DNA of 32,000 bases from Acaryochloris thomasi RCC1774 (GCF_003231495.1 NZ_PQWO01000021.1:1-32000), one strand, 5' to 3'; counted from the stretch's first letter, positions 1 through 32,000 are shown. Made by a program: numbers and translations. The notes: a model not told the origin generated them from the letters alone.

Positions 1-75
1 GAGTGGTACGTAAGTCCGAAAGCTAAGGTCTCTGATGTGTAGAGTAGATTTAAAATCGTTAATGCATTGCGATAG

Positions 76-749
76 AAGGCTTACAGGGATCCTGTGAGAA
101 AAATTAGGCGTATGTCGGCATGACCCCTATGGGGCGAAGGCGTCACGCAGCAGAATATCAGCGATGCCCTCCGTAAGATGGGCGTGACTCGAAAAAAAAG
201 ACCTATGGCTACCAAGAGCGTGACGAAGTAGAGCGCCAAGCCTTTGTCGAGCGTCTGAGTACAAAGCGTCCAGACCAGCTTACCTATGTAGATGAAGCCG
301 GCATTGATAATCGTGACGACTATCCCTATGGATACTGCGCGATAGGGGAGCGCTTTCATTGTCTTAAGTCAGGCAAGCGGACCGAGCGCGTGAGTTTTAT
401 CGGTGCCGTCAAGGAGAAAGTTCTATTTGCCCCCATCACCTTTGAAGGTTCGTGCAACCGCAGCTTATTCGAGATGTGGCTTCAAGAGTGTCTGTTGCCG
501 CAGTTAAAGCCGGGAGATGTCATCGTCATTGACAATGCCAGTTTTCATAAAGGCCAAGCAATTGAGGAAATGGTCGCTGATGCGGGTTGTGAGATTTGGT
601 ATCTACCGCCCTATTCACCCGACCTCAACAAGATAGAGCGCTGGTGGTTTGTGCTTAAAAACTGGATGAAGCAGCGGTGGGGTGAATTTGAGACCTTTCG
701 AGACTGTGTCGATGCTGCTTTCAGGGAGTGTCCTGACGTATGTGCGTAG
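76..749 (+). mobile_element. Decayed IS630-family transposase gene (DDE domain); element termini not identified
   Basis: Frame 1 (124-198) reads PLWGEGVTQQNISDALRKMGVTRKK. After the A8 run (192-199) the -1 frame continues KTYGYQERDEVERQAF..YVDEAGIDNRDDY..VIDNASFHKG..LPPYSPDLNKIERWW (listed ORF 390-749), which matches the IS630/Tc1-type DDE layout. In-frame stops at 73-75 and 121-123, and no intact N-terminal HTH part in 1-120. Confidence 0.75.
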
Positions 750-769
750 CGCTATATGAGTTGTCTTTT

Positions 770-1221
770 TGCTGCTGGCGTATCGATTTAGTCCTCTGCT
801 TCCAACGAGCTTTTGTGTTGAGCTGCGCCTTTTGATCTTGCTTCCGGTTCAGGTAGGCTTCTTCTTTCTGAAGCTTTTGGTAGCTCTGGAGTCGCGACTG
901 CTCCAATTGGCGAGCCGTCAGGGCTGCTTGGATCGCACAGCCGGGTTCCTGCTGGTGCCGACAGTCTCGAAAGCGGCACTGCGTTGTAAGGGGACTGTCA
1001 ACTTAACTGTAGTTGGTCCCATTTATTGAGAATACGAGTTCTTTCCCAAGCCTGTGATGCTTAATCTATCGTTGTCAAAAAGAGTCACTTTGCAATCAGA
1101 AAGTAGAAAATGGGTTAAGTTGACAGTCCCCTGTAAAACTCTGATTTTCTTAGGATTTGACTTGCATAGAGAATGACCGGATCTGGCCTGCGGGAATAGT
1201 TCTCGATGTTCTTGGTTTTGT
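770..1221 (-). pseudogene. rsgA: C-terminal remnant of ribosome small-subunit GTPase RsgA/YjeQ, interrupted by the 989-1132 insert and carrying an in-frame stop
   Basis: Minus-strand translation of 988 down to ~770 gives [42 protein letters not shown], the C-x-F-x-D-C-x-H-x3-P-G-C zinc knuckle plus C-terminal helix typical of RsgA. With 989-1132 conceptually removed, the same frame continues upstream as TSRTIPAGQIRSFSMQVKS*ENQSF (DTPGxRxF-like). There is no room for the GTPase domain because hypC occupies 1244 onward. Confidence 0.5.
989..1132. mobile_element. MITE-like non-coding element with 19-bp perfect terminal inverted repeats
   Basis: aggggactgtcaacttaac (989-1007) is the exact reverse complement of gttaagttgacagtcccct (1114-1132). 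GTA/TA is present on both outer flanks (986-988 and 1133-1135). The ~106-bp interior has no ORF. It sits inside the rsgA-like reading frame. Confidence 0.6.
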
Positions 1222-1243
1222 TTAGCCTCTAGATCAAAGACTT

Positions 1244-1474
1244 TTAATTATGCATTTGCTGTATAAGATCTAGAGTAATCTTGGCTTCCTCAGGATCAAG
1301 AACACTCAGCGCAAACCCTACATGGACAATGACATAATCCTCAAGGTCAGCTTTAGGCACGTAAGCAAGATTCACCTCTTTACATACTCCACCAAAGTTC
1401 ACCTTCCCGGTGCGAAGGAGCGGATCACCACTTTCGGTAGTACTCACAATCTTTCCTGGAATAGCTAGACACAT
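1244..1474 (-). CDS. hypC: Hydrogenase maturation chaperone HypC/HupF
   Basis: 76 aa beginning MCLAIPGKIV (canonical HypC N-terminal Cys2 motif). Overlaps the hypF stop by 10 nt. Confidence 0.93.
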   Translation of the reverse strand: MCLAIPGKIVSTTESGDPLLRTGKVNFGGVCKEVNLAYVPKADLEDYVIVHVGFALSVLDPEEAKITLDLIQQMHN

Positions 1475-3852
1475 GAACTGGTCCTCGGTGGAAGTGGTTG
1501 CGGGTCTGAGAGAACGTCTTGAATATTTATTGAACTTCTATGACTTCGTTTGATAGACATCACTTGGCCTAGAGCAATGCCTCCATCATTGGTTGGAATT
1601 TGCTGATGCCAGTAAGGTTGAAAATTCTCTTCCCGTAAGCGTTTCGAGGTTCGTTCGCTTAAGTACCGATTTTGGAAGCATCCGCCTGTGAGGACAACGT
1701 AAGATTCTCCAACCCGATGGGATACATTGACGATGATTTCTACTAACGTGTTGTGAAATTTAGATGAGATGAGGCCGGCATCAAGACCCACCGCGATATC
1801 TTCTAGGATAGCGTTGAGCATGGGCCTCCAGTCCACAATTAGGGGTAATGTAGACGATATTTGAACGGGATAGTGTTCTTCTGTCTCAAAACCGGTGAGT
1901 GCAGACTCTAAGGCTGCGGCGGCCTGTCCTTCATAGCTAGAAATTTGCACCTTGTTTGTGAGGGATGCGATCGCATCAAATAACCGCCCTACACTAGAGG
2001 TCATCGGTGTATTAATGTGGCGGTCCAACATTGTATACAACAACTTCAAAGACTGAGGTGAAAAGGCTTGCATTGGAGCAAGTTGTTTCTGCTCTATCGC
2101 TTCACCGAAGCAGCTATAGAGTAAGCCAAGGGCAGCGCGTCGGGGTTCTTGAATCGCTTTCTCACCTCCTGGCAGTTGAAAGGGGCGCAGGTATCCTACC
2201 CGCTCAAATCCAGAGGTTGTAATTCGCAGAAACTCTCCTCCCCAAAGGGTGCCGTCTAAACCGTAGCCGCTGCCATCCCAAGCAATGCCAAGTGCTGCCC
2301 TTTCTAAAGGGTGCTCAGCTATACAGGCCAGGACATGAGCATAGTGATGCTGAACCGGAATTACTGGAACTTGCCACTCCTGAGCGAATGTATGAGCGGC
2401 TTGCGTAGAGGCGTAGTCTGGATGAGCATCACAGGCAATGATATCGGGCTGACAGTCGTAAATCTGGAGAAAGTCACGGATGGTTTTCTGAAAACGCTTC
2501 AGGGATTGAACGGTTCCTAGATCGCCGAGATGAGGACTGAGGAAGATGCGATCGCCAAGGGATAAGGCGATGGTGTTTTTAAGATGAGCGCCAACGGCAA
2601 GAATTGTAGGGGGAGATGAGAGTTTTGAATTTTGAATGGGGGACGGGGAGATGGGGAGGGGTGCGTATCCTCGGGCGCGGCGGAGGATTTGGGGTTGGTT
2701 GTTGATGACTTGAATAATGGAGTCGTCACTAGGGCTTAGGATGGGGCGGTTATGGATGAGGTATAGATCTGCGAGTCCTTTGAGGTCTTGCGGTGTTTGC
2801 CTTTCGTTGAAGCAAATAGGTACGCCGCTGGGGTTGCCGCTGGTGGCTACTACTGGAAAATCCAGGTCTGCCATGAGCAGATGGTGCAGTGGTGTGTAAG
2901 GCAGCATGATGCCGAGGTGGGGGTATCCGGGTGCGACGGCTTCGGCAATGTTGTTCTCGGGATCGACCCTCACTGAGTTTTTTTGCTTTCGTTTCAGGAG
3001 AACGATGGGGGCCGTGTGAGATCGCAACAATTCCGCCTCCACTTCTAAAATTTCACAATCGTGCCTCACTCGTTTCAAGGACGGATACATCAAGGCAAAG
3101 GGTTTATCCGGTCGGTGTTTCCGTTCTCTCAGGCGTTCAACTGCCGCTTGATTTCGGGCATCAACCATTAAGTGAAAGCCCCCTAAACCTTTGACGGCCA
3201 ATATCTTTCCCTGCCGGATTGCTTCAGCCGCGTGCTGTATAGGCTCGTCTTGCCAACCTTCTTCTAACTGTCCTTCTTCGTTCCATAATTCAACTTGGGG
3301 ACCACATATGGGACAGGCATTTGGCTGAGCGTGGAACCGACGCGATAGTGGATCTGTGTACTCTGATTGACAGTCTGGGCACATCTTAAAGTGCCTCATC
3401 GTTGCGTTGTGACGGTCGTAGGGGAGAGATTGGATGATGCTGTATCGAGGTCCGCAGTTGGTGCAGTTGGTGAAGGGGTAGCGATACCTGCGATCGCAAG
3501 GGTCAAATATCTCTCGCAGGCAGTCAGCACAGGTGGCAATATCAGGCAGCAACAGCGCAGTTGAAGATCCTTCAGTACTCGGGCGAATCTCAAAGGATGT
3601 ATAGCCAATGGGGGCATCGTCAGTACACTCAATCATCTCGATCACAGCACGAGGCGGTAGATCATTTTTCAGTTGCCCTAGAAATGAGTTAAGTAAGTGA
3701 GTTGGGCCTTCCACTTCAATTTCAACTCCCTGAGCTGAATTATTCACCCAACCCTTCAGGTCCAGGTTGATTGCCAATCGATAGACAAATGGACGGAACC
3801 CGACACCTTGAACTGCTCCCTGAAGGGTCAAACAAAGTCGCCGCAAAGTCAT
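1465..3852 (-). CDS. hypF: Carbamoyltransferase HypF
   Basis: 795 aa. N-terminal acylphosphatase-like GVGFRPFVYRLA, paired Zn-finger CxxC motifs (CADCLREIFDPCDRRYRYPFTNCTNCGPRYS; CPDC..CPICGP), and YrdC-like and Kae1-like C-terminal parts. Confidence 0.95.
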   Translation of the reverse strand: MTLRRLCLTLQGAVQGVGFRPFVYRLAINLDLKGWVNNSAQGVEIEVEGPTHLLNSFLGQLKNDLPPRAVIEMIECTDDAPIGYTSFEIRPSTEGSSTALLLPDIATCADCLREIFDPCDRRYRYPFTNCTNCGPRYSIIQSLPYDRHNATMRHFKMCPDCQSEYTDPLSRRFHAQPNACPICGPQVELWNEEGQLEEGWQDEPIQHAAEAIRQGKILAVKGLGGFHLMVDARNQAAVERLRERKHRPDKPFALMYPSLKRVRHDCEILEVEAELLRSHTAPIVLLKRKQKNSVRVDPENNIAEAVAPGYPHLGIMLPYTPLHHLLMADLDFPVVATSGNPSGVPICFNERQTPQDLKGLADLYLIHNRPILSPSDDSIIQVINNQPQILRRARGYAPLPISPSPIQNSKLSSPPTILAVGAHLKNTIALSLGDRIFLSPHLGDLGTVQSLKRFQKTIRDFLQIYDCQPDIIACDAHPDYASTQAAHTFAQEWQVPVIPVQHHYAHVLACIAEHPLERAALGIAWDGSGYGLDGTLWGGEFLRITTSGFERVGYLRPFQLPGGEKAIQEPRRAALGLLYSCFGEAIEQKQLAPMQAFSPQSLKLLYTMLDRHINTPMTSSVGRLFDAIASLTNKVQISSYEGQAAAALESALTGFETEEHYPVQISSTLPLIVDWRPMLNAILEDIAVGLDAGLISSKFHNTLVEIIVNVSHRVGESYVVLTGGCFQNRYLSERTSKRLREENFQPYWHQQIPTNDGGIALGQVMSIKRSHRSSINIQDVLSDPQPLPPRTSSCV

Positions 3853-3961
3853 GATCCATATCCCGCGAAAGTTGTTGAGTTTAGCGGGATCACACTTGAT
3901 CTATTCCCCCTGAATTGTGGGGCCGGGGGGGCCAATGCAGCGCTCATAGAATTCATGAAAT

Positions 3962-4807
3962 TCAACGCTTCAAGATGTTTTTCCCATACTCCAACCTTAG
4001 ATTGCTAGTCTGCGAAAGTTGTGAGATCTGAGCTTGCTGAATGCCATTATCCAGATAGGCGTACCAATGTTCCATGCCTTCTCCAGTTCTGGCAGAGACT
4101 TCAAAGATTGTGGCTTGAGGGGCTATTTTTTGGATATTTGCGATCGCACTCTCCCGATCCCATCCCACCGCATCAGCAATATCGGCTTTGTTAACAATGA
4201 CCACCTGAGCCGATTTAAACATCGTCGGATACTTCAGCGGCTTGTCTTCCCCTTCCGTCACGGATAAAAGCACCACGCGCAGATGTTCTCCTAGATCAAA
4301 GGCCGCAGGACAAACCAGATTGCCCACATTCTCAATGATTAATAGATCCCATTGTGCCTTTGGTAAACGTTCTACCGCCTTTGCGATCATCCCAGCTTCT
4401 AGATGACAGGCATTCCCGGTCGTAATGTGAACTGCTGTGGTCCCAGCTTTTTCAAGACGTTGGGCATCGTTGTCGGTGGCTAAATCCCCGACGATGACCC
4501 CAATTTGCCAGCGATCGCGACAATCTTTTACCAAGCGCTCAATCAAAGCCGTCTTGCCCGATCCAGGCGCTGAGAGGATATTGATGACCTGCCAGCACTG
4601 AGCATCGAAGAAGGACCGGTTTTGGGCTGCGATGCGATCGTTCTGACTCAGAAGATTCGTTTGAATCTCAAGACGACGCGGCAAAGGCTCCATCAGATCT
4701 GGTTTGCTTTCCGTCTGGAGCTGACTCGGCTGCTCAGGAATATGAACGTGATGCTCATAACCAATCTGGATCGGCCCAACCTCACTACAGCCGCAATCTT
4801 GACACAT
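3962..4807 (-). CDS. hypB: Hydrogenase nickel-incorporation GTPase HypB
   Basis: N-terminal MCQDCGC metal site, P-loop SAPGSGKTALIERL, and NKADI-type G4 (VIVNKADI). ATG at 4807-4805 overlaps the hypA TGA by 1 nt (TGATG). The ORF track start at 4810 is a TTG one codon upstream. Confidence 0.93.
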   Translation of the reverse strand: MCQDCGCSEVGPIQIGYEHHVHIPEQPSQLQTESKPDLMEPLPRRLEIQTNLLSQNDRIAAQNRSFFDAQCWQVINILSAPGSGKTALIERLVKDCRDRWQIGVIVGDLATDNDAQRLEKAGTTAVHITTGNACHLEAGMIAKAVERLPKAQWDLLIIENVGNLVCPAAFDLGEHLRVVLLSVTEGEDKPLKYPTMFKSAQVVIVNKADIADAVGWDRESAIANIQKIAPQATIFEVSARTGEGMEHWYAYLDNGIQQAQISQLSQTSNLRLEYGKNILKR

Positions 4808-5148
4808 CAAGACACCTCCAGCGATGTTAGTTCCAGCTCTCGCCCCTGCCGTAACTCAGTCGTGAGCTGATTACAAATCGGACAGCTATAAATCCAATCG
4901 TCAGGATGAAAATCTTGCTGGCAAGTTGAGCAGTAGCAGAGCACCGGAACCGTTTCCAATTCCAATTGAGCCTCGGCAGCAATAGTGCCAGCAGTCACGA
5001 TCTCAAAAGCTAAGGTAAGAGCATCTGGAATCACACCAGACAGTTCTCCGACCCGCAACTTAATCCAGTGAATCCGCTGTGCACCCTGCTGAGCCGCTTG
5101 GGCCAGTGCGAGATCGAGCGCATTCTGCATGATGCTTACTTCATGCAT
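4807..5148 (-). CDS. hypA: Hydrogenase nickel insertion protein HypA
   Basis: 113 aa starting MHEVSIMQNALD (the MHE nickel site). C-terminal Zn motif CxxC..CPxC (CYCSTC..CPIC). Confidence 0.93.
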   Translation of the reverse strand: MHEVSIMQNALDLALAQAAQQGAQRIHWIKLRVGELSGVIPDALTLAFEIVTAGTIAAEAQLELETVPVLCYCSTCQQDFHPDDWIYSCPICNQLTTELRQGRELELTSLEVS

Positions 5149-5663
5149 ATGGGTTCCTCGGGTGTGGATAAGCCCGCCATCTTCTGCGTTGGAATTAGGG
5201 TCTGGATGATCTCTAAAGCCTCTGCTATGCCTTCCTCAGCCGTTGCCGACAGGTGTTCACCCATCGAAAAGTCTTCAGCGGGTACTGCTACCGACCAGGC
5301 GTGGGGCCGATGACCATAGGTAGACTGAGCGAGGGCCAATAGCGACTGCGGGTCACAGGTATGCCCTAAAGCTGGGACAGAGCTTCCCGGTGTTTCACAC
5401 CCTAGGGCTTCGAGGGGTCTAACTTGAACATTATGGGGACCGTTAAACTGACAGGCATCAACAAATATGACCCATTCAGAGTTGGCGAGTTCTTCAGCAA
5501 GTTCTGGCGTCAACTGATGCAAAATCTTGGTTTGGACCGTCGGCACCTGCCAGTCTTCAATCGCATTCACAATTCTGGGACCAATGGCGTCATCTCCTAG
5601 GAGTTCATTGCCATAACCAATCACCAAAACCGAATGCGTGGGAAGGGTGCTTTTCATAATCAT
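5136..5663 (-). CDS. NiFe-hydrogenase maturation endopeptidase (HoxW/HupW/HybD family)
   Basis: 175 aa. VLVIGYGNELLGDDAIGPRI matches the GNxxxxDDG signature of hydrogenase C-terminal processing proteases. Its 3' end overlaps the hypA start by 13 nt. I cannot tell HoxW from HupW subtype from sequence alone. Confidence 0.85.
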   Translation of the reverse strand: MIMKSTLPTHSVLVIGYGNELLGDDAIGPRIVNAIEDWQVPTVQTKILHQLTPELAEELANSEWVIFVDACQFNGPHNVQVRPLEALGCETPGSSVPALGHTCDPQSLLALAQSTYGHRPHAWSVAVPAEDFSMGEHLSATAEEGIAEALEIIQTLIPTQKMAGLSTPEEPICMK

Positions 5664-5772
5664 GCTCTCTATAAAGCGTGAGGATTGTCTACATTTACTC
5701 TAGGGCCAAAAGTTGAGGAGAATGTGAAGCTTTGCCAGATCCTCAGACCCCATATTGCTGAATCATTAGGGG

Positions 5773-7386
5773 CTAGGAACTGCCTGCCACTGCTAATGCA
5801 GATGATTTTTGAGATTGCTCAGCAATAATGCATTCGGTGGTTAAGACCATCTCGGCAATCGATGCTGCATTCCTGAGGGCGGAACGAGTGACCTTCGCAG
5901 GGTCAACGATACCAGCTTCAAACAAATCAACAATCTCTCCGGTTTCGGCATTGTAGCCGGTGTTGAAGGGCTGATTTTTGAGATGTTCAATGACGAGTGC
6001 TCCATTGTGACCTGCATTGATGGCAATTCGGCGCAGAGGGGCTTCTAACGCCCGTCCCACAATCATGGCTCCAACCAGTTCATCTCCGGTTAAGTGCTCT
6101 GCAGACCAAGCTTCTAGATCAGGAATGAGATGGACATAGGTGGTTCCCCCACCCGGCACAATCCCCTCATCAACAGCAGCTTTCGTGGCATTGATGGCGT
6201 CCTCTAGCTTGAGCTTGCGCTCCTTCATTTCGGTCTCAGTTGCAGCCCCGACTTTAATGACGGCGACGCCGCCGGTTAGTTTGGCTAGCCGTTCTTCTAG
6301 TTTCTCTTGGTCGTAAGCAGAATCAGTCTCTTCAATTTGATAGCGGATTTGCTCACAGCGGGTTTGCACGGCCTGTTCATTGCCTTCTGCCACAAGAGTT
6401 GTGTGGTCCTTCGTAAGGGTGAGGCGACGGACTTGGCCGAGATGCTCTAGCTCAGCCTGTTCGAGCTGGAGACCTGTCTCTGCGGAGATGACTTGTCCCC
6501 CAGTAAGGGCAGCAATATCTTCAAGGATGGCTTTGCGGCGATCTCCAAACCCCGATGCTTTGACCGCAGCCACTTTCAGAATGCCCTGGAGCCGATTCAC
6601 CACTAGGGCTGCTAACGCTTCTTGTTCAATATTTTCGGCAATGATCAGTAGGGGCTTACCACTTTTAGACACCTGCTCCAAAATGGGGACTAAATCCTGA
6701 ACCCGGCTGATTTTCTGTTCCGTCAATAGGATGTAAGCATCTTCATAGAGCGTCTCCATCCGTTCGGCATCGGTGACGAAGTAGGGCGAAATGTATCCCC
6801 GATCGAATCGCATTCCCTCTGTCATTTCAACCTCAGTTTGGATGGACTTGCCATCTTCAAGGGAAAGGGTGCCTGCCTCGCCGACCTCCGCCATTGCTTT
6901 GGCAATCATGCGACCAATTGCGGCATCGTTACCGGCTGAAATTGTACCGACCTGAGCCATCGTTTCTGAGTCTTTGACCGGCTGTGCGTGTTCAAGAATG
7001 AGGTCCAGCATAGTTCGCGTGGCCTGCTCAATCCCCCGCCGAATCGCCATCGGATTAGCTCCAGCCGCTACATTACGCAAGCCTTCGTGAATGATGGCTT
7101 GGCCCAGAACGACGGCGGTGGTAGTGCCATCTCCGACAACATCATTGGTTTGAGAAGCCACCTGTCTGAGCAGTGAGACCCCCGTATTTTCAATGTGATC
7201 TTCAAGCTCAATGTCTTTGGCAATGGTGAAACCATCGTTGACAATTTTGGGCGCACCGAATTTTTGACCGAGAACGACATTTCGCCCTTTTGGCCCTAAG
7301 GTCACTCCGACCGCTTCGGCCAGGACATCAATCCCGCGTTCCAGAGCTGAGCGTGCTGCATCATCGTAGGTCAAAGATTTAGCCAT
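5773..7386 (-). CDS. groEL: Chaperonin GroEL paralogue (Cpn60), no adjacent groES
   Basis: Starts [39 protein letters not shown] and carries GDGTTT and GGG nucleotide-site motifs. The C-terminus ends [16 protein letters not shown] with no GGM repeats. I chose the ATG at 7386 (canonical MAK start) over the ORF-track start at 7464. Confidence 0.93.
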
Positions 7387-7442
7387 GGTGTCTACTCTCC
7401 TGTGTTGACTTGCGGGGGATGGTTGCCTGGTGAGCTTTTTCT

Positions 7443-7655
7443 TTAACGGTCTCGTTCCAACCAATCAAAGATCAGGTTTAGCTGTTCCAACGTCACTAAA
7501 CCGTAGTGCCACAACGCGATGGATAGGGGGCCGTGATCGCGTTGACTGAGCTTGGTTGCAGTTGCGATCGCAGAGGGCGATAGTTCTAAATCATTTTGCA
7601 GAAACTGGAGGAAGCGGGGATAGTTGGTGAGCCACATGGTGAGGATGGATTTCAC
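7443..7655 (-). CDS. DUF2949-family small cyanobacterial protein
   Basis: 70 aa with [43 protein letters not shown], which matches my memory of DUF2949 (..[25 protein letters not shown]). The start is GTG 7655 or ATG 7637. Confidence 0.65.
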
Positions 7656-7758
7656 TATGGCTAAATTTGTAGTGCTTAAACCTGAGGAACTTGTGAGGGG
7701 AATTTGAGAGACATTTGCAGTCTGGCAGTGGTCTAAATGCCTGGAACTAAAGTTTCGT

Positions 7759-7799
7759 CATAAGTTCTTCAAACTATTGATCTACGTTAAAGGTGAAGC
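7759..7799 (+). repeat. Copy 1 of a recurrent 26-45 nt upstream element
   Basis: cataagttcttcaaactattgatcta matches 22346-22371 at 24 of 26 positions. The following ..ttaaaggtgaagc resembles ..ttcaagtggagc of copy 3. Its TTGATC lies 72 nt before ATG 7855. Confidence 0.6.
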
Positions 7800-7854
7800 C
7801 AAAGCGGCATTGCTGCTGCGGATATTATCCGATGTATTTCAAGGAGGGGTAATC

Positions 7855-7965
7855 ATGTATGGTTTCTGGCCCCCAGATGTCTTTACATACATTTTGGTCA
7901 AAATCATTGTTTTGGCCCTTGTCATTCTGATGTGGTGGATGCTCCGAGCGCCCACTGTTGTCTGA
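7855..7965 (+). CDS. Possible 36-aa hydrophobic micro-protein
   Basis: ATG 7855 is preceded by a strong SD, AAGGAGG (7841-7847), at about 7-nt spacing. Product MYGFWPPDVFTYILVKIIVLALVILMWWMLRAPTVV has one predicted TM helix. No homology recognised. Confidence 0.35.
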   Translation: MYGFWPPDVFTYILVKIIVLALVILMWWMLRAPTVV

Positions 7966-8021
7966 ATTACTCAGTAAAAAGAGAACGTTTCCCCTGTGAT
8001 AAACAGGTTGGAGGTGGCAGG

Positions 8022-8561
8022 ATGTTCGCAACAAAAACCCTGCGGATATTCTTGATGGCTGCAATTGCAACCCTAATCGCAGGAACTGGACTCCCAATGT
8101 CGGCAGTCTCTCAAGCGACCAAGCCAAAAGGTATCGAGACGCTTGCTGATGGAGACTATCAGTTCTGCAGCCAACCCGTCCCCAAAGACTGGCGGGATGG
8201 GGCAGGGGCTTGCTTTAGCTTTGCTAAACGGGGAGATCGCCTAGATGGCTACTACGGCTTTCCTCATTCTGGGGATCTTGTTTGTCTGCGTGGCCGAGCA
8301 CAGCGAACTCAGATGATCGGTCAGGCATTGGTCATTTCCTGGCCCGGTCATACTTGGTCTAATACTCCACCTATGTTTCAGTGGAAGTTGGACAACTACT
8401 TGACCCTCAATAGTGGCTATGTCATCCGCAGCATCAAGGAAGAAACTGGACCTGTTGCTTGGATTCAGTTTGATGCTGCCGTATTGAACCTTGACGGTTT
8501 TTATCAATATCCTGAGGTCAAAATGAGTTCTCCTGAACAGCTTTGTGGTTGGGATTATTGA
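8022..8561 (+). CDS. Secreted hypothetical protein (signal peptide)
   Basis: ATG 8022 follows GGAGG (8010-8014). N-terminus MFATKTLRIFLMAAIATLIAGTGLPMSAVSQA looks like a Sec signal peptide. No family recognised. Confidence 0.6.
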   Translation: MFATKTLRIFLMAAIATLIAGTGLPMSAVSQATKPKGIETLADGDYQFCSQPVPKDWRDGAGACFSFAKRGDRLDGYYGFPHSGDLVCLRGRAQRTQMIGQALVISWPGHTWSNTPPMFQWKLDNYLTLNSGYVIRSIKEETGPVAWIQFDAAVLNLDGFYQYPEVKMSSPEQLCGWDY

Positions 8562-8585
8562 TCGATCTTTTACTGGAGTAGAACG

Positions 8586-9488
8586 ATGGTTAGTCTCACT
8601 CCTCGACGAATTGACCATTTTGGTACCGTCCGAGCCTTTGCTCAACTCTGTCGTCCAACGCTCTCTGTGCTGGCGGCTGTTGCAAGCTGTCTCACAATCT
8701 ATGCTCTTAATCCAGATGCACCAGGGTTACTTTATCGACTGACGGCGATTGTTCTCGTTTGTACAACGGCGGGTGCTTTCGCGATCAATGATTACGATGA
8801 CATTGAGAAAGATCGCATCAACCATCCCGAGCGACCGCTCCCGTCTAGGATTCTGATGCCACAGCACGCTTGGTGGGCTGCGGTTGTCCTGTTTGGTGTG
8901 GCCCTGTTAGCGGCTATTCCTTTAGGGCTACTGTCCTGGATGTTGGTCGCTGTTAGCACTCTCCTGCTCTGGAATTATTCCGCGATTTTGAACGTCAGCG
9001 GCATCCTAGGTAATGGTGTTGTGGCGACAATTGTGGCAGTGCTGATCTTGTTTGCCAGCCTGGTAGCTGGTCGGCCTCTGGCGATGCTGTACCCGAGTGC
9101 GTTCTTGTTCTGCTACATCCTGGCGAAGGAAATTGTCTGGGATATTCATGATGCGGTAGGCGATCGCAACCGAAATGTATACACAATTGCCAATCTTTGG
9201 GGCGCGGGTGCTGCGTTCACGATTGCCTGGGGATTATTGATGCTGCTGTGGGTGTCTGTGCCGGTTGCGATGGCCATAGGCCGGTCGGAGACCATCGCAT
9301 CCCTCTCAATGGCGCATCCCCTCCTGTTTGGGATTTGTTCCTCGACCATGCTGGCTAGCTTCTCTCTGGCATTGCGACGCTATCAGCGAAAACAGACCTC
9401 ATCGACCTACACCAGCCTGATTACTTTGGGGCGTTTGGGGATGATCATCGGTTTAATTGGACTTCTGGGGACTGCGCCACCGCTGTAG
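8586..9488 (+). CDS. UbiA-family aromatic/isoprenoid prenyltransferase
   Basis: 300 aa and polytopic. First Asp-rich motif AINDYDDIEKDRINHPERPLPS is typical of the UbiA superfamily, and a second acidic motif WDIHDAVGDR is present. Confidence 0.8.
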   Translation: MVSLTPRRIDHFGTVRAFAQLCRPTLSVLAAVASCLTIYALNPDAPGLLYRLTAIVLVCTTAGAFAINDYDDIEKDRINHPERPLPSRILMPQHAWWAAVVLFGVALLAAIPLGLLSWMLVAVSTLLLWNYSAILNVSGILGNGVVATIVAVLILFASLVAGRPLAMLYPSAFLFCYILAKEIVWDIHDAVGDRNRNVYTIANLWGAGAAFTIAWGLLMLLWVSVPVAMAIGRSETIASLSMAHPLLFGICSSTMLASFSLALRRYQRKQTSSTYTSLITLGRLGMIIGLIGLLGTAPPL

Positions 9489-9601
9489 AAGATATTACTG
9501 GGTATGTGGTTCACGCGAAGGAAGCACGATATTGATTAGGATGGATGAATGTATTACTAGAAACACAAAGATTCCACTGTCTCTGCAGGTAAAGGTGTTT
9601 T

Positions 9602-9853
9602 ATGGGTGTTGTGAAAATTGATGTTCCTGATGAAGTTCTGGTGAGTCTAAAAGAATCAGATGTAAGTATCTCTCAGGAGTTATCTATACTCGCTGCGGTG
9701 AAACTCTTTGAGCTGGGAAAACTTTCGTCCGGGCGGGCGGCTCAGTTAGCAGGGATGTCAAGGGTTGAATTTTTAGGCAAATTAGGGCGATATCGCGTCT
9801 CACCCTTTGATCTTTCTAGTGAAGAGCTAGAGAACGATGTCCTCAACGCCTAA
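9602..9853 (+). CDS. UPF0175 (COG2886) family antitoxin-like protein
   Basis: 83 aa. LAAVKLFELGKLSSGRAAQLAGMSRVEFLGKLGRYRVSPFD matches the UPF0175 pattern. Overlaps the downstream PIN gene by 17 nt. Confidence 0.8.
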   Translation: MGVVKIDVPDEVLVSLKESDVSISQELSILAAVKLFELGKLSSGRAAQLAGMSRVEFLGKLGRYRVSPFDLSSEELENDVLNA

Positions 9854-10340
9854 CGCTAAGATTATTGTCAACACTTCACCACTACTCTATCTGCATCAGG
9901 TTGGTCACCTTGACCTACTGAAACATCTATATCAGGAGGTCTCGATTCCGAAGGCTGTCCAGCAGGAGTTGCAGGCTGGTGAACATAAGGGAATTGATGT
10001 TCCTGTGCCTGAATCGCTTGAGTATATTCAAATGCTTGAGGTTGATAATCCGGCCCTGATTCCCAATGTGACTGATTTAGGGCAGGGAGAGGCCGAAGTG
10101 ATTGCTCTTGGCATTCAGCATCTCGGAAGTTTGAGTATTCTGGACGATCAATTGGGACGACGCATTGCTAAGCTTTACGGACTTCAATGTACTGGAACGC
10201 TTGGTGTGTTGATCAAAGCTAAGCGGGAAGGATATTTAACCGCTGTTGCTCCGATCATTGATAGCCTGCGTCATCAGGGGATGTGGCTTAGCGATCGCAT
10301 CATTAGCGATATTTTGGTGCTTGCTGATGAAGTCCTTTGA
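9837..10340 (+). CDS. DUF3368 PIN-like nuclease domain protein (putative toxin)
   Basis: 167 aa. IIVNTSPLLYLHQVGHLDLLKHLY..LGQGEAEVIALG..ILDDQLGRRIAKLYGLQCTGTLGVLIKAKREG follows the DUF3368/COG2405 PIN-like pattern. Confidence 0.8.
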   Translation: MSSTPNAKIIVNTSPLLYLHQVGHLDLLKHLYQEVSIPKAVQQELQAGEHKGIDVPVPESLEYIQMLEVDNPALIPNVTDLGQGEAEVIALGIQHLGSLSILDDQLGRRIAKLYGLQCTGTLGVLIKAKREGYLTAVAPIIDSLRHQGMWLSDRIISDILVLADEVL

Positions 10341-10435
10341 GTCATTTTTAAAGAAAAGCAAGTACCACCGAAGACAATTGATAAAACCATTGATAGCTGC
10401 ACAAAACTCAATAGCCCAGCTCAAAAGGATTAGTA

Positions 10436-10891
10436 ATGCGAGAGTTTGATTTCACGCTGAAGTTCAAACTTAGCGACATTCAGGCTAATCCTGAAGACCA
10501 TCTTGAAGCGCTCTATGAAAGTGGATGTGATGATGCGGTTGTCGGCGTTGGGAAGCTTGGACAGGTCTCGCTCAACTTTTTTCGTGAAGCCTCTTCTGCT
10601 TGGGAGGCGGTTTCAAGTGCGATCGCAGATGTGAAGCGGTCGATTCCGAATGTGGCTTTGATTGGGACGAGTACTGATCTTGTTGGGCTAACAGAGGTGG
10701 CTCACCTGCTGGGGCACACCCGACAAAATATGAGGAAGTTGATTGTTGAGCACGGTCCAGGTTCTCCGTTACCAGTCTATGAAGGAACGCCTGCGCTTTG
10801 GCATTTGGCTGATGTTTTGAGCTGGTTAGAAGCAGAGAAGGCTTATTCTATTGATGTCTCTCTCTTAGAGGTTGTCCAAACGGCTAAATAG
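10436..10891 (+). CDS. Two-domain protein with C-terminal excisionase/MerR-like HTH (possible antitoxin or regulator)
   Basis: 151 aa. The C-terminal LTEVAHLLGHTRQNMRKLIVEHGPGSPLPVYEGTPALWHLADVLSWL looks like an HTH_17/AlpA-type DNA-binding motif. The N-terminal ~80 aa domain is unassigned. AAGGA SD lies 8 nt before the ATG. Confidence 0.5.
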   Translation: MREFDFTLKFKLSDIQANPEDHLEALYESGCDDAVVGVGKLGQVSLNFFREASSAWEAVSSAIADVKRSIPNVALIGTSTDLVGLTEVAHLLGHTRQNMRKLIVEHGPGSPLPVYEGTPALWHLADVLSWLEAEKAYSIDVSLLEVVQTAK

Positions 10892-10925
10892 GTAAATAGT
10901 TGGAAGTCATGGAAAAAACTAGATC

Positions 10926-11382
10926 TTGACCCACAGAAAAGTTTGGGGATGCTGGCAGTTTAATAGAACTTTTCGGAAGGAGAGAAGTCACAGATTTTCA
11001 GAGTCCATTAGAGGTTTGATTGTTTCTGCGAAGTGTATGGCTGAGATCGCAAAGCTAGCTTTTGATGTCTGTCATTCCCCAAAATCCAACCTGGCCGGAG
11101 TACCTTCAAGGGGGAACGCTTGGTGATGGCTATAGGCTCTGGTTGCGGGCTAAGTTGTTCCAACAGTACCGGCTGTTCTTTCGATATCACCTACAAAGCA
11201 AGGTGATTATCTATAGCTGGGTGAACTATACAGCGACCAAACGGGCTTATGACAGCAAGACCGATGCCTATCGAGTGTTCGCAGAGATGCTGGATAGTGG
11301 CCATCCTCCAAATGACTGGGCAGAATTGCTGCTGGAAGCTAGAGCCATCGTGGATCGCTACAAAGGTATCGATGAGCTGTGA
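10926..11382 (+). pseudogene. yhaV: YhaV-family toxin (ribonuclease) gene, apparently frameshifted near 11056-11070
   Basis: ORF 11062-11382 reads IPQNPTWPEYLQGGTLGDGYRLWLRAKLFQQYRLFFRYHLQSKVIIYSWVNYTATKRAYDSKTDAYRVFAEMLDSGHPPNDW, close to E. coli YhaV (..RYRLFFRYSEKEKVIILGWMND..KTDAYTVFSKMLKRGHPPADW). The expected N-terminal ~45 aa lie in another frame (10926-11126, ..AEIAKLAFDV), and a TAG at 11056 blocks the C-terminal frame. Confidence 0.6.
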
Positions 11383-11686
11383 AATTTAGGTAGTAAAGAC
11401 CAAATATCAAAGAGCTTCAGGGAATCAAATACCGTATTTTCTACTTTTTTGTCGAAGGAGGCTGATAAAGCGGTTGCTTGCTAATGCCGCGTTGAAAGTG
11501 ACTTAGGCATCTACACTTAGCAAAGGATGAACCCACCATCGAGCAGCATATTTCTAACACTCTAAATATCTTGCTTAGTGAGTTCTATGGAGATCAGCTC
11601 ATATGTTTCACAATCTTGAAATCAGAGAGAGTGAATAATACCTTAGTGTGGGCACTCTATGAGTCACATAAAACTGCAAGAATAAA

Positions 11687-11695
11687 TGGTATAAA
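11687..11695 (+). promoter_or_regulatory. Extended -10-like promoter element upstream of the low-GC cassette
   Basis: TGgTATAAA at 11687-11695 sits in a 370-bp AT-rich leader, about 58 nt before ATG 11754. There is no convincing -35. Prediction by eye only. Confidence 0.3.
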
Positions 11696-11753
11696 TTAAT
11701 TAAACAAAAAAATATCTTAGACTCAATGACCTGAGAGAATCGAGATCAATAGT

Positions 11754-13043
11754 ATGGTATTTGACAATCAATCAGTTCAAGACAAGAGTGCAGTAGCTGC
11801 TTTATTACACAGTCAGATGAATTTATCATACTCTGATTTAAGAGACAATAGCCAGCTAAGTAGAAACAGGTATTTAGTCAAAACATATGTCATTGAGTTT
11901 ACGCCCGGAGAAAATTCATCTATTACTGACTTGAATGAAGATAAAATCGAGACATTATTTTCATTCAAGTCAAAAAAGCAAGAACATCATCCAGTCATTC
12001 AGACGACAGGAGACAGAAGTTTGTACGTATTAAGATGGAAATACAATGATAATGATATTGAGGCATATTTAGATATTTCTCCTGTACAGAACGACTGTAG
12101 ATTTTGGTTTCTTGACTCAGTTTCTAAAGCGGATGTTTTAGATATTGTAATCAAAAAAATAATCAACCAGTCTACAGAATTGGATAGGATATGGATTTGG
12201 CCAAGTCTTCTTAAAGAATTTACACAAAAAGGTCAGCTAAGAGGTTTTGATCTGACTTATGATTACAGGAAATTTGAGACGCAAGAAAATATATCTCAAG
12301 CAGAGTATCGAGCAGAAGTAGAAGACCCACCAAGACAAGTAAATACGAGGCCAGTTGAGGAAGAATGTGAATCAACAGTAAAAGAGCTTAAACAATATCT
12401 AACTCTTAGTGCTAGGGGAGGAGGAGAAGTATCAGATGCATTACATGAACTATTTCAAACAGATTCACTTCAAGAGAAGGTTGTACCATCGAAAATTAGC
12501 ATCAAGTATAGGGGCGAAGAAAATAGTATTCAGAGAGTGAGTCAATCAAACTTTGCTATAGAGACAATTCAGTATGATGGCAAGTTTGTTGTAAAGGGCA
12601 CTTCCGTTCTCCTGCATAAAGAACTAGTGAATGAAATTCGATCAAGATATTCAACAAAGATAAGAGATATAGAGAAAAGACACATAATCAAAATTATTGG
12701 AAAAGAGGATAAGATAACTGATGCGGTCGGCGAACCACTTTATTTCAACTTTGAATCAAAGCCTATAGAAAATTTGATCGACTTCTGTAAAGTTGTTTTT
12801 TCAGGGAAAGATCCATTTTTTTTATGGGGAGTCCCTAGAGAGGTTGATGATGGACTTATTGTTCACTCAATAGATTTAAAAACTGGATCAAAGATGAATT
12901 TTCAGATATATAGAGATGTTGTCTCACTTTCTCTTGAGTTGGGATCTTGTGGGAATTCTGTAGTAAGGTTTTTCACAAATATACAACAATCGTTTAGCTG
13001 TCGAATCACTGCCGAGGATGCTGATGGAGTCTCCGTCTTTTAG
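11754..13043 (+). CDS. Hypothetical protein, 429 aa, no recognisable domain (cassette gene 1)
   Basis: Long uninterrupted ORF in AT-rich DNA, where stop codons are frequent. Lys/Asn/Ile/Asp-rich codon usage unlike the neighbours. Acidic linker EYRAEVEDPPRQVNTRPVEEECEST separates two modules. No Walker A, nuclease, TM or signal motif that I can defend. Confidence 0.8.
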   Translation: MVFDNQSVQDKSAVAALLHSQMNLSYSDLRDNSQLSRNRYLVKTYVIEFTPGENSSITDLNEDKIETLFSFKSKKQEHHPVIQTTGDRSLYVLRWKYNDNDIEAYLDISPVQNDCRFWFLDSVSKADVLDIVIKKIINQSTELDRIWIWPSLLKEFTQKGQLRGFDLTYDYRKFETQENISQAEYRAEVEDPPRQVNTRPVEEECESTVKELKQYLTLSARGGGEVSDALHELFQTDSLQEKVVPSKISIKYRGEENSIQRVSQSNFAIETIQYDGKFVVKGTSVLLHKELVNEIRSRYSTKIRDIEKRHIIKIIGKEDKITDAVGEPLYFNFESKPIENLIDFCKVVFSGKDPFFLWGVPREVDDGLIVHSIDLKTGSKMNFQIYRDVVSLSLELGSCGNSVVRFFTNIQQSFSCRITAEDADGVSVF

Positions 13044-13917
13044 TCTGAAATTAATAAATATTTTCATAGGCTTATTCTATGGAGTCAAGAACAAGTTCCT
13101 CAAGGAGTACTCCTCTGAAATTGTAAGATTGGGATATAAGTTTATAGAAGTCGAACCTAAATTCTATTCAAGCTTGTCCAATAATAGTGTCAATCCCGAA
13201 GCGATTTCTCACTCTTATACTAGCCATCAAACTCTTCAAGTCGAGTGGACAGAGGAAAATAGACCTTCAGAGAGGAAGCAACAGCAAATCCGAAAGTATC
13301 TAAATGTTCAGCCTGAAGATATAAGTGATATAGTTTCCGATAGCTCAGTCTGTATTAATACATGGTTGATTGTTGCAGAGCAATCAAGAGCAAACTTCTC
13401 AGACTATCTTAAAGAACATAATGAAGATGATTTAAGCAAGCTGTCATTATGCTCATTTGCATCTAACGATAATGGTAACAATATTGACTTTGTTCTGGGA
13501 TCATTTCAAGATGATGGTTTTCTTAAGGTGATTAAAGAGGGGATAAGTCTGAAAAGAATTTCCTATGATTATGTTAAGTATGACTTTAATAATTTACAGT
13601 CGATTGAGATAATCGAAAGAGTGATAGGACAGATTCTGCAATACCAAGTTCAAGGTAATCTAGAGTTCTCTGTTGAAGCTTTGGCTGCTGGTTCGTTTGG
13701 ATTTTGGGATTTTCTAAGCATGGAAAAGCGAAGTAGTATAAGAAAGAGAGTGAATGAAATAGTTAAAGAATTCTCAAAGAAGAATCCTAAGCTTATTGCT
13801 AGAGCTATCGAGAATCCGCCTGTGTGGAGAATCACTTCTTCAGCCTTATCTCTTGGTAACCAATCCGCTAAGTTTATAGAATTAAAAATGGGAGAACAGT
13901 CTGAAGTGGATTCTTGA
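13018..13917 (+). CDS. Hypothetical protein, 299 aa, no recognisable domain (cassette gene 2)
   Basis: Long ORF with the same composition as gene 1. ATG 13018 (or 13024) lies inside the last 26 nt of gene 1, suggesting translational coupling. No motif recognised. Confidence 0.75.
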   Translation: MLMESPSFSLKLINIFIGLFYGVKNKFLKEYSSEIVRLGYKFIEVEPKFYSSLSNNSVNPEAISHSYTSHQTLQVEWTEENRPSERKQQQIRKYLNVQPEDISDIVSDSSVCINTWLIVAEQSRANFSDYLKEHNEDDLSKLSLCSFASNDNGNNIDFVLGSFQDDGFLKVIKEGISLKRISYDYVKYDFNNLQSIEIIERVIGQILQYQVQGNLEFSVEALAAGSFGFWDFLSMEKRSSIRKRVNEIVKEFSKKNPKLIARAIENPPVWRITSSALSLGNQSAKFIELKMGEQSEVDS

Positions 13918-14122
13918 TTCAATATGAAGATATTAAGAGGTTCACTCTGCCTTGCTGAAAGTCAGGCGATAGGACTTGTCAAAGTTATTGAAGTGGTTTA
14001 GCGGCTAGAAAAATTTGAGATAAGTATTAGGAATAAAGGATGCTTTCAACATAGTGGCTTGGCATAGAGGTTCTAACGGTTGAATCCCATGTTTGAGTTC
14101 CGCACGTCTTCAGTTTCCCCTT

Positions 14123-14178
14123 CACAGCATCCTCAAACTCTTGACCTAGGTTTTAGGTAGAAGCCCATCAAGTGCCTC
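14123..14178 (+). repeat. Copy 2 of the recurrent upstream element (with a 15-nt internal insertion)
   Basis: tcctcaaactcttgacctag (14130-14149) matches 22353-22372 at 19 of 20 positions. ccatcaagtgcctc (14165-14178) resembles ccttcaagtggagc of copy 3. Its TTGACC lies 68 nt before the nifJ ATG. Confidence 0.6.
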
Positions 14179-14214
14179 TATCCATTACGTTGACTAGGCT
14201 GGGAGTCTCCCCAT

Positions 14215-17200
14215 ATGACTAGCAAAACCTTCGCCACCCTTGATGGTAACGAAGCCGTCGCCCGGATTGCCTACGCCCTCAACGAAGTGATCGCTATCTA
14301 TCCGATCACCCCCGCTTCACCGATGGCAGAATGGGCCGACGCCTGGACCGCAACCAAGCAACCCAACCTCTGGGGCACCGTTCCTGCCGTGGTTGAAATG
14401 CAGAGCGAAGGCGGTGTTGCCGGTGCTGTCCACGGAGCCTTGCAAACCGGAGCCTTAACAACAACCTTTACCGTGTCCCAGGGACTGCTGTTGATGATTC
14501 CCAACCTATACAAAATTGCTGGTGAACTGACCTCAACCGCCTTTCATATTGCCGCCCGCTCTGTTGCGGCCCAGGCTCTCTCTATTTTTGGGGACCACAG
14601 TGACGTGATGGCGGCGCGGGGAACGGGCTTTGCCATGCTCTGTGCTGCCTCCGTTCAAGAAGCTCAGGATTTTGCTGTGATCGCAACCGCCACAACTTTA
14701 CAATCGCGCATCCCCTTCCTCCACTTTTTCGACGGCTTCCGCACCTCGCATGAAGTCCAAAAAATTGAGCTGCTACCCACATCAGATCTACGCCAGATGA
14801 TTCATGAAGAATCAGTCTGTGCTCATCGGTCCCGCGCCCTCAGCCCCGATTACCCCGTCATCCGAGGAACAGCGCAAAACCCCGATGTCTTTTTCCAGGC
14901 CCGAGAAACGGTGAATCCCTACTACCAGGCTTGCCCAGAACTGACCCAAAACGTGATGGACCAATTCGCTCAACTCACCGGACGGCAGTACCACCTCTAC
15001 GGCTATCACGGCGATCCAGACGCTGAACGCATCATAGTCCTCATGGGGTCGGGCTGTGAAACCGTCCACGAAACCGTCGATGCCCTCAATTGGCAAAACG
15101 CCAAAGTCGGCGTTATCAAGGTATGCCTCTACCGCCCCTGGGATACCGGACGCTTCATCGTCGCATTGCCAGCTACCACAAACGCGATCGCAGTCCTAGA
15201 TCGCACCAAAGAACCCGGCAGCCAAGGCGAACCTCTCTATCTAGATGTCTTAAGCACACTCCAGGAACTCAAAACCCAAAGCTCAAAGCTCAAAACTCTC
15301 CCCATAATTGTCGGCGGACGCTACGGCCTCTCTTCCAAGGAATTCACTCCCGCAATGGTCAAAGGCATCTTCGATAACCTCGCTGCAGACCCACCTAAGA
15401 ACCATTTCACCATCGGCATCAACGACGACGTTTCCCACACCAGCCTTGCCTACGATCCGGCCTTTTCCACTGAATCAGACCAAGTCGTGCGGGCCATCTT
15501 CTACGGCCTTGGCTCAGACGGAACGGTGGGAGCCAACAAAAATACAATCAAAATTATTGGTGAACAAACCGATAACTACGCCCAAGGCTACTTTGTTTAC
15601 GACTCCAAAAAATCAGGCTCAGTCACTGTCTCTCACCTCAGGTTTGGACCCGAACCCATACGAGCTACCTACCTGATTGAGCAAGCTAACTTTGTCGCCT
15701 GCCATCAGTGGGATTTTCTCGACAAGCTAGATGTCCTCAAGGCGGCGCAGCCAGGAGCGACCCTCTTACTGAATAGTCCTTACCCATCGGTGGAGGTTTG
15801 GGAACACTTGCCCGCTCCAGTTCAACAGCAGATCCAGCAGAAACACCTGAAGCTATTCAGCATTAACGCCAATCAGGTGGCTCGTGCCGCCGGAATGGGG
15901 GGACGGATTAATACCGTTATGCAGGTGTGCTTCTTTGCTTTGTCTGGAATTTTGCAAAGAGAGGATGCGATCGCAAACATCAAGCAAGTCATTCGCAAAA
16001 CCTACGGCAAGAAAGGCGAAGAGATTGTGCAAATGAACCTCAAAGCCGTCGATGCCACCCTAGAGCAACTGTTTGAAGTCCCCATCGGCGAGCCTAGCAG
16101 CATCGCGGAAACCAACGGACGAAAATCAACCATTCCCGATACCGCCCCCCAATTTGTCCGCGAAGTCCTTGGTTGCATGATGCAGCGCGAAGGAGACGCC
16201 CTCCCGGTCAGTGCTCTCCCCGTCGATGGCACCTATCCCACCGGCACAACGAAATGGGGAAAACGGAACATTGCCCAAGATATCCCCGTTTGGGACCCGG
16301 ATGTCTGTGTTCAGTGCGGCAAATGCGTCATGGTCTGCCCCCATAGCGTCATTCGCAGCAAGGTCTACGAACCGCAGCAGCTTGAACAGGCACCGGAGAC
16401 CTTCAAAAGCGCCAAAGCCCGAGACCATGCCTGGACCAATCTCAAGTTCACGATTCAAGTGGCCGCCGAAGACTGCACCGGTTGCGGCATCTGTGTCGAT
16501 GTCTGTCCGGCCAAAAATAAGGCCATGCCGCGCTTGAAAGCCATCAACATGGAGCCGCAGCGCCCTCTGCGAGAGACAGAGCGCCAGAACTGGGATTTCT
16601 TTTTAGACTTGCCCAACCCAGATCGGAAATCGCTGAACCTGCACAAAATCAGTCATCAACAGATGCAGGAGCCTTTATTTGAGTTTTCAGGTGCCTGTGC
16701 AGGCTGTGGCGAAACCCCCTATCTCAAAATGGTGACGCAACTATTTGGCGATCGCCTCGTGGTTGCCAACGCCACCGGCTGTTCCTCGATTTACGGTGGC
16801 AATCTACCGACCACGCCTTGGTCCCACAATGATGAAGGGCGCGGCCCCGCTTGGTCGAACTCCCTCTTTGAAGACAATGCAGAGTTTGGATTGGGCTTCC
16901 GAGTCTCCATTGATAAGCAAACGGAGCTAGCGAGAGAATTGCTTCAGCAGGTCGCTGCCGAAGTTGACATCGAGCAGGACTATATTCAGTCCCTTGCTGA
17001 CACGATTCTCAATGCACCTCAGAACGATGAGGCCGATATTGCAGAACAACGCCAGCAGGTGAGCATCCTCCAGAAGTGGCTTATAGATATTGAGCACCAC
17101 ATTGAAAACCACGCAAGTTTGGGCGATGGTCTCTCGCTGAAGGCCAAGGTAAAGCAGCTCAAAGCGTTAGCGGATTATCTGGTCAAAAAGAGCGTCTGGA

Positions 17201-17847
17201 TTATCGGTGGCGATGGCTGGGCCTACGACATCGGTTATGGTGGCCTCGATCACGTCCTTGCCAGTGGTCGCAACGTCAATATTCTGGTGCTCGATACTGA
17301 GGTCTATTCCAACACGGGCGGTCAAATGTCGAAGGCCACACCGAGGGCTGCAGTGGCGAAATTTGCAGCGGGGGGTAAACCTGCACCCAAGAAAGATCTG
17401 GGCTTAATGGCGATGACCTACGGCAATGTCTACGTTGCCAGTGTAGCGATGGGGGCTAGAGACGAGCAGACCCTCAAAGCCTTCCTAGAAGCTGAATCCT
17501 ATGAGGGACCATCCCTGATCATTGCCTACTCCCACTGCATCGCCCACGGCATCAATATGTCCACCGCCATGCATCATCAAAAATCGCTGGTGGAAGCGGG
17601 CCGCTGGCTTTTATATCGACATGACCCCAGACGGGTTACCCAAGGTGAAAATCCATTAGTGATAGATTCGCGAATGCCCAAGGTTCCTGTCACCCCATCT
17701 ATGTACAACGAGAATCGGTTCAAGATGCTGAAGCGCAGTCAGCCCGAAGCCGCGCAGCAACTCTTAGAAGAAGCGCAACGCGACGTGAACACGCGCTGGC
17801 AACTCTATCAATATCTAGCGGCAAGACCCCCATTGGGCCATCCCTAA
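14215..17847 (+). CDS. nifJ: Pyruvate:ferredoxin (flavodoxin) oxidoreductase
   Basis: 1210 aa. N-terminus [42 protein letters not shown]. Two 4Fe-4S ferredoxin motifs ([24 protein letters not shown]). TPP-binding region [16 protein letters not shown]. Confidence 0.96.
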   Translation: [1210 protein letters not shown]

Positions 17848-17888
17848 CGACAATAAGCCTCGCCAATCTGAGATCGGAGAGTAAATCC

Positions 17889-18128
17889 ATGAAAACTAAA
17901 TTGACCAAACCGTCTAAATCAAAATATGTTCAGGCTATTGCAACCCTTTTGCTTACCGCTGCACTCCTGCTGCTGTTGACGGCCTGTGAACAATTGAAGC
18001 GAGATAAATCATGGCTAATTGCGTCACAGCCCCAAGCTCAAGCGGATGTTTTGCCGACTAACTCCTCAGGAAGTCGAACCCTGTGCGCCCGGTCCGTCGA
18101 GTGGCCTTTGAGGGCGAACCGACGGTGA
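17889..18128 (+). CDS. Small putative lipoprotein
   Basis: 79 aa. Signal peptide with lipobox LLTAC (MKTKLTKPSKSKYVQAIATLLLTAALLLLLTAC). GGAGAG lies upstream of the ATG. Confidence 0.45.
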   Translation: MKTKLTKPSKSKYVQAIATLLLTAALLLLLTACEQLKRDKSWLIASQPQAQADVLPTNSSGSRTLCARSVEWPLRANRR

Positions 18129-18261
18129 TTTTGCTGCTGAAGACGAAGGGAGATAAGACGCTATCACTTCGCGATCAAGAGGGCCTCCCAGTTTGGAGGG
18201 TTTGTGGCCCATAGATAAGAGGACTAATGTCTAGCTGATATTTGATATTTAGGAGGGTGTT

Positions 18262-18987
18262 ATGAAAAGGAACTTATGGAGCCAGGATATTTTATTCCGA
18301 CAGCTTTACGATCAAGAATCGAGTACCTATACCTACCTGATTGCGGATCTAAGCATCCATACAGCTCTATTGGTTGATCCAGTGTTGGAGCAAGTAGAAC
18401 GTGACCTTAAGCTTTTGAAAGAGCTGGGCTTGAGGCTCCGATACTGCCTAGAGACCCACATTCACGCCGATCACATTACCGGTACGAGCCAGCTTCAGCA
18501 AAGGACGGGATGCCTGGGGGTTGTCCCTGAACATGCCCAAGCCATCTGCGCTGACCATTATTTACAGGATGGTGAACACTTGACTCTCGGCGCGATCTTA
18601 ATTCAAACCATCGCAACTCCAGGGCATACCGATAGCCATAATGCCTATCTGATTAATGACAATCGTGTGCTCACGGGCGATGCGTTGTTTATACGCGGCT
18701 GTGGTCGCACCGATTTTCAGAGTGGCGATCCAGGAACGCTCCACGACTCGGTGACACAGAAGCTGTTTACGTTGCCGCCCGCTACCCTCGTCTATCCCGC
18801 TCATGACTACCACGGTCAGACCGTCTCTACGGTTGCCGAAGAACTGCAGTGGAATCTGAGGTTTAAGGGACGCGATCGCAACTCATTCATCGAGTTTATG
18901 AACAATCTCGACCTCCCCGATCCCAAAAAGATGATGGAGGCAGTTCCTGCCAACGAACAATGCGGTCGAGCATTTGCCGTTCACTAG
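18262..18987 (+). CDS. ETHE1/Blh-type persulfide dioxygenase (MBL fold)
   Basis: HIHADHITG, ATPGHTDSH, LFIRGCGRTDFQSGDPGTLHDSV and LVYPAHDYHGQTVSTV..AVPANEQCG are near-collinear with human ETHE1 motifs (LIRGCGRTDFQQG, IYPAHDYHG, AVPANMRCG). Confidence 0.9.
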   Translation: MKRNLWSQDILFRQLYDQESSTYTYLIADLSIHTALLVDPVLEQVERDLKLLKELGLRLRYCLETHIHADHITGTSQLQQRTGCLGVVPEHAQAICADHYLQDGEHLTLGAILIQTIATPGHTDSHNAYLINDNRVLTGDALFIRGCGRTDFQSGDPGTLHDSVTQKLFTLPPATLVYPAHDYHGQTVSTVAEELQWNLRFKGRDRNSFIEFMNNLDLPDPKKMMEAVPANEQCGRAFAVH

Positions 18988-19067
18988 GTTCAGACCGTCG
19001 GTTTTTGCCCCTCAGGCTTGCAGCTCACTCTTCTGTACAAAACAATCCGAGACAAGGAGAATGCGCC

Positions 19068-19556
19068 ATGACGACTGCCATGCGTCAACTACAAGAAATC
19101 GATGCTTTAATGCTAAAGCAATGGATTGATAAGCATGAGGCTCTCCTTCTTGATGTGAGAGAGCAAGATGAATTTGCCCAGGAGCATATTCCGGGCGCTG
19201 AGCTGATGCCGCTGTCCACCTTTGATCCATTGAGCATTCCACAGCCCCCAAACAAGCAAGTTGTCCTGCAGTGCAAATCTGGTAAGCGGTCAGCTAAGGC
19301 TGCCCAGAAAATGTTTGAGGCTGGATTTAAGCATGTGATTCACCTGCAGGGGGGGCTACTGGCCTGGAAGGCTGCTGGATACCCAACATATATCAGTGAA
19401 GACACATCCATTAAGCCCCATCGAGTCGTTTCAATTGTGCTGGGTTCTCTGATTCTCCTCAGTACTGGCTTGGGACCTTTGGTTTTACCTTCGGGTCTTT
19501 TAATAAGCACTTTGGTTGGGGCTAGCCTTCTTTTGTTTGGGTGCCTCGATACCTGA
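19068..19556 (+). CDS. Membrane-anchored rhodanese (YgaP-like sulfurtransferase)
   Basis: ATG 19068 follows AAGGAGA. Rhodanese core LLLDVREQDEFAQEHIPGA, active-site loop CKSGKRS, and a C-terminal pair of hydrophobic helices (DUF2892-like). Confidence 0.85.
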   Translation: MTTAMRQLQEIDALMLKQWIDKHEALLLDVREQDEFAQEHIPGAELMPLSTFDPLSIPQPPNKQVVLQCKSGKRSAKAAQKMFEAGFKHVIHLQGGLLAWKAAGYPTYISEDTSIKPHRVVSIVLGSLILLSTGLGPLVLPSGLLISTLVGASLLLFGCLDT

Positions 19557-19675
19557 ACTTGAATTCTACCTATGATGCTGACCGTTGACGGTAGCTCACG
19601 GCCTATAACCATCGCTGTGTGTCTTGATGCCCCACTGCTTATGAAATTACTCTATAACTGGAAGGCTTGACCGCT

Positions 19676-20455
19676 ATGTTCACACAGATTCTGGGACATA
19701 TCTTGGCGGTCGGAATTGGCGTCAGCTTGGGCTTAATCGGTGGCGGTGGTTCGATCCTCGCGGTGCCGCTGCTGGTATATGTGATGGGAGTGGGTTCAAA
19801 GGTTGCGATCGCAATGAGTCTCGCCATCGTCGGGACCGTTAGCCTTGTGGGAGCGATTCCACACTGGTTCCAGGGAAACGTGAATCTCAAAACTGTCGTA
19901 ATTTTTACCCCCGTCGCAATGGTCGGTGCCTATCTAGGTGCTCGTCTTGCAGGTTTACCCTTCATTTCGGATACTTTTCAACTGATCAGCTTTGGTGTGG
20001 TCATGGTGATCGCCAGTGTACTCATGATTGTTAAGGGGGGAAAACAACCTGACAGCAGTACATCTGCCGCTCCGAAACATGGGCCACACAGCGGCCCCAT
20101 ACAGTGGCTTGCGATTCCTAGCGAAGGCTTGGGCGTTGGAGTTTTGACCGGCTTTGTCGGTGTCGGCGGTGGTTTTTTGATTATCCCCGCCCTTGTTTTG
20201 TTAGGCGGTATTCCCATGAAAGAGGCAGTAGGTACCTCGTTGCTCATTATTGCGGCCAAGTCTGCCACAGGATTTCTGGGGTATCTCGGTCAGGTTGAAG
20301 TGGATTGGAATTTGATTGGCTCATTTACCCTTGCCGCTAGTTTCGGTACCCTGATTGGAGCCTACTTAACACGATTCATTGAAGCCAAAAAACTACAATC
20401 AGGCTTTGGTTACTTTGTTCTAGCAGTAGCCATATTCGTTTTAGCCAAGCGCTAG
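19676..20455 (+). CDS. TauE/SafE-family sulfite/anion exporter
   Basis: Polytopic protein with duplicated G-rich helices GLIGGGGSILAVPLLVY and GFVGVGGGFLIIPALVL. I prefer ATG 19676 over the TTG at 19667 because of SD spacing. Confidence 0.8.
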   Translation: MFTQILGHILAVGIGVSLGLIGGGGSILAVPLLVYVMGVGSKVAIAMSLAIVGTVSLVGAIPHWFQGNVNLKTVVIFTPVAMVGAYLGARLAGLPFISDTFQLISFGVVMVIASVLMIVKGGKQPDSSTSAAPKHGPHSGPIQWLAIPSEGLGVGVLTGFVGVGGGFLIIPALVLLGGIPMKEAVGTSLLIIAAKSATGFLGYLGQVEVDWNLIGSFTLAASFGTLIGAYLTRFIEAKKLQSGFGYFVLAVAIFVLAKR

Positions 20456-20681
20456 AGATCGCCATGCTCAGTCCAGATCCAGCGGGTGCTCCTTCCAGTT
20501 TATCCACACTGCCCTTGGTTCGGACTCATTCAGATGAAGGATACGGCTTAGGGAAAACCCTCTATGTTGAGTCTCCTCACGAAATCCTCAAGTGTTTCTT
20601 CTAGCTTATCCCTGAGGGCAAAGGCGATCGAACCCCGCTCGGCGTTCAAAGCTGCCTGAATTGAGGGAGAGGTTTACGACT

Positions 20682-20927
20682 ATGGGCAAACTCAACATTG
20701 AGATTTTAGGCAAAGGCTGCAAAAAGTGTCAGCAGCTAGAGGTCAATACCCAAAAGGCACTGGCTGCTCTTGGTTTAGAGGGTGATTTTTCTCATGTCAC
20801 AGACACGATGGAAATTATTAATCATGGCGTGATGCAGACACCCGCCCTCGTTGTCGATGGCAACGTTCTCAGTCAGGGGAAAGTCATCGAGCCAGACAAA
20901 ATTCAATCCTTGCTGCAGACGGCATAG
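20682..20927 (+). CDS. MTH895/ArsE-type thioredoxin-like small redox protein
   Basis: MGKLNIEILGKGCKKCQQLEVNTQKAL..VTDTMEIINHGVMQTPALVVDGNV shows a CxxC in the typical 80-aa Trx-like family that pairs with DUF318/ArsP permeases. Confidence 0.8.
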   Translation: MGKLNIEILGKGCKKCQQLEVNTQKALAALGLEGDFSHVTDTMEIINHGVMQTPALVVDGNVLSQGKVIEPDKIQSLLQTA

Positions 20928-20945
20928 ACGCTTTGAGGTACCATC

Positions 20946-22262
20946 ATGCATTTTTGGAAGGCGGAATGGAAGCCACTGGCGCTCATTGTGGCCGGTTTCT
21001 TGGTGTGTTTCTATCTTCCGGTTGAGGTAATTCAAAATTCAGCTCGGTTGAGAAATGCGTTTTTTGAAGCCCTATATTTAGTGCGTTGGTATGCCCAAGA
21101 GCACGTCTTACTGTGCTTGATTCCAGCATTCTTTATTGCGGGTGCGATCGCAGTCTTCATCAGCCAGGATGCTGTGATGAAGTATTTGGGTGCGAAAGCC
21201 AACAAAATTCTGGCCTATGGCGTGGCTTCCGTCTCTGGGATTCTATTAGCCGTCTGTTCCTGCACCGTCTTGCCCCTGTTTGCAGGCATCTATCGGATGG
21301 GCGCGGGCTTGGGACCTGCGACTGCATTTCTGTACTCAGGACCAGCGATCAATATCTTAGCGATTATCCTCACGGCCCGTGTTCTCGGTCTTAAGCTAGG
21401 CATTGCCAGGGCTGTTGGGGCGATTGTCTTCAGCATCGTGATTGGCCTCGCGATGGCCTTCATCTTCCGCAAAGAGGAACTGGAAAAAATTGAAGCCCAA
21501 GCCGGGATGTCAGAGTCTGAAGTGACGCGACCGCTTTGGCAAAATGCCCTGTTCTTTTTGACGATGGTGAGTATTTTAGTGTTCGCGAACTGGGCACAAC
21601 CCGCTGCAACGGCAGGACTTTGGTACAGCATTTATGCTGCCAAGTGGTTGATCACCAGCCTCTTGGCCATTGTGTTTGCCTTTATTCTGATCGCCTGGTT
21701 TAAGCTCAATGTAGGCAAAGTAATTTTGGTTGCTGGTGTAACAGTGGTGTTAGCACTGCGCTTTTCGCAATCCCCCCTAGTTGCCTTCTCTGCAGGAGTC
21801 GTAGGGCTATCTTGGCTCACCAGTACCAATAAGGACGAAGCAGGGGAGTGGTTTGCTTCCGCCTGGGATTTTACGAAGCAAATTTTGCCGTTGCTTCTCT
21901 TCGGTGTTTTGATTGCGGGGCTGCTGCTGGGCCGCCCCGGACAGGAAGCGTTGCTCCCTTCAGAGTGGGTGATTTGGGCCGTGGGTGGGAACTCACCAAT
22001 GGCCAACTTATTTGCCGCTTTTGCGGGTACTTTTATGTATTTTGCGACCTTAACAGAAGTGCCTATTTTGCAGGGCTTAATCGGTAATGGGATGGGGCAA
22101 GGCCCTGCTTTGGCCCTATTACTGGCAGGACCAGCATTATCACTACCCAATATGCTGGTTATTCGCAGTATCTTGGGTACAAAAAAGACTATCGTATTTG
22201 TTGCTCTGGTTGTTGTGATGGCAAGCGTAAGCGGCTTTCTCTTCGGAGCTATCTTCATTTAG
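20946..22262 (+). CDS. DUF318/ArsP-family permease
   Basis: 438 aa and polytopic. AVCSCTVLPLFAGIYRMGAGLGPATAFLYSGPAINILAI is the signature region of the YraQ/ArsP predicted permeases. Confidence 0.8.
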   Translation: MHFWKAEWKPLALIVAGFLVCFYLPVEVIQNSARLRNAFFEALYLVRWYAQEHVLLCLIPAFFIAGAIAVFISQDAVMKYLGAKANKILAYGVASVSGILLAVCSCTVLPLFAGIYRMGAGLGPATAFLYSGPAINILAIILTARVLGLKLGIARAVGAIVFSIVIGLAMAFIFRKEELEKIEAQAGMSESEVTRPLWQNALFFLTMVSILVFANWAQPAATAGLWYSIYAAKWLITSLLAIVFAFILIAWFKLNVGKVILVAGVTVVLALRFSQSPLVAFSAGVVGLSWLTSTNKDEAGEWFASAWDFTKQILPLLLFGVLIAGLLLGRPGQEALLPSEWVIWAVGGNSPMANLFAAFAGTFMYFATLTEVPILQGLIGNGMGQGPALALLLAGPALSLPNMLVIRSILGTKKTIVFVALVVVMASVSGFLFGAIFI

Positions 22263-22345
22263 CAACGTTTTCTGCTGTCCTGCAATCGTCACAGCACGCA
22301 CTGGAGCGATCTCAGATTTGCCTACGATCTAGCATTGAAGGCTTA

Positions 22346-22386
22346 CATAAGTTCCTCAAACTCTTGATCTAGCCTTCAAGTGGAGC
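22346..22386 (+). repeat. Copy 3 of the recurrent upstream element
   Basis: cataagttcctcaaactcttgatctagccttcaagtggagc. It lies within a local 9-bp inverted repeat ttgaaggct (22335-22343) / agccttcaa (22372-22380). Its TTGATC is 130 nt before ATG 22500. Confidence 0.6.
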
Positions 22387-22499
22387 AAACTTAATAACCT
22401 TCGGCATAATCTTTAACCGATGCACTCATGCTGAAGGCTTTTGATTCGTTGATGCGCGATGTCTTCAAGTATTTTGATTGAGTTTATGAGGAATTTAAA

Positions 22500-22754
22500 A
22501 TGAGCTTACAAACGTATCAAAAAGAAGTCGCCCATCTGGGTGAATCACAAGGTGTTAAAGACCACGACCACGATATGATTCATGACCTAAGCCGCAGACT
22601 AGATGCCCTATGGCGGTATGACCAATATATTGCCAACGCTGAAGGGTATGGAGCCGTCCAATCATTCTGGAAAAAGGTTAAGCAGCAAGAGACAGCAAAC
22701 ATAGTGGAGTTAAAGGAACTCCTTTCAGAGCATATTCAGCTTGGTGATTTCTGA
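22500..22754 (+). CDS. Conserved small hypothetical protein (84 aa)
   Basis: HDHDMIHDLSRRLDALWRYDQYIANAEG suggests a helical protein. I think related small proteins exist in cyanobacteria, but I cannot name the family. Confidence 0.55.
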   Translation: MSLQTYQKEVAHLGESQGVKDHDHDMIHDLSRRLDALWRYDQYIANAEGYGAVQSFWKKVKQQETANIVELKELLSEHIQLGDF

Positions 22755-22788
22755 GGATGCTTTGAAACAGCTTCAGCTAAGCTTTACG

Positions 22789-22811
22789 AAAGGGGCGACC
22801 ACCGCCCCTTT
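22789..22811 (+). terminator. Stem-loop, probable intrinsic terminator or attenuator
   Basis: aaaggggcg (22789-22797) / accac / cgccccttt (22803-22811) forms a perfect 9-bp GC-rich stem with an A-tract 5' and a T-tract 3'. It lies 35 nt after the stop of the 84-aa gene and 32 nt before the YeeE start. Confidence 0.5.
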
Positions 22812-22843
22812 GCAGATCGCAGGGTCAGTCAGGAGTAACAACA

Positions 22844-23272
22844 ATGGCGACTTTTAACTGGATGACGGCTCTGTCAGGAGGCATCTTGATTGGGATCAGC
22901 GCCACGCTTCTGCTGCTTTTCAATGGTCGCATTGCGGGCATTAGCGGAATGGTTAACGGAGCGATTAGATTTGACGCCGCTGAAAGCTGGCGCTGGACGT
23001 TTCTTGTGGGCCTCCTGATTGGCGGAGCCATCTACGAATATATGCTTGCGCCTCAACCCACGCCCACCTCGACCTTTACACCCTGGGCCATGATCGTCGG
23101 TGGCTTTTTGGTGGGATTTGGCACTCGGATGGGGAATGGCTGCACCAGTGGTCACGGCGTTTGCGGGTTGGGGCGACTGTCAACAAGATCGCTGGCTGCA
23201 GTGCTGACGTTTATGGGGTTTGCGATCGCAACTGTCCTCATCACCCATCACATTTTGCCCGGTCTGCTCTGA
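22844..23272 (+). CDS. YeeE/YedE-family sulfur-compound transporter, first half-protein
   Basis: 142 aa. GFGTRMGNGCTSGHGVCGLGRLSTRS is the conserved YeeE/YedE Cys motif. AGGAG SD is present. Confidence 0.85.
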   Translation: MATFNWMTALSGGILIGISATLLLLFNGRIAGISGMVNGAIRFDAAESWRWTFLVGLLIGGAIYEYMLAPQPTPTSTFTPWAMIVGGFLVGFGTRMGNGCTSGHGVCGLGRLSTRSLAAVLTFMGFAIATVLITHHILPGLL

Positions 23273-23282
23273 GGGGAATACT

Positions 23283-23732
23283 ATGAAACGACAGATTATT
23301 GCCTTGATCTCTGGAATCCTGTTTGGCCTTGGCTTGGGCCTCTCGCAAATGGTAGATCGCGATCGCGTCCTAGCCTTCTTGGATGTGACAGGAACCTGGG
23401 ACCCGACGCTTCTGTTTGTTTTAGGCGGAGCAGTGGGGGTAACTCTCCTTACTTTTCGCTTTGTCCTGCGTCGCTCTTCGCCCCTATTTACGCCCAAATT
23501 CTACCTACCATCTCGGCGAGATATTGATAGGCGTTTGATTGTAGGGGCAGCCATCTTCGGCATTGGCTGGGGTATTGCAGGATACTGTCCTGGTCCTGGT
23601 TTAACAGCTTTGGTACTCGGAATTTGGAATCCAGTTTTGTTTCTAATCTCACTGATTGCAGGATCATTGCTCTATCAACGGTTTAAATCAAGGAACGCTC
23701 TCCCCGAGACAGCTCCGGGTCACACTCCTTGA
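23283..23732 (+). CDS. YeeE/YedE-family (DUF6691-type) second half-protein
   Basis: ATG 23283. MKRQIIALISGILFGLGLGLSQM and FGIGWGIAGYCPGPG motifs. Confidence 0.8.
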   Translation: MKRQIIALISGILFGLGLGLSQMVDRDRVLAFLDVTGTWDPTLLFVLGGAVGVTLLTFRFVLRRSSPLFTPKFYLPSRRDIDRRLIVGAAIFGIGWGIAGYCPGPGLTALVLGIWNPVLFLISLIAGSLLYQRFKSRNALPETAPGHTP

Positions 23733-23877
23733 AGTTCAAGTTGGCTTGCTAGCTTAGAGGTGGACAAATGCCTTCATGCCTAGCTCATAGCGGCGGGGCT
23801 GCGGTTACATGCTTTAGTGCAATTGTGACGAACCTAGCCTTGAATATGGCTTTCATCGTGAGCCGCATCATTAGCCG

Positions 23878-24228
23878 TCAACCCACCTCTTCAGCCAGAC
23901 GATTCAACATCGCTTGTTCGCGCTGCCGAATCGATTGACGATGACCTGCCATTAAGGTGCGAGAGCGCTCTGAAAGAGACACCACTGGGATTTTTATGTC
24001 CTTGGAAGGTACATTCCCAATCTTGTCAGGTTCTTTCGCCTGCGTGGGTACACCTGTGCAGTAAGCGATGCCTCGATACTTGAGGTTATAGCTGGGCTTT
24101 ACAATCGGTACTTCAGTGGTTTGAAAAGTGACAGGTAGACCTCGGTATTTGCCCTGTGCATAGGTCGAACCATAGACAACCCTAGGCGGGTTGTAGTCAT
24201 AGGTAATACCACGATAAGTGAGTTTCAT
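23878..24228 (-). CDS. DUF4278-domain protein
   Basis: Begins MKLTYRGITYDYNPP and repeats YRGI, the hallmark of cyanobacterial DUF4278. Confidence 0.75.
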   Translation of the reverse strand: MKLTYRGITYDYNPPRVVYGSTYAQGKYRGLPVTFQTTEVPIVKPSYNLKYRGIAYCTGVPTQAKEPDKIGNVPSKDIKIPVVSLSERSRTLMAGHRQSIRQREQAMLNRLAEEVG

Positions 24229-24641
24229 AATTCCGCCTCCCTAAAGTCTTGGAATGATTAGATGAGGCGCGTTCCTTCGAGATTTCACTCTACTTCCGTC
24301 TCTTTAGCCTGCAAACAATAGTTCGTTAGCGAGTCCAAGGAGATGAACGATTCATCCTTCTTTACATCTGTATCTTATGAAAAGAAGTTGAGGAATTTGT
24401 GAAGCCACGGATAGCTGTAAGTCTAACTATAAACGGACCTTAATACACATCTTTTCAACATAAGTCTATGTAAAAATCAAGATGAAGAGGTTTAAGGCTA
24501 TATCACCTCTTCAACCCGTTGAATGGTGTCCTTCTCTGTTGTCTTTCTTCGATGCGATCGCTCTTGATTTAGCTCATTCTGATATTGCAGGCAGGTCGGC
24601 AACCATCGCGCAGAGATAAATGCACCAAAGGAGGAGTGGCT

Positions 24642-25082
24642 ATGAGATTCAAGTTTGAGATCGCATCTTCTCTATTAACATTGCTGTGCATAATCACACC
24701 TGCAGTAGCTGAAAATCCAGTTCATGTTCGTCAGCTACTAAACACCAGTGCCTGTCAGGGATGTGATCTATCGGGTGCCGATCTCACCCAGGCTCACTTG
24801 ATCGGCGGAGATCTTAGAGATGCCAATTTGCGCGGCGCAGTTTTAGTTGAAGCTAATTTGGAAGGTGCTGATTTGACTGGGGCTGATTTGACTGGGGCTA
24901 ATCTAAGCCACGCATTCCTCACGAATTCTTGCTTGAATGAAACGAACCTTACTGGGGTGAATTTCTCGCATTCGATTATGTACCATGCTGAAGCAGAAAA
25001 TGCCTTAATCCGAGATATAACCCTAACGGATGCCGAAATTTATGAGACCCCTATCAGTGTAGGTGGCCCCATCGAAAATTAG
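24642..25082 (+). CDS. Secreted pentapeptide-repeat protein
   Basis: Signal peptide MRFKFEIASSLLTLLCIITPAVA followed by A(D/N)LxG pentapeptide repeats (GADLTQAHLIGGDLRDANLRGAVLVEANLEGADLTGADLTGANLS). GGAGGAG SD. Confidence 0.85.
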   Translation: MRFKFEIASSLLTLLCIITPAVAENPVHVRQLLNTSACQGCDLSGADLTQAHLIGGDLRDANLRGAVLVEANLEGADLTGADLTGANLSHAFLTNSCLNETNLTGVNFSHSIMYHAEAENALIRDITLTDAEIYETPISVGGPIEN

Positions 25083-25183
25083 CTTGACTGCGCTTTTCGC
25101 TAATTTGGTGCGTTGCATAAAGGGCCGCAAAGTTATTAAGCCCAAAAAATCAATCATCGTTATATCCCTCCCAATGAAAATTA

Positions 25184-27934
25184 CTAGGGGCTTGTTGGGG
25201 GGGTGCCTTCAGACGTGCGTTGCTGGTCTCCCAGCACTTGATGAAACAGTCCCTTTGTCGCTTCATTCACAAATAGAGGTAACACTGCACTCAGAACAAT
25301 CAAGCATTCATCTCCACCGCTAATGGAGCTAATGTTGAGCAATAATCGGAGTCCTGGAATCATTAATACTAGTAACTGCAGACTAAATGAGAATACTAAA
25401 GCTGAAGCCAAATAGAGGTTCGGTGGTAGTGATTCTTTGCTGAAAATTCCCAGTGTGCTTGAGCGGCAGCTCAGTGCATGGAGGAGTTGCGCTGAAGTCA
25501 GGCTTAAGAATCCGAGGGTTGTAGCATGGGGGCCAATTCCATATTGGTTAACTGCGTAACTGTAGGTTGCCAGAGCGCTAATTGAAATAATCAGTGCCTC
25601 AAATAGCATTCGCTTGAGATCGGCAGCCCGCAGCAACGATTCGCTCGGATCGCGGGGCGGTAAATTAAGAACGCCTGCCTCTGGCGGCTCTAAGGCTAGC
25701 GCGAGTCCAGGAAAAATGTCGGTGATTAAGTTCAGCCACAGAAGCTGAAGGGCATTTAAGGGCTGTCCTAAAGCGGCCCCCGTCGCCAGCAGCATGACCA
25801 GGATTTCGCTCAAATTGGTTGATAGTAGGAAGTGGATGGCTTTGCGAATGTTGCTATAGATCGTGCGGCCCCGGCTAATGGCCGTAATTAAAGTGGCAAG
25901 GTTGTCATCTGCCAATACGACATCTGCGACTTCACGGGCTAAGTCAGTCCCCGTATTGCCCATTGCAATGCCGATATCTGCCGCCTTTAGCGCTGGAGCG
26001 TCATTGATCCCATCTCCGGTCATGGCGACGACGCGACCGGTTTGCTGGAGGGCTTGGACAATCTGCAGCTTATTAGTAGGGCTGATGCGAGCAAACCCAT
26101 GAACCGCGCAATCGCTCAAGTCGAGATCACTCTCGTCAAGATTATTTGCATCTAGGATCTGCAGTGGCTGGTCCTGGCTGAGGTTTAAGGTTTGCCCCAC
26201 TGCATAGGCTGTTGGATGCTGGTCTCCGGTGAGCATCATCGTGTCAACACCGGCCTGATGAAAGGTTTTGATCGCGCCACCGATGCCTTGCCGGATTGGG
26301 TCTGTCATCCCGACTAATCCCAGCCAGACAATGGTGTTGGGGGCAATCAACGACTCCGTTTTGCCTTTGGATTCACAGGTTGATAGGCGATAGGCGATGC
26401 CTAGGACTCGCAGCGCTTGTCCCGCCATCTTTTGATTGGCATCCGCGATACTTTGACGATCTGCATCACTAAGAACGACTTGGGTTCCGGCTTCGAGCCG
26501 CCATTGACAAAGCCTTAAGACTTCGTTCGGGTTACCTTTGACGGCGATTAATTGTTGATCAGTTTTCTTTGCTGTGTGTAGGGTTGCCATGTAGTTGCGA
26601 TCGCAACTTCGATACTGCGTCACCAACCGAGGCAGCGTTTTTCTTAGATCAGACACATCAACCCCAGCCCGAATCGCTAGCTCAACCAGCGCCTTTTCTG
26701 TAGAGCTTCCGGCCAGACTTTCGATCTCATTGCTCCCATTCACATCCGTTTCATTACAGAGGACTAGGACTTTTAACAGTAACTGAAGGTCATCAGAGTT
26801 TAAAGGCTGGATGGGATGGTCTCCGTTCAGCCAATCCCCATCACTGACCTGAATCGTTCGGTTGTCGGCAAAGAGTTCCACCACCGACATCGTATTTTCA
26901 GTCAGGGTGCCCGTTTTATCAAGGCAGAGAGACTGCATCGATCCCAATGCTTCCACCGCTTCTAAGCGACGAATCAGAACCTTCTGGCGGCGCATTTCTA
27001 AAATGCCTAGCGCCAAGGTCGTGGTTGCTACAGCAGGCAGTCCTTCCGGGACAGCGGCCACGGCAAGGGCGATAGAAGTTTTCAGCATCTGCAGCAGTCC
27101 GTAGCCGCGCAGCAAGCCTAGGCCAAAGATGACGAGACACACTCCGCTAGAGACATAAACCAGCAAGTTGCCCACCTGATCAAGCTGCTGCTCCATGGGC
27201 GTGGGAGAGGCAAGGGTGGTGCCCACTAACATCTGAATTCGCCCGATTTCGGTAGCCGTTCCGGTGGCGACCACGACGGCCAGACCCTGTCCCCCGGTGA
27301 CCAGGGTTCCTTTGTAGACCATGTTGTTGCGATCGCCCAGCACCGCCACCGCATTTGCAAGACCGTCGGTGATTTTTTGGACCGGCAGACTTTCCCCCGT
27401 CAGGACGGACTCATCGATACTCAGGCGCTCTGTTTCAATCAGACGAGCATCCGCTGCCACAACGCTCCCTGGCTTCAAACTCAACATATCTCCAGGAACA
27501 ACGTTTTGGATGTTGATCCCGATCAATATCCCATTGCGTACTACCTGAGCTGTATATTCGGTTCGATCCTTCAGGGATTGAATGATCCGTTCAGACTGGC
27601 TTTCGGTGGTGTACCCAATCACTGCATTAATCAAGACCACGACCATAATCACAATGGCGTCAGTGTGCCCCCCCGTTAAGAAGGAAAGGACCGCTGCAAC
27701 GCTTAATAAGACAACAGGCAGCGTTTGAAATTGTTCGACCAAAATACTCAAGCGTGACCGTGGTTGAGCATCTGGCTGACGGTTGGGACCATACTGTTCC
27801 AGAGATTGCTGAACCTTCTCACTGGACAGTCCCTGATTCCGGTTGACTTGCCAGTGCTTGAGAACAGCATCGGTAGTCTGACAGTGCCAGGGTGCTGGTG
27901 CGAGATTTGGGACGCTGAGACGGGGTGACTTCAC
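25184..27934 (-). CDS. P2-type cation-transporting P-type ATPase (Ca2+/Na+-type)
   Basis: 916 aa. DKTGTLTEN phosphorylation site, TGES-like LTGESLP, PEGLPAV in M4, and hinge MTGDGINDAPALKAADIGIAMG. GTG start. Confidence 0.92.
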   Translation of the reverse strand: MKSPRLSVPNLAPAPWHCQTTDAVLKHWQVNRNQGLSSEKVQQSLEQYGPNRQPDAQPRSRLSILVEQFQTLPVVLLSVAAVLSFLTGGHTDAIVIMVVVLINAVIGYTTESQSERIIQSLKDRTEYTAQVVRNGILIGINIQNVVPGDMLSLKPGSVVAADARLIETERLSIDESVLTGESLPVQKITDGLANAVAVLGDRNNMVYKGTLVTGGQGLAVVVATGTATEIGRIQMLVGTTLASPTPMEQQLDQVGNLLVYVSSGVCLVIFGLGLLRGYGLLQMLKTSIALAVAAVPEGLPAVATTTLALGILEMRRQKVLIRRLEAVEALGSMQSLCLDKTGTLTENTMSVVELFADNRTIQVSDGDWLNGDHPIQPLNSDDLQLLLKVLVLCNETDVNGSNEIESLAGSSTEKALVELAIRAGVDVSDLRKTLPRLVTQYRSCDRNYMATLHTAKKTDQQLIAVKGNPNEVLRLCQWRLEAGTQVVLSDADRQSIADANQKMAGQALRVLGIAYRLSTCESKGKTESLIAPNTIVWLGLVGMTDPIRQGIGGAIKTFHQAGVDTMMLTGDQHPTAYAVGQTLNLSQDQPLQILDANNLDESDLDLSDCAVHGFARISPTNKLQIVQALQQTGRVVAMTGDGINDAPALKAADIGIAMGNTGTDLAREVADVVLADDNLATLITAISRGRTIYSNIRKAIHFLLSTNLSEILVMLLATGAALGQPLNALQLLWLNLITDIFPGLALALEPPEAGVLNLPPRDPSESLLRAADLKRMLFEALIISISALATYSYAVNQYGIGPHATTLGFLSLTSAQLLHALSCRSSTLGIFSKESLPPNLYLASALVFSFSLQLLVLMIPGLRLLLNISSISGGDECLIVLSAVLPLFVNEATKGLFHQVLGDQQRTSEGTPPTSP

Positions 27935-28087
27935 TCAGATAAGGGCAAACGATAGGTAATTTAAAACTTGAAAGCTAGCACTTTGATCTGACCCGTCACA
28001 AAATGCCAGACAACTTGGCTTTTACATGATAGAGCGCAGCGTCATCTGGCATCCTAGCCTCAAATTGTCAGTCCTGAATTGAAGCAC

Positions 28088-29173
28088 TTAGCTGACCGCA
28101 GCTAGAGTGGTGGGGGTCGGAGGCTTGACCTTGCCTTGTGACCGGGCACGGTAGAGCTTCGCTAACCGTTGTTCGTGGTTTGCTAAATCTCGCTCAACCT
28201 CTTCTAAAAGCAGCACAGTCTGAGGATCAGTGAGTTGACTACGCAGATGATGGAGATCGACCACACCCGTCTGGATGTCTCCCAGCGCCCGACGCATAAT
28301 CGACATCGGATTGCTGGACTGCAGCCAGCCTTGAAGGGCCGCATAGGCTTCACTACCGACAGCTTGCCAAGTAACCCTTTCCTTGAAAGCATCAAATAGG
28401 CGAGCTTCTAGGCGTTCGACATGATAGTGCTTGGTCGAGCTAACGCCCTGCAAAAATTGCCGCAGCTCTGGGTCTGAGACGCGGTTGCTATATTGCATGA
28501 ATGCTTCCTGGGTATAGCGTTCGCCCATAATGGCGGTGTTCAGCGCTTGGATGAGTTCTTGCTTGCTGGAACCGCCCCAGGCTTCACCCAGTTTCCAGCA
28601 GTCATAGGTGAGATCAAGAGTTTCTGGCAATACTGTACCCTTAATCTTTAACCCTAGTGAATTGAGAATCATCGCAGTGAACAGAGGCAAATCACCCGAT
28701 TGTCTGGCTGTGATTAAATGCTCATCTATGACGACGGCCTTATTCTCATAAATCCCACCCGCATTGAGAATATCTCTGCGAATGGAACGAATCCCTGTCG
28801 CATGTTTGCCCTGCAGTTGCTCGGCCTCAATGAGGACCTGTGGACCATAACCAATGGCGGCCACAAGTTTGCGCTGCATGAGCGCAAGTTTTACTATGTG
28901 GACCACATTAGGATTGGTGCGGATGTGGCCGACGGGAATGATGATGGCATCAAAGTCCTCAGCTCTGACCTCAGTGGGGGTTGAGTCTGGGCGAACTGAG
29001 ACGGTGCCATGCCGACCTTTATATTCCTCGTTCATTCGAGACCCGAGGATTGTGACTGCGGCTCCTGCTTTACGCAGTGCAGTATTTGGCACTTGGAACA
29101 TTGCGTCTTCAAACTGGTCCTCTAGCAAGATAGCAATTTGTTTTTTATAGGTTTCTGTATTAATCGATGACAT
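28088..29173 (-). CDS. DJ-1/PfpI-like domain (nucleophile Cys absent) fused to a ferritin-like four-helix domain
   Basis: The N-terminal ~185 aa have the PfpI layout (IAILLEDQFEDAMF..FDAIIIPVG..VAAIGYGPQVLIEA), with G-Y where PfpI has C-H. The C-terminal ~170 aa is helical with E/H-containing repeats (MGERYTQEAF, KHYHVERLEARL, LEEVERDLANHEQRL). Confidence 0.7.
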   Translation of the reverse strand: MSSINTETYKKQIAILLEDQFEDAMFQVPNTALRKAGAAVTILGSRMNEEYKGRHGTVSVRPDSTPTEVRAEDFDAIIIPVGHIRTNPNVVHIVKLALMQRKLVAAIGYGPQVLIEAEQLQGKHATGIRSIRRDILNAGGIYENKAVVIDEHLITARQSGDLPLFTAMILNSLGLKIKGTVLPETLDLTYDCWKLGEAWGGSSKQELIQALNTAIMGERYTQEAFMQYSNRVSDPELRQFLQGVSSTKHYHVERLEARLFDAFKERVTWQAVGSEAYAALQGWLQSSNPMSIMRRALGDIQTGVVDLHHLRSQLTDPQTVLLLEEVERDLANHEQRLAKLYRARSQGKVKPPTPTTLAAVS

Positions 29174-29202
29174 GGGGTTGACCTCTTACTCATATTTGGT
29201 TG

Positions 29203-29553
29203 CTAACTGAAACGGAGAATGGTTTGATTCCCGCTGTGATCAATAATTTCAAGCGCGACGACCTCGCCTGCATCATCTTTGGCGACCCAAACTGCATTAG
29301 GTTCTGTGACTGTATGGGAATAGGCCAATGCATCATGACCGATCGCGATCATGACATCGTTGCCTTTGTTCTCCGGCTCATAGGTAATCGAAGCCAATGG
29401 CGACTGTTTGATAAGGGGTTCGTCCCCCATTTCTTTGTCTGCCACTTCAAGGCTGAGGATCCGTTCACTGTTAGTCTTCGTAAACTGATCAAAAAACGTT
29501 GACCACTGCTCTTGGGGAATTTGCTGTGTCTCTTGAATCGTCTGCTTGCTCAT
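29203..29553 (-). CDS. DUF5335-family protein
   Basis: 116 aa. QEQWSTFFDQFTK..LSLEV..PLASITYEP..VMIAIG..HTVTEPNAVWV..ALEIIDHSGNQTILRF matches my memory of the DUF5335 pattern. Confidence 0.6.
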   Translation of the reverse strand: MSKQTIQETQQIPQEQWSTFFDQFTKTNSERILSLEVADKEMGDEPLIKQSPLASITYEPENKGNDVMIAIGHDALAYSHTVTEPNAVWVAKDDAGEVVALEIIDHSGNQTILRFS

Positions 29554-29730
29554 GATTGCTCTCCCTCGAAACCACTAGCCATCACTGACTACTGTGGGAT
29601 TCATCACCTGTACGATAGAGCGGAAACTTGTGATCTTTGTGAGGGGGTTGGCTAAAGTGAATTGAGAAACGGCACCTAAGATGTATTTGTTGTCCTCTAG
29701 CTAGCTGGAGAAACAATCTGCGTTTGAAAC

Positions 29731-30552
29731 TCAAGATGCTCCTAACCGACCCTTTGTTGTGATGAGCAGTCCAGAGACGGAGACACCAAGAACCACAGTC
29801 ATCACAACTAGAAGTGACTGGTATGAGCTGCCGCGTAGTGCTTCTTCGGGAACTAAGAGCAGCAGACCGTTCGCTGCGTTGTAGCTGGCGTGCAGAATAA
29901 TGCACAACAGGACGCTGCCTGTTCGATTAATCAGCCAGGTGTACCAGAAGGCATGTGTTGTAATGCTGACTAGTGTGACCCCGGCAATCAATAAGATCTG
30001 GGTGGTTGAGATCGCACCACTCGCCACATCAGGATTAATCGCCAATAGCGGCAGATGCCAGAAGGCCCAGACTAGACCCAGAACACAGGTGGCAACGACA
30101 GGACTGCAACGTCGTTGTAGTGCGGGCAACCCAAACCCACGCCAGCCCGGTTCCTCATTTCCACCCCCAGCGACTGTGAGGAACAGGAGAGTGGGCAGAT
30201 AGGCCGTCAGCCGATCCGACAAAACTGTAAAATCGAGCGAATTGCCAAGCAGTAGATAAACTAGCGAAACGATCGCGATCAGGACAATCGGATAGCCAAA
30301 GGCGAAGAGATACCAGCCTGGATTCAACCGCCATTTGAAGAGGCTCATACCCCAAGCTTTCAGCGATCGACCCTGCTCTTTCAGAACAATACTCGCTGCC
30401 ACTAAGGGGCCAAAGCTGCCCAATGTATAAAAAACTGTGGCTACCGTTTCATTGAATACAAGGGGAGCAATGAGCCAAGATATCCATGAGAAGAGATAGC
30501 TAAATATTGAGAACCATAAGAAAGGTTTGCGGCGGATGAAACGATACGTCAA
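29731..30552 (-). CDS. CPBP-family intramembrane glutamic endopeptidase (CAAX/Abi-like)
   Basis: Polytopic. Motif 1 GGNEEPGWRGF (EExxxR), motif 2 AFWHLP (FxxxH), motif 3 HASYNA (HxxxN). TTG start. Confidence 0.85.
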   Translation of the reverse strand: MTYRFIRRKPFLWFSIFSYLFSWISWLIAPLVFNETVATVFYTLGSFGPLVAASIVLKEQGRSLKAWGMSLFKWRLNPGWYLFAFGYPIVLIAIVSLVYLLLGNSLDFTVLSDRLTAYLPTLLFLTVAGGGNEEPGWRGFGLPALQRRCSPVVATCVLGLVWAFWHLPLLAINPDVASGAISTTQILLIAGVTLVSITTHAFWYTWLINRTGSVLLCIILHASYNAANGLLLLVPEEALRGSSYQSLLVVMTVVLGVSVSGLLITTKGRLGAS

Positions 30553-30665
30553 CTTGTTTCCTATTGGTAAAGATATGCCAGATCATCAGGCTCTCAGTCC
30601 TTTGCTGATCGAGGGCTATAGCTCTACGCTAAGACCAACCAATGAGGAACTTGTGAGGTTTGGAT

Positions 30666-31037
30666 CTAGGAATCGTGCTTAAAGTGATACAGCCGATTAG
30701 AGTAGCTTCTCATCACTTCGACTGCGAACATTGGGGTATTCTCAATTGCGAACAGAAAGTGGCGTTGGTCGAGAGAGGCGAGTTTACAGTCTGTCTTTGC
30801 GATCGCAGTAGATTGCCTTTTATGGTCAACATGCACCAAAGCACCTGCGCCAAATATATCGCCACTGTCAATGGTTTCTAAGACGTTACCATCGACCAAT
30901 ATCTCAACTTTTCCCTCTAGAATGCCGTACATCACCTTGCCCGTTTCTCCTTCAGAGAAAATCGTATCGCCTGCAGTAAAAGCCTGAGAATCAGGCTGTT
31001 TTTGCAGAATTTCGATAGTCTCTACGGGCTTCAACAT
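30666..31037 (-). CDS. Stand-alone cyclic-nucleotide-binding domain protein
   Basis: 123 aa. FSEGETGKVMYGILEGKVEI..GDIFGAGALV..RQSTAIAKTDCKL follows the cNMP-binding beta-barrel pattern. Confidence 0.8.
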   Translation of the reverse strand: MLKPVETIEILQKQPDSQAFTAGDTIFSEGETGKVMYGILEGKVEILVDGNVLETIDSGDIFGAGALVHVDHKRQSTAIAKTDCKLASLDQRHFLFAIENTPMFAVEVMRSYSNRLYHFKHDS

Positions 31038-31453
31038 AGTTTCCTCGATTGAATGTCATTTCAATATCGATAGTACTGACCAACATAAGGGCAATGATCC
31101 AAGCTTTGAGTTAAGCATCGGTTAAAGAATTTTCGCCTCAAGGTGATTCTCCCAGGGATCAATGCCCAAAAATTAGATATCCAAGCCAGTCAGAACAATC
31201 TCTTCATTGCGGGGCATTTATACGAATCAAGCTAAAACCAGGATCAAAAGAATGTTCGATCTGATTTTTTTGTGGGTGAGTTTCACCAGACAATGCATAC
31301 GCTTACTAGTGCTGAAATCCGAAGAAGCTGAGCGAGATGACTATTACTGCAGTGATCCCTTCATATGATCCTCAACTTTGACCGCTATTCTCTATTGTGA
31401 AAAGCGCTATTGATTGCCACTTAATAAACCCAATTTAAGACCTGAGGTTCCCC

Positions 31454-31678
31454 ATGAATCATTGCCCGATTTGCTCAAATGACCTCCTGCGTCACATCGG
31501 CCATGGCCACATTTACTGGTTCTGTCCCCACTGTTGGCAAGAGACTCCCAATCTGGAGAGCTTTGAACCTAGGCAAGGGAAAATGCAAAGGTCTCAAACC
31601 GGCGATCGGCCATTGCGATTGCTAGAGTCTCACCTCAGTCGCAAAGCAGAGGCCCTTATTGCCCTGTCTAGCCGTTGA
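31454..31678 (+). CDS. Small Zn-ribbon protein
   Basis: 74 aa. CPIC-x17-CPHC (MNHCPICSNDLLRHIGHGHIYWFCPHCWQ). Confidence 0.5.
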   Translation: MNHCPICSNDLLRHIGHGHIYWFCPHCWQETPNLESFEPRQGKMQRSQTGDRPLRLLESHLSRKAEALIALSSR

Positions 31679-31709
31679 ACATCTCATTCCAAAATTTACA
31701 GAGACATGA

Positions 31710-31964
31710 GTGATGATTCCCACTTACAAGCAACCCTTAACCAAAGAGTTTGAAGACCTCCGACAAGCTACAAACCATTTAGTTGATCAGCTTGCCCGTC
31801 GTGACGAAGCATGCGAGAGTACCACACCGACATCGCAAAGCAGATGGATACCTGCGATAGAGCATACAGAAAAGGATCCTGAACTGCTTTACAAGCTGAT
31901 CAAAAAGTCAGGGTATTTTTGTACATTACGTCGTAGACAGCGCCATATTTTTCCCCAAGCCTAG
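31710..31964 (+). CDS. Hypothetical protein
   Basis: 84-aa ORF (GTG 31710 / ATG 31713). No motif recognised. Confidence 0.35.
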   Translation: MMIPTYKQPLTKEFEDLRQATNHLVDQLARRDEACESTTPTSQSRWIPAIEHTEKDPELLYKLIKKSGYFCTLRRRQRHIFPQA

Positions 31965-32000
31965 CCTCAATATTTTGTGGAGGAAATCTCCCATGCTCAA

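Follow-up and report, generated by a model that had tools for sequence, protein, structure and literature searches.

What is the two-gene cassette at positions 11383-14122 of the 32,000-nucleotide stretch of Acaryochloris thomasi RCC1774 DNA analysed here (the window), and what might it do for the cell that carries it? The original prediction, made from the sequence alone, described a low-GC, horizontally acquired cassette of two overlapping and unassignable ORFs beside toxin-antitoxin genes, and put it forward as a candidate defence or addiction system. The compositional part of this description is borne out. The G+C content of 11383-14122 is 35.8% (0.358) compared with 50.2% (0.502) for the remaining window, with values of 0.353 in ORF1, 0.359 in ORF2 and 0.361 in the leader, whereas 218 control windows of 2740 bp each ranged from 0.469 to 0.542 (sd 0.015). 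In a 300-bp profile, G+C drops sharply from 0.44-0.58 outside to 0.32-0.40 inside approximately 11450-14050. GC3 is 0.28 in ORF1 and 0.34 in ORF2 against 0.605 in the downstream nifJ-like gene, and the tetranucleotide L1 distance between the segment and the rest of the window is 0.565, with all control windows at or below 0.211. The HIP1 octamer, GCGATCGC, occurs 21 times across the window where shuffles expect 0.36, and, in line with the original prediction, a scan found no site from 10627 to 15183. Taken alone, this absence is weak evidence of foreignness, because about 1.8 sites would be expected per 2.74 kb, giving a P(0) of ~0.17 (the 4.56-kb gap has a P of ~0.05), and low G+C itself lowers the count. 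Of 21 loci examined in different organisms, 20 likewise show lower G+C in the pair than in its flanking DNA. The segment is thus confirmed as compositionally foreign and was probably acquired horizontally. A non-coding search found no tRNA genes and no credible Rfam matches.

The two ORFs lie on the same strand and overlap, as had been described, and their coordinates are given in Table 1 together with those of the other features. For ORF2, ATG 13024 is the likelier start, since GAGG stands 6 nt upstream of it, the public annotation is of a 297-aa protein and the N-termini of homologues agree. With this start the overlap is 20 nt, and this overlap, together with the placement of the predicted ribosome-binding site inside the upstream gene, fits translational coupling of ORF1 and ORF2. 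The TGgTATAAA-type string reported from the leader is indeed there as an extended -10-like element; a sigma-70 consensus scan did not call a full promoter at this point. Neither a conserved small ORF nor a conserved non-coding element was found in the leader, and comparison with the upstream genes and leaders of close relatives (tblastn, blastn) gave no similarity and no remnant of an upstream gene.

Table 1. Features of the cassette and its upstream neighbours, in window coordinates.
Feature	Position	Strand	Remarks
UPF0175 + PIN/DUF3368 pair	9602-10340		Profile matches in the window
YhaV fragment	11062-11382		Covers profile positions 46-137 of 138
AT-rich leader, 371 bp	11383-11753	+	Contains extended -10-like TGGTATAAA at 11687-11695
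Low-GC, HIP1-free imported segment	~11450-14050		300-bp G+C profile; edges approximate
ORF1	11754-13043	+	429 aa
Ribosome-binding site GAGG, predicted	13014-13017	+	Within ORF1 3' end, 6 nt before ATG 13024
ORF2	13024-13917	+	297 aa; alternative ATG 13018 gives 299 aa
ORF2 N-terminal PD-(D/E)xK-type domain, predicted	13018-13512	+	Motif table, 76 homologues
ORF2 E46	13153-13155	+	Predicted nuclease site
ORF2 P60-E61	13195-13200	+	Predicted nuclease site
ORF2 E76-W-T78	13243-13251	+	Predicted nuclease site
ORF2 K87	13276-13278	+	Predicted nuclease site
ORF2 Q90-x3-Y94	13285-13299	+	Predicted nuclease site
ORF2 C-terminal winged-helix domain, predicted	13585-13842	+	~Residues 190-275, then terminal helix

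Contrary to the view that the two proteins are unassignable, both belong to catalogued families of unknown function, ORF1 to Pfam PF25924 (MJECL33) and ORF2 to PF27326 (MJECL32). Their families also match two PHROGs of unknown function, phrog_22469, of which ORF1 is a member, and phrog_27163. P0001, a public protein with the same sequence as ORF1, has a precomputed match to PF25924, and so have all four relatives; ORF1 aligns with MJECL33 on NC_001732.1 at E 1e-23 over 97% coverage (tblastn). Identity to the archaeal pair is only ~25%. ORF2 has no precomputed PF27326 match and its relatives P0007 and P0010 match weakly; a profile of 14 ORF2 relatives from which MJECL32 had been left out matches MJECL32 at E 1.3e-18, and the motifs line up. 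Neither ORF matched our local copy of Pfam-A, NCBIfam or PADLOC, and since ORF1 went unmatched there, the PF25924 model may be absent from that local copy. The comparison with named defence systems that the original prediction called for was likewise negative: PADLOC-DB v2.0.0, which includes Hachiman, Gabija, Septu, PARIS, Shedu and the PDC/HEC candidates and covers systems up to 2023, gave no match to ORF1 or ORF2 at E up to 1, and for 77 family members only a chance-level Csm6 match (E 0.004). No housekeeping family matched either protein, and no paper in the literature library searched mentions MJECL32, MJECL33, PF25924, PF27326 or phrog_22469. The idea that ORF1 and ORF2 are paralogues was rejected (hhalign probability 0.4%).

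The two genes were expected to be conserved neighbours, and this is the case. All 73 non-redundant loci that offer 950 bp or more of downstream sequence, from many bacterial phyla and from Archaea, have an ORF2 homologue directly 3' of the ORF1 homologue; the genes share a strand, MJECL33 precedes MJECL32, and of 72 loci 67 show an overlap (median -20 nt). MJECL33 and MJECL32 themselves, adjacent genes on the large extrachromosomal element of Methanocaldococcus jannaschii and namesakes of both families, show the same order and overlap as ORF1 and ORF2. All-against-all BLAST of the neighbours revealed no conserved third gene, the largest neighbour cluster being present in 4 of 76 loci, and a MazF-like gene upstream of the pair was seen in Bacillus and Metabacillus only. 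An exhaustive profile search placed the ORF1 family in 480 clusters at 50% identity, that of the window protein being seen on one contig only, and a genome scan with one search pattern recovered 13 loci, in many bacterial phyla, among 185,579 species representatives. The pair is found patchily across Bacteria and Archaea. The archaeal cases are on plasmids and Bacillota plasmids also carry the pair, which occurs in ~10 of 72,556 plasmid records, all of them large and typed non-mobilizable. A phage origin was rejected, as tblastn with two different queries matched nothing in 50,697 phage records and IMG/VR likewise held no match; so was a self-mobile, IS-like element, since flanking inverted or direct repeats did not exceed those of shuffles in 17 of 20 loci. 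The pair is a self-contained, horizontally acquired two-gene MJECL33/MJECL32 module.

What, then, do the two proteins look like? No recognisable nuclease motif had been noted in either, yet ORF2 carries a conserved PD-(D/E)xK / QxxxY site. Of 76 homologues, 74 have E or D at position 46, 71 keep P60, 75 have D or E at position 61 and likewise 75 at position 76, and Q90 and Y94 are shared by 75 and 73, respectively. E46 falls within the IEVEPK string, which the original prediction had listed as too short to count as evidence; the string is indeed present, and its conserved E46 is part of the predicted nuclease site. The residue order (acidic residue, (P)D/E at a strand start, (D/E)xK, QxxxY helix) is that of the RecB/Cas4/lambda-exonuclease type, although no Pfam PD-(D/E)xK model is significant for the ORF2 family, and, unlike Cas4/AddB-type enzymes with their four iron-sulfur cysteines, the family has no invariant or near-invariant cysteine (19-sequence alignment). 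A further difference concerns the catalytic lysine. In the window ORF2, T78 stands where the canonical ExK has lysine. Position 78 holds K in 51 homologues and T or S in 24. Of the 24 with T or S, 23 have K at position 87; of the 51 with K, 38 have E or D there. Residues 78 and 87 thus covary, and the pattern reads as a catalytic lysine that moved while the active site stayed under selection, a relocation that would apply to a third of the family, the window protein included. With its lysine replaced by T, the predicted activity of the window ORF2 rests on this putative relocation. Archaeal and Bacillota members have the canonical PD...E/DxK...QxxxY; MJECL32 thus keeps the ExK lysine where ORF2 has ExT and K87, and it also exceeds ORF2 in length (438 aa) and has both an N-terminal extension and an insertion of ~80 aa.

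Structural prediction leans, if weakly, towards this assignment. The ORF2 AlphaFold model (pLDDT 87, pTM 0.82) places the motifs on the strands and helix expected. Foldseek returned YaeQ, MGME1, BsmI, hytrosavirus PD-(D/E)xK proteins and an MmcB-like protein, all as weak matches (E 0.002-0.1, best 0.012 in the PDB and 0.002 among viral proteins; TM-scores <0.5), and the sub-threshold Pfam matches of MJECL32 are to PD-(D/E)xK families only (L_protein_N, HSDR_N_2, DUF234). The C-terminal part of the model has the element order of a winged helix (H196-212, E216-218, H219-227, H235-255, E260-264, E269-272), an addition to the RecB/Cas4/lambda-exonuclease type. Here Foldseek retrieved the winged helices of MarR, F-112, Cdt1 and TubR, and the ORF2 family profile aligned at E 3e-4 with residues 409-504 of 5dgk, from the C-terminal region of the Cch helicase. 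We therefore predict, from sequence and model, that ORF2 is a RecB-type PD-(D/E)xK nuclease joined to a winged helix, an assignment that is new here.

ORF1 is harder to place. The suggestion that it consists of two modules joined by an acidic linker stands as regards the two conserved regions (~residues 1-175 and 265-429); the linker, however, is an insertion particular to the window protein and missing from its homologues. R116, G282, E307 and D374 are invariant and many further charged residues are conserved across the two domains, and no NTPase, helicase or methylase signature was found. Both motif-like strings pointed out in ORF1 exist but do not hold up as active sites. In RDIEKRH, which had been likened to HEPN, only E307 is invariant, R304 and H310 being variable in sets of 20 and of 53 homologues. 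In VDDG..DLK, which had been likened to PD-(D/E)xK, only D374 is kept, DDG and K376 vary (position 376 being mostly H in homologues), and profiles gave no support. The AlphaFold model of ORF1, built from a 5-sequence alignment, is poor (pLDDT 45), and its Foldseek matches to AdoMetDC, RnlA N-terminal domains and Aha1-like proteins are uninterpretable. Profiles of 5 and 53 sequences found no solved relative in the PDB at E up to 10, nor did the fused 576-aa relative P0125 at the same cut-off.

Genes of restriction-modification, toxin-antitoxin, Hachiman, integrase or transposase type often adjoin the pair. In the window, profile matches agree with the original prediction that a PIN toxin-antitoxin pair and a decayed YhaV adjoin the cassette, and PDC-M06B is also near, so that the pair marks a small variable island (PIN TA, PDC-M06B, decayed YhaV, cassette) upstream of the nifJ-like gene. 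The M. jannaschii copy, like that of the window, lies among PIN/VapC-type toxin-antitoxin genes, its plasmid neighbours being PIN, EVE, an ATP-dependent endonuclease and VapBC. On the B. cereus plasmid pBFR_2 the pair is ~1 kb from Hachiman hamAB, with a MazF-like gene also near, and other loci have HsdR and YgjP (L020), a type IIG enzyme (L012), a KAP NTPase (L023) or QatC-like genes and an E1/E2/JAB cluster (L001) as neighbours. In a plain tally of 39 further loci the commonest neighbour domains were ResIII, MazE, integrase, DNA methylases and DDE transposases. Housekeeping genes (complex I, cytochrome c assembly, scpAB, tRNA synthetase, LigD) are neighbours in about half of the neighbourhoods, some copies sit beside such genes on megabase-scale chromosomal contigs, and at one locus (L110) the pair stands alone with scpB on one side and housekeeping genes on the other.

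Among known systems, one comparison is with Hachiman, which consists of the PD-(D/E)xK effector HamA and the helicase HamB. Like Hachiman, Gabija, Septu and PARIS, ORF1/ORF2 has two genes, with a nuclease effector (here predicted) and a larger partner, and it shares with such systems a patchy distribution and, at loci such as that on pBFR_2, a location in defence islands. Unlike them, ORF1 has no helicase or ATPase motif, and PADLOC and Pfam gave no match of the pair to HamA/DUF1837, HamB, GajA/B, PtuA/B or AriA/B. A defence or addiction function is a plausible candidate for the pair. Our preferred reading, held tentatively and with slightly less than even confidence, is a nuclease-based defence or conflict module, a candidate anti-phage or anti-plasmid system. 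Translational coupling would most likely have ORF1 and ORF2 made together and acting as a complex. In that complex ORF2 would be the effector, its RecB-type nuclease domain fused to a DNA-binding winged helix, and ORF1 an obligate partner that may sense a trigger or restrain and direct the nuclease, licensing it to cleave the DNA of an invader or, in an abortive response, that of the host. This sensor or regulator role of ORF1 is pure inference, because the protein has no assignable fold and its model is poor. The pair has no evident means of distinguishing self from non-self, as no methylase is conserved beside it. A more specific version, in which the pair is an unrecognised immune system of Bacteria and Archaea without an NTPase, a novel-fold ORF1 senses infection or foreign DNA and activates ORF2, and the relocated lysine marks two mechanistic subtypes, strikes us as doubtful.

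Alternatively, the pair could be an addiction module, in which ORF2 would be a nuclease toxin and ORF1 a large antitoxin, stabilising plasmids and islands rather than defending against phages. Order and overlap are those of type II toxin-antitoxin operons, with the putative neutraliser upstream and the predicted nuclease downstream; the pair occurs on large plasmids; toxin-antitoxin genes are neighbours not only in the window but also on the M. jannaschii plasmid and in Bacillus and Metabacillus; and proteins with a MazE domain are the second commonest neighbours in the plain tally of 39 further loci. Both proteins, however, are far larger than typical type II components, the predicted DNA-binding winged helix is on the putative toxin and not on the putative antitoxin, the invariant charged residues of ORF1 in two domains suggest an enzyme or ligand binder more than a simple neutraliser, and many copies are in chromosomal housekeeping contexts. 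We consider an addiction function unlikely. A function in repair or processing of cellular DNA, as a horizontally transferred accessory with no part in conflict, has in our view a slim chance: RecB-type PD-(D/E)xK nucleases with QxxxY are common in repair, and LigD, a PolB fragment and exonuclease VII each adjoin the pair in single loci, but linkage to repair genes is not conserved, the spread in the species-representative scan is sparse and patchy, and G+C is below that of the host almost everywhere.

The pair might also be a working part of a mobile element, such as a plasmid or island, serving its replication, recombination or integration. ORF2 would then be a DNA-binding, site-specific nuclease along the lines of TnsA or of an accessory to a replication initiator, and ORF1 would be the catalytic partner. 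In the closest relatives (L001-L005) parA and a ParG/RHH-like gene immediately precede the pair, the L007 contig carries ParA/ParB, integrase, resolvase and transposases besides the pair, genes for integrases and transposases often adjoin it elsewhere, and the ORF2 winged helix resembles C-terminal regions of the Cch helicase and of phage primases. The predicted domain architecture of ORF2 matches that of Tn7 TnsA, with an N-terminal, restriction-enzyme-like PD-(D/E)xK domain, a C-terminal winged helix, ~270-300 aa and an adjoining larger partner gene. Yet Pfam scans gave no TnsA, DDE-transposase or Rep family, TnsA is not among the top 50 Foldseek PDB matches, the partner ORF1 is upstream and its family gave no transposase family in Pfam scans, and the pair is single-copy with no consistent terminal repeats. 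Against a mobile-element part stand also the scarcity and non-mobilizable typing of the plasmids concerned, the negative searches of phage records and IMG/VR, flanking repeats no more frequent than chance in most loci, a window cluster confined to one contig, and megabase-scale chromosomal contigs with housekeeping neighbours and no other mobile-element genes conserved. We regard this explanation as quite improbable.

To conclude, if the candidate defence function of the MJECL33/MJECL32 pair is correct, a compact defence system of ~2.2 kb would be shared by Bacteria and Archaea, and an ORF1 with no recognisable fold, ATPase, helicase or methylase would raise the question of how invaders are sensed and the cell's own genome is spared. 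Should that reading fail, two families of unknown function, whose namesake genes in M. jannaschii carry no function in public records, would still gain a concrete nuclease prediction with defined catalytic residues. The correlated shift in the predicted catalytic lysine would, moreover, offer a tidy natural experiment for structure-function work.

The segment 11383-14122 differs markedly from its surroundings in base composition. Its G+C content is 35.8% compared to 50.2% in the remaining window, with control windows of the same length never falling below 46.9% (sd 1.5%). By tetranucleotide content it lies at a distance of 0.565 from the remaining sequence, the largest value among the controls being 0.211. 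Third-codon-position G+C is 0.28 in ORF1 and 0.34 in ORF2, whereas the downstream nifJ-like gene has 0.605. The HIP1 octamer occurs at 21 sites in the window with none within 10627-15183, although its absence from the low-GC stretch is no more than weakly significant when taken alone (P about 0.05-0.17). Indeed, the low-GC, HIP1-free cassette of two overlapping ORFs put forward in the original prediction is confirmed. Three observations favour ATG 13024 as the start of ORF2, which makes the overlap with ORF1 20 nt long: a GAGG lies at 13014-13017, the protein is publicly annotated with 297 aa, and the N-termini of its homologues agree with this start.

Locations of the features discussed in the window, in the ORF2 protein (motif counts over 76 homologues) and in homologous loci
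Feature	Location	Description
ORF1	window 11754-13043 (+)	429 aa; overlaps ORF2; hypothetical protein C1752_07854 of Acaryochloris thomasi RCC1774
ORF2	window 13018 or 13024 to 13917 (+)	overlaps ORF1; hypothetical protein C1752_07855 of A. thomasi RCC1774
Inverted repeat	window 11927-11972 (+)	18 bp, near-perfect, 10-nt loop; within ORF1 codons 58-73
151-aa ORF	window 10436-10891 (+)	full-length match to PADLOC phage-defence candidate PDC-M06B, E 3e-59
YhaV fragment	window 11062-11382 (+)	profile positions 46-137 of 138 only
Acidic position	ORF2 residue 46	E or D in 74/76
P60	ORF2 residue 60	present in 71/76
Acidic position	ORF2 residue 61	D or E in 75/76
Acidic position	ORF2 residue 76	E or D in 75/76
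Q90	ORF2 residue 90	present in 75/76
Y94	ORF2 residue 94	present in 73/76
JAB, E2 (UQ_con), 85-aa ORF, E1 (ThiF) cluster	L001 11352-15910	adjoins the pair; also in L002 and L003
PemK/MazF family toxin (annotation)	L108 6971-7708; L027 6841-7557	238-245 aa
Type IIG restriction-modification enzyme	L012 6856-9708 (-)	adjoins the pair; Pfam Y1_Tnp (IS200-like transposase) match at residues 353-452

Neither ORF matched our local Pfam-A, NCBIfam or PADLOC libraries. The two proteins are nevertheless not unassignable, as had been proposed, since precomputed Pfam labels on database relatives place ORF1 in PF25924 ('MJECL33') and the relatives of ORF2 in PF27326 ('MJECL32'). ORF1 matched MJECL33 on the 58-kb plasmid of M. 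jannaschii at E 1e-23 with 97% coverage (tblastn); MJECL32 overlaps and directly follows MJECL33 there, and was recovered at E 1.3e-18 by a profile made from 14 relatives of ORF2 from which it had been left out. All 58 ORF1-type sequences tested matched phrog_22469 and six ORF2-type sequences matched phrog_27163, both PHROGs without functional annotation. No mention of the MJECL33 and MJECL32 genes or families was found in the literature searched, nor does PADLOC-DB v2.0.0, which covers systems up to 2023, contain the pair. Both families are already catalogued and functionally blank.

Close relatives are rare, with four each for ORF1 and ORF2 in a word-indexed search; an exhaustive profile search returned 480 clusters at 50% identity. 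The loci examined comprised 13 from species-representative genomes of many phyla, 80 from metagenomes and several plasmids. In all 73 non-redundant loci that extend 950 bp or more downstream, the next gene is an ORF2 homologue. The two reading frames overlap in 67 of 72 cases (median -20 nt), pointing to translational coupling. No third conserved gene was found beside the pair across the loci compared, and in some genomes the pair stands alone among housekeeping genes, such as scpB and DUF4139/hemE in locus L110. In 20 of 21 loci the pair is poorer in G+C than the flanking sequence, the difference reaching 22 points. An IS-like element is ruled out because in 17 of 20 loci the flanking repeats are no more than expected by chance, and the cluster to which the window's protein belongs turned up on a single contig. 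The pair is an obligate, self-contained and mobile module.

The AlphaFold model of ORF2 is good (pLDDT 87, pTM 0.82). Contrary to the original prediction, which saw no recognisable nuclease motif, ORF2 has near-invariant PD-(D/E)xK-type positions, which fall on predicted strands 62-66 and 71-78 and helix 85-95. Archaeal and Bacillota members carry the textbook PD...(E/D)xK...QxxxY arrangement (in MJECL32, ITPDVIL...LIFECKSK...EQLEKY), and the window's clade has E-W-T in place of ExK. Where homologues have T or S at residue 78, position 87 in the following helix is K in 23 of 24; where they have K at 78, it is acidic in 38 of 51. From these alignments we read the correlated swap as a putative relocation of the catalytic lysine, which is known from other PD-(D/E)xK enzymes, and as evidence that the predicted nuclease site is under selection. 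Fold searches gave weak matches, repeatedly including PD-(D/E)xK proteins and winged helices; the sub-threshold Pfam matches of MJECL32 are to three PD-(D/E)xK families only, and the C-terminal domain of ORF2 has a match in the C-terminal region of Cch helicase (5dgk, E 3e-4). ORF2 differs from Cas4, and was rejected as such, because its family has no conserved cysteines.

ORF1, which is unrelated to ORF2, has two conserved regions, in keeping with the two modules originally described, but the acidic 'linker' between them is an insertion that only the window's protein has, and neither the HEPN-like nor the PD-(D/E)xK-like string once noted in it is conserved. Across 53 diverse homologues R116, G282, E307 and D374 are invariant, and K43, E48, D107, D144, K277, H288, Y299, C399, N401, R405 and N409 nearly so, suggesting a catalytic protein or one that binds a ligand or DNA. 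ORF1 matched no NTPase, helicase or methylase family; its AlphaFold model, from too shallow an alignment, is poor (pLDDT 45) and Foldseek matches were uninterpretable. The inverted repeat sits in a poorly conserved stretch of ORF1, folds as RNA with an energy of -21.1 kcal/mol (segment median for 60-nt windows, -7.25) and was not found at the equivalent position in four relatives. It is not a + strand intrinsic terminator, because an A-run comes after it.

The commonest neighbours of the pair are defence, toxin-antitoxin and mobile-element genes, and housekeeping genes make up many other neighbourhoods. The toxin-antitoxin genes noted beside the cassette are indeed present as UPF0175/PIN and a YhaV remnant, together with PDC-M06B. 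The pair has PIN, EVE, ATP-dependent endonuclease and VapBC genes as neighbours on the M. jannaschii plasmid, and a MazF-like gene and Hachiman hamAB on B. cereus pBFR_2. Other homologous loci have HsdR and YgjP (L020), a type IIG enzyme (L012), a KAP NTPase (L023) or, on the plasmid-like contig L001, ParA, QatC-like genes and an E1/E2/JAB cluster. Top neighbour domains in 39 further loci are ResIII, MazE, integrase, DNA methylases and DDE transposases.

The 151-aa ORF lies directly upstream of the truncated YhaV-like gene, and the two may form a decayed toxin-type candidate defence pair. Of the metagenomic relatives, the pair in L001 is the closest, and the JAB-to-E1 cluster beside it has the same make-up as ubiquitin-like (Bil-type) anti-phage systems of bacteria; the opposite flank carries a QatC-like gene and one for an HTH-peptidase M78 protein. 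The PemK/MazF gene of L108 and L027 (Bacillus cereus and Metabacillus plasmids) precedes the pair on the same strand, at a distance of about 180-220 nt; its protein is conserved between these loci (E 1e-69) and absent from every other, and may represent a third component confined to this lineage. The Y1_Tnp match in L012 falls between methylase segments, being either an odd fusion or an ORF-calling artefact. Among metagenome loci L030-L107, four neighbouring proteins with a MazE/AbrB antitoxin domain measure 140 aa or more, which is unusually long for antitoxins of the MazE type.

To conclude, it is very probable that the structural claims hold, namely an imported module, an obligate pair and a predicted PD-(D/E)xK-plus-winged-helix effector. 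As to function, we tentatively favour a nuclease-based conflict module, in which ORF1 would be the sensor or regulator and ORF2 the DNA-cutting component. An addiction module seems unlikely, and a function in mobile-element replication or recombination distinctly so, given that the pair is rare on plasmids and has stand-alone chromosomal copies; that it is a repair accessory we regard as very unlikely. Should the pair turn out to act in defence, it would be unusual in having no NTPase partner, in which it differs from the familiar two-gene nuclease type, and would represent a new variant of that type.
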